NCBI GenBank assembly: GCA_951406725.2
Contig: OX597826.1
Location: 6,510,001-6,574,000 of the forward strand
Source: Octopus vulgaris
Lineage: Eukaryota
DNA length: 64,000 bases
Direction: 5' to 3'
Part shown: one piece after another, positions 1-64,000 of the stretch
Layout of the letters: every line of letters begins with the position of its first letter
How positions within the stretch are numbered: the first letter of the stretch is position 1
Position numbers and translations under genes: made by a program
Notes under the pieces: generated by a model
Seen by the model: the letters and a program-made list of their open reading frames with translations, nothing else
Databases searched by the model: none
What the model was told of the DNA's origin: nothing

Positions 1-446
<446 letters not shown>

Positions 447-903
447 GTCTATCTATCTATATGTCTATCCATCTATGTATTTATCTATCTGACTATCTAT
501 CTAACTATTTATCTACCTATCTGTCTGTTTGTTTGTCTGCTTGTCTATCTGTATATTATATCTATCTAATTCTCTGCCTATCTATGTATCTGTACACACA
601 CACACACACACATACACATACACGCACACATATATACATATATGTATGCACACACGTATATGTACATATATGTGTGTGCATAGTTTTATGCATATATGTT
701 TGTGTTTGTATATATACGCATAAGAATATTGAGAAGGATATGTGGATAAGCGAGGCAGTCTGAGGGACGGTGAAACATACTTGGGAAAGAGGAGTTTTAA
801 AAATTAATGAAAATTAATAGGATTATCAATATCATACATATATGCCTCTGTATATAAAGTGTTTCTACGTGTGGGTAAATGTATGTATATATTCATGTAT
901 ATG

Positions 904-960
<57 letters not shown>

Positions 961-1099
961 ATGTATGTATGCGTGTAGGCATAGTCCAGTGTGTGATAGA
1001 GGGATGAGTGTGGGAATGCTGTAAGCTAAGATCGAATGGATAAAAACATAGCGTTTTAAATTAAAATTTTTCTCGATTTCATATTTTGATCCCAATGCA

Positions 1100-1760
1100 A
1101 TTAAGTTAAAAGATAACAAATTACTGCATATATCCCCATTCGCAATTAACTAATGAGTATTTGTTTGGTATGTTACTTTACTCTCCATGTCTCTCTGTCC
1201 ATCTCTTCCGGATTATCCACTTACTCCCTTTAGGAGTTTAATTATGTTGTGGTCGTTCCGAAAGCTTAGGTTCCCGTTTATATTATTTAGCTGTTGTTTT
1301 TGAAAAATTTTTATTCTCTTCATTTTGAACATTTTGCTTCTTTTTTTATTGTGGGTAGGGGCCTTACAAACGTTTTACATTGTTTTGCCATAATATCCGA
1401 CCCTTTTTCTTGATTTATGCTAAGGAGGATTATGTTGAAAATCACATAGGAGGAATGCATTAAGAAATGCTTTAAATTGTATGATATTGGGTGCCATGAA
1501 GTCGCATTTCTAATATATGTAACAGTATGACTATTCAGCGAAATATGTTTTAATTATATATTTTAGTTTGGTAGACATCATACCAGACGAGTAGTACACT
1601 AGCATGTATATTTTAGGTCAATTATCAACAGTAACGATGGCATTTAAGTTTTTATCTATTCTCTTATATTTATTGTTTTTAATACTTCTTTTTTAAAAAA
1701 TCAGTATTACCCACATCGTCCTATTTAGAAAGAATTCTCTTGCCTTCACTAGACTTAAAG
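1100..1760 (+). mobile_element. Possible decayed LINE ORF1 (gag-like, I/Nimb/Jockey-group) remnant
   Basis: Fragments KLKDNKLLHISPFAIN (cf. ORF1 'lSPFaI') at ~1103-1150 and ICFNYIF*FGRH (cf. zinc knuckle RCFnCqkFGH) at ~1543-1578. Many stops and frameshifts. Confidence 0.3.
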
Positions 1761-2029
1761 GAAATACCAGCAATGTTGTCCAAAAAATAGAGTAAAGAAA
1801 TATCTTAGACCCCGATACGCCATATATTAAGAAAAAGACAGGATAATGTAGGCTGGCTTTGCTGCGTGGATAAGAAACTCGTTCTACAGTCACGTGGTTT
1901 GATGTTCAGACACTCTGGTTACCGACTTTGACATATGCCTTCTACTATGATAACTTGCAGATAAATAATTTGTGAGTAAATTTGGTAACCCGTCCAGGAC
2001 ATAGGCATTCATGCATATATGTATAAACG

Positions 2030-2390
2030 CAATCGTGTGGAGATGTGTCAATGCTTACTTGACCACAACAACGATGAATGAGAAGCCGTATTGTACAGAA
2101 TAATGACTGTAGATGAAACCCGTATCCATTTCTTTGAGGAAGCATCCAAGAGTATTGCCAGCAACAAAGAAATTCAAAGCTCAAAATTTCACAGAAGTCA
2201 TGTTAACTGTTTTAAGGGAGGATAAAGGGTCTATGCTAGAACATTAACAGAGAAAAGGGATCTATAGTCACAAAAGTAAGGATGTAGTGAAATGCTGGCC
2301 AACAGGCTGAAAGGAACTAACGACGAGGTCTATTCTCAAATCAGGTGTAATTGTTACACAGCAATGCACACCCACTCACAGCATCACACA
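2030..2390 (+). mobile_element. Decayed Tc1/mariner transposase fragment
   Basis: Broken translation RIMTVDETRIHFFE (cf. RIVTGDETW), KKFKAQ..VMLTV, and SNAHPLTA (cf. DNARPHTA). Confidence 0.75.
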
Positions 2391-2747
2391 GCCCAAGAAA
2401 TATATAGGAAAGCAAAGAGACTATGTTCAGCCCCTGCTTTCGTTTTAATAAATCACAGAATTACACAGAAACAGAGAGAGAGAGAGAATGAGAGATATAT
2501 ACACATGTACACACACGAACACACACACACATATCTATCAATATGTGTGTATATATATATATGTATATATATATAAACTGTCCCGTTTGTTGTATTTTTA
2601 TTTTCTCTTATATTACCACTTTTTTTACCTCTCGCGTCTCATGTTTGATCTTTGACCTCTGGCCGAAATCAGATCGCCATGTTGATTCGTTAGCTACTGC
2701 ACACATTTTTTTTCTCTCCTTCTTTCTGTGTTTTTTCTCTCTGTGTA

Positions 2748-2785
2748 TCTTTCTGTTGAAGAGCGTAGGCTCGAAACGTTAAAGA
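2748..2785 (+). ncRNA. Minimal type I hammerhead ribozyme motif (variant core), copy 1
   Basis: TCTTT-CTGTTGA-A-GAGC(GTAG)GCTC-GAAA-CGTT-AAAGA. Stem I TCTTT/AAAGA, stem II GAGC/GCTC, palindromic AACGTT in place of stem III. Core has A6>U. Confidence 0.6.
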
Positions 2786-3283
2786 CTTGTTTTATTTATA
2801 TTTCCTGAGCGCCATACTAATACAATTGTTCGTTTGTTTTCCACCTGCCTTCGTCTTTTGTTTATTTTCATAAAGCTTCCCGTTATATATTATGCGCTCA
2901 CGTGGTCTCACTTTCATCCTATATTCTACCAATACCACTATCAACACTTACCTCTACCTTGGATTTTCTTTACCTCTTGGATACTTACCATTGGCTGCAC
3001 CTCTCTTTCGCGGATCAAAGTGACTTTGCATTGATGTGAAATCCTTAAAAAATATACCACGACGTCTACACATTTCTCACCTTGAACTTTCAACCTTGAA
3101 CTTGTTCGCATAAACTGTCCCGTTTGTTGTATTTTTATTTTCTCTTATATTACCACTTTTTTTACCTCTCGCGTCTCATGTTTGATCTTTGACCTCTGGC
3201 CGAAATCAGATCGCCATGTTGATTCGTTAGCTACTGCACGCATTTTTTCTCTCCTTCTTTCTGTGTTTTTCTCTCTCTGTGTA

Positions 3284-3321
3284 TCTTTCTGTTGAAGAGC
3301 GTAGGCTCGAAACGTTAAAGA
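3284..3321 (+). ncRNA. Minimal type I hammerhead ribozyme motif (variant core), copy 2
   Basis: Identical motif to 2748-2785, 536 nt downstream. Confidence 0.6.
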
Positions 3322-3585
3322 CTTGTTTTATTTATATTTCCTGAGCGCCATACTAATACAATTGTTCGTTTGTTTTCCACCTGCCTTCGTCTTTTGTTTA
3401 TTTTCATAAAGCTTCCCGTTATATATATACACGTGTGTACGTGTGATGTAAGAGAGAGAGAGTGAGTGTGTTGCTGTGTTTGTGTTTGTCCTCGTTCTTT
3501 TTGACAATTGATGATGGTGATGTCCCTGTAACATGATAATTCAATAAGTAAAACCGAATAAGAAGAAGAAGAAGAAGCCGAAGTA

Positions 3586-3587
<2 letters not shown>

Positions 3588-3648
<61 letters not shown>

Positions 3649-3670
3649 GAAGAAGAAGAAGAAGGAGAAG
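3588..3670. repeat. (AAT)n/(AAG)n microsatellite
   Basis: Directly visible. Confidence 0.97.
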
Positions 3671-4906
3671 AGGTGGATTAGATTAGTTCGATTGAATTTA
3701 CGAAGTCGGTGTCCCAGCATGGCCGTTATCCAACGAATGAAATTATGCGTTTTTCCGATAGATGTATAATGCAGTGTCTCTCAATGAACATCATGAATGG
3801 CTGTTGCGAAACATGCTATTATCTTAACATTTTCACCGACAAAATAATTGAGCTTGGCAGAGAATAGAGATGTACATTATTTTGAACTTGTGAAATAAAA
3901 TTACTCTCGATACTATAAACATCCATTTGAGAATGATCAAGAGAAATAGAATCTACCTTAGCATTATCACCAATAAAATTAATGAATTGTTTTCACTTGA
4001 CGTGGGTGAAATAATATTGATGCAGCTATGTATGTTGCAATTATGTGCTATCAGATTATAAAGGTTTCCTTAAAACAAACGTCATTTACGAGTAGATTTA
4101 ATTCATTTTATATACAAAGGTATATGTTTCAGATACAGATATTACTATACTTAGCTGTAATGTGGTACAATAGACCAGAACATTACAGCTGATGCGATGT
4201 GTTAACATGACACATCCCTAGCGTTCATTGTGTTCCTGTATATTAATCATTTCTCAACAATGGGAATGCGATATTTCCATAGTAATCAAATGGTATCATT
4301 GATATATTACTGAAAACGGGACCCTGTGAAGGATATTTTACTAAAGCAATATAACGGGAATTTTAGTAGTATTCGACATGGTAATTGAATGCATTTCAAA
4401 TACTGAGTGGTATATTCTTATTGAAAAGCGGTGGTATCATATGGAAATAATTTGATACGAAAGAAATAAAAGACAATGATTTTAAATAATTTTGTCAAAT
4501 GATTAAGACTATATAGAAAATATGCTATGAGCAAAAACATGTGAAGAATTGGCTAGTCCTCAATAAATCATGATATATGAAAATTTCATATCAATGAAAT
4601 AAATCCAATAAACTGTATTAGCAAATGACGAGGAAATTTGGAATGAGTTGCCATATTTTTTTTTGTAAAATAATTAATACTTTTTAAGAGTATATTGCGC
4701 GAAATTCCCTCCTGTTTCTACAAATGTCACCTATTGAAGTGATTACACAGGGTTATAAAAATTTAAAAACAGCACACGATTGAAAACAAACAAGGGATAT
4801 AATCGCAATGTGTAATTCGTAATATATCATGTTATTCTGACTGACAATATTTCTCATCCTCTTACTAATTTTAATAAAACATGAATTTACGTTAATAATA
4901 TTAACA

Positions 4907-5064
4907 GCGTAGGTGGTGTGGCTAGGTGGTAAGAAATTGATTCCCAACTGCATTGTTGCGAGTTCAGTCCTACCGTGTGGAATCTAGGTCAAGCGTCTTC
5001 TATGTCCTGAGGTTGACGAAAGTTGTGTGAGTAGATTTGGTACACAGAAACACAAAGAAGCCCG

Positions 5065-5119
<55 letters not shown>

Positions 5120-5370
5120 AGTGTGTGTGTGTATAGAGAGAGAGAGAAAGAGAGGTACGCATTCATGTATGTGTGCGTTTGTTTGTGTCTGTATCTGTCT
5201 CCCTCAGTCATTCGGCGACCGGTGATGGTGTGTAACATAGTGGTCCGCTTAAAGATTTCGATAGAATAAATACCAGGCTTTAAATACATAAGTACTGGGG
5301 GTGATTAATTCCACTAAGAGTTCAAGTCGGTACTCCAGCCTGGTCAAAGTCCTATGAATGAAACAGGTTA
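4907..5370 (+). mobile_element. Diverged tRNA-derived SINE, family A (internal TA/TG microsatellite)
   Basis: A/B-box-like head GTGGCTAGGTGGTAAG...GAGTTCAGTCC, then AAAGAAGCCCGTC before (TA)n. Tail GGTACTCCAGCCTGG..ATGAAAC. Matches the copy at 22304. Confidence 0.75.
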
Positions 5371-6268
5371 CAGAAAAAAAAATACGTTAAAAACAAGCGA
5401 TACTGAGAAATGTCTTACTAAAATTTGTAAAATCATAAAAGGAAATATTACACATGTCATTGAATTTCGCTTTGATTATATAGCATCGAAGTAAAGGCAA
5501 CAATAACGAAAACAGGAAACAATAGATCAAAGAAAAAAAAACATAAAACACAAGAGATGAAATTGTCGAGATTTATTCCACCCGTGTGAAAATAATAAAC
5601 CACATTTGAAGCAACAGTAGCAAATATACCGATATGTAAGTTCGCTTTAAAAATATTTTCTATCATATTAAACAAAATGACTGTCGTAGTCCGAAACAAA
5701 TGTAGGTTTTATAAACAAGAGCTATAAAAAGAATAAATGTAAATGTATATGAGACTACAGCGAGATTTATTAAATCGGTGCAGAGCTTCAGGTCCAAGAG
5801 GCTGTATCTATTGTGCTACATAAATTACTATTAAATAGATAACGATAATGAATATAAGAACCAAACACTCTATATTTAAAGTTGCTTCAATAATACTGGT
5901 TATTCAACAAATATCTACAGTAAACGAAGAAAAAAGATAAACCCCTGAAGGACATTGGCATAACGTCTGGTCCGTAATAACAATGACTATATTAGTTTAT
6001 ATTTTACAAAGCTAGTGAAATATTCCTATGTTACAGGAACAATGAAAAAACATGTCGTACAATTTGATACGTAACTAGTTTTCTGTTAGGTGTCTCATAC
6101 ATGCAGCTATTCTGTCGTATGTGAGAATTTAACATTATATATCTGGCACCAGTATAGTCAGAATATCATATATTCATGTGTGCGTGTTTCTGTGTATGGG
6201 TGTATGTTAGAGCGTGTGCTTGTGAGCTTGTGTGCGCGAGTGTATTTGTGTGTATATGTGCCATTCTG

Positions 6269-6311
<43 letters not shown>

Positions 6312-6656
6312 ATATGGAGCGGTTCCTGCTATTTCCAGCTGTCAGGTATCAAACATTGACAAGAGTAAAGAAGGGCGAAATCACGTGATCTGGTAGTCTT
6401 GGTAGCGGAAGTGGCAGTGATCTTCTGCCGCTAGCGATGTAAACAAGAAAACGCTTATACGTACCACAAAACCATATTAGAGATTTTTCTCTTGCTGAAT
6501 ATCGCAGTATCGAGTGTTCTAACGCAATCGCCATTTTTAAATTTATGGCGATAAATATAACGGTACAAATATATGATGATAAATATGTGGTACAAAAGTG
6601 AACAAAAAAAAGCGGGCACAGTTTAAGGCAAAAACAAAAAAAATGCAGAGTATAAT

Positions 6657-7046
6657 TTTTTTTTGGAAGCACTCCGTCGGTTACGACGATGAGGGTTCCG
6701 GTTCATCCGATCAACAGAACAGCCTGCTCGTGAAATTAATGTGTAAGTGGCTGAGCACTCCACAGACACGTGTACCCTTAACGTAGTTCTCGGGGATATT
6801 CAGCGTGACACGGACAGTGACAAGGCCGGCCCTTTGAAATACAGGTACAACAGAAACAGGAAGTAAGAGTGAGAGAAAGTTGTGGTAAAAGAGTACAGCA
6901 GGGATCACCATCATCCCCTGCCGGAGACTCGTGGAACTTTAGATGTTTTCGCTCAATAAACACTCACAACGCCCGGTCTGGGAATCGAAACCGCGATCCT
7001 ACGACCGCGAGTCCGCTGCCCTAACAACTGGACCATTGCGCCTCCA
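6657..7046 (-). mobile_element. tRNA-derived SINE, family B1, full length with 11-bp TSD
   Basis: Minus-strand head GTGGAGGCGCAATGGTCCAGTTGTTAGGGCAGCGGACT...GGTTTCGATTCCC and A-tail. TSD CAGAGTATAAT at 6646-6656 and 7047-7057. Near-identical to 40039-40407. Confidence 0.9.
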
Positions 7047-7484
7047 CAGAGTATAATACTGCTGTATGAGATTTACGCGAAAGAAATATATGAGATAATG
7101 TGGCTTACGTAACCAACATATACTATTTTACAGGAAGAACAGACTAGAGAAAAACATGGAGTGAGTAAATCACACGGCCAACACCTGTATGTTTATATAT
7201 AGGAGTATACACATTACTATTAATATGCATTACTCTTTTGCTGTATCATTCCGGACTTACTATCACTCGTTTCATAGTTACTGTTACTATAATTGTTTAA
7301 ATTGGAGAAGAAAAAAAGAGGAAAACATAGTATCAAATAATATCATACATAAAATACATGCGAAATTAAATGTCTTAACGTTCATACATATAACTAGATA
7401 TCTAAATTTGACGTATTGCATTATATTTACTGTCGAAAATTGAGGTATTTGGTACAACACACATATATATATATATATGTGTGA

Positions 7485-7524
<40 letters not shown>

Positions 7525-7545
7525 ATGTATGTATGTATGTATGCA

Positions 7546-7592
<47 letters not shown>

Positions 7593-7593
7593 T

Positions 7594-7730
7594 TTATTTA
7601 AAGCAGCAGAAAATTCTACAAAAAAAATTCTACAAAAATTTTCTGCTGCTTTAAATAACGCATATTACTCTACCACTAGTATTTGAGTACTCTTTTTTTC
7701 CACCTTGTTTCACGTTTATGTGTTTACGGT
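7594..7730. mobile_element. Short TA-embedded element with a 22-bp inverted repeat (probable Penelope-type inverted terminus)
   Basis: TTATTTAAAGCAGCAGAAAATT (7594-7615) is the reverse complement of 7637-7658. (TA)n on both sides. Confidence 0.5.
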
Positions 7731-8034
7731 ATATATATATATATATATATATCATGCACTACATTGGATATAATTATCGTAAGATAACGTGATATGTATT
7801 AAATGATAACTAACAGATGCAAAAAGAAACGTTTAAATACATCTGATCCTATCACTAAATCGAGAAGGGTAGCGAACCTATACGGGGTATTAAGATTTTA
7901 AATCGCTTTGGTGAGATGAGATGTCTATATCTGTAATGTGAAGTTCTTGAATTTAGCTTAGAAGTATGTATACACGCATACTTACATACATACACAGATA
8001 CACACCCATGCATATGTGTATATACATATATACA

Positions 8035-8081
<47 letters not shown>

Positions 8082-8083
8082 AT

Positions 8084-8118
<35 letters not shown>

Positions 8119-8239
8119 CAGACAGACAGACAGAAAGAGAAAGAAAGAAAGGGAGAGAGAGAAGTAGATAGATTGGGATAGATAAAGATAGATTTACATA
8201 ATTCTATATAAATATATGTATGAAAATATATGAGTGCGG

Positions 8240-8278
<39 letters not shown>

Positions 8279-8537
8279 TATGTGTGTGTGCGTATGTGAG
8301 TAACTACATTAATATGTGCATGTGTATTGTGCATGTGGTTGTATATAAATACATGCATGTGTGTAAAGGAAGATGGATAGATAAATATAACAGATAGAAA
8401 GATACATACACACACACACACACACACAAATATATATATATATATATAACATGTATATATATACATATGTATATATATATATATATATATACCTACATAT
8501 ATATAGATGTATGTGTACATATATGCATATATATATA

Positions 8538-8568
<31 letters not shown>

Positions 8569-8638
8569 GCATATATATATATATATATATAGATAGATAG
8601 ATGTATGTGTACATAGATATATATGTATATACATATAC

Positions 8639-8711
<73 letters not shown>

Positions 8712-9339
8712 AAGAGAATTACATCAAATTCCTTACTTAAATGATTATATATATATATGCTTCTTTAACTGTATGCATTTACAGTTATACTTAATAATTA
8801 ATTCCTGGATATTTATATATATAACTCTACGAACACATGATTAAAAGTCAACACTCTATATATTCGGATATAAAATTAATTAGACATGAATAGATATATA
8901 AATATAGATAAGCTGATTTTACTTAACATTTAGCTCGATTTAACATACTCTGAACCCTTTCATGTTTATCGAAATCGAAAATTTGACTTCGTAAATTCTG
9001 TCATTAGTATTTGCAGCAAAATCTCCTAAAAGCCAATCGGCTAATATAACTCTTTCACTATCTCTTCAATCTCCATTACACTTGCGTACATTTTTATCTC
9101 TCCCGAAATCTATCTAGATTTCTATGTACCTTAGTGTTTGTCACTATCCTCCTTACCAAACAAATTCACTATCTGTAATGCAATCAGAGAGTTGATAAAA
9201 ATACTTTACAGCTAAAATAATTCGGTTTTTAATGGTGGTTTTATATTCTAATGTAAAATATTGATTCACTGAATATTTACATATAATTATATATGTACAT
9301 TTGTCTCTCTCTTCATCTCACTCCCTCTCTCTATCTTTC

Positions 9340-9433
<94 letters not shown>

Positions 9434-9637
9434 AATATATACGCATATAAATATATAAGCATTTATACGTTTATAAATGTGTGTGAGTGTGATTGTGTGA
9501 GTGAATATGCATACGTATATATATATATATATACATTTATATGTATATATACATACATATATATGTATATACATAAATATATATAATATTATATATATAT
9601 ATTTGTATATATATATATATGTTGATATATGCATATA

Positions 9638-9694
<57 letters not shown>

Positions 9695-10373
9695 CGAGGT
9701 ATGTATGTGTAAAGGGAAATAGAGAGAGGAAGTGTGGTGAGGAAGAGCAAGGAGAAAGTGCCGGATGATCTGCGCAAAGATCTTTGCGTATGAGTGGGCG
9801 CAAGTAAAGACCCAGAATGAGAGAGGTGGGCAGAGGGAGAAAGTGTATGCATGTGCGTGTGTGTTTGTGTGTTTATGTGCGTGTGTGTGTGTGTGTGCGC
9901 GCGGGAGAGAGACGGAGAGAAATAACGATAAGGGAGAAGAGAATATATTATGGTTCTCCATAAAATTGACACCGAAGGATATCCGTTTATAATTTTGTAT
10001 ACTTTTCTCTTTCATGATCTGATTCAGTTATTTAATATAATATTTGTTTACTAGATTTGTCTTTCATCGTGGATTACATTTTATGCACATTGATTTATTT
10101 AATACTACGCCCGTTTTTGGCAAACTAGATTTTTTCGAAACAGTTTAGTATATAACTACGTATCTAGTACTTTAAGCGAATGTATGTGTATGTGTGTGTA
10201 TTTGTGTGTGTCCATGTTTGACTGTACTTGTGTATGCATGTGTAGATATATGGATAGACGGGCGGATGTTGGGAGGGGGGATACATGTGTTTAAATTCTT
10301 GTTTTATATTTTTATGTGTACGTATGCAGAATGAAACTTAATTTACTACATACACACACACACACACACACAT

Positions 10374-10405
<32 letters not shown>

Positions 10406-10466
10406 TTATAAATATATATACATACATACATACATAGACAGACAGACATATAGACAGAGAGACAGA

Positions 10467-10642
<176 letters not shown>

Positions 10643-11624
10643 CATATACATACATATGTAAATAATGAATAACTTTATTTTCGAACATACAATACTCATG
10701 CTTGGTCAATTCTATGAACATTTTTTGTATTCCTTTACAAGTGATTTTTGCACATTCTGAAAATCTCAAAAACATACACACGAAGAGCTCCCGCAGAATT
10801 TCAGCCTACTAAAATCACTCACAAAGTATTTATCGATGCGAGTTTATATTAGAAATATTTGATCCATTTACGGCGAAGTAGAAATGAACTCAAAACAGGA
10901 TTACGAAGCATACGCTTGGATCTTAAGCGCAATACCGACCCTTCTAATGGCGGATTACATAATTTGAGAAATGTTTTAGATATAATGAAGAAAAACGGGC
11001 ACACCCTGTGCTCACTCATGAATAAAGTAAATTTGGATTTACTAAATATATTCTCAAAAGAATTCATATTTCAACGAAATGACATCAAGAGTTATTTCCC
11101 CTGCTTATCGTTTATGCATACGTAACAAATAAAAAATGCATTTTCAATCACCCGTCCGCCAGCTTTGAATAAAATTAAACCACAATATTGAGCTTGAGCC
11201 ACGCACCCAAAAAGTATTTCTGCCAAACTTGGTGAAAATTTGTTCAACAGTTTTCCAGGATTTTTGCAAACACACAGACAAAGAGATATACACGAGCTAC
11301 TACAATACTCTGCTTTCACTTACGTGCGCAAGGTAATAAAATGAAATACTAATAATTATTGTCCAGTTCCATATGAAAATACAACAATATAATGAATTCT
11401 AGAGAATGCCTTGGAAACTTGGAAACTTTTATTTGTTGATGAAATTCAAAAACATAGAATTAGAAATAGCGTGTCCTATACTAAAGGGGAAAATATTTGA
11501 AAAGAAACAACTTTCGCTATTAATATTAGTTAAAATATGTCTGGGTGCAGGAGGTCATTGTTTCGAAGCAAATGCCAGACAGTCACATGTTTCCAGCACG
11601 TTATATATATATACCTGCTCGCTT

Positions 11625-11720
11625 AGCCAGCGGAGTGGCGTAATTTGAAGGCTAAAACAGTGCGAACGCATTGTGACCAGCGATGTGTAAAACATCTGAT
11701 GGTCTGGTCGGTGAGGTGAT

Positions 11721-11727
<7 letters not shown>
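11625..11727 (+). repeat. ~105-bp structured interspersed repeat abutting (TA)n (second copy at 59295-59401)
   Basis: AGCCAGCGG...GAAGGCTAAAACA.TG.GAA..GCATTGT.ACCAGCGATGTGTA..AACATCTGAT.G.CTGGTC.GTGA.GGTGATCA is shared by both copies. Confidence 0.75.
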
Positions 11728-11763
<36 letters not shown>

Positions 11764-11764
<1 letters not shown>

Positions 11765-12430
11765 CTGTCAGCCTTGGCATTGTCGTTCTTTTTCGACCAA
11801 CCGCCATCTTGGCCGGTCACGTTCGTCTGTCCACCTAGTCGCCGGAGAAGATTTTTTGTTTCTTCTTTGCGCCAGCTACAACGTCCGTCTGACAGTCGAA
11901 AGACCTTTTCTGTTATTTATTTATGTTGTAAATAGACAATTATTTTCATTTTGTTGTATAGCCGAAAGGCGTTTGTCTATTATGTAATTCTTTTTCTGTT
12001 GAACTTGTAATATTATTTCATAATGTTACGTTCGTCTAATAGCTGAAAGACCCTTTCTGTTATTTATTTATTTGTAAATTTACAACTATTTTCTTGTTGT
12101 ATAGGCGGACGGCGTTCGTCTGTTGTATGTGTATCATTCTAACTTTCTTGTTCTTGTTTATGTTCTTGTATAACTACGTTTCCTTTTCCCAGAAGTTTCA
12201 TGTTTTTAGCTTAATGCTCTGGCACTTGCCGGATTCGAGTGGTCCAGGAAGGACAAAGTGTGAAACCGCTAGGACTTGCCGAACTCTGACTGATGAGGAA
12301 ATCTCCTGCGAATTGTCTGAGTGCCTTGTTTCTTTTTCCAGTTTCCCGTTTGTTGTGTTATTGTCTGTTTCACCATGTGTTGTTTTTGTAGTGTTCTTTC
12401 TGTCCTACACATCATTTATAAAAATTAGTA
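11764..12430 (+). mobile_element. Unclassified repeat element with an internal ~150-bp-period duplication and a degenerate CTGATGAG...CGAA motif
   Basis: Segments starting ~11877 and ~12027 (ACGT.CGTCT.A.AG..GAAAGACC.TTTCTGTTATTTATTTAT) are paralogous. Starts right after (TA)n. Confidence 0.4.
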
Positions 12431-12609
12431 GGAGACGCCATTATGAATAGACCAGTAGCCGGTCGTCAAGAGAGAGTCGAGAGCCGACCGTTTTAATCGG
12501 TGTCTTGTGGAGTTACCAGCAATAGTAAGACAGATTTTAGTGTATTACTATACTCGTACGAGTGCTCAGATTGAATGTGCTCATACTTCACAGTCGACTG
12601 TTTACTCAC

Positions 12610-12715
12610 ACACAAATGCACACTACCAAACCCAGATGAAATATTTGCTAAACTAAAAGAAAGTAAAATTTTCTCGAAGTTAAACCTCTCTGAGGCGTAC
12701 CTTCAAATTCAGTTA
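12610..12715 (+). mobile_element. Ty3/Gypsy pol reverse transcriptase fragment
   Basis: TLPNPDEIFAKLKESKIFSKLNLSEAYLQIQL matches the Gypsy RT motif pLP.idelfa.L.g.k.FSKLDL..AYlQi.l. Confidence 0.8.
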
Positions 12716-12784
12716 CATATCACACCAGTTGGAGTAATCCACTTTATAACATATATATATGTTTACATATTCTGTTATTCGTCT

Positions 12785-13024
12785 ATTCTTGTACCTGTTT
12801 CAGTCATTTGTCTCCGGCCATGCTGGAGCATCGTCTTCAAAGATTTTAGTCGCACAAATCGAACCCCAGGACTACACCAAGACTAAACCTACTACATATC
12901 CTGGAGGTCTCTTTTGTTGAACTGCTAAATTACGGTGACGTAAACAGATCAACACTGATTATCAAGCGTTGATGAGCGGGGAGTGTTTATCAAACGGGGA
13001 TACAAAGAAACCCACACACACATG

Positions 13025-13063
<39 letters not shown>

Positions 13064-13190
13064 TATATATATACAGGCTTCTTTCTGTTACCTAATTCAC
13101 TCACAAGGCTTGGTCGGCCCGAGGCTAGAGTAGAAGTTACTTGCCCCAGATGCCATGCAGCACGATTGACCCCGGAACTCATTTGCATAC
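12785..13190 (-). mobile_element. SINE family A, diverged
   Basis: GTTTCAGTCATTTG..GGCCATGCTGGAGCA tail and CACTCACAAGGCTTGGTCGGCCCGAGGCTA body, reverse orientation. Confidence 0.8.
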
Positions 13191-13689
13191 AGCCGATCAG
13201 AGCTAACCTTGACCTTGTTGTCGCTGTTGAGCTCTCAGATTATGCCTAGACGCAAAGCCCAACATGACATTTGTGAATGTGATAAAAACAACCAATCTCT
13301 TGGTAAAACACATTCTACCAAGTAAACTCAAGTCGAAGAACGGTGTTGTAAGTCAACCGATCGCCAAGGAGAAAGTAATTAGATAGATTTGCATCTATAC
13401 CTATTATCGGATGTTTGTTAGGGCCACTTATGGTAAAGATGTTGATGGGGAAAACGCGGATAGAGGGTGATGTGCTAGTAACCTTCTCCTCTTAAAAACA
13501 ACATAAATAACTACGCAGCGGCAGCCATGGTTGAAACAAGAGCAAGAACAACAAGTATTATTAAAAGAGTAAAGAAGCATGGTCATTCCTTACCCAATTG
13601 GCATTATCTTATTGCTCATCACATGTTATGCGCTGATAAATTAGTTTGATAGTTGAGCCCTGGTTAGCTGTATGCAAATGAGTTCATAA

Positions 13690-14112
13690 TTGGGAACCGG
13701 AACCCGGCGGAAAACCAATTTCGCCCCGGAACGACGTTTTTGAGAAGGAAGCTTGTTACCCAACAACCACTTTGTATATAAATGTATATGTTTCTTTTAT
13801 CTTCTGTTTTTTCAGTCATTACACTGGGGCATGCTGGAGCACCGCCTTCAGTACATTTTGGCAAGCGAATCGACTCCAGTATTTATTATTTCTTTTTGGA
13901 ATTCTTGGTACTAATTCTGTCGGTCAATTTTTCCGAACCGCTATGTTCCGGGGGCATAAACACACCAACGGTTGTTCTAGCGGTGGTGGAGGGCAAAAGC
14001 ATGGATGAAGACGCAAACACATGAATACATGCATGCATATATACATACGCATTAAAGGCGGTGCTCTAGCATGACCACAGTCAAATGACTGAAACAAGCA
14101 AAAGAGTAAAGA
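13690..14112. mobile_element. Cluster of family A SINE pieces (minus-strand head and 3' half, plus-strand tail at ~14055-14112)
   Basis: TTCAGTCATT...CATGCTGGAGCACCGCC (minus). AAAGGCGGTGCTCTAGCATGACCACAGTCAAATGACTGAAACAAGCAAAAGAGTAAAGAG (plus). Confidence 0.75.
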
Positions 14113-14177
<65 letters not shown>

Positions 14178-14230
14178 TATAATATATGTGTGTGTGTGTG
14201 TGCGTATATATATATATATATATATATATT

Positions 14231-14402
14231 AGTGTAGGAAGAAATGGAGCTGAACGAAGATTTAACAAAATTCCTTTATATTATTTTCTACATATGTTTC
14301 GAAGGCATATGTTTAGGGACTTTGCAGCCTTCGAAACATATGTAGAAAATAATATAAAGGAATTTTGTTAAATCTTCGTTCAGCTCCATTTCTTCCTACA
14401 CT
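14231..14402. repeat. Perfect 76-bp inverted repeat with 20-nt spacer, inside a TA-flanked element (to ~14560)
   Basis: 14231-14306 is the exact reverse complement of 14327-14402. Confidence 0.95.
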
Positions 14403-14555
14403 TAATATATAAAACTTCAAATTTCCGCACTAAGGCACGGTTTTTTATGCCCCATGGTCGTAACTTCAACCGTGCGTTTTCTGTTGTGATTTTTGCTACC
14501 CAGGTATCGGTTATCATTTGAATTATCCGTAATAAGATAATTCATTAATCTACTT

Positions 14556-14614
<59 letters not shown>

Positions 14615-15039
14615 TCATATACAGTATGTCGCTTATACCAATGCTGATGGACATCTACGAGGCAATCTATTGATTCAAGGATCACATCAGATTTTTGCAG
14701 AATTCTTTCTGGCGACAGGTTTTATTTGCTGCATTCTTAATGCAGATTTTGTTGTGATAACATCGGCCATACGTAAAACGAAAAAAAACAAAGCAAAGCA
14801 AACTTACATTTATTTATTTGCATCATTGATTGTCATTTTTATTATTCCTGAAGAAATATTTAACGTATAGATTGAATAATGATCACCTTCATGCCGTTAG
14901 TATTACTTCAGTTCGTTCACGGTTTCAGTTTCCGTAACAATATTGGTGATAATGGTAGTGATGGTGGTGGCGGTGGCGGTGGTGACGTTGCTTGCATTGG
15001 CGATGATATTAGTTACGATGAGCGATATAATGGATACAT

Positions 15040-15145
15040 TCTTTTACTTGTTTCGGTCATTTGACTCTGGCCATGCTGGAGCACTACCTTTAGTCGAGCA
15101 AATCGACCCCAGGACTTATTCTTTGTAAGCCAAGTACTTATTATA
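15040..15145 (-). mobile_element. SINE family A 3' fragment
   Basis: CTTTTACTTGTTTCGGTCATTTGACTCTGGCCATGCTGGAGCAC...GACCCCAGGACTTATTCTTTG. Confidence 0.8.
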
Positions 15146-16899
15146 TCAGTCTAACAAGTACTTATTCTATATTGAAAATTGTTTATTAATATTGGTGTTG
15201 TGACGAAAGATTTTGTGTATGTTTGTTAGCATAATAATGGTATCATCCTCCTCATCATCATCATCATTTTCTTCTTCTTCTTCTTCTTCTTCTTCTTCTT
15301 CTTCTTCTCCTCCTCCTCCTCGTCCTCCTTCTTCTTCTTCTTCTTCTTCTTCGTCGTCGTCGTCATAGTAATATTTAAATATTATTACTGAGATCTGGCA
15401 GAATCTTTAGCGCGTCGGACAAACTGCTTCTCGCCGAGGTCATCATTGTCTTTCATCCTTTTCGGGACAGATTTAATTAATTGACAATCAAATACTAGGT
15501 CGATGAAATACTCTATCCCGCAATTGATTTTTGACACACTTGACAACTTATAGTGTACATGGTAGAAAACGAACTCAGACACATTATTTTTTTTAATAAA
15601 TGTACCAGCTTAAAAAGAAACAGAAATATCTTTGTAGGATTACACATTTAACAAGCATTGCCAATTAATACAAATATATCACTGTAATAAAGATTATTAG
15701 TGTCAAAAGAATTTAACACCATCAATTTATATGAAATACCTAGACGCCATTTTTTTGCATGATTTCGACAAGTTTTTCTTTTTCTTTTATGGAAGAAAAC
15801 GAATAAAGAAACACTTTTAACACTCAAGTAAATCCGAAATATAGCAACAACAAAACAAACGCATGAATAAAGATTTGAAAATTTGAAAATGATGGAAAAA
15901 AAAACAAGGATATAATACGTTAATTTAATACGTTTCTTAACGTCAATTCTCAATATTTATGGTATTATTATCTCTTTCTTTTTTCTTCACGTTTCAAAAA
16001 GTGTACTTTTGATTATAATTGATAGCATGGGAATTGATTAGAAATTGTATGTGTACGCTTGTTGGAAAGATCATTAATTCTGCAAATGGGCGTATGTAAT
16101 AAAGATTTCAGTGATAAAAAAAATCGAATAAGCACCAATTATCGAATTTTATATTCTTAAACCGCGTCAGTTGTGATAAAGTATCATATATCAAAAGTTT
16201 ACTTATAAATATTTATCAATTTACAGCAAAATTATTTTTTGTTCCGGGTGTACATGACCTATAAGTTAGTAAGAAATATTAGATACTACAGCATTCACGC
16301 AGTTCTCATTATAAATACCGACAGAAATACTTTAGTTGAATTTAATAGAAAATATATATTAAAAAAATTATCATAGTTTAGGCGCCCATTTGTATACATA
16401 CAGACCTTACCCCGAAAATCAGTAATAGGTTACCATATTCATTTTTGATTCTATAGAATATTATTCTTGGGAGCGAAGGTGTCCATTTGTATACATACGG
16501 AACTTACCCCGAAAACCAGTAATCTTTTTTGATTCTATAGGAAATTTATTCTTGGGATCGATATAGGTGTTTGAATAAATTTCAGTATGCGTAATAATCT
16601 CCATTAGAAACGCAATAAAATATTAACAAAAACTGTTTTCTATCACGCTCAGTGATTTTGATTATTAACATCTCCACAAAACATGGAACTAAGTTCCATA
16701 TCAATTTTAGTTTAAACTCTGGGGCCAGGGCGCAAGTATTTCACATTGATCCCACTAAGTGACTGTTTCACAGGAATTATATGAAACTCGCACATATAAT
16801 AGTATATCATATCTGTCATGAAGGTTCATATAAACTTGGCTCTAACAGATATGAAGGAATTATCTGCGCGGTTAAATCAAAATTTTTACGTCTTCTGGT

Positions 16900-17230
16900 T
16901 TCTGTAATTTAGTAGAAGAAACGCAGGGTTTGAAAAATTACAACATTTTTCGACATTGTCTCCTTGCTTTTCCTTCCACTTTTTTCTGCGGTCCATAAAC
17001 TTGCTTAATCCATCGCGGAGAAGATTTTCGATTGGTCGCCCAGCTATTTTATGTGCCACTTTCTGTGCGTCTTCATCCGTTGTACAAATCGATGACGTCG
17101 CGAAAATTATTTGATTTCGCTAAAGAGTTGATAGCCGGATGAGGTTTGTGTCTCTACGCAAGATATTTCAGTAACTCGAAACCCGATTGTGTAATGGTGT
17201 CAACGGTGTAGTCGGCTCTAATTGAGCTAT
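16900..17230 (-). mobile_element. Decayed mariner transposase C-terminal fragment
   Basis: Minus strand gives RDGLSKFMDR and EKQGDNVEK-like pieces (cf. F..GI.kL..RW.kc....GdYvEK). Confidence 0.55.
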
Positions 17231-17339
17231 GTGGCCAACCAAAAGTAAGTTTCGATGAAAGCACAGGTAATTTGTGACTTCCTCATTAGAAAACCATATG
17301 ACAAATTTGTGAAACAACAACATTGAGCACTTAAAAATA

Positions 17340-17894
17340 TTGAGTTGTCCGTAAAGTTCGTGCCTATTTATAGTAGCTTACATTTCGACTTATTTTAGGA
17401 CTTGTTTGACTCCATAATATAGGATTTGGCAACATCTCCATTTAGAGCACAGTTTAAGCTGGAAGAAGGTTTATGTTCCTATACCCTCTGCCAATTCTGT
17501 AAACCTTAAAAATGGAAGATAGGAATGTTCAAATTCGGCACTTAATGCTTTGGAACCAGACAAAAATTGCTGCAGCTCGGCTGCGATGTGTTACCCCAAC
17601 CTCTATATTCACCAGATATTGCTCCTTCGGATTTCCACATATTCAGGTCTCTGCAGAATAGTCTTAATGGTAAAAATTTCAATTCCTTGCAAGACGTGAA
17701 AACATATCCTTGATGAATTCTTTGCCATGAAACCACCTCAATTCTGGGAAGAGGGTATTTTCAAGTTAAAGGAAAGATGGAGACGCATTTTGCAACAAGA
17801 TGTTTCATATTTGGTTGATTAAAAATGTAATGGCAAGTATTTATTGGCCCTTTTTTCCCTTTAAGAATCGACACGAACTTTGCGGACAACCCAA
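17340..17894 (+). mobile_element. Internally deleted mariner (mellifera-like), copy 1
   Basis: TA-flanked TIRs TTGAGTTGTCCGTAAAGTTCGTGCC / GACACGAACTTTGCGGACAACCCAA. N-terminus MEDRNVQIRHLML is fused to the C-terminal YSPDIAPSDFH region. Confidence 0.9.
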
Positions 17895-18942
17895 TACAGT
17901 GCAGAACATGTTCTTTTCACAATGCTGTTATTCATCAACATTTATTCTTCTCTACCTAGCGTTGAACAAAGCGATTGTGAACAAAGCATCCAGCTCCTAG
18001 CTTGGAGACAGATTAATATATGTTATACAATAACTTTACGTAAGTCCTACTGTTTGTGAGTTACTCAAAGATACCAGTGTTAGTAATTCAATGACGAATC
18101 CATCAATTAATAAAAATAGAACTTCAGGTAATTTCGAATGTCTTTTAGTTTATTAAACTGTTATAAAGTTTACTATCAGCATAAACGGTACCAAAACGTA
18201 AAGTTTATACAATAAATATATAAAGATATAAAGATATATAAATTTCAAATTTTGGTATAGTGTGATAAATTGCATCAATACCTACCGCAGCATAAACCGC
18301 ATTATACAATTCCAATTAAATATAATTTTTGAAGTAAATCCATTACCGGATGTTGTCAAGGAAAGCTCAAAAGAGAAAGAGCAACTGCCGTAATGTTGCA
18401 ACTGCTTTAGAAATGAAGTATATTTGTTTTAATAATTAACTTCTCTGACTGCAAGATAAATTATGTAACATTGATATCCTGTTTCTGTCCAAAAATATCC
18501 TTCAAATACATACTAAACCATTTGATAAATAGATTTATCCATGACGCTTAAGGAAAAGTTAATATGTAGGAAACGAGCAAGAAGCGCACAGCAGATAGAG
18601 CATAAGATAACAAGAATAAAACAGAGACAAAAATGGAGTACTAGAAGAGTAGGTATAGGAAAAATAATAGATATTCTGAAGAAGTCTAGTGTATTTAATG
18701 AAAACCAAATTGTCAATGAAAGCCGGTGGCAAATTTCATTGCATCTTTTCATTGAACACAGTACGGGTTCAAGAAAGACAGACAAATATTGATTCATCTA
18801 ATATGGGAGCCTCTAGGAAGTAATTAAGTCACATTTCAAAACACATGCCACCCTAAGCGTATCGTTAGACTTAAATCAAGGAACAAAACCTTCGACTGAA
18901 ATGAACAGATGCATTTTAATATGTTATTCGTAAAATAGGTCA

Positions 18943-18943
<1 letters not shown>

Positions 18944-19019
<76 letters not shown>

Positions 19020-19024
19020 GTCTG

Positions 19025-19085
<61 letters not shown>

Positions 19086-19120
19086 ATGTTTGTCTGTCTG
19101 TCTGATTGACTGTTTCTCTG

Positions 19121-19153
<33 letters not shown>

Positions 19154-19200
19154 ATATATATATCTATCTATCTATCTATCTATCTATTTATCTACCTGCC
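18944..19200. repeat. (ATCT)n microsatellite
   Basis: Directly visible. Confidence 0.97.
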
Positions 19201-19545
19201 TGTATGTCTCTCTGTGTGTCTTTGTATCTCTCTGTCTGTCTCTATCTATCAATGTATCTATATATCTGTCTATCTATTGATCTCTCTCTTGCTTCTTTCT
19301 CCCTTTCTCTCACGCTCTCGCTTTCTCTCTCCCCCTTTCTCTCTCTCCATATGTATATATATATATATAGAAAGAGAGAGAGAGAGACAGACAGACGGAC
19401 ATACATACAGACAGACAGAAAGGCAAGCAGACAAACATAGAGATGTAAATATAGATATTTTAATTCATATATCTATCTCTATTTCCATCTTAATGCACAT
19501 ACTTGTGAATGTGTGTATGTATAGAGCACCTTGTCTATCAGTACG

Positions 19546-19641
<96 letters not shown>

Positions 19642-19877
19642 TATATGTCTGTGTGTGTGTGTGTGTGTGTGTGACAAACTAACTGAATATATATATATAT
19701 ATATTTATATATAATGTGTTCTAAAAGGTTAAACGAATGCGCTCACACAATAGAACGAATCCTCTTCTCAAAGAACGTAACGTCCTTATAAGAGATTTCA
19801 TAATATTTAAACTTGTTTTTAAAATCTCACCTGTACACTTCAAAAACTGCATTAAGTATTTCTCATAGACTTTCAAA

Positions 19878-19920
<43 letters not shown>

Positions 19921-20153
19921 GTAAAGTGGAAAAATTATAGGAAAACATTTTAGAAAACACACTCCCACACGCACAATAGACACACACACAAAATCACACA
20001 CACATATACATATGCATATGTGCCTGTGCAATTGTGTGTGTGTGTGTTTCTGTCTATGTATATATCCATGTATGTATGTATGTATGTATGTATGTATGTA
20101 TTTATGTATGTATGTATGTATGTATCTATGCATGTGTGTATGCATGCAAGTAT

Positions 20154-20457
20154 GATTCCATATTTAATCGACTAAGATTTTACAGCAATTAAAGAATTTA
20201 ACATCAACCTCTCCTTATCGAATCTATCTCAAAATGTTGCAATGGAAAACATTTTGAAGGAGATAGCAGTTGAACTAACAAGATTTGACCCGAATTAATG
20301 GTAGACTGTTGTTATACCTCCCTAAACCTCATACAGGTCATATTTCGTTTCCTACAGTCTGACTCCCTTAAAGTGTTCTTCATTGGAAGCCGTATGGTGG
20401 AGCCTGGCTAAGGGTATTAAATTTTTCAATCCCCATTAGTCGATCAAATATGGAATC
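20154..20457. mobile_element. Probable MITE with 22-bp terminal inverted repeats
   Basis: GATTCCATATTTAATCGACTAA vs TTAGTCGATCAAATATGGAATC (1 mismatch), ~300 bp apart. No ORF. Confidence 0.6.
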
Positions 20458-21029
20458 GATTAATATGCATGGTTACTACATGGAAGAATTAATTAATTTT
20501 CTTATTTACCCGAAACATGCATAATTTGGTGGAAATTATAATCTTTCTTTTCTTTTGTAAGCATTTACTGAATCTATCCGATGTAAGAATTTGGATTTAG
20601 AAATTGGACACACAATGATACGTATATTTACGAGGTCTGTGGACTTCTATGGTTTTCACTACTCAATTTAGTTAGCCAAATATCATTCCCACGTAGTGGT
20701 TTTAACGTTTCGCGTGGATTTTTAATCCTTTATTATCTGTGTATGTATATGTATGTGAATGTGTATTTGTGTGTGTGGGTTTGAGTGTCTATGTCTGTAT
20801 AGATATATATATATATATATATATATTTAGACACTTACACATACACACACATATATATTCATATGTGTGTACATGACGTCACCAATTGTGTAAACAACGT
20901 GAAGTACGAAAACAAACGAGTTAAATACACAAACGACGAGAAAAAAATAGGAAAGAGGACAAGTAGCACGGAGAGCGACCCTTCATCAGTTGTCGGCTGT
21001 CAATCTACTGCTCATTTCGAGCAGTGTTT

Positions 21030-21211
21030 CACCCCCTCTCCATCATCGCTTGACCCCCAATGCTGGTGCGTCTACGCCCCCGAAACCTAGCAGCTCAGCA
21101 CAGGTCGATAGGATAAGTACTAGGCTTACAAGACTGAGTTCTGGAGTCGATTTGTTCAACTAAATGCGGTGTTCCAGCATGGCCACAGTCAAATGACTTA
21201 AACAAATAAAA
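21030..21211 (+). mobile_element. SINE family A 3' half
   Basis: CATCGCTTGAC...ATAAGTACTAGGCTTACAAG...GCGGTGTTCCAGCATGGCCACAGTCAAATGACT. Confidence 0.85.
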
Positions 21212-22303
21212 GCGGAATCAATGCTAGATGAGTCGAAACAATTGTCTTGATTAGTAACATCTTCCATCCTCCGCCTTTCATTATATATATATATATATTC
21301 ACCCTACCAATACACATAATTTCCTTCAAATATATTTAACGGATAAGCAAAATTGTAATATTTGCGTATTAGTGCAAAACGGAAATGCCCTACCGCTCAA
21401 ACAGGAACTAATGAAAAATATTCTCGTTGAGAACACCTAACGGAATGCATGTTTTGTGATTTTGAAATGAACAATATTTGAATCTCCATTCGGAAAGTAC
21501 TCCTCTATCATGGCTTGTGAAACTGGCAGATTCCCAAAGACCTGCACGGCCACTGTCTTATCTTTTACTGAAAGTTTACAATTTGCGTCTAATGCGATAA
21601 TATTTTCGCAAGAAACTATTAAATGACACACTTTACCCATTCGCTGTAGTTTTCGGCAAAAACCTCATTGTCCATTATGCTTTTGTTAAACCTATAACAA
21701 GACACTTATATGATTTGTTTGGGGATATGAAAAGACCGGCACTAGGAATATATATGCTATGATAAAAATATTACATCTGATATATGTGAAGAATCTCGAA
21801 AATGGAAATATTTAAACTTAATAATAGAATAGCTGATAACACATTTACAGACTCCTAAAACTATAAATAGAAGGCTTCTTTCAAAGGCCATGCTTCCATC
21901 TTCCTTATCAGTTGTGCAAAATTAAGGTTACCATAACCTCCGTACTGGCAGAAAATGTTTCTGTCAGGGTTACTATGACCAAAGACTACTGAACTAAAAC
22001 ATGTCACATCATACTTTAAGATATGTTGTTCTCTACTTGCAAAATTATTTGTAAAAATAGATTTTCGCTATCAGCTCTTATATATATCAACATTGCAGAT
22101 AAGGTATTGTTGTATAGATGAAGTCTAATTCATTCATATCAAAAAGGAAATATCGAAACCCCCATGAAAAGAAGATACCATAGAAAGAATCGAATCTCTG
22201 TCGAACACTAAATTTAGATATCATATATTGTTATTCATACAACACTAATTATAACATAATTATAACATACAACACTAATTATAACATAATTAGCAAATAG
22301 TTA

Positions 22304-22726
22304 GGCGTAGGAGTGGCTGTGTGGTAAGTAGCTTGCTTACGAACCACATGGTTCCAGGTTCAGTCCCACTGCGTGGCATCTTCGGCAAGTGTCTTCTACT
22401 ATAGCCTCGAGCAACCAAAGCCTTGTGAGTGGATTTGGTAGACGGAAACTGAAAGAAGCCCGTCGTATGTATATATGTATATATATATGTATGTATATAT
22501 GTGTATATGTTTGTGTGTCTGTGTTTGTCGTCGTCCCCCCAACATCGCTTGACAACCGACGCTTGTGTGTTTTCCTCCCTATAACTTGGCGGTCCGGCAA
22601 AAGGGACTGATAGAATAAGTACTAGGCTGCCAAAGAATAAGTCCTGGGGTCGATTTGCTCGACTAAAGGCGGTGCTCCAGCATGGCTACATTCAAATGAC
22701 TGAAACAAGTAAAAGAGTAAAAGAGT
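22304..22726 (+). mobile_element. tRNA-derived SINE family A, full length
   Basis: Pol III A-box GTGGCTGTGTGGTAAG and B-box GGTTCAGTCCC. CORE-like CTT.GGCAAGTG, internal microsatellite, (GTAAAAGA)n tail. Confidence 0.92.
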
Positions 22727-23455
22727 AATTTAAATACTTCTTTTGTTGATTTAACTCTTGTATACATTTACTAATTTCATAATGGCCTCTACTTATGAAA
22801 GACTTAATAGTGTCTACTGTTTGGTACCATACAATAATGAGTAACATAATCACCAAATAAAATGACGGTAAATATCAATGCATAAACCATGTACAGAAAT
22901 ATGTAGAGAATAGATGGCAGTGACCGTGTGTGAGCATTTTGCGAACCATTCAATTCTTGAAGGGAGACAATCCGAAGACAGCATTGAGATTGAGCTCTAC
23001 CTATACAGGCAAGATATAACACAACATTATTCATAGCAAGAATGATTCGTATATGTTTATATATTCGATAAAAGCAAGAATGATATTTAAATAAACATAG
23101 ACAAAAGATTAAAAATGATCGCACACTTACGACCGTTACATCATGTTATATTTTGATTGATATGCGTTAAGCGTTTTCAATACCAAAATAAAAAAACAAG
23201 TTGAACTGAAAGAAGAACATAACGCCTTGAAAAACGAGACCTTGATTCAAAAAGTTGAGCATTTTACTTTACTTCTGAGCATTTTAGATAACTGCATCTT
23301 AGAAGTAATCAGTAATCATGTAGCAATGAATGTACAGTTACCGTTCTGGCATTGTTCTGCATGGGAAGAAATGCCGCGGATAAGTACATTAGTATGTCGT
23401 TCAGCGTATATAAATGTAAGTACTGAGGAAATATTGTTGGATCATTCCCCACACA

Positions 23456-23512
<57 letters not shown>

Positions 23513-24212
23513 TCTAAATGGAAACACAAATACCCTTACAATTTTCGTTGCTAAGGGACATATTTATGACGTACCATTGTAATTTCAGATGCCGATACCA
23601 GTGTTTCAGACGTTATAGTTTTATATACATTTATGCATTTGCACTTTTAGCTATCATTAGCCGCATATATTTGTATATATTTAACGAATAACGGTTAAGT
23701 ATTTCACTTGGAAATAGTAAAAGAAACATTGAAACTGTGTCGAAATCTGTGGTCAACAGGCGCATATCATTATTGGACACCAGTCACATGAGTGATGTAT
23801 AACCTACATAAAATTATGTCTTCTGTTTATTTCTCTAGTTATTATTCATTACTTTCACGTACATATGTTTATAGAAAGAATTCATAAACATAATAATCCA
23901 TCTCTTACATATATTTGTTGAAATATGAATTATTTCTAATTTCATTTATTTAAGTTGCTTACAATTTGATTTCATAGTTATGAAGCCAATATTCAAATAT
24001 ATTTTTCATAGCCAACATTGATTCCTCTTTTGCTTTTTTCAAAAAGTAAAAATAATATATATACGTCATTATGTCATCATCTTCAACTTAAATGCTGAAA
24101 TGAATAACACTGAATCGATAAGATATTTCTCATTACAGAACATACGAGCTTTTCTTGTTTTTCAACGAGACTTGTTGAAGACGATCGAAAGCAAGAGTAA
24201 AGTAGAGGGAGT

Positions 24213-24256
<44 letters not shown>

Positions 24257-25660
24257 AGAACATCAAGAAATTGATGGAGCTACAGAGAGATTATAAGACA
24301 AAGATATAAAGAGAGAAAAATATATGGATATATGGCGACACAGAGAGAAAGAAAGAGGAAGAGAGATGGAAATAAAGAAATAGCAAGAGAGATAGCTTTC
24401 ATCAATGTACACCGATCAATAAGTATATAAATCAATTGAAACACCAGTTTGATAAGAGAATTCAGAATTATTTTTTCCTATAATTATGACAAGGCCTCAT
24501 GATCTCTATTTATTTTATTTAAAATAGCTTTATTAAAATATAATATATATTGTTTTTTGTTTGGTTGCTTTTTTCTTGCTTTTGTTTTTGTATTTACTTT
24601 GGTATTTTTTCTTATATACTCTTATTGGAGTATTGGAAAACAACACGATATTATAAAATAAATATGAGAGGAAAATATTTCGAAATATTATGGAAAAATA
24701 CAAAATCTGACAGAAGGATGCAACATAGAAATCTAAAACTGAAAAGTATAGAAAAATATATAGAAAAGAATAAAAATTATAAATATCAATTTTTCTTCCC
24801 AGATGAACAATCAATTATTAGTTTATATAAATTTTGTAATGGGTCTTTATTTTCTCATGATCAGATATCTCATTTCCCAGATTTAATCGACGTATAGAAA
24901 TATTGCATCTATATTAGATATTATCGATTCCTCATATAAGCACTAAGACTCAGTTTTTTCACGGACGCCTAAGTCGATGAATTGAACCAGCGTTCATTGC
25001 AGGTATTTATTCCATCGCTCCAGGAATGGTACAAACGAAAGCCTATTCCGGCAATATTTGAATTCTACACTTAAGGATATCTAATTAAACGTTGCTCATA
25101 ACTTTGTCAGTACCATACGTCACCCTATATATCAAATGTTATTGGTATTCCAAACTTCAGAGAATGAGTGAATGCTAGCATTTTATACGAAATAAATAAA
25201 ATATTGACGAATGAAGGAAAAACAAAAGAAACGATAAATAACGTCAACGTAATTGATGGCTAACTATTATGCAAGTCATGACATTTGAAGAAACACCTTG
25301 CGCTGACAATTGCGGAATGTGCAGAGCCAGAAGATAAAAAGAAAAAAAACATCTGTACAGCAAGAAACTGGTGTAACATATGCGATGCATGCAATGACAA
25401 ATTAGGAAGACAACCAAAAACATCATAGAAGAGATAGAAGTTAGTTTAAGTAAAAAGATCGCAGAACTTTGTCAGTAATGATAGGAAAAGATGCAAATAC
25501 CCCTACTCTATCGAGATTCCATATAGAAACGCAATGGCTTGATTAAAAATTTTGGAGTAAAATTTCTCTCCAGACAACAGAAAATTCCAAAATTAAAGTA
25601 TGTCGTGCGGTGATGTCTCCTTAACTACAACTGACCTCCTCGTAATTCAAGAATAAACTA

Positions 25661-26226
25661 TTGCTTTATCCGGAAAGTTCGTGCCGATTTATAGTAGCTT
25701 ACCTTTCGAATTATTCTAGAGCATGGTTGCGTCCATAAAATAGGATTTGACTACAGCTCCATTTAGAGCACAGTTTAAGCTATCTTTTCGTAGAAGAAGG
25801 TTTATGTTCCTATACCCTGTGTTAATTCTGTAACCCTTTAAAGTGGAAGATGAGAAAGTTCACTTTCGCCACTTGATGCTTTGGGAACCAGACAAAAGTT
25901 GCTGCAGCTCGGCTGGGATGTGTTACCCCATCCTCCATATTCACCTGATATTGCTCCTTCGGATTTCCACTTATTCAGGTCTCTGCAGAATAGTCTTAAT
26001 GGTAAAAATTCCAATACCTTGGATGACTTAAAAAGGTACCCTGATGAATTCTTTGCCATAAAACCACATCAATTCTGGGAAGAGGGTATTTTCAACTTAA
26101 AGGAAAGATGGAGACGCATTGTGCAACAAAATGTTTCATATTTGGTTGATTAAAAATATAATGGCTAGTATTTATTGACCTTTTTCTTTCCTTTAAAAAT
26201 CGTCATGATCTTTGCGGACAACTTAA
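25661..26226 (+). mobile_element. Internally deleted mariner (mellifera-like), copy 2
   Basis: TA-flanked TIRs. MEDEKVHFRHLML is joined to TRQKLLQLGWDVLPHPPYSPDIAPSDFHLFRSLQNSL...RWRRIVQQN. Same breakpoint as copy 1. Confidence 0.92.
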
Positions 26227-27853
26227 TATATATAAGAATAAATAATATCAAGACAACACACGAAAACAAGCTGAGATGTTCCTGTAATATCATCAGTTTG
26301 CGTGATCGCTATACAAATATTACATTTATACTATGAGTTTAAAAGAACACACTCCTGTTGGTGAGGGAAGAATATATTTTGTTATGTTGACTAAACAAAA
26401 AGACAAACAGTAGCGGTGAGTATGTTTTTTGTGTTTTATCAGTAATAAATCTTCCGAACTACCGGTTTTAGCACACGGTATCAGGTGAAAATATTCAAAA
26501 TAAATTCAAAATCTTTTAACAAAGAATAATTACTCTAAAGTGTTGTCAAGAGTAAAGGTCAGACTGGCCAGGGTGAACAAATGTTAATCTTGGTTTAAAA
26601 ATGAAGATAGAAATTAGAGAGGGGAAGACTGAACTAAATTAAACTAATTCCGTTGCTGTGAGACTTTAGCAAAAATGTTGATGACAATAATTAATAAACA
26701 TTAACATACTTTAAAAATACTTTATAACTTAAAACTGCAATATTTCACTGTTGTTGCAGTTGTTGCAAAATATTGTTTAGAGTTTTGGTTACATATATAG
26801 TTATACATGTGTGAGCATCATTATACATAAATTAACATCATGTGTACTTAGTGGAAAGAAAAGGATATTGTCGATGACATAACTAGAGCACATTTTTTTA
26901 CGGCTTGTACACAAGCATCCATTATGATATTATTATTTTTCATTTCTTTATTCTTCTAAAATTAGCGTTCTGTTCATTTTGAAAAGAACGGAAAAAGTAA
27001 AAGAGAAAAATGAAAAATCTATTTCTGTTAACAATTACACACTAATTATTATTATTAAGATATCTTGGAATTAATTTCTTTTCAAGTAAATTCCGAAGCC
27101 ATTAATTTCATAACTAAATTAAATTCTAGCAACACTATATTGAATGTGCCATCCAAAATGATTATATGTGAAAATGATATTATTTTAGCAGACACAGATT
27201 TCATATTTAATTCAAGATGAAATCACCAGCCACCCAAAGAAATCTGTAAATAACCTTTGTGTAATCGATTATGACAAACATTCATTCGTAGGCGATATTT
27301 TCAATTTTGTTGGTGTGTGGGTGTTAAACAATACTAAATATCCGGGCGACTATGCTGTGGTATCGATTCGCAGGTGAGTTATCATTATTATTATTGATGA
27401 GTTCGCTAAAAAACAAAACCAATATCTTAATTGACCACATTTTATTTATTTATAATTTTATTGGCGTATGTAACACATTTTTATAAACTTCGTATTGACG
27501 AATGTATGGCTGTGTACATTTAAACTAGTAACTTACTCGTAAACTAGGAACTTGCTGATATATTGATGGTCCACCAAATACGTTAAGGTTGAAATATACG
27601 CTTATTTACTTTGTACCTTATCTATGTTCAGCGTGTCCGTTCTAAACCTTTGAAAATTTATTCGTAATTTGCTTGCAAATGGCCTAATAGCAGAATCGTT
27701 CGAATTTTGAAGATGTCGTCTTCCGTTATTTCTTCTTGCTCTTTACATTATGAGTTCAAGTCTTTCTAAAGACATCTTAGCATTTCTTCTTTATTGTATT
27801 CATATAATAATATAACCCTCAAGCACAACTGAACACCGCGATCAGTACTGCTG

Positions 27854-28134
27854 TTTGTTCCTTCTCGAGCCATGCCTCGCTCATAAGGGCCGGTTTCCCG
27901 GTTTACTTGGCGTATAGGTTCCCCACCTGGACGGGACGCCGGTCCGTCGCAGTTGAGCTGCAAGATCCAGGAGGAAAGAGTGAGAGAAAGTTGTAGCGAA
28001 AGAGTCAGCAGCAGTTCGCCATTACCTTCTACCGGAGCTGCGTGGAACTTTGGTGTTTCGCTCATAAACACACACATCGTCCGCTCTGAGATTCGAACCC
28101 GCGAGTCCGCTGCTCTAACCACAAGGCTTCCGCT
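27854..28134 (-). mobile_element. SINE family B2 (B head/body, alternative tail) with 13-bp TSD
   Basis: TSD ATCAGTACTGCTG at 27841-27853 and 28135-28147. Tail GCGACGGACCGGCGTCCCGTCCAGG...GAAACCGGCCCTTATGAGC. Confidence 0.85.
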
Positions 28135-28617
28135 ATCAGTACTGCTGGCCTTGAGTTAAGTTAGAAATATATAAGCTGTCAGTTCAATCATAGTTAGTCA
28201 TGCTGGTATTGTCATTCAATATTGAACCTGATAATATTAGTAACCTACAAAATACGATTAAGCAAATGATGTGAATAAAGGAAAGGAACTTCACCGTACA
28301 TTGATCTGATAATAATAAATGGCATTTGCAATCTAATAATCAACAAAAAGAAACAAAGCATTGTGTCAGAATCTACTCAGACGCGCATAAGGACATCTGT
28401 GTACTGCAGGTTCGGTCTCACTACATAGCGACGTGAACTAGAGTTTTATACAGCAGCCTTAGTTTAACCAATATTGTTTGAGTGGAATCTAACAAAGAGG
28501 AGCTACAGAAACTGTCGTATGTTTCGTATGTTTCAATGTCTGTGTATATATTTTTGTGGGGTTTTAATGTTGTAAAACTAGAGTTGTATCAAAAAAATGT
28601 AATATACCGTAATATAA

Positions 28618-28910
28618 ACGTCGCCTTTTTCAAGCCTAGCCAATCTCAAGGGCCCGATTTCCCGGCTTCTGTCGCGTATGTGTCCCCCTCAGCTGGACGG
28701 GACGCCAGTCCATCGCATCGTTGCTAAAGAAACAGGAAGAGAGAGTGATAGAAAGTTGTAAAACAGGGGCGACTACCCCCTGTCGGAACCTGGTGGCGCT
28801 CTTAGGTATTTTCCCTTAATAAACATACACAACGCCCGGTCTGGGAATCGAAACCGCGTTCCACCGACCGGGAGTCCGCTGCCCTAGCCACTCGGCCATT
28901 GCGCCTCCAC
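28618..28910 (-). mobile_element. SINE family B2
   Basis: Same tRNA head as B1 (GTGGAGGCGCAATGGCCGAGTGG...GGTTTCGATTCCCAGACCGGGCG). Tail GCGATGGACTGGCGTCCCGTCCAGCTG. Confidence 0.85.
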
Positions 28911-29656
28911 ATACTGTAACATGCCGATTGGAAAAATAAAGATACATAAAGGAAGTATGAGAGTGAAATATTTACTGGACAGATGCACCCGACAACTGGC
29001 TTCTGAGTATACATACGAAAAGAGAAATAAGTATAAAATATCGACATATTTTTAGATAAAGCCATTTGCAAAAGAGCTGCACGTTCTTAAATATATAAAT
29101 TATCAACATTATGATGTTGAACTCACATATTTAGATTTGTTTGATTTTTTTCAAGAAATATTTTCAGTCTCTGATGGTTTGATTTAATCTGTGTTATAAT
29201 CTTTCAATTCATAGGTGAAAAAGACCGCACTATATAATTTCAGTACTAGGACAACCTGCAACAACTTCTTACTGGCTGGATTCATAGACAAGACATATGC
29301 ATATACTGTCATTCTGGATGCGAATAATGCGGTTTTTAAAGTTCTAGTTACGTTCAAGTAATGACTCATTGAATGGAAGTTCGTTTATCTAATTTAGGAC
29401 GTAATCTAAATTCTAAGTTCTGTGTGCCAGAGTAAAAACTACATAACTTACACCGAATAAAAACTGCATAAGTGAAGATGGTAAACTTTCATTATAATAT
29501 TGCAAATATTTCAAATTGCGATAAAGACTTCATTTGTATTGATATGAAATTATGTAGTTTCTCAATGTTATGAGTATTTCACTTATTCATACATTCACCT
29601 TCTCTCTCTTTTGCTCACTCTCTTATGCATACGCACAATCACACACAAATGCTCTT

Positions 29657-29727
<71 letters not shown>

Positions 29728-31636
29728 TCATGCACACACACACGCATACATACCTAGACACATTCATACATGCATATTCGTACATATTTGTTTATATAAC
29801 TCTATGTTTTTGTTTGCATCTCCCGCTCACCCCCGTTCAAAACCATAATTCGTTTCAGTTTTGAGCAGATACTTGTACAACATATCTTCATATAAAGTGA
29901 AGTGTAAACAAATCAATACTATTTGACTGTTGAAACAACTGTTCTGTTTCTGTAATATTTATACGGGAATTACCATGGCCAATGGACTGTAAAATTTCCC
30001 ATCGGATTTCTGTTATTATCTTCCGCATCCTTAGCTGCCCTATATCTGCAATAGACGAAGACATCTCACATACCCTTTATTAATGCAGCAAAATGCTATG
30101 TATACAGTATATATATGCAATCTTTGCTATGTATACAGTATATATATGCAATCTTGTATATTCACATATTGTATGCAAGTATGTACGCTCTCATGCAAAC
30201 GAATGTATCTGAGTGCATAGACGTATGTGCATGTATTCTTGTGTATCTGCTTATGCACTGCGTGCTTTCCTTAATACGTATTCATTTATTCATATATATG
30301 TGCGTGTGTACTCTACCAGCAATTTTTCTCTTAGGAGTTACTCTGTTTGATTATATGATGCACATGTTTATGATATCCGAAGTATGACTTGTACAAGAAG
30401 CATGTCGTTCAGTACTTGCTTCTCCCTACCTTTATTCAATTGAGCTTAACTTCTTTCTGAATGTATTATTTCTGATGGAGATCAGCAAGTGTAAGTTATG
30501 AAGAACTGAACGCAGACGTTTTGTTTTCGTTTTGTATTTCATTGGATTAGCCAGAGTTATATTCCTTTTTCATGATAGCACTTCATGTCTATACATTTCC
30601 ACTCACTATAAGCTACAGTGTCTCCATTGACATGTATAATATTTAGGAAAGGTATACTCATATACGCTCGATTTAATGTCAGCTAACATTGGAGTGACCA
30701 TTGAGAATTTCAGAAAATATTTGCAGGTATTTCCTTCAAATATGTATGAGTAATATATGCGACGTGGAATAAGTACAATAGAATTCTCTGATATTTTTCA
30801 CTGGCTGTACACATTCTATTTTATAAATTTTACTGGTCTATTAATCCATTCCAATATGCCCTGTTGCATCTAACTTATATTAAGCAACACAAATATACAT
30901 ACAAACATACATATAACTTATATACACATACATGTACACACCATCTAAGTAGTTGGCTTGCTATGTGTATGCATGTGTATTTATACAAACACACATCCAC
31001 ACGTACAAAGAGAGAAAGATAGAACGATAGATAGCCAGACAGACAGACCGGGGAAAAACCGATTCTGTACAGATAAATATATTTAAATATTTGAATTTAT
31101 ATATATATCTGGATAGGGAGTGAATCACCCACAGGAAAAATTTTCCCTATAGTAGCCATACCAATTATTGAATTCAAAAGATTCCTTAATGCCTAAAACA
31201 AGGAATTGTATTCTTCGCGGTATTTATCTGGTGAAGGTGTAAGTGGTGGATGACAGAATTTCCGTCGCTGCAGAAACTACAAGAGAGTAGGGAGGGTGAG
31301 TTAAAGCTGTCCCTTTAGCTATTTGTATTGTAGAGTATATGTGAATGAAGAGATAAATGGATACATTAAATGAAATGAAAAAAAAATTGAAAATAAAAAC
31401 TGAATTGTATGATTCAAATAGTTTAGATATCAGAAAATTTAATTAAATAATATTTCTTGCCGTCTTTTAATAAATATCTCTTAAATTTTGAAATTATTCA
31501 ATAAATCCATAACGAATTTCTATTTCCAAATCCTACGCAACAGTTAATACATAGTATAACGATTTAAAATATTCCCTCCGCTCCAATAAGTAACGATTTG
31601 AAGCGCCAATTTATTAAAGATATCCATGACTCATAT

Positions 31637-31666
31637 GATAATAACAACAACAATAATAATAATAAC

Positions 31667-31734
<68 letters not shown>

Positions 31735-31747
31735 TAATAATAATAAT
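31637..31747. repeat. (AAT)n microsatellite
   Basis: Directly visible. Explains the poly-N and poly-L ORFs. Confidence 0.97.
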
Positions 31748-33479
31748 GTTTCAGGAATATTTTTAGCCGGCACATTCATCTAAATAACAGTGTATCACAT
31801 TCAACAATCTGTTATTTACTGCAGCTATTCCATTTAGTTGTTTAAAATGTCTGGGCAATTAAGTATTCTCTGTAGCTATTCCCCGTGCGCTGATTCACTT
31901 GTTATCTTACATCTAAAACGCTTCCGGAAGATAGCATACCGTTGAGTGGCAGGCAGTCTTCAAGTAGGTGATAAAGAAAGTATCAACAGTCTCAATATAT
32001 GAATTGATTGGGAAAGTCAATGACTCACAGTTTGAGATAATCTTTAAGGGTCTTTCAATGAAAGAAGAAGAAGAAAAAAATTGCATAAATAGAAATCCTT
32101 CGGATTTATTTTTGTCTGATATAATCGGTACATAGCGAGCACACACAGTTAGGTGATCCCTTATTGATCTCGACCAATGGCATGCAATTCATGTCAAAGA
32201 ATGCAGAGTATTTGCAAATACGTGTAAGTATTTCTTCAGGGAATTTACGAATTAAAACCGGAATATGCTATTGACTCAGTATGTTTGATTAAATCAATCA
32301 ACCCATACCCCAGATTTAGCAATGAGTTGGACATTTGTTATAATGTAATAGATACCCATATTAACAGTTGAGTCACAATAAACGGTTGCATTCAACTTGG
32401 ATCATGCGTTTTCACATCTTGGTCATGAGATCGATCTTCAATTGTGGTAAGAGCTTGATAATATGTTCGCAAATAAGATAACATATTATTAAGCCAATCA
32501 ATATCAGGTTGGACCAGAATGGTACACAACGTGATATAATACTAAAATATGCTAGCAAATTAAAGGATAAAACTCCATCCAAAATACAGGAAAGACATGG
32601 TGGTATTGATTATGTATATACATATTAAGATTTTTGTGAGCTATAACACAATGACTATGGACAAACATATGTGAGTGCACAAAAGTGTATTTCATTAACT
32701 CGCAATTGTACACACAAGCAAAGACACACACATGCGTATATATGTAGGTGCGTATGTATATCGACTTCAATGCACAGTATATTGAGGATTTGCAATATAC
32801 TTGAGTCAAACAAATCCGAGTGAAATTTGATGGATGAAAATCGTATTCACGAACGAATTGGCAATTTTTCTGTTATATGTCATCATGTGTGCGTGTGGTG
32901 GTGGAGGATAATAAACTGAATTCCCCTCCAACAATCTGGCCCAAGAACATAGAGCTGCGGCGCATTTATTCATGCCAGGCGATGTATCTCAGCCTGAAAA
33001 TGGTTTCCCTTCCAACAACCACCGACTTTTATACAAAAAATATTTCCTTCTGTTTCTAGCTCAACAGCATGCAGTGCCTTTCCTTCTGTAATCTAGCTCA
33101 ATAGTATGCAAAACTTTGTTTCATATATATTCCTTTGTCTATTCCCTGCTATCTTAGGTTGTTCGTTATTTGCATAACGAATAAACACTTATACGTTTGG
33201 AAATTTAAGATCGATTGATGTATTCATTTCAGAACAGAAATGAGGTGAAATACATCATTACATATATTTCTATTAATCTTATGTAATTATTTCAGCACTT
33301 TACTAGAATGCGTGTATGCTATATAACGTATATTTTTTCTTATATGCCTCATATTTCGCACACAAATCCATCCATGGACTGGTTCCCCGCATCGAGTTAC
33401 ACAGGATATTTGAACGTAGTGTGGGAGCAACTAATGAGCCCGGTCTTAGTTGTGTATCACAGTTTACTGTGCCCCTTTA

Positions 33480-33555
<76 letters not shown>

Positions 33556-33832
33556 AATATAAAATGAATATCTTCTTCCGCTAATTGGATATACTTGTCG
33601 TACATAATAAATTATCTTGGATGTTTTACTGCTTGCATTTGTTGTTATCTGGTTATTGGATATTTTGCCGAATTCGTCTTACACAGAGTGCTGTAGAGAG
33701 ATCTGCATGTGCATGTTAATCCCTTTTACTTCTTAATATATAAGTGCTTATATGTGCGTGTATGTGTGAGCGTGTGTGTGTTTGTGTGTATGTGCATGTG
33801 TGCCTGTGTGCGTATATATACATATCTATCTA

Positions 33833-33960
<128 letters not shown>

Positions 33961-34022
33961 TAGATAGATAGATAGATATATATTCATTTATATATATGTA
34001 TATGTATATGTATATATTATAT

Positions 34023-34262
34023 GTGGAGGCGCGTGGCTTAGTGGTTAAGGTGTCAGCATCATGATCGTAAGATTGCGGTTTCGACGCGTTGTGTTCTTAA
34101 GCAAACCACTTCATTTCACGTTGCTCCAGTCCACTTATCTGGCAAAAATGAGTAACGCTGAGATGGACTGGCATCTCGTCCAGCTGGGGAACACATACGC
34201 TATTGAAACCGAGAAAGAGGGCCCATGAGCCTGGCTAGGATTTAAAAGGGCGCATTTATTTT
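34023..34262 (+). mobile_element. SINE family C (tRNA head + CORE-like domain + B2-type tail)
   Basis: GTGGAGGCGCGTGGCTTAGTGGTTAAGG head, GTTGTGTTCTTAAGCAAACCACTT...AAAATGAGTA body, GATGGACTGGCATCTCGTCCAGCTGGGG..GAAACCG..GGCCCATGAGCC tail. Confidence 0.8.
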
Positions 34263-35339
34263 ATTATATATATATTATATACAAACAGCGACATGGATAT
34301 ACCATCATAATGTAACCTATCAGCGCCATGTCAATGTCCAATTCCACCGCCTTTTCCTGACCGAGGACAAATATATGCCGTTTCGATTAACAAATGTAAC
34401 CGCTGATACTCTTCAAGCACACAGTAGTCTACCTACACTTTTGCGTTTATTCATTTCTCCCTTTTTCCTTCATTGCTAAGTTTTTTCTTAACCTGCATTC
34501 ACTTACACTTCCTTTAACTCTTTATCTATACGCATGTTGCTTTCAGTCCCTTATTTTCTCTTTATCCTCTACACATCTTATATTTGAGCAAATTGCAGTA
34601 CCAAATCAAGCGACGTTCACTCGTTATGTTTATTAAACTTCTTAATTCACCTTTTTATATACTTAGTGATTTTCGTTTGTATTTATTTCTACATATTATT
34701 CCAACATTATCCATTCTGCTTGTGCGAGTGTATATCGGATATGAGCCTATATAGGCATGCGTGTTTTTCGAAATTACTGAGTGACAGACAGATGACGAGA
34801 GATAGAGACTAAAGAAAGAGGATGGAATGACTGCTTATAAGTAATCAATATATAAGACAACATTTACATGAAGGATGAAGGAATGTAAAAAAATATGAAA
34901 AAAAACATCATAATTTATTAATAAATTAAATAACATACGATATACAATGCAGATAGACAATGTACACAGAAACAAGAACTACACATAAGAAGAAGAAATA
35001 CAAAAATGATCAGAACATGACATCATCTCTTTATATATTAATCTGTCTCTGTTTGCTTGGATTATATATTAATCTGTCTCCGTTTGCTTGGATTTCGCTC
35101 AGTCTCAATAAAGCAGGTCCCTGAGACCTGCCAGATGCAGGGGCCCATTTCCTTGTCGCTTTTAAATGAAGCTACTCCGCTGGTTAAACGGGCAGGTTCT
35201 AGTGAACAGAGTTATTGTTCACTTCGAAGAAACAGTATTTTGTATGGGCAATGGGTGAATGAAGTGTCATACAAAACCTTCTAATCTAAAACTGTTTAAA
35301 TCAGCAGTCAAGAGCGAGCCTCTACCGTCGAAAAAGTTT

Positions 35340-35890
35340 AAAGCAGTACCACCTATTCTGGTCAGTGAAATTGTAAATGTCCTGAAACGGATGAAAGTAG
35401 ATAAAGCTGTAGGAAAAGATGGCATGACAGGAATTTTACTGAGCCCGAGGTGAAAAAAGCACTGTGGAAATTCTTCAATCTGCGTTTGAAATACCCCCGT
35501 AGTGGAACAGATCGCATAACATCTTGCTTCATGGAAGGGTGACAACGAAGATTTAAGAAACTATCGACCCATATGTTTCTTCTTTCATCACTACAGGTTG
35601 CTTACAGGGATCGAGTTATTAGGGTAATGGAACGTCTCCCTGACAAGCAGCCGAGAGAGCAAGAAGATTCCCGTAAGATCTACAGTACGATAGATCACAT
35701 ATTCACTCACTTCACTCTAACACAGCTTATGGAGCAAACAAAAGAATACCAACTGCCTCTATGCATGTATTTTGTGGAATAATGATAGGACTTCGATAAA
35801 GCCGAAATAAATGCAGCGTTGAAATCCCTGGAAATGCTAAGTGTCAAGGTGTGGAACAAGGAACTTCTCAGGGAACTGTGAATGCACAAA
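35340..35890 (+). mobile_element. Decayed RTE-clade LINE reverse transcriptase fragment
   Basis: VPPILVSEI..MK..KAVGKDG, KGDNEDLRNYRPI, QPREQEDSRKIYSTIDHIFT..QLMEQTKEYQLPLCMYFV..DFDKA. Contains frameshifts and stops. Confidence 0.88.
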
Positions 35891-35897
35891 TGATATT

Positions 35898-36059
35898 GGC
35901 GTTGGAGTGGATGTGTGGTAAGTAGCTTGCTTACGAACCACATGGTTCCGGGTTCAGTCCCACTGCGTGGCACCTTGGGCAAGTGTCTTCTACTATTGCC
36001 TCGGGCCAAGCACAGCCTTGTGAGTGGATTTCGTAGACTGAAACAGAAAGCAGCCCGTC

Positions 36060-36124
<65 letters not shown>

Positions 36125-36372
36125 TATACATATATGTATGTATCTATGTGCGTGTATGTGTTTGTGTGTCTGTGTTTGTCCCCCAACATCGCTTGACAAC
36201 CGATGCTGGTGTGTTTACGTCCCCGTAACTTAGCGGTTCGGCAAAAGAAACCCATAGAAAAAAGTACTAGGTTTACAAAGAATAAGTCCAGGGATCTACT
36301 TGCTCGACTAAAGGCGGTGCTCCAGCATGGCCGCAGTCAAATGACTGAAACAAGTAAAAAGATTAAAAAGTA
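35898..36372 (+). mobile_element. SINE family A, full length, inserted at the end of the RTE fragment
   Basis: Head, CORE-like ACCTTGGGCAAGTG, (TA)n, and tail GGCGGTGCTCCAGCATGGCCGCAGTCAAATGACTGAAAC. Confidence 0.92.
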
Positions 36373-36997
36373 AATGGTATAAATACAGATACGTACCACA
36401 GAAAGACGAAATGCCATCAACAGGACAAGGAAACATAAATGGAACTGAGAGTCACTGACGATGTCACAGAGTGTGTGACGAAAAAACATTCACAGACGTG
36501 TAAACTAAAAATAATACGAATAATATTACAGTGAATATCTAAGAAACAGTGCGTGTGTTCACATGGCAGAAAAAATGAATGTCACGATGTATAACACTGT
36601 ATGTGTGTGTGTGTGTGTGTGTTATTTTAAGAAGGATGATTGTCTGATACGTAGATATGATTTTAAGTTATAAACATCATATAACTCAAACTAATATGTG
36701 ATTCAAAGCGACAACGCAAATATACAGTTGCCATTGAACTTGTGTCACATATTAGCATGTTACTGTTTCCAAAACTAATACTTGAATTTAAATCACTAAA
36801 ATATAACTATAAATAGACGATTCGTATTATTTATTCGTGTAACCTAATGAGCTTGCGTACTTCATTTACAATTTATAAATAATGCATTGAATTAAATTAT
36901 TCTTTGTTGAAGACGACTCTATGAAATTAAATAATCTATGGAAAACATATAAACATATACACCCACTTTCAAATCACTCACACGTGTTTGTCTTCAT

Positions 36998-37071
<74 letters not shown>

Positions 37072-37861
37072 GAGGATGCACACACACACAAATATATTTG
37101 TATATATATACATGCATAGACAAAAGAGAGACCTACTTATATGTACGTAAAAATACATAAGACACGACTTAGTGAATGGAGAAACAATGTCAGAAATGAT
37201 GGAAACATATTATTTATCGATTTATAATATTTTATAAAGTGGTACAATTTAGTTTTGTAAAGAAGGAATATATTAACTAAAATGGAAATAACAAAAAAAA
37301 AATATTATTTGACGTCTGTGATTAAAACATTATGAAATTTATTGGAAATTGAATCAAAGATCAACTTCTATTGCAGCAAAATATTTTGTTATTGGTGCAG
37401 TTATGTAGATGGATTATGGTTTAGGATAACTGTAGATCATCTACTTTGTGATACGGAGTTAATATTGCTTCGGGCACAGAGAGACGCGTTTATTAAATAA
37501 TCCTCGATAATAAGGTGTCAGTCAAATTAGAAGAATAAGGCACTCTGTACTACTAAAAGTGTTTAAACAGATGTGTTTTTCCAGTATGATTAATGAGCTG
37601 TGATATATTGCACACTATTTAAATATAATTCTCTATTTGTATCATTATTTACAAACGTGTATTTATTCAATTATCTATTCCGTAAACTATCCAATATACG
37701 ATTTTTCTGAGGACAAGTTAATCCTAAACACACACACTTGCATAAATGCACGAACGTACACACACATGCTGCCCGCGCACACATACGCACACGCACGCGC
37801 ACATATGCTCGAATGCACGCAAATGCATATCCACCAATTTATACGTACATAAATATTTGGC

Positions 37862-38271
37862 CTCTTACTCTTTTACTTGTTTCAGTCATTTGCCTGCGGC
37901 CATGCCGGGGCACCACCTTTAGTCGAGCAAATCGACCCCAGGACTTATTATTTGGAAGCCAAGTACTTATTCTATCGGATCACTTTTGCCGAACCGCTGT
38001 TACGGGGACATAAACACACCACCATCGGTTGTCAAGCGATGTTGGGGGGGCGGCACAAACATACAAACATATACACACACACATATATATATATATATAC
38101 ATATATTCGACGGGCTTCTTTCAGTTTCCGTCTACCAAATCCACTCACAAGGCTTTGGTCGACTCGCGGCTATAGTAGAAGACACTTGCCCAAGGTGCCA
38201 TGCAGTGGTACTGAACTCGGAACCATGTGGTCCATATGCAAGCTACCTTACCACACAGCCACTCCTACACC
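37862..38271 (-). mobile_element. SINE family A, full length
   Basis: Reverse-complement match to 22304-22726 along the whole length. Confidence 0.92.
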
Positions 38272-38487
38272 TAAGCGTTTTTGCGTTGAGTATGCTCAAT
38301 AGCATATTCGGATACTTTCTCTGTATCGTATTCGCATACCTCCACACCGACAATGGAATACCTGTTACGTACCTTGTCTAAAGGCTTGTTGGGTCTCATG
38401 AGAAAGATATTCGTTTATAATTTCAATACACCACATCGGTCTTCAAGTTATATGCGCGCGTCTTTTACTTTTGTACTTTTTAAAAAA

Positions 38488-38884
38488 CTAGCAGTATCGT
38501 CCGGCGTTCCTCGGGTTTGTAAGGGAAATAACTATATAAGCATTTTTAGAGAATTATAGCAAAAAAATAGCAAAACAATGCATTAAAATGGAAAAAAATT
38601 ATGTTAATTTTTTTTTAAATCGTTGACTCATCGTAGACACTTTTAGAGAGTTACTTCCCTTATATAATAGCGTAAAATATGCATGAAAATGGAAAGAAAT
38701 GATGGAAATTTTTTTTTAAAAATCGTAGACTCATCGTAGACGCGCGCTAATACCCAGAAGGACTCGATATGAATCACGACTATAAGATACCAGGTTTTGG
38801 TTAAACTGCACCGCAAAATGTGGGAGTAGTTAGGAATCTAAATCGTAGGAGACAGACACACAACTTGACTTTTATATATAAAGA
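38488..38884 (-). mobile_element. Non-autonomous Helitron
   Basis: Minus strand: A|TCTTTATATATAAAAG... GC-rich subterminal hairpin (CCCGAGGAACGCCGGA) ...CTAG|T. No TSD. Internal duplication. Confidence 0.82.
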
Positions 38885-39234
38885 TTTCTGCGAAACGTTT
38901 CTTACTTAGCTTCTCTTGGACATGGATTGGAATCTCGTTATATGAAATTTGAAACATGTCTTGACAGGGGAGTATATCCATTCACTTACAAAACTTTTGC
39001 ATCAAGCAACTCGTTATAACTGCTGACTTTGCTTATAACATATAGTTGCAGGTCGGCACTTAAGAGTCTGTCAGTACTACCATTTTTATCACTTTAGTCC
39101 AGCTACGTAGCTTTACTGAGGATGTCAGCTATTTGGTGGGAAATACATAATAAAGTATATACACATATATATGTAAATTTATCTACCTGCATTAATGCGT
39201 ACATACGTTTATACATATGCATATCTATGTCTTT

Positions 39235-39450
39235 CTTATTTCAGTCATGAGACTCTAGCCATGCTGGAGTACTAGGTCGAATAATTTTAGTAGAAATTAG
39301 AATAATAAGTACCCCTGTGATTATAACATTTTCCAAAGCCTGGTACTTGTTTTATCGGCCTCTTTTACCCAACTGATAATTTACGAGGACGTTAACACAC
39401 CAGCATCGGTTGTGAGGCCAAAGTGAGATAGAAACACAGACACAAAACAT
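39235..39450 (-). mobile_element. SINE family A 3' fragment, diverged
   Basis: TTTCAGTCAT..GCCATGCTGGAG..ACACACCAGCATCGGTTGT. Confidence 0.7.
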
Positions 39451-39476
39451 GCACACACATACATATACATTCATAC

Positions 39477-39542
<66 letters not shown>

Positions 39543-39555
39543 ATATTTATGTATG

Positions 39556-39591
<36 letters not shown>

Positions 39592-39838
39592 TGTATGTAT
39601 GTATGTATGTATGTGTGTATGTATGTATATACATAAGATGCAACACGGAATTTTGTCAGTGAGCAGGTGGCGGTCTCGAACCGGCGAAAATATTTTGAAA
39701 AAATAGATTTAAATGCTGAAGTGAATCTAACGGTGTTTGTGTGTTTTGAAATTGCTTATAAACCTCTTCCACGCTGGAATTGTTTTTGTTTCAGCACACG
39801 ATCTCATATCATGCCACTTGCTGGAGAAGTACATCTCC

Positions 39839-39878
<40 letters not shown>

Positions 39879-39917
39879 CATATTTATACACACACACCAC
39901 ACGCACACGCACACAAA

Positions 39918-40028
<111 letters not shown>

Positions 40029-40038
40029 ATGTGTGTGT

Positions 40039-40407
40039 GTGGAGGCGCAATGGCCCAATGGTTAGGGCAGCGGACTCGCGGTCGTAGGATCGCGGTTTCG
40101 ATTCCCAGACCGGGCGTTGTGAGTGTTTATTGAGCGAAAACACCTAAAGCTCCACGAGGCAGGGGATGGTGGCGATCCCTGCTGTACTCTTTCACCACAA
40201 CTTTCTCTCACTCTTACTTCCTGTTTCTGTTGTACCTGTGTTTCAAAGGGCCGGCCTTGTCACTCTCTGTGTCACGCTGAATATCCCCGAGAACTACGTT
40301 AAGGGTACACGTGTCTGTGGAGTGCTCAGCCACTTACACGTTAATTTCACGAGCAGGCTGTTCCGTTGATCGGAACCCTCGTCGTCGTAACCAACGGAGT
40401 GCTTCCC
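40039..40407 (+). mobile_element. tRNA-derived SINE family B1, full length
   Basis: A-box TGGCCCAATGG, B-box GGTTTCGATTCCC. Near-identical to 6657-7046. Confidence 0.92.
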
Positions 40408-41199
40408 AATTCCCAATATATATATATATATATATTCGAAGTGCTTCTTTCGGTTTACGCCTACCAAATCCACTCACAATCAATTGGTCGGTTCGAGTGT
40501 ATAGCTGAAGACACTTTCTCAGATTTTCACACAATGGGTCTGAAATAGGAACCATGTGCTCGGGAGGCCACCCTATTTCCAAAAGTAGCCTCGTCCAAGA
40601 GATGTTGATCAGGAGTGCCTGGCAAATCGAAATTTCAGTTAGAATTATTTTCCTTCTCTGAAACGTCCGTGTTCCCACTGCATATAAATTGAATCAAACA
40701 TGGTTGTACGAATAGAATATCCTAGAAACACTTCAACTTTTAACCTATGCTCCCCCCACCCCATGAAATATCACTCATGGTAAAGCTAAGAATTATTAAA
40801 GAAATGGAAATTAATGCATAAATGGCCACTTATAAATACGAAGAATTATTAAGTAAATATAACGATTCAAAATCTCACAACGTAATATCTCAACCTGTCT
40901 GCAATAACCAATGATTTAACTCATAGCTGTATCGAATGTATTTTCGATACAGACATTTTAAACAACACTTGTCAAACTTTTGATTATTTGAAGTTCGTTA
41001 ACATTAGTTTTTCTGAGATCTTGTCTCGTTTTCATTTGCATAGTTGTTATTTATTATGTTGCTTTATTGAACCGGATGAAACGAAATTATAGATATGAAT
41101 AATTTGTGTACTAAATAATATATCTTGAAAATTAATTTCACACACCTAAATGCGCATGCTTACCCTGTTCACGTATACCTATGTACATTCTTTTATTGT

Positions 41200-41420
41200 T
41201 TTGCTTGTTTCAGTCATTTGACTGAGGCCGTACTGGAGCACCGCCTTAAAGGGCTTTGTAGTGATGGAAATTGGCCCAGAAATTATTCTTTATAATCCTA
41301 GTACTTAACCTATCGGATTCTTCTGCTGAATCGCCAAATTCAAGGGACGTAAACAGCGAAATTTAAGGGATGTAAACAAGCGATCGAACGAGGACAAACA
41401 CAGACACAAAACACACACAC
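41200..41420 (-). mobile_element. SINE family A 3' fragment
   Basis: CTTGTTTCAGTCATTTGACTGAGGCCGTACTGGAGCACCGCCTT. Confidence 0.75.
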
Positions 41421-42024
41421 ACATATATGTATATATACATGCATGTATATAGGTGTATGTGTGTGTGTGCGTGTGTGAGTGTATGTATGAGTGTGTAGAG
41501 TGAGTTTGGAGGGATATATTATCTGGGTTGATCCCATGGTGGATTTCAGTTATGTTACAGTTTACGGCTAACCGCATCGATTATTATTAAACGCCTATGA
41601 CTACAATTGGTTGCCACTCACGCCGATATTTGCCGACAGGTAATGCCATCATCGTTTCTCTGGAAGATGATATAATATGGAGTGTATATTAATAATAATG
41701 ATAACCTTAAAGGTATGCTGCATGAAATTATAAAATACAGGAAATAATTCTTGGGGATGAACAACTTTCCATATTCTATTTAGTTATAACTTTTGCTTCT
41801 TGATATATATAAACATGTGTGCGTGTGTGTGTGCCTAGGCTCCCCAACGTAAGATGATTTCGTGTGAGAAACTAAATCTGGGATCTTCGCTTACAGATAC
41901 ATTCCATCAAAATGTGTCTCCCACACCAGGAGCACTTTCCTTGTAGCCATTTTCTTTCAAATATATATATATATGTGTGTGTGTGTGTGTCTGTGTGTGT
42001 GTGTCTGTGTGTGTGTGTATCTTT

Positions 42025-42279
<255 letters not shown>

Positions 42280-42339
42280 TCTGTCTGTGTTTGCCTTACG
42301 AGAGTGACGATTTGTGAATAATGCGGGTTTTGAAAGTGC

Positions 42340-43199
42340 ATGAATTAAAACTTGGAGAGGGACAGGATAAATTACCTGCATCAACTTGCTATACAAGCAG
42401 TTAGTAATTTACCTTGTCCTTATTCTTAGTGCACGTTTTGAAGAGTGAAGTTTGATTTTAATAGTTATTTTTTCAAATTTATAATGGAAGTGAAAAAGGA
42501 GCGTATTCGGCAAATTTTGCTGTATAAATTCAGTAAAGGCAACAACGCAACGGAAAGGAGTATTAATGTTGGATATGGGAATCAGGCAATACGCGTAGCC
42601 AGTATCAACGGTTGTTCCAGAAATTCCGAGCCAGAAACTACTAGCTCGAGGAGGACCTGGTGGAACAAAATCTCATCGTAGTTGCAAACCCTGGTGGAAT
42701 AAAATCTCATCGTAACCGTTGAGGAAATAACAGAGAAACTTGGAATTGGTCATTCCACCGTTCATTGACACCTTCGCTAGAAGGAAAACAACCATCTTTG
42801 GTTTCAAGATGAAAGATGCTCATCTATCGAGATAATGCTTGGCCACATATAGCGGGAATGACATTCCAAAGGCCGGAGCGGTTTTAATGGGAAACGATGC
42901 TCCACCCACTATATTCGCCGGACAGGGCCCCAACAGATTATCATTTATTCTGCAGTCTTCAAAATAATTTGGGCAGAAAAAATACGAATTCTGTAGATAA
43001 GGTAAGGAAAGTACAAGAGTATTTTTTGTCATGGACAAGTGTATTTTGGAAGAGGGGCCTTGTAAGCCTACCACATATATGGGAGAGCATAGTAGTAAAT
43101 GAAGGAGTGTATATTTATATTAAAAAAGAAATTGCTTATCTTAATTTTGAAAAATATTAGAAGTATAAATAAACTGCATTATTTATAGAATGACCCAAT
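42340..43199 (+). mobile_element. Decayed mariner element
   Basis: MEVKKERIRQILLYKFSKGNNATE (N-terminal HTH) and HPLYSPDRAPTDYHLFCSLQNNL..FWKRGL..LP..WE. 3' end ...GACCCAA-TA. Confidence 0.88.
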
Positions 43200-43664
43200 A
43201 TAAACACCACCAAATAAACTCTGTTTGGGGTACAGCAACTATGTTTTACTACTCCAATACGCTCGGAAATGAGGTCGGGTCGCACAATTTTCAGGTCATT
43301 ATGGTGTAGACGGAGTGGAAATTAAAATATTGTAAACGTGATTTGGGGGCAAAATCGTATTAACCCCTTTTATACGGTGAAACAATACATATTTTGTGAT
43401 ACTTCTCAAGAACAGAAAGCAATTTCATGCTAACCCCTGCAAATTGTACACTCCCCCTTCACGTTTAAACAAACAATAACTTTCATTTCGGCAATAATCC
43501 AATGCACTTTATATCAGTTGTGCCGATTCTGCCCATAAGGAATGAACAAATAATACAATGTGGCTCTAGGTGATAACACCCAGGCAACGACGGGATGCAT
43601 TGCTACTTTCAATATATATATTCTTTTGTTATCACTTTATTATTATTATTATTATTATTATTAT

Positions 43665-43706
<42 letters not shown>

Positions 43707-44370
43707 TTTACACATATTTTGCGATTTGAGAGAACCATTTTGCGAATAATTAAATAATTAAATACATGTCGTAATTGCCATAAGTAATTCTCTTTTATAC
43801 TTTTTAAAATTTCTTTGTTCTAATTATCATTCTATATCCACATAGCAGTGAGCTGTTCACTTATATTTGTCGCATCCGTTGCCCTTTTTCAAATGGTGAC
43901 CTCTTACATGCCGTATTAATAATTAAATGTGCTCATTTATTTCGCTTCAGCTTTTTATTGTCTTTATCTAAGTAGCGTCAATAGTATTGTCTCCATTTTA
44001 AAATTGTATCCAACAGCGTCGATAATTTGGTAATGGACGTGGCTGAAATAGTTTCATTTGATTATGTTCGTATCTAGCGTACAATTAGTTCAGCTAACAA
44101 TCTTGATTTCTGCTATTAACAGAAAGGAATGTTCTTAATGCTGTGATATTTTACGTTAGTATTTGGTTTTATCGACCCTAGAATGATTGAATGAGAAGTC
44201 GTCCTTGGTAAAAAAAGAAACATATGGTTTATTGCCATTGTTGTATTTTTTAAATAACATGATACGAAATATTACTGACTACGTTATTGTTTTAGAATCG
44301 ATGATTTTTTTCCATTCGAATCGGATTTTATTTAGCCACAAAAATTTGCACTCTCGTGTTCAGCATTATA

Positions 44371-44573
44371 CGAGGAGATACTGAAATTTTCCCAGCTTTG
44401 GGTGATAAAAAATACAGGGCAATCAGTTTATGAATTTCCCCTCAGAGATTCACACACTTATGGCAACCACTCCTCAGTTTTTTCTAAGCCCTGTAAAAGA
44501 ACTCAGAATGTTAAACCTCAAACTAGGTTTTTCACGATACCTTTAGAGTCAGGAACTTTTCAGCATCCCCTCG
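44371..44573. mobile_element. Mariner-type MITE (~200 bp)
   Basis: TA-CGAGGAGATACTGAAATTTTCC at left and GGAACTTTTCAGCATCCCCTCG at right form imperfect TIRs. Confidence 0.7.
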
Positions 44574-44635
44574 AAGGATATCATATAGCTATTCAGTTGC
44601 TAATAAATTCAAAGGCGTACTCGTATATTAAATTA

Positions 44636-45416
44636 CTAGCTGACGTAGCCGGATTTTCCCGGGAAAGCGGGGCTTATCCCTTGGTTCCGCTTTCATAATT
44701 GTTTCACTAATCCAATAATAGCAATACAAAGTATGTAGCCCTTAAAACGGTTTTTGTGCATTTACAGAGAATACCGAACCGTCTTACACAGGATCTTGAA
44801 TTTAGGAATGCTCAAACTGTGAAGTCAGTTATGTAATTACATGAAATTAGTTACCCGATAATAAGAATTAAATAAAGCGTTCCCAGAATATATAGAACGT
44901 AGGAGGAGATACTAATAAGGTATGTATACTAAAATCGGGAAGCATGTTACGTAATAATAGGCTAATCAGATATGAGATAATAAAAAATGAAACTGAATAA
45001 CTCTCAAAAGGGCTTTTGTGCGTTTCCAGAGAATATTACTCTCAGCTGCGCTAGTGTTGGTATATTCGTGAATAAATCATAACCGAAATAAGTTATTTGT
45101 TTATTTGTTTAAGTGTTGTACTGGATAAATAGCGAAAATATCTCTAACAGTTCTAATAATAAGAAATAAGCATACTCAATTTGATTTATACCAAATTATT
45201 TAGGAAAATGAATGGGTTATTTCCCTTGGCTGTTAAAAGGAACTAAATTAGATATATTTAAGGATCCCTTCCAGGAGCCCTATTATGGATTTTTTAAACA
45301 ATCTGAGTATGTCATGAGGTTTCCAGACATGAGTTCTGCTAATATGTCAAGTTTCATCAAAATCGATAAAACTATGTCGTAGGAGTTATAATTAGAATCC
45401 CCACATATATAGTAGA
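44636..45416 (-). mobile_element. Non-autonomous Helitron
   Basis: Minus strand A|TCTACTATATATG... hairpin CCCGGGAAAATCCGG ...CTAG|T. Internal duplicated TTTTGTGC.TTT.CAGAGAATA. Confidence 0.7.
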
Positions 45417-48200
45417 TATTCATTAAATGAGAATACAATCTTATTAATTTTGTAGGCGTACGTCGTAAATAGTTCAGATAGCAGATGTAAAATGAATCTT
45501 AAAAACCTTGCTTAAGGTTACATATACCTTTCTATATTATAGTATGAGTGAAACAAATTCATCGTTTGATAAAATCAAATTTAGATAGAACGCATTTCCA
45601 TATGCATTCTATTTAAATGCATTTCAGGGACCATAGTTAAAGGTAGTTACATATTCAATAGTATAGAATGAATCAACAGGCAAAGTTGGAAACTATCTAA
45701 CCGTTTCAATTTGGAGCCATAATTTTCCCGTTGAAAGAGTAAGAAAAGCTAACTTCAAGAAGAATCTATAATCTTGCATTTAACTGAATGGTTTTTAATT
45801 CCGATGTAATAAATGCTGGAAATAATCCTTCCTGCTAATTAAAAAAAACATTTTCTTGATAATTAGGGACCATGACCGAGAGCATTACATTGCCATTCTA
45901 AATGGACGCCGCCCCATTGTAAGGTTCCATACACATTGAATATTAATTAAATACCGGGTCCTCATCGTCGATTTATAATTAACGCTTCCATTAATCTGTA
46001 TCCCAGCACCAGCCTGTACTTACTTATTAGCGTTCTACTTTGAAAATTTGTTGTATAATGATAAGAATCAATAGTGAACTACATAAGATGCTCAATAAAT
46101 ATTTCTAACATTGTAAATTGTACCCCTCCCAAACACTTCGAAACAATTTTATCAGTTAACGTCTGATAGGGATACTAATAACGATAGTTAACCTTAACTA
46201 TGATATTATTGAAATGCTGAAATCCAACTTTTAATTTATTCCATATGTTAGTGGTTTCAATTTTATTGTACATAACATGAAACAATTTTTATTCCTTTAT
46301 TTGCAAATTAGCGACCGCACCCGTATGTCATCGCTAGACTTGCTAGTAATAGAACAAATTTCATTCAAATTTTCTGCTCCTATCTTAAAACAAGAGACAT
46401 TCGATAATGGCTATCTGCAAGTCCTGTGCATGGCACCTATGTAAATATCTAGAAGGTTCTGAAAGTGATACATTTCACTGGAATTGATTAGGTGTATAAA
46501 TGAGAAGATTTTTAAGCGTTTCTATTATTTACAATAATGTATCTTTAAATTATGTACTAGAAAACTGAAAATAATAGTGTGTGCATGGCGGTTGACATAT
46601 TCCTAAATCCATGCTGGAATGCTTAAAAATTTAGCTGTGCAACCAATGCATTCAGATTTCTTATCCAACAGCCCAGCAGTTTTGGCAAATAACGTATTCT
46701 AGATGCTCGTGTCGATCCATACACTGTGGAGGTAAATATGTATATCAAATCTGCACTGTAGACCATCGATAAGAATATAAATGTAATTCACCTGTACAAA
46801 TATTTCGTACAAAATTCCCCATTGCGTCTACCTGTATATTGCGCTAAATTTGACATATGTCTTGAAAGGTAATCTCCTTGAATCAGACAGTTGATTCGTC
46901 TTCGTCGAAACTGACGGAGAACATTCTATTAATAATATGTAATGGAAGTAAATTTTACAAGATTCTGGTGGGATATTCCTTTCTTCCAATTCAGGTAACC
47001 ATTCACTGTCCCTATAATCTCCTTGATTTACAAGTCAGCATTCTTCTTCAATACAACATAAACCTGCATTAGGTTTAGTGCTAAATTCCATATTAAGTCT
47101 ACGATTTAAGAAATATAAAATTAATGTACTGAGGAAAAGCACCTCCGGTTTATGATTTGTTTATTACATCGGTGCAACTGGTAAAGAAAACGCCACTTGC
47201 TGATTGGTCTAGTGCAAGTTTATCGATGTAATGAAGACGTACTGGCAACTTAGTTATCTCCCTCCAGTTATGTTCAATATTCATATAAAATTGAAATTAC
47301 CAATCAACATGAATATAATAATGAAGTGATTCTGTACGTGAAAACTTTTCTGTTTCAAACCCGAGGCTTATAGCGCAAGTTATTGTATCATTTATCGCTC
47401 AATACTTACTAAATTCTATAATGGATTAGATATAAAAAGAAGTGAAAAACGAAAATGATGATAAAATGCCTAACAGCTGCAATCGGCTTGCTAATGGAGG
47501 GTGTTGTGCACATAATAGCATACAACAAATTTATCTTAAATCATCGTGCACCTCCTTACGACGTATTAGCACCGAAAGGGCATTGTGTTCACACACAATC
47601 ATCAAAAGTGTAGTTGTGAACGAGGCGAGAAACTTTAAAATTCGGTGAGTCTATTTCTCGTAATATAGCACAATGTAAGTTTGTGTATAAAGTGAATATA
47701 AATAATAAAAACATCAGTCAGCTATTGTGAGAGAAAATAGATAATATTAGGGAACTGCAGTTATATTAGAAACTTCCATGTTTAATACACTCAACGGAGC
47801 ACAAGAAACTTATTGCAATGTATAGATTTACGATGATTTAAAACGATGAATGAAACTATTTACTAGATGGTATGGCGTACATATTAAAAGTAATGTGCGT
47901 GGTGCGTTCACACAGCTACGAGACATACAGTAGAGGGATAATATATTTGTAGGATAGTTTAGAAAAATAATACAATTATTTGTATTAAATTCCTTCTTAT
48001 TTCAATATGTTTGTAGCAGTGAGGAGATATTAAATTGTACCATTATAAATATTTGCACATTCTGCGTTACTCTAATAACACTATCTTCAAAGAAGCTCTA
48101 TTAATTTGTTCGTGAGAATGAACACACATGCACTCAGGCAAACACACGCTCACACATACACACACAAATATACATGAATACAAACATATATATATATCTA

Positions 48201-48334
<134 letters not shown>

Positions 48335-48958
48335 CTTATATACATATATATATGCATGTATGTATGTATGTATGTATGTATGTATGTATGTACCAGTCGA
48401 AATTGTTTTGAAAGTGAATTCAACGCTAATTTCCCAGCAGAATTTGAAATCAGTTCAAATGTAAAAGAAATCCGAAATGTGAAATATTTTGATATTTCAG
48501 CTTGTCTGTGGCGTCTGAACAATATCTGTGATCACGGAATTACTTGGTTATATCAAATATTTATATCTACAATATGAATAAACACGTGAAACTCAAATGA
48601 AGACATGAACGATCTGATCGTCCGCAATTCATAACTGTTACTTATATATCAATCACCGAGTGGTATATATCTACCAGGAATATACATAAACTAAGACGGT
48701 AAAGAAGCTCAATGAAATATCCTAATATATTTTTTTCATTCCTATTCAGATTGTTTATACCATCGTCCCCTCAAACATAGACGGGACGAAGACATTCTCG
48801 CCTTCATCCTGACTTATACACCTTTCCTCTTAACTTTTGTGCTTCACTCTTGATAAAGAATTATTAGTTACCTGTGTCTGATGCCCAATATATCTTAACG
48901 ATAACGCATAAACCTAAATGTTCTTTGTAGGCGCTGTTCAAGCTATGGTATGAGGAGC

Positions 48959-49175
48959 AGAATCGTTAGTACGCTGGGCGAAATGCTTTACGGTATTTCG
49001 TCCGCCGCTGCGTTCTAAGTTAAAATTCCGCCAAGGTCGACTTTGCCTTTCATCCTTTCGGGGTCGATAAATTAAGTACCAGTTACGCACTGGAGTCGAT
49101 GTAATCGACTTAATACCTATGTCTGTCCTTGTTTGTCCCATCTGTGTTTAGCCCCTTGTGGGTAATAAAAAAATA
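48959..49175 (+). mobile_element. SINE family D (Meta-domain-like) with 12-bp TSD
   Basis: GTCGACTTTGCCTTTCATCCTTTCGGGGTCGATAAATTAAGTACC. TSD GGTATGAGGAGC at 48947-48958 and 49176-49187. Confidence 0.88.
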
Positions 49176-49944
49176 GGTATGAGGAGCCCCACTGAAAAAT
49201 CAAATTTCCTTTTCAATTAATTCTAATTTTCAATTAAGACTAGGAAAACATTATAATGATCATGGGGTGCTGGCGAAACAACGAGAAGGGGAATGTTCTT
49301 CAGGTCTAGTATATTTGAATGTGGATTTTGCTCATCTCTGGTTTTAGTGAAGAAAGAAGATATCTTCGATTTGGACGACAAATGTTCGTGGAACAAAGAA
49401 TTCGCCGATTTACTAGTGACTGTGCCTTGTTTTTTATCGCATGTTTTCCGCAATTGAATATACCACATGGCTGGAACCTTATTCTCCCAAGAGAACAGGC
49501 TGCTTCCGGAGTAATCAACCAACAAAATATTTGCTGATGTGTGAAGATGTCTGCCAAACATAATAATCGATGGGGTACGCGGAAAATAGCAGAGATCCAA
49601 ACAGCATCCCATTCACTCTTAATACAGACCGGTGGCGTAAACAACATCAATCAGAAATTCACGTTCGAATCTGTCAGAACTTGTAAAGAATGAATTGGTA
49701 AGTTACGGATTATAACGGTCATAGATTAAGTTATTTAATTTGTCGTTTTGTTTCAGACACCAAATATTTATCAGTTATACAATAATTAGTCGCTTCATAG
49801 AAACAGTACTTTTGATTTTATTTCCTTTAAAATATTTAGGGTTCTGATTTGAGGAACGTCTTGAGAAGGAAATTGATGTACCCAGCTCATTTCATTACTG
49901 ATGTCGTTTCAAATTTGTATAAAACCAATTCATTTTCCCAATGG

Positions 49945-50310
49945 AATGTGGATTACTTTTGTAAGAAATCTATTCAAAATTAATATTATGATAACAAATG
50001 TGAATAAAATTAATATCATAGTAAGAAATATGATTACGAAACTTATTATGGGAAGAAATGTGATTAGTATTAATATAATAGTAAGGAATGGAACTAGAAT
50101 TAATATTATGGTAACGTGAATGTGTGTGATGAAGATGAATATTAAGTTACGAAATGTGAATGAAATTAATATTATTGTAATGAATGGGGCTGAGATTACT
50201 ATTAATTTAATAAACGTAACCAAGAGTGATAGTATGTTATTTAATATAGGTGAGATTAATATTACGAGATTAATAAATGGTGTGGTAAGGAATGTGATTG
50301 CGATAAATTT
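49945..50310. repeat. Degenerate 30-bp minisatellite
   Basis: Units resembling ATTAATATTATGGTAAGGAATGTGATTAGA recur every ~30 nt. Confidence 0.8.
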
Positions 50311-51429
50311 GATCGATTCCGGGAACACTACCATAACTGTCGAACTCTTCGTCTCTCGAGAAACGCAAACAGGTGCAACATTCGTTTCGTACCTGTGGTC
50401 ATATAGATCCGTGAAATTCTCATAATGACATTGCCGAGAGGTACGTTTCTAGAAGGTAGTAAGATCTGGATCTGTAAGTATTGTATTATGATTACACACA
50501 TACAGGAACACACACACATACAGACACACACACACACACTCACTCTGTAGCTGTCTCTCTGTCTCTCTGTCTCCCTATCTCTCCCTTTCTTTCTCTCTCT
50601 CTTTTTCTCTTGAACTTGTTTATTAATCTTGAAAATATTGGTAGTTGTGAATGATTTGGGTCCTACTTTTTAGAAGGCAAAACATTCCTGGTCCTAGGAA
50701 GGGAATATTTTTGTATTTCTCAGATTATAAAAAATAATCTCATTAAAATCGAATTAAAGATAAAATATTAGTAGTAATGAAGATTACTCCAAAACAACAG
50801 AGAACGCTGTAAACTAATGCAGAAACTGGATGTTGAGGATCACACTGAAATATATACCCAATACACCACACTTTAATATAAAAGATCATAAATCTCATTT
50901 TAATATTAACCAAATCAGATCTGGGACGAATTAGTAAAAACATGTTAGATAGGATTATCCCTATGATGAAGGAAAACTAAATAGTAATATATGGTTTAGC
51001 TCGGGGCTATTTATAACGTGGTTCCATCTACTACCGAATAAGCCCAATTGCTTTTTCTACAATGTGATTTTAACAATCACTTTGCGTCCAAACCATTGGA
51101 CAAAGTCATCATTTTAGCTAGAAGTTTCTCTAATATTACACCACTTGAAGTCGTTATAATACCGTTACCTAGAAAGACACAAGAAATACGGTTGTAGATA
51201 CAAAAATTCAGGACTTGAGCATAAATCTTTCTATGCAAACCAGAACCAAGTTGGTAAAAGTAAAATTCGTATCCACGACTAACACCTCCTCTACCGCTTA
51301 CACACACGGTAAAAACTGTTCGTGGTGATGTTCAAACCATTACACGTTTGAATGTCTTGCAAACAACTTGCACATGCAAGTGCTATCAGTCAAAATCTCC
51401 GTATACCGGAAGCCAGCAATTATATGTGG

Positions 51430-51830
51430 TCATCAGGAGAGAATGTGCGTCGTTCCAGGGCCTACCTTACGACGGCATCAATGCGCGCCCCCCACCCTCA
51501 CTGATATGAGGCCCCGCTTGCTAGATCAGCTGGTTATCAAAAAAGCTCAATATTCTTCTAGCTATCACTCATCGTCTCTTTTTAACCAAATCCAGTGGCT
51601 AGCCTTTTCCACTGTGGTTTGGATATCGGTCGTGGTGGTATTGACTTTACGATGAGTTAGGCCTAACGATAACAACAGTCGTCTCACACTGTGTCCAACG
51701 AACCCTCTACATCCGACTTCGATAGGAAAATTGTTCTGCTTTCCAGTATTTTATATTCAGCATTCTTTAGTATGTGAAACCGCTGAGCTCATTCTTTGTG
51801 GAGACATCAGTATACTGGGGATATCTTAAA
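51430..51830 (-). mobile_element. 3' fragment of a restriction-like-endonuclease non-LTR element (R2 superfamily, Hero-like)
   Basis: Minus strand FPIEVGCRGFVGHSVRRLLLSLGL and TVEKASHWIWLKRDDE*, followed by a GC-richer 3' UTR. Confidence 0.8.
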
Positions 51831-52484
51831 TAATTATATATAACATGATGTAATTAGTCGAAACATTTTGAACACCTTAATCGTTTATTTCTCTTTTTCA
51901 GTATCCTCGATGTGTAGAGTTCACTCGTATTTAAATATATCTCCTGTGCGGATTCTGTATAGCTAGAATCTTTATAGATGAAATATTTTACTCATTAAAT
52001 ACTGGCAAGTTTGGTATTAATTTGATTTCCTTCATATAAAACATGTTATTTCAATTACTAACTCTTCACTATTTTATTGTAATTAAAATTTATAGTGAAT
52101 GGCAGGTCGGACAGATATGTATTTCATATTTAATGTATTGGGAAATTATCGAAGTACAGCTGACATAGTTTGTTACATAATTAAGTAACTGAGTAATTAA
52201 CAACAGATGATCTAAATTAAATATATCTCACAAAGTTTTCAATAATGTTAAACACGCAGCATTTACAGTACATATGATTATGAAATTTTGCATCTTAAAT
52301 TTAGTCGCAATATTTACTAACGAGACAAGAAATGATTTTGTTTCGTGTTGTTAAAGAATGTAATTTATGGAAAAATGTTCTTTGCACATGCTACGGCTAT
52401 TACTTTCAGGAATCACTCGTCGAAATACAGAATACTTTATGTATGTATCTATATGTATGCATATGTGTGTGCGTGTGTATGTAT

Positions 52485-52526
<42 letters not shown>

Positions 52527-52694
52527 GTACGTAATACATACATAAATATATACATACATACAGAACTCAGATTCAAAACGTACAACCAAACAAAAAACAT
52601 TACACGTAGGTGGTGACTATTAGATTTGTAAAAAAAATCTCTTCAATCAAGATATGTTAGAGTGCGGTTTGACATACATATGAGTGTATATATT

Positions 52695-52762
<68 letters not shown>

Positions 52763-52789
52763 TAGATAGATAGATAGATAGACATATGC

Positions 52790-52830
<41 letters not shown>

Positions 52831-52857
52831 TATAAATGTGCATATATATGTATATAT

Positions 52858-52940
<83 letters not shown>

Positions 52941-54107
52941 ATATATATTCCATTTCAACACACATGCACACACGTATAGTGGGAATATGTATACGCTTTC
53001 CATTAAAGTATGCTTTCGTCTATAATCTCCATATTCCATATAATTTGCAAAGAAATATGCACTTTGTATGCCAAGATCATGACACAACGTCTCAGACACT
53101 GATGGCAATATCTTCTCATTATTAACACCACCTGAAAAATTACCTATTATTTAAATGTCAACGGTAGTCTTACTGAGATTTCTACTACAGCTTGAAGGAT
53201 TTATTTTCCCCTTATAACATATAAAATTTCATGTGTTATATAAGCTTATGATATTTACAAAGCAGAGCAGGTTTTGCATCATTCACTGTAAGATAACTTC
53301 CCAATCCTTAGCAGCAAATTGGAGAGCATGCATACGTGCAATAAAACATATCTAATTCGTATAATGCATGTATCAACAGACGCATACTAGACATTAATAA
53401 CGTATTAAAAACAAATACTAATTTTGGAATATCTTGATATAAATCACACAGAAATATATCTCAAACTCGTCGAGGCTGTCCACCACTTCTCTATTCACAA
53501 ACGAAGTCCATAAAGTATTCACACATGGATTGCTCTTTAGTTTAATTACAACACTTCCCTAGGATTTCTCCGCTTCTTTTTATGTCTTCCACGGGGATTA
53601 TTCTACGATTTATCAGCAGGATTGGAAGCGAAATTACAATAAAGCTCATAAGAACTACTTCCTTAATGAAGTAGTCAAACACCCCCAATGAATTGTGAAT
53701 ACGAAATATATTCTACAGTTAATCATTTTTGTATTTGTGGAATGATAATCGGTGAAATACCGTGGTGTTCACGATAAAACATGGCGCCATTTTTCTCCCT
53801 TGTGTTACTTCGCGTTTTCTTACAGTTCGGTTGTAGTAATTCCCCATATATTGTTCTTTAATTATTAGGCGAGTCAATTCACGATCATGATGAATTAGCT
53901 ACGAAACCGCTTATATTAGCTATACTAAGAAAAAATCCATAAAACTTTGTTGAAAAACGGTATCTGTCCGTAAGTATCTGCAATGATCGGAATGTAAGTT
54001 ACTGATACGCATATTACGTTAAAATCTTTATAACTGGAATAAATACATCAGGGAGACTCTAACGATTGGTACATGCAAGAATATTTAAAACAACAGAACA
54101 CGGCAGA

Positions 54108-54420
<313 letters not shown>

Positions 54421-54940
54421 TGAATGTATATCTTTGTATGTGTTTATGTATGTATACTTAATATACGTTATACCATTCATCTGTGTATTCATTATAGGTT
54501 TTTTTAACTTACCATTCTGTGTATGTTTTTCGTTTGTGCATTTGCTATACATTTGTTCCTTATAAATGAACAGAACGCTCTATACCTTGGTCATGTATGT
54601 ATGCATGTTTGTATGTATGCATGCATTCATGCATGGGCGGACGGTCGGATGGATGAAAACATTTCCTGCAGTTAAAAATTAGCAATAATATTTAAACTAT
54701 TTAAAACGATAAAACTTAGGATTGACTTGATATCGGCAAATGTTTCTGAAAAAGGTGTTTGCAGATTTTAGCCTTTCAATCACGTGTATTAAAATGTAAT
54801 CTTCATACTGACGTACATATATTTACCACCATGATAAAACTTACATGTATATACGTAGTTTTCTGTGTATTATACAGCAGACAGAGAACATACAAAGATG
54901 AAACCGTAAGTAAAGTAATACATATTTATGATAGTATTCA

Positions 54941-55372
54941 GTAATACATATCTGGAAGATCCTGGAAGGGATTGTGCAAAATTTTGGCATTGAAAGCTAC
55001 ACCAATGCTAGAACAGGCCGACACAGTATAGTGCCAAAGATCCCAGCAATGCCATCACGCTTCAGGACCAGCTACTGCAACAGCCTGGGTTTCAAGGGCC
55101 CACAGCTTTTTAATATTCTCCCAAAGGGTCTGAGGAACTTGCACAAAGTAGATGTAGCGGTTTATAAATCAAAGCTGGTCCTCTTCCTGTCAAGTGTCCC
55201 AGATGAACTTACCTCACGGCAAGAGGTGCAAATGAGGGTAGCTATATCAAACTCCATTCTTCACCAAGAGTCACATATTAGAGGAGGCTCTTAGTAATAA
55301 CAGTGTAGCACAAAACGACGGTGCATCACCATGGCCGCAGCTCTGAGCTGAAACTAAAAAAAGAAATAAAGA
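54941..55372 (+). mobile_element. 3' end of a CR1/L2-group LINE (ORF2 C-terminus plus 3' UTR)
   Basis: IWKILEGIVQN..NSLGFKGPQLFNILPKGLRNL..YKSKL..FLSSVPDE..SNSILHQ, then a short UTR with a stem-loop and an A-rich tail. Confidence 0.85.
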
Positions 55373-56362
55373 ACTCATTCGTTTTCTTACGTTTCTAACG
55401 GGCAATTCATAGACCAAAAGTTTTGACAGACGACATTGTATTGCTCTAAATTAGGTTTGATCTCAGAGCACATAATTGTAATTATGTGTAGAAGTCATAC
55501 AGTTCCATACTACAAAATGAACGCCTGGCTATGGCAACCGAAAAGGTTTTCATAAAACTTTGAAATTCTGACAAATGACAAACATCTTTGATGTAGGCGC
55601 TATGTGAAATCAGAACAAAATGTACTAGAAAAATATCACTAACGATTTTGTTCCATGCGCTAACAATTCTACCATTTCACCGCCCTTACTTCATACATAC
55701 TTGATAGTAGAGAACAACTGAAATTTCTTCATCAACGAATTGAAACTTTTTGGCTTTGCTAGGGAAATATTTATTAACAATGATCATGTTCCACGTTGAA
55801 GAGATGATTAGGAAAAATAAACAACAGCCACATAATTTAGTTTTCCTTTCGTTAGTCCATTCATTTAAAATATAGCAAAATACTTGAGCTTAGAGATTTT
55901 CTGTCTAAATTGGATTCTATTTTTAATTCACTTGATACTAAATGGATGTGAAAACATTAATTTGAAGTATTGAAATACTCTTGATGCCCCTGACGAAACT
56001 GTGGTATTTTTATTCCATTCTATTAAAGCATCTAATTAATGGTTGGTATGTAGACAATTTGTTTTGGTTAATGATTAGCAAGTTTTAATTTAGTTTTCTT
56101 TCTAATCTAAAATTAATATTTTATTACTGACCGTAGGCAATGGTAGGTCAATTCATCAGGTGAGTTATAATAGCAAACATCGACCAGATATACACATGCG
56201 CGCGCACACACACACAGACACACAGACACCTACACACATACACACACAACACATACACACTTACGTACCTAGGTATATACATGTATAGATGTATGGATAT
56301 ATATCTGCGTACATGTACGTATATATATATATGTGTGTATATATGTATGTATATATATATGT

Positions 56363-56397
<35 letters not shown>

Positions 56398-56412
56398 TGT
56401 ATATGTATATAT

Positions 56413-56446
<34 letters not shown>

Positions 56447-56573
56447 ATAATATATAATCTATACACATGCCTATGTATATGTATACATATACATGCATAC
56501 ACCCCCACGCACATCTATAGACATATATTTATATATGCATATATATGTATACACGTATGTATATGTAGATTTT

Positions 56574-56605
<32 letters not shown>

Positions 56606-56640
56606 GTACATATGTATATATATATGTACATATATATGTT

Positions 56641-56682
<42 letters not shown>

Positions 56683-57009
56683 AATCTATGTATGTGTGTG
56701 TGGGGGAGGGCGTATGTATTCTGAATATTAAATACCAATGAGGAAACAGTCACTGAATTGTAAATAAAAATGTTATTTTTATGTAAATATTGAAACATTC
56801 CAGCCTAAATAGTAATTGCATTTGACAGTTTTGCACTATTTTTGTAAATTTTGCATGTTTGGATTAGTTTGAATTGTATTTCGTTAGAGAAATGGAGATT
56901 CTCAAGTTTTGTACGGTGTCCGTCTGGAAAAAGCGTAGGTTGTCCGCTAGTTAAACAGCTGTGAATATATATGAGTAAATGTTTATAGTGGAAGATGTGA
57001 GAGGAAGAC

Positions 57010-57480
57010 AATGTAAGATATTTAATATCAAACTTTAAACAATATGAGAAGTATTATGTGGTATAATGGAGAGTCATATGCAATAACTACAAGAAGATTC
57101 AGACCTTCATGAAGAGATGTCACCGGCAGATCCTCCATCTGAAATGGTTCGACAGAATGCCAGTCACCGACCTGTGGGAAAGGGCCTACCAGCAGCCCAT
57201 CCATGTTCAGATTAGCCGAAGGGAATGGAGATGGATCCGACACACACTGCGAAAAGAACCCTCAAATGTGACACAACAAGCACTTGAATAGAACCCGCAA
57301 GGGGAAAAGGAAGCGGGTACGCCCGAAGCAAACATGGAACCGGAGCATTTTGGACGAGCACAGGACCACCGGCCTGACATGGGAAGCAGCGAAAAAACAC
57401 GCCAATGACCACAAAAAGTGGAAAACAACAGTTGAGGTCCTATACTCCATAAGGGGCAAAATGGATTAAGAAGAAGGAGC
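57010..57480 (+). mobile_element. 3' end of an RTE-clade LINE
   Basis: IQTFMKRCHRQIL..W.....DLWER..Q.PI..QI.RR.WRWI.HTLRK...VTQQAL.*NPQG, KRKRVRPKQTW, (AAG)n tail. Confidence 0.9.
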
Positions 57481-58109
57481 ATGTGGTATCCACTATATGA
57501 GGATAAAGTAAACAAATGCATTTATAGATATATTTAATCACACTTGTTCAAAACCATGTGAAGAAACGCGCCTAGGGAAAAATTGTTAGTTGTAGAAGGA
57601 CAACATATCGGTACACAGAGTGTGAAGTATTAGACTTTATTTGAATCAATGCTTTAGGGAGAAATCTCTATATCTCAAAATGGAAATACGTATCAGATAC
57701 ATATAAACCTTTTCTTGGTGTATTGTGGAGATGGCAGTGACAAAGTTAACACCAATCGTGTCACCTGGTACTTACAACTATCAGAAGATATATATATCGA
57801 AGCAAATTTATATACATGGTTGTTGTCAGTGCTGTGGCTCAAGGAAAGGAAATACACACTCACGGGTTTCGTGAACTAATGAGCATTGTTTCATGTCGAG
57901 TGAACGAAGTGTTCAAACGGGAACAGATACACTGTTACGTTTTTCAGGCTTTGTTGATGACTCTTTCAAAGATTCCTGTGAAGTATGTTACATAATTCGT
58001 GTTTTCTCACTGCCACTACCATTAAAATACAAACGCTTATTTGCAGAATGAATTCGGAATTTTTTCTCAGATATAGTTATATCTCCCCAAACCCCACGTT
58101 GTGAAGCAC

Positions 58110-58540
58110 ACACACAATTGCTTTTATTATACATTATTGTATAATAGCTTCGACGTCTCGGTCTCCTTAGACTTCATCGGATGATGGTCTATTTGAGTTA
58201 ATTATGGGTTATGTTACAGGAAGTTGAGGTGAATGATTTTTTAAAAAATAAATTTAAAGTTAATAATTGTTCAGAATTCAGTCAGGCATGTAGAACTTTG
58301 TAGTGAGGTATGGTTATTTAAGGTTCTCGGTTTCAGTTCTTGTGGAACTTTTAGGTGTTTCCAAAATCAACGTAAGTAGGTGAAAAGGTTAGTTGGTCCG
58401 CCGATTTCTCACTAGACTTAGCTGTTTAGGATGTATTGGAACACTGATGGGAGACTTAGCCTGTTTGTTTTGCAAATGTGAAATTATTGTTCGGATTTTA
58501 ATCAAGCAGGCAAAACATTTTACTAAAGTACGTATATTCA
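58110..58540 (-). mobile_element. Decayed Penelope-like element: GIY-YIG C-terminal remnant followed by a hammerhead-like motif
   Basis: Minus strand SVFQYIL-like and ELKP..LNN pieces (cf. EAl.I...kP.LN), then CCGATGA-A-GTCT(AAGG)AGAC-CGAGACGTC at ~58152-58180. Confidence 0.5.
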
Positions 58541-58942
58541 TGTTGCTCAGTTTTAGCCGTCCATGAAATTTTAACTGTTCAACAATTGGTTCTTTATACA
58601 CACTCTTAACATGTAATAAATTCTATTCTATATATTTATATTTATAAAGTTAAAACATACAACGCTTTACAGAAAATATAGTATTGTATGTATTCAAAAA
58701 TTATAGAAAAGGAAAATGGAGAGGGAGGAAACAGATCACTTAGAGTTCCGCATCACAATAGATTCAGTGTGTGTAAATTTTTGTGCGTATGTTGTCATAC
58801 GTACAAAAGTCATTTTTAACTTACTAGGATCCCTTCTGCAGTGTTATTCAGCTCACTAAAGCTTTGGATGATTTCACGATACGTAAAGATTATTTCGATT
58901 AAATAAATAAAATGGAATGTGTGTGCGCGCGAGTTTGCATCG

Positions 58943-59039
<97 letters not shown>

Positions 59040-59041
<2 letters not shown>

Positions 59042-59245
59042 CAAAATGTGACGTCGTGTGTACCGTTGGTGATTTTTTCCTCTGTATTCCCTTCTCTGGA
59101 TCTTTCCTTCTCCCATGTTTCCGACGAAGAGCTCCGCTCGAAACGTTAAACCCTCATTTTTTCCTTCTTTCCTGAGCGTCCAATAATACCAGATTTGTTC
59201 CACGTCCTCGCGTTGTTGTGTTTTTTTGTGTTTTCTTGTTTGGAT

Positions 59246-59250
<5 letters not shown>
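59040..59250 (+). mobile_element. TA-flanked Penelope-like terminal repeat fragment
   Basis: Embedded in (TA)n on both sides. Shares the hammerhead motif and downstream TTTCCTGAGCG with the 2573-3428 element. Confidence 0.7.
59117..59151 (+). ncRNA. Minimal type I hammerhead ribozyme motif
   Basis: GTTT-CCGACGA-A-GAGC(TCC)GCTC-GAAA-CGTT-AAAC. Stem I GTTT/AAAC, core U4>C. Confidence 0.65.
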
Positions 59251-59294
<44 letters not shown>

Positions 59295-59296
<2 letters not shown>

Positions 59297-59401
59297 CCAG
59301 CGGGATGACGTCATTCGAAGGCTAAAACAATGTGAAGAGCATTGTTACCAGCGATGTGTAGCAACATCTGATAGCCTGGTCTGTGACGGTGATCAAGTTG
59401 A
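59295..59401 (+). repeat. Second copy of the ~105-bp structured repeat abutting (TA)n
   Basis: Aligns to 11625-11727. Confidence 0.75.
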
Positions 59402-62293
59402 TATATATATATATATATATATCAAATGGATGTGTTCTAAATCTATTGTGCTATATATCTTTGTGTACTTCAGAAAATAATATACATTCCTCTGAAGAGT
59501 AAGAATGTAACATTTCACCGTGACCATACCCTAGAACGTAAATCCTATACGGACGAAGCAATGTACGTGTAAAGAAAGAATGCAATAAGTGGTAAGTAAT
59601 TATCGATCTATCCATCCTTCCAGAAGCTTTTATTTCTTTCCTAAACTACAGCACCACAACATAATTGTGCATAGTCACATCACTTTTACGTGATGATATT
59701 TTGTGCTCTTCATATCAAATGATACCTTCTGATTGAGTTTGACAAGTAAATATTCAATTTCACGGTAATTCCATACTTTTTATCGTTGATTATGGATATT
59801 AATGAATATTATTTCAATATTCGGTAGAATGTAAGCCAAGTAGATGTTCAACGGGAGAGAATCATTACTATGCCTGGATATGAGATCAGAACGTGGAATG
59901 TTGGTATTATATTGCACAGATTAAAGCAATCCATCTTTATGTAATTCACCTTATATGTTCTTTAAAGCATCTCATATCACATTGTCATATGACAACGATT
60001 TTTTAATACTCCGACTGAAAAAATAAACACCAAGTCCCAATAAGTATAAATAAAAGCATGATGATATTTAAGGAAATGGACTGTTACATGACTCACCAGA
60101 CTTAGACAGAAATGAATGCATAAATAGATAGAAAGATTATTATTAAACAAATTATTACTAGTTTCCATATTTGTTATCTTCTTCAAATGCGATACATGAT
60201 TTGTTGATGGTCGAAAAGCAGCCAGCATCATGTGAGTCCCAGTCTAATATAAGCAGCCATTGTCAGTTATTAGATTTTTCTAAGTCGCGTTACTGGACGT
60301 TTATCTGAAAATATGGATATTGAGTGTAATCTTGGGTTTAGTCGTAAATCTTAGTTATCTACATACCTAATTTATGTTCGATTACAGGATTTACATTATA
60401 GATTTATTTTGCTTGTATATTCTGGACGCTGCCAAAGTTTTTATTATTTGTATTTCTCCCATTACAGTTGTTTATTTAGTCCGCTATTTAGATATGTACT
60501 GATACTGGAATGTCTCAATCGGTTCACCCTCTAATGTCGTTGTATTTTTATCGATAGGTTGTAGGATGAGTTAAGATGATTTAGTGTACTGAAATATTTC
60601 ATATATGTTTTTAAAATATAAACGAACGTTATAGTACTATCAATCTAGAAGGGGAATTAAACTATTACAGTCACTTCTTTACGGATTACTACATAAGTAT
60701 AACTCAAATACCAAAAAAAGAGAAATCTGCAAATGGACTTGATATAGGTATGTTATGTCTATTAGTCAAATTAACCCAATAAATGTAAGATGTAGTTTTA
60801 AAAGTTATGATGAAGCTGTGTCAAGTAATTTTAATATTTTATAATTTGCAATATTCCTTTATCTTTCGTGTAGTAGAAAACGTGTTTCTTTGTATGATGA
60901 GTAAACTTTTACTTTTAATATATTTTTTGAATACCTGTGTATATATAGATACATACATAAATACACATATAAATATGCGTGTGTGTTTATGTGTGCTTGT
61001 ATGTGTGTGTATGTGTGTGTGTTTATGGAGAAAACTTCCAATTTCTTTTACACAAAATTGACGTTGAGAGAGAGATTTGACTTACAAGATTTCATCAATG
61101 TTACTTTTGCTGAAGGTTTGAATGCCATCCGTAATTATCCGTAATTTTATTGTATTGCAGAAACGAAATGTGCATTTGAGATCGGTCAACCTTTTAGAAA
61201 CACCACACAATTTCGGACTGATAACTTATTATAAAATTAGTTACAACAGATATGAAATAGAAAGAAAAATCCTGTAGGACTTGATTAAAACGTATTTGTT
61301 CGTAATACTTGACCATAGGTTGACGATTGAATCTTCCATAACACTCTAATTTTTATTCTTTCTCTCACACCATACCGTAAAATTCTACTTCAGACATAAG
61401 AAAACTCATTAAGCACCTGATTATTTGCAATTACTTATGCATCGTTTCAGGCTGTAAAACGCTGAGAAATAGTCTAAAGTTTAAGAAAATTATTCTCAAA
61501 AGAGTGGCTTACTTCAATACTAGTCCTTAACAGATCTTTTGGAACATATGTACTTCATTCCTATAATTCATTTCTCACTTATGATGTACCACTGAGCGTA
61601 TCGTTTTGGTAAAATGATGTGAATTTCAATTTTCGTATGATATTACCACGTCAGGGACCCACATGATAGCCTCAATAGGATATCATTATTATGCTACAAA
61701 ACAAAGTCGATCAGCTGCCTGAACAAGGGGGACGTCGATTATGTGCTTTCTGATAAAATCACGGTGCCTGGAATTATCGGATGAACAAGGTACCTTGTAC
61801 CCCCAAATTGCCTGCCTTGCACTGAAATAAATAACAAATATCGTAGTACATCATATATGCTATTATCCCATGTTCACATCACATTATCATTAAAGCTTCC
61901 AATGAAGTTATTTGTCTGTTAGAAATATTAAGCAAATCTCCTTCAAATCTTATCACCTTAGAAAATAAGACACTCTTAACAATGTGCCAAGAGTTCTTTG
62001 CTCATGAGAATATGGCATGAAGCCAGACTTGAACTAATTTTAATCAGTCTAGTCAATAAGTGCTGACTTCCAGCGAAATATCGACATGAAGAGCATAAAC
62101 TTAAACTAATGTAAATATGTACACTTAATAACAATATAATGTTTCATGTGGTACAACCAACATTATAAATGCTAGGAAAAATATATTATATACTGTTGAG
62201 ATGTGGATTTTATAAACTTTTAGGGGAACGGGGATAAAATCTTTTTTTGAAATATCTTGAAGCACGCACAAGAATCTATAAATAATATCATAA

Positions 62294-62707
62294 GGCGGCG
62301 AGCTGGCAGAACCGTTAGCGCGGCGGGCGAAATGCGTAGCTGTATTTCGTCTGCCGTAACGTTCTGAGTTCAAATTCCGCTGAGGTCGACTTTGCCTTTC
62401 ATCCTTTCAGGGTCGATAAATTAAGTACCAGTTACGCACTGGGGTCGATGTAATCGACTTAATACCTATGTCTGTCCTTGTTTGTCCCCTCTGTGTTTAG
62501 CCCCTTGTGGGTAATAAAGAAATAGGTATTTCGTCAGCCGTTACGTTCTGAGTTCAAATTCCGCTGAGGTCGACTTTGCCTTTCATCCTTTCGGGGTCGA
62601 TAAATTAAGTAACAGTTACGCACTGAGGTCGATGTAATCGACTTAATCCGTTTGTCTGTCCTTGTTTGTCTCCTCTGTGTGTAGCTCCTTGTGGGTAATA
62701 AAGAAAC
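62294..62707 (+). mobile_element. SINE family D with a tandem duplication of its 184-bp 3' portion
   Basis: Head GGCGGCGAGCTGGCAGAA..GAGTTCAAATTCC. The unit starting GTATTTCGTC repeats at 62342 and 62526. Confidence 0.9.
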
Positions 62708-62991
62708 GGAATATCATGTAGATGTTGGGTTGGAAAAATGCTGTGTATAGAAACGTCTCTGCTATTCCAATCTCATGAAATTTCCCTCATAATTACATTT
62801 CTACTGGAAGGCCACACATTACAAAGTGTCTAATAGACAAAACTGACATTGCCACAGCTAGAATGGTTTTGAGCATTGATTTGTTTAATCTGAGTTAACG
62901 AAGTTTAACAATCAGCAGCAACTCCCCCACGACGATCGCTTACAATATTAACGTGCGTGCGTGCGTGTGTGTGCGTGTGTGTGTGTGTGTA

Positions 62992-63200
62992 AGGTGGTGA
63001 ATGAACAAAATCGTTATCACCTCGGACAAAATGCTTAGCGGCATTTTGTTTATCCGTATATTCTAAGTTTAAATTCCGCAGAGATCGACTGTTTTTCATT
63101 CTTTCGAAAGACTCCTTAATCAAGCACTGGCGCCGATGTAATCAACTTACCCACTTCCTCCAAAACTGTTGGCCTTGTGGCAAAATTTACAACCAATATT
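62992..63200 (+). mobile_element. Diverged SINE family D
   Basis: GGACAAAATGCTTAGCGGCATTT..TTCTAAGTTTAAATTCCGC.GAG.TCGACT..CACTGG..CGATGTAATC. Confidence 0.7.
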
Positions 63201-64000
63201 AAGATGTGTCCATTATCTATATTATAACGATAATTTGAGAGGGAAATACACTGCATAATACAAATGCGTATAATATACAAACACTTCATCTAATACTGAT
63301 ACCGCTTATATATTTTTAACATGCTAAACCATGTGATAGACTGGTTGATTCACCTGCATTCAAACTAGCTGGTGTCTCTGCCTACCTATCAAATGTGACG
63401 GATAAATCTCTCTCGCTATCAAACCCTATTGTCTAAAGGTACTGGAAGGACACATTATATAATTTACCCGTAGACTAATCTGAGGCACCGATGTTATAAC
63501 TGCAATTGCTTTCAAGTTTATTATGTCTCACTGGGTTGACCACCGAAGAAATGGCTTTAAATTTCGTGACAAGGCCAGTAATTCTGAGTAGAGAATTTGA
63601 TTACATTGACTGCAGTGCACAAGTGGTAATTATTATATCAAGCCAGAAGAAAGCCATCTAAGCATTTGTCCGATGCGCTGTCGATACGGCCAACTCACCA
63701 TTTAAAACCATTTGATAACTACTAATTTCTTCTTTAGGCATAAAGCCTGAAACGTTCAGGTAGGGGAAGTTCGATTACATCGAACGCAGTACTGGACTGG
63801 TTATTGTTTCAACCAAGAAAAAAGGATAGGTAAAGCTGATCTCGGTGGAATTTGAACTCAGGAAGAAGTAGGGTGAAATGCCCCAAAACATTTTGTCCGA
63901 CATGCTAACGATACTGGCAGCTCGGAATAAAGAATATCTACGTTAAAACGTTGAATATAAATTATTAAAACCTACTTCGAATCACCCCCGGCCATTGGAA

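Follow-up and report, generated by a model that had tools for sequence, protein, structure and literature searches.

EN+ Penelope-like elements (PLEs) encode a reverse transcriptase (RT) with a C-terminal GIY-YIG domain, target (TA)n, and carry a 5'-truncated copy upstream of a full copy, occasionally with inverted 5' arms (PMC8557442, PMC2377424). A CX2-5CxxC linker before GIY-YIG, together with (TA)n bias, marks the Neptune and Nematis elements (PMC8557442), and the cited sections of both papers state as open how Penelope partial tandems are made and what role the hammerhead plays. For metazoan PLE hammerheads, the relevant passages of Cervera and De la Pena (2014, PMC4209133) give a short stem I, an unpaired base 9/10.1, a G10.1-C11.1 pair, a palindromic 15.2-16.2 and no monomeric stem III. 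Animal non-LTR retrozymes are head-to-tail, non-coding units of a few hundred nucleotides (Cervera and de la Pena 2020, PMC7229834), with one type I hammerhead per unit and an origin in PLE pLTRs (Li, Clavereau and Pollet 2026, bioRxiv 10.64898/2026.07.22.740005); the latter work, which ties retrozymes to pLTRs, reports cleavage in 1/9 tested dimers in the part cited. In PAc Poseidon of Anolis (Frangieh et al. 2024, PMC11167929), genomic 3' ends are fixed at an internal site some 100 nt past the hammerhead, targets are AT-rich, RT starts internally, and hammerhead cleavage is dispensable for insertion in vitro. In the bacterial DRT2 system, RT makes exact head-to-tail repeats from linear RNA by repeated jumps at a programmed single junction, giving a functional product (PMC12039810).

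A short element in a 64,000-nt stretch of the Octopus vulgaris genome (hereafter the window) resembles each of these systems in part. Its parent shares with EN+ PLEs the RT and C-terminal GIY-YIG of the ORF, a CX4CxxC linker, (TA)n targeting, the upstream truncated copy and the occasional inverted 5' arms, whereas the element itself has no ORF and repeats a 536-nt unit. Its hammerhead motif has the metazoan PLE traits given above but differs in that A6 is U across the family, stem II is 4 bp, and the triplet is GUU in young and GUA in older copies. Tandem hammerhead units, 1.6 in the window and 4.6 at a second locus (L132), are those of animal non-LTR retrozymes in size, non-coding nature, hammerhead number and pLTR origin. 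Unlike these, the window element and its sisters, short units hereafter called minis, lack an amplified common-unit family, each locus having its own join; the window core is non-canonical, and the monomer folds poorly. PAc Poseidon is matched in the position of its fixed internal 3' ends relative to the hammerhead and in its AT-rich targets, and none of the PAc reads in the cited sections, nor any genomic 5' end of the 73 copies of the present family that pass the cut among the matches listed, lies at the cut. Unlike in PAc, the start site here is in a non-coding leader and is TA-target-like, and the repeated copying of short units proposed here is not reported in those sections. DRT2 offers a mechanistic analogy only. 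In the main texts of the open literature we found neither an A6U hammerhead family nor PLE minis with private repeated joins described.

The element occupies 2573-3419 of the window and, judged by its alignment, is a non-coding derivative of a young Penelope-like retrotransposon, an already known kind. The first-pass annotation had described two near-identical, non-coding repeats 536 nt apart with TA runs at both ends, and this description holds. The direct repeats (2573-2890 and 3110-3426 counting the shared TATATA tail; 2573-2883, 311 nt, and 3110-3419, 310 nt, without it) are 98.7% identical over 319 columns, and an offset of 536 nt holds both for the hammerhead motifs (GAAACGTT, 2773 and 3309) and for the element ends at 2883 and 3419. 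No ORF of 100 aa lies inside 2573-3419, and (TA)n is found on either side. A Pfam search of 14 ORFs in the window matched 0/14; a short frame at 2082-2250 with MTVDETRIHFFE resembles a decayed mariner-type transposase and may be one.

The repeats had also been read as ends around a spacer, and this part did not survive comparison with the parent, for which the monomer of L032 served as reference (P1-P4479, counted from the base that follows the fixed 3' end). The element reads P227-282, P4225-4479, P1-282, P4225-4479, with 1 mismatch and 3 gap columns in 848. Since the whole element aligns in this way, the supposed spacer (2884-3109) is the first 226 nt of the parent 5' leader, beginning with TATATA where copies end, and the repeats are about 1.6 turns of one unit, in which the 282-nt leader is joined to the last 255 nt of the parent without the intervening 3.94 kb. 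The features are:

2548-2572, no strand: 5' flank, a (TA)n-type microsatellite target; the element's first two letters could be flank
2573-2628, + strand: parent 5' leader P227-282, start of the partial (second-copied), 5'-truncated turn; 56/56 identical to L032
2628-2629, + strand: join 1, P282 to P4225, without microhomology; about 3.94 kb, the entire ORF among it, is absent
2629-2883, + strand: parent 3' end P4225-4479 (pLTR part), first copy; 253/255 identical to L032
2666-2685, second copy about 3203-3222, + strand: zone P4262-4281 where family copies end at 5', a putative RNA 5' end
2748-2785, + strand: minimal type I hammerhead motif, copy 1, from sequence; predicted cut after 2780
2748-2752 with 2781-2785, + strand: stem I of copy 1, UCUUU/AAAGA
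2753-2759, + strand: core of copy 1, CUGUUGA, with U6 at 2756 and the extra A at 2760
2761-2772, + strand: stem II of copy 1, GAGC-GUAG-GCUC
2773-2777 and 2778-2780, + strand: GAAAC and the GUU triplet of copy 1
2884-3165, + strand: parent 5' leader P1-282; 282/282 identical to L032
3165-3166, + strand: join 2, identical to join 1
3166-3419, + strand: parent 3' end P4225-4479, second copy; 254/255 identical to L032
3284-3321, + strand: hammerhead motif copy 2, identical to copy 1; predicted cut after 3316
3419, + strand: the family's fixed 3' end, presumed start of reverse transcription
3420-3429, no strand: 3' flank, (TA)n

The genome searched spans 2.8 Gb and is microsatellite-rich. Among the best 40 of 1,912 candidates from a DNA search with the element, which were scored, most top matches carry the unit once, permuted and running on into a long element, and in 10/10 loci examined at 8 kb a 5'-truncated copy is followed by a full monomer of about 4.48 kb. 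The Penelope origin proposed earlier stands, the element being made of the leader and 3' end of this 4.48-kb Penelope-like parent. In 3/3 proteins, the parent ORF matched RVT_1 above the cut-off (E 1.4e-7) and GIY-YIG below it (E 0.007, with a YIGQTG motif); an ORF of >800 aa with RT and GIY-YIG motifs was kept in 27/69 loci of at least 6 kb, a set that includes some minis and duplicates. Partial-tandem pLTR organization with 5' truncation was seen in most of 93 loci among the matches listed, and genome-wide patterns gave 144 tandem-continuation places against 5,664 3' ends. With its single ORF joining RT to a C-terminal GIY-YIG and its partial-tandem pLTR, the parent classes by these features as an EN+ PLE, and the linker before GIY-YIG (CSRPRCRTC, of the form CX4CxxC) places it with the Neptune/Nematis type, a clade assignment made from that motif alone. 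Head-to-tail arrays of two to three full 4.47-kb monomers occur at L126 with L039 (G000:C6:117390700-117405400) and at L146, and are possible sources of multimeric transcripts. Young copies at or in the 3' end of older subfamily copies produce doubled 3' ends at L057 (1098-1509), L205 and L191.

Genome-wide, the exact 282/4225 join occurs twice, both times in the window. A pattern for pLTR-to-leader continuation was found at 144 places, of which the 100 listed were examined and come from 93 different loci (for the first 30 places the view reached 1.5 kb downstream); minis made up 13/93 loci among these matches. L068 and L090 are one mini insertion duplicated with its flanks. One copy is on contig C1 and the other on C2, both bordered on either side by some 900 nt of nearly identical sequence, and the pair is, to judge from these flanks, a segmental or element-borne duplication. 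Independent minis total at least 17, comprising the 13 loci (L068/L090 as one insertion), the window and four from targeted patterns. Among the matches listed, their units measure 289-575 nt, donors lie at P245-310 in 16/17, and acceptors lie at P4200-4320 in 17/17 and at P4279-4282 in 6/17. About six of the 17 joins were read by eye; those of L003, L057, L063, L068, L090, L286, L287 and L293 were taken by eye from the sequence.

Six minis among the matches listed repeat their own join in place 2-5 times (twice in the window, L002, L068/L090, L071 and L079; five times in L132), with the caveat that a full turn is easier for short units, which are therefore overrepresented among tandem copies. 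The joins of L071 and L068/L090 are confined to their own locus or its duplicate. Only one join among the matches listed, 293/4281, is common to unrelated loci (L132 and L286), where it lacks microhomology and sits on different subfamily alleles; hence it formed twice. A 184-nt SINE-like repeat, present as two head-to-tail copies at window 62342-62706, also occurs after the mini of L002.

Parental sequence upstream of the acceptor was found in 0/17 minis vs 72/78 long copies among the matches listed (Fisher p 4e-14). The 72 are those of the 78 long copies that extend beyond P4200; duplicates, L040, L104 and L120 were excluded from the count, and 72/78 derives from 76/82 minus four loci picked by similarity to the window. 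Neither post-insertion deletion nor a source-type locus is thus seen among the minis, and since either should keep upstream sequence, the join probably arose at the level of RNA or RT and was then copied anew in that same event. A sequence of DNA events after insertion, namely internal deletion of a full-length copy, local tandem duplication and upstream loss, would be in keeping with the internal deletions that disable many Penelope copies (PMC3846280, in the part cited) and with a few larger-unit deletions in this family (L110, L138, L146). It is very improbable: beyond the lack of upstream sequence, the 99-100% identity between the window copy and the parent allows only a short time for three events, and uniform breakpoints would leave 600 nt or less in 1.8%, against the 13/93 loci that are minis. 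No unit between 0.6 and 3.4 kb was seen in the 93 loci among the matches listed, the first 30 being viewed to 1.5 kb. Splicing was rejected as the origin of the join, the missing part having no GT start or AG end on either strand.

The 3'-end pattern has 5,664 occurrences. Measurements cover 91 of the 100 places listed, which all lie on C1; the final 8 and one upstream copy were set aside. Among these listed matches, 89/91 copies have a TA-type 3' flank, and the 5' ends of 33/91, including 14 at P4269, fall within P4262-4281, roughly 100 nt before the cut. In long elements, the upstream partial copies stop inside this zone in 0/73 cases vs 33/58 (p 2e-15, among the matches listed, counted after the same removal of four window-similar loci). 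RT stalling at a hairpin was rejected as the cause of the pile-up, the local fold z being 0.06. Because upstream copies never stop there, P4262-4281 is better read as an RNA 5' end, presumably a transcription start, than as a stall. Eight acceptors (P4201-4252) lie upstream of this main zone and call for at least a second RNA 5' end, a point against the reading preferred below. In L104 (1124-1658) and L120 (121-1661), both of which have an inverted arm, the copy extends to leader P152 and stops there in (TA)n; P152 is possibly a second RT start site, like the PLE 'tail'. At the main 3'-end site, a predicted 10-bp helix pairing window 2806-2816 with 2892-2901 brackets the fixed end and needs the leader downstream. 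The helix is present in the best fold but not significant by shuffling (z -0.8), and could mark the internal RT start.

Our preferred reading, to which we give a probability of roughly 0.6, is that a short pLTR-leader RNA had its ends joined and was copied about 1.6 times round from an internal TA site into nicked (TA)n. A parent locus would have given a short RNA over the pLTR/leader boundary, beginning close to the RNA 5' end (P4200-4320) and reaching about 250-310 nt past the RT start, whose two ends were then joined, either as a ligated circle or by a precise end-to-end RT jump. The parent protein would have nicked (TA)n and started inside the RNA at CCCGU/UAUAUA, with RT passing over the join two times and then halting. 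A 5'-end zone upstream of the cut, with no ends at the cut itself, would fit RT that initiates internally, close to where an uncut transcript begins. Among the matches listed, 5' ends lie within 6 nt of their own join in 1/9 single-join minis; as they are not gathered there, a covalent circle is somewhat favored. The insertion probably arose once only and would be starting material for a retrozyme, not part of a retrozyme family. Insertions this young commonly vary between individuals, so a source locus could be missing from this assembly, which weighs against the reading.

In L132 (G000:C8:18600400-18602500), a 492-nt mini is arrayed in 4.6 units that carry the same join five times and five hammerhead motifs, with an inverted arm at the 5' end. 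As a candidate source of circles it ranks first, yet no descendants sharing its alleles were found. At P4458, the allele of its 3'-most unit differs from that of the other four, which a single template leaves unexplained and which counts against our preferred reading. Back-joints from P268 and P293 in contigs of four sequencing runs were ruled out as circle evidence, the same joins existing as DNA; contigs aligned to the pLTR-leader stretch carry neither ends nor strand, and the back-joints came from a guessed-RNA run and a large run of unclear kind.

Alternatively, a small DNA circle of pLTR plus leader could have been excised from the parent locus and transcribed round and round, the multimeric RNA then being reverse transcribed. 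Such a circle would account for private joins, their exact repetition and the lack of a barrier at the join; the putative start zone is kept in most units (acceptor at or before P4282 in 14/17, among the matches listed), and PLE promoters are internal in the cited part of PMC2377424. We nevertheless regard it as improbable, because the joins, mostly without microhomology, recur at the same letters (acceptor P4281; donors P268, P282 and P293), a pattern that would suit defined RNA ends better than DNA breaks.

Each repeat carries stem I (UCUUU/AAAGA), the core CUGUUGA, an unpaired A, stem II (GAGC-GUAG-GCUC), GAAACGU and U17, and the first-pass reading of a hammerhead-like fold is upheld as a minimal type I architecture: stems I and II, the 9/10.1 bulge, G10.1-C11.1, a palindromic 15.2-16.2 and a NUH triplet are all present. 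The 27-nt motif occurs 6,181 times genome-wide and 0 times read backwards, hence it is not due to chance. In place of the A6 of the PLE core CUGANGA stands U6, and the question raised earlier of whether A6>U is the family consensus is answered by the 6,181 occurrences of CTGTTGAAGAGCGTAGGCTCGAAACGT against 235 with another letter at position 6. Among the first 100 listed of these 235, 78 have C, 12 A and 10 G, a pattern of decay and not of selection for A6; the three A6 loci seen belong to an older subfamily. The extra A after A9, previously called atypical, is a normal trait, since a base between 9 and 10.1 is listed for PLE minimal hammerheads in the relevant part of PMC4209133. The triplet had been left as GUU or UUA, of which GUU stands. 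With stem I unchanged, the young subfamily has U and older ones have A at position 17, which fixes the GUH register, and the UUA register is ruled out by the GUA subfamilies. As for the AACGTT palindrome, only its ACGU part is common to all subfamilies.

An Rfam scan of window 1-8000 returned no hammerhead among 86 matches at E up to 10, the motif folded alone was not significant (z -1.6), and no covariation was seen within the young family. In the few sequences compared, loop II varies (GUAG, UCC, CAA) with stem II kept, and a stem I C-G becomes G-C in a sister family. A solo 3' end of this sister Penelope family lies at window 59113-59260 and ends in (TA)n. Its motif, one copy at 59113-59154, has core CCGACGA (A6 kept, U4C), loop II UCC and stem I GUUU/AAAC; with its different loop II and swapped stem I pair, it indicates that the architecture is real across families.

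The doubt voiced in the first-pass annotation about hammerhead activity was well placed. U6 is predicted to let UGUU pair with AACG, masking core and palindrome, with a pairing probability of about 0.6 with U6 in the whole element, about 0 with A6 and <0.02 in a shorter stretch. The predicted active dimer fold lies 13 kcal/mol above the best dimer fold (10 with A6), energies that ignore tertiary contacts and proteins, and the 536-nt monomer, folded as linear, is less folded than shuffles (z +1.43; 93/100 shuffles fold as well). The join lies 152 nt upstream of the window's predicted cut site and each mini has its own join, so the unit is probably not defined by ribozyme cutting. Genomic 5' ends within 5 nt of the cut were found in 0/73 copies passing it (among the matches listed; 95% upper bound 4%), a result compatible with cleavage if the cleaved RNA is always re-ligated, which would leave no such ends. 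From its position, the hammerhead is likely carried uncut in mid-unit as a weak or silenced ribozyme that does not define the unit, and the loop-forming step in the window was likely not its work, although release of a 536-nt monomer by putative ribozyme cleavage is possible. The earlier proposal of a self-propagating retrozyme-like element releasing a 536-nt RNA finds no support in the private join, the lack of 5' ends at the cut and the differing joins of its sisters.

That proposal has a fuller form, in which a deleted two-hammerhead copy gives a dimer that is cut, perhaps with protein assistance, and the 536-nt monomer is ligated and reverse transcribed by rolling circle. It has the two intact motifs 536 nt apart, follows the model proposed for PLEs (PMC4209133) and the route shown for coral retrozymes (PMC7229834), and agrees with the derivation of animal retrozymes from PLE pLTRs (bioRxiv 2026.07.22.740005), each in the parts cited. 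Further in its favor, the 27-nt motif is unchanged between subfamilies whose surrounding sequence agrees to only about 75% (loci picked by motif), mini 5' ends are not piled at their own join, as a covalent circle predicts, and a natural A6C variant keeps low activity (PMC3088659, in the part cited). We judge it unlikely, however, as no source or sibling carrying the window's join was found genome-wide, the L071 and L068/L090 joins are likewise private, the one shared join has different subfamily alleles, and no source-type locus is found among the 17 minis (among the matches listed). The U6 core, with A6 copies no commoner than G6 (12 and 10, first 100 listed), the 0/73 at the cut (among the matches listed) and a monomer less folded than shuffles, unlike described retrozyme circles, also speak against it. 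Beyond our preferred reading of a single end-joined RNA, a broader proposal, which we hold tentatively and think doubtful, is that Penelope RT routinely copies short leader-RNA circles or end-bridged fragments, formed independently of the hammerhead, into tandem retrozyme-like units that arise de novo within one insertion event, with the U6 of the thousands-copy family locking a non-cutting core and the motif kept as structure.

By analogy, the window element may work like the birth stage of a non-LTR retrozyme, from which it departs in family amplification, core and monomer folding. Alone, the window locus is an ordinary dead-end insertion; it is as a class that these loci are informative. 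Private joins repeated exactly within a locus would mark a template copied more than once round, and 5' ends in this family, which avoid the cut, would point to an RNA end some 100 nt before the ribozyme. If true, this would lead from PLE to retrozyme by a path whose first step is not ribozyme cutting.
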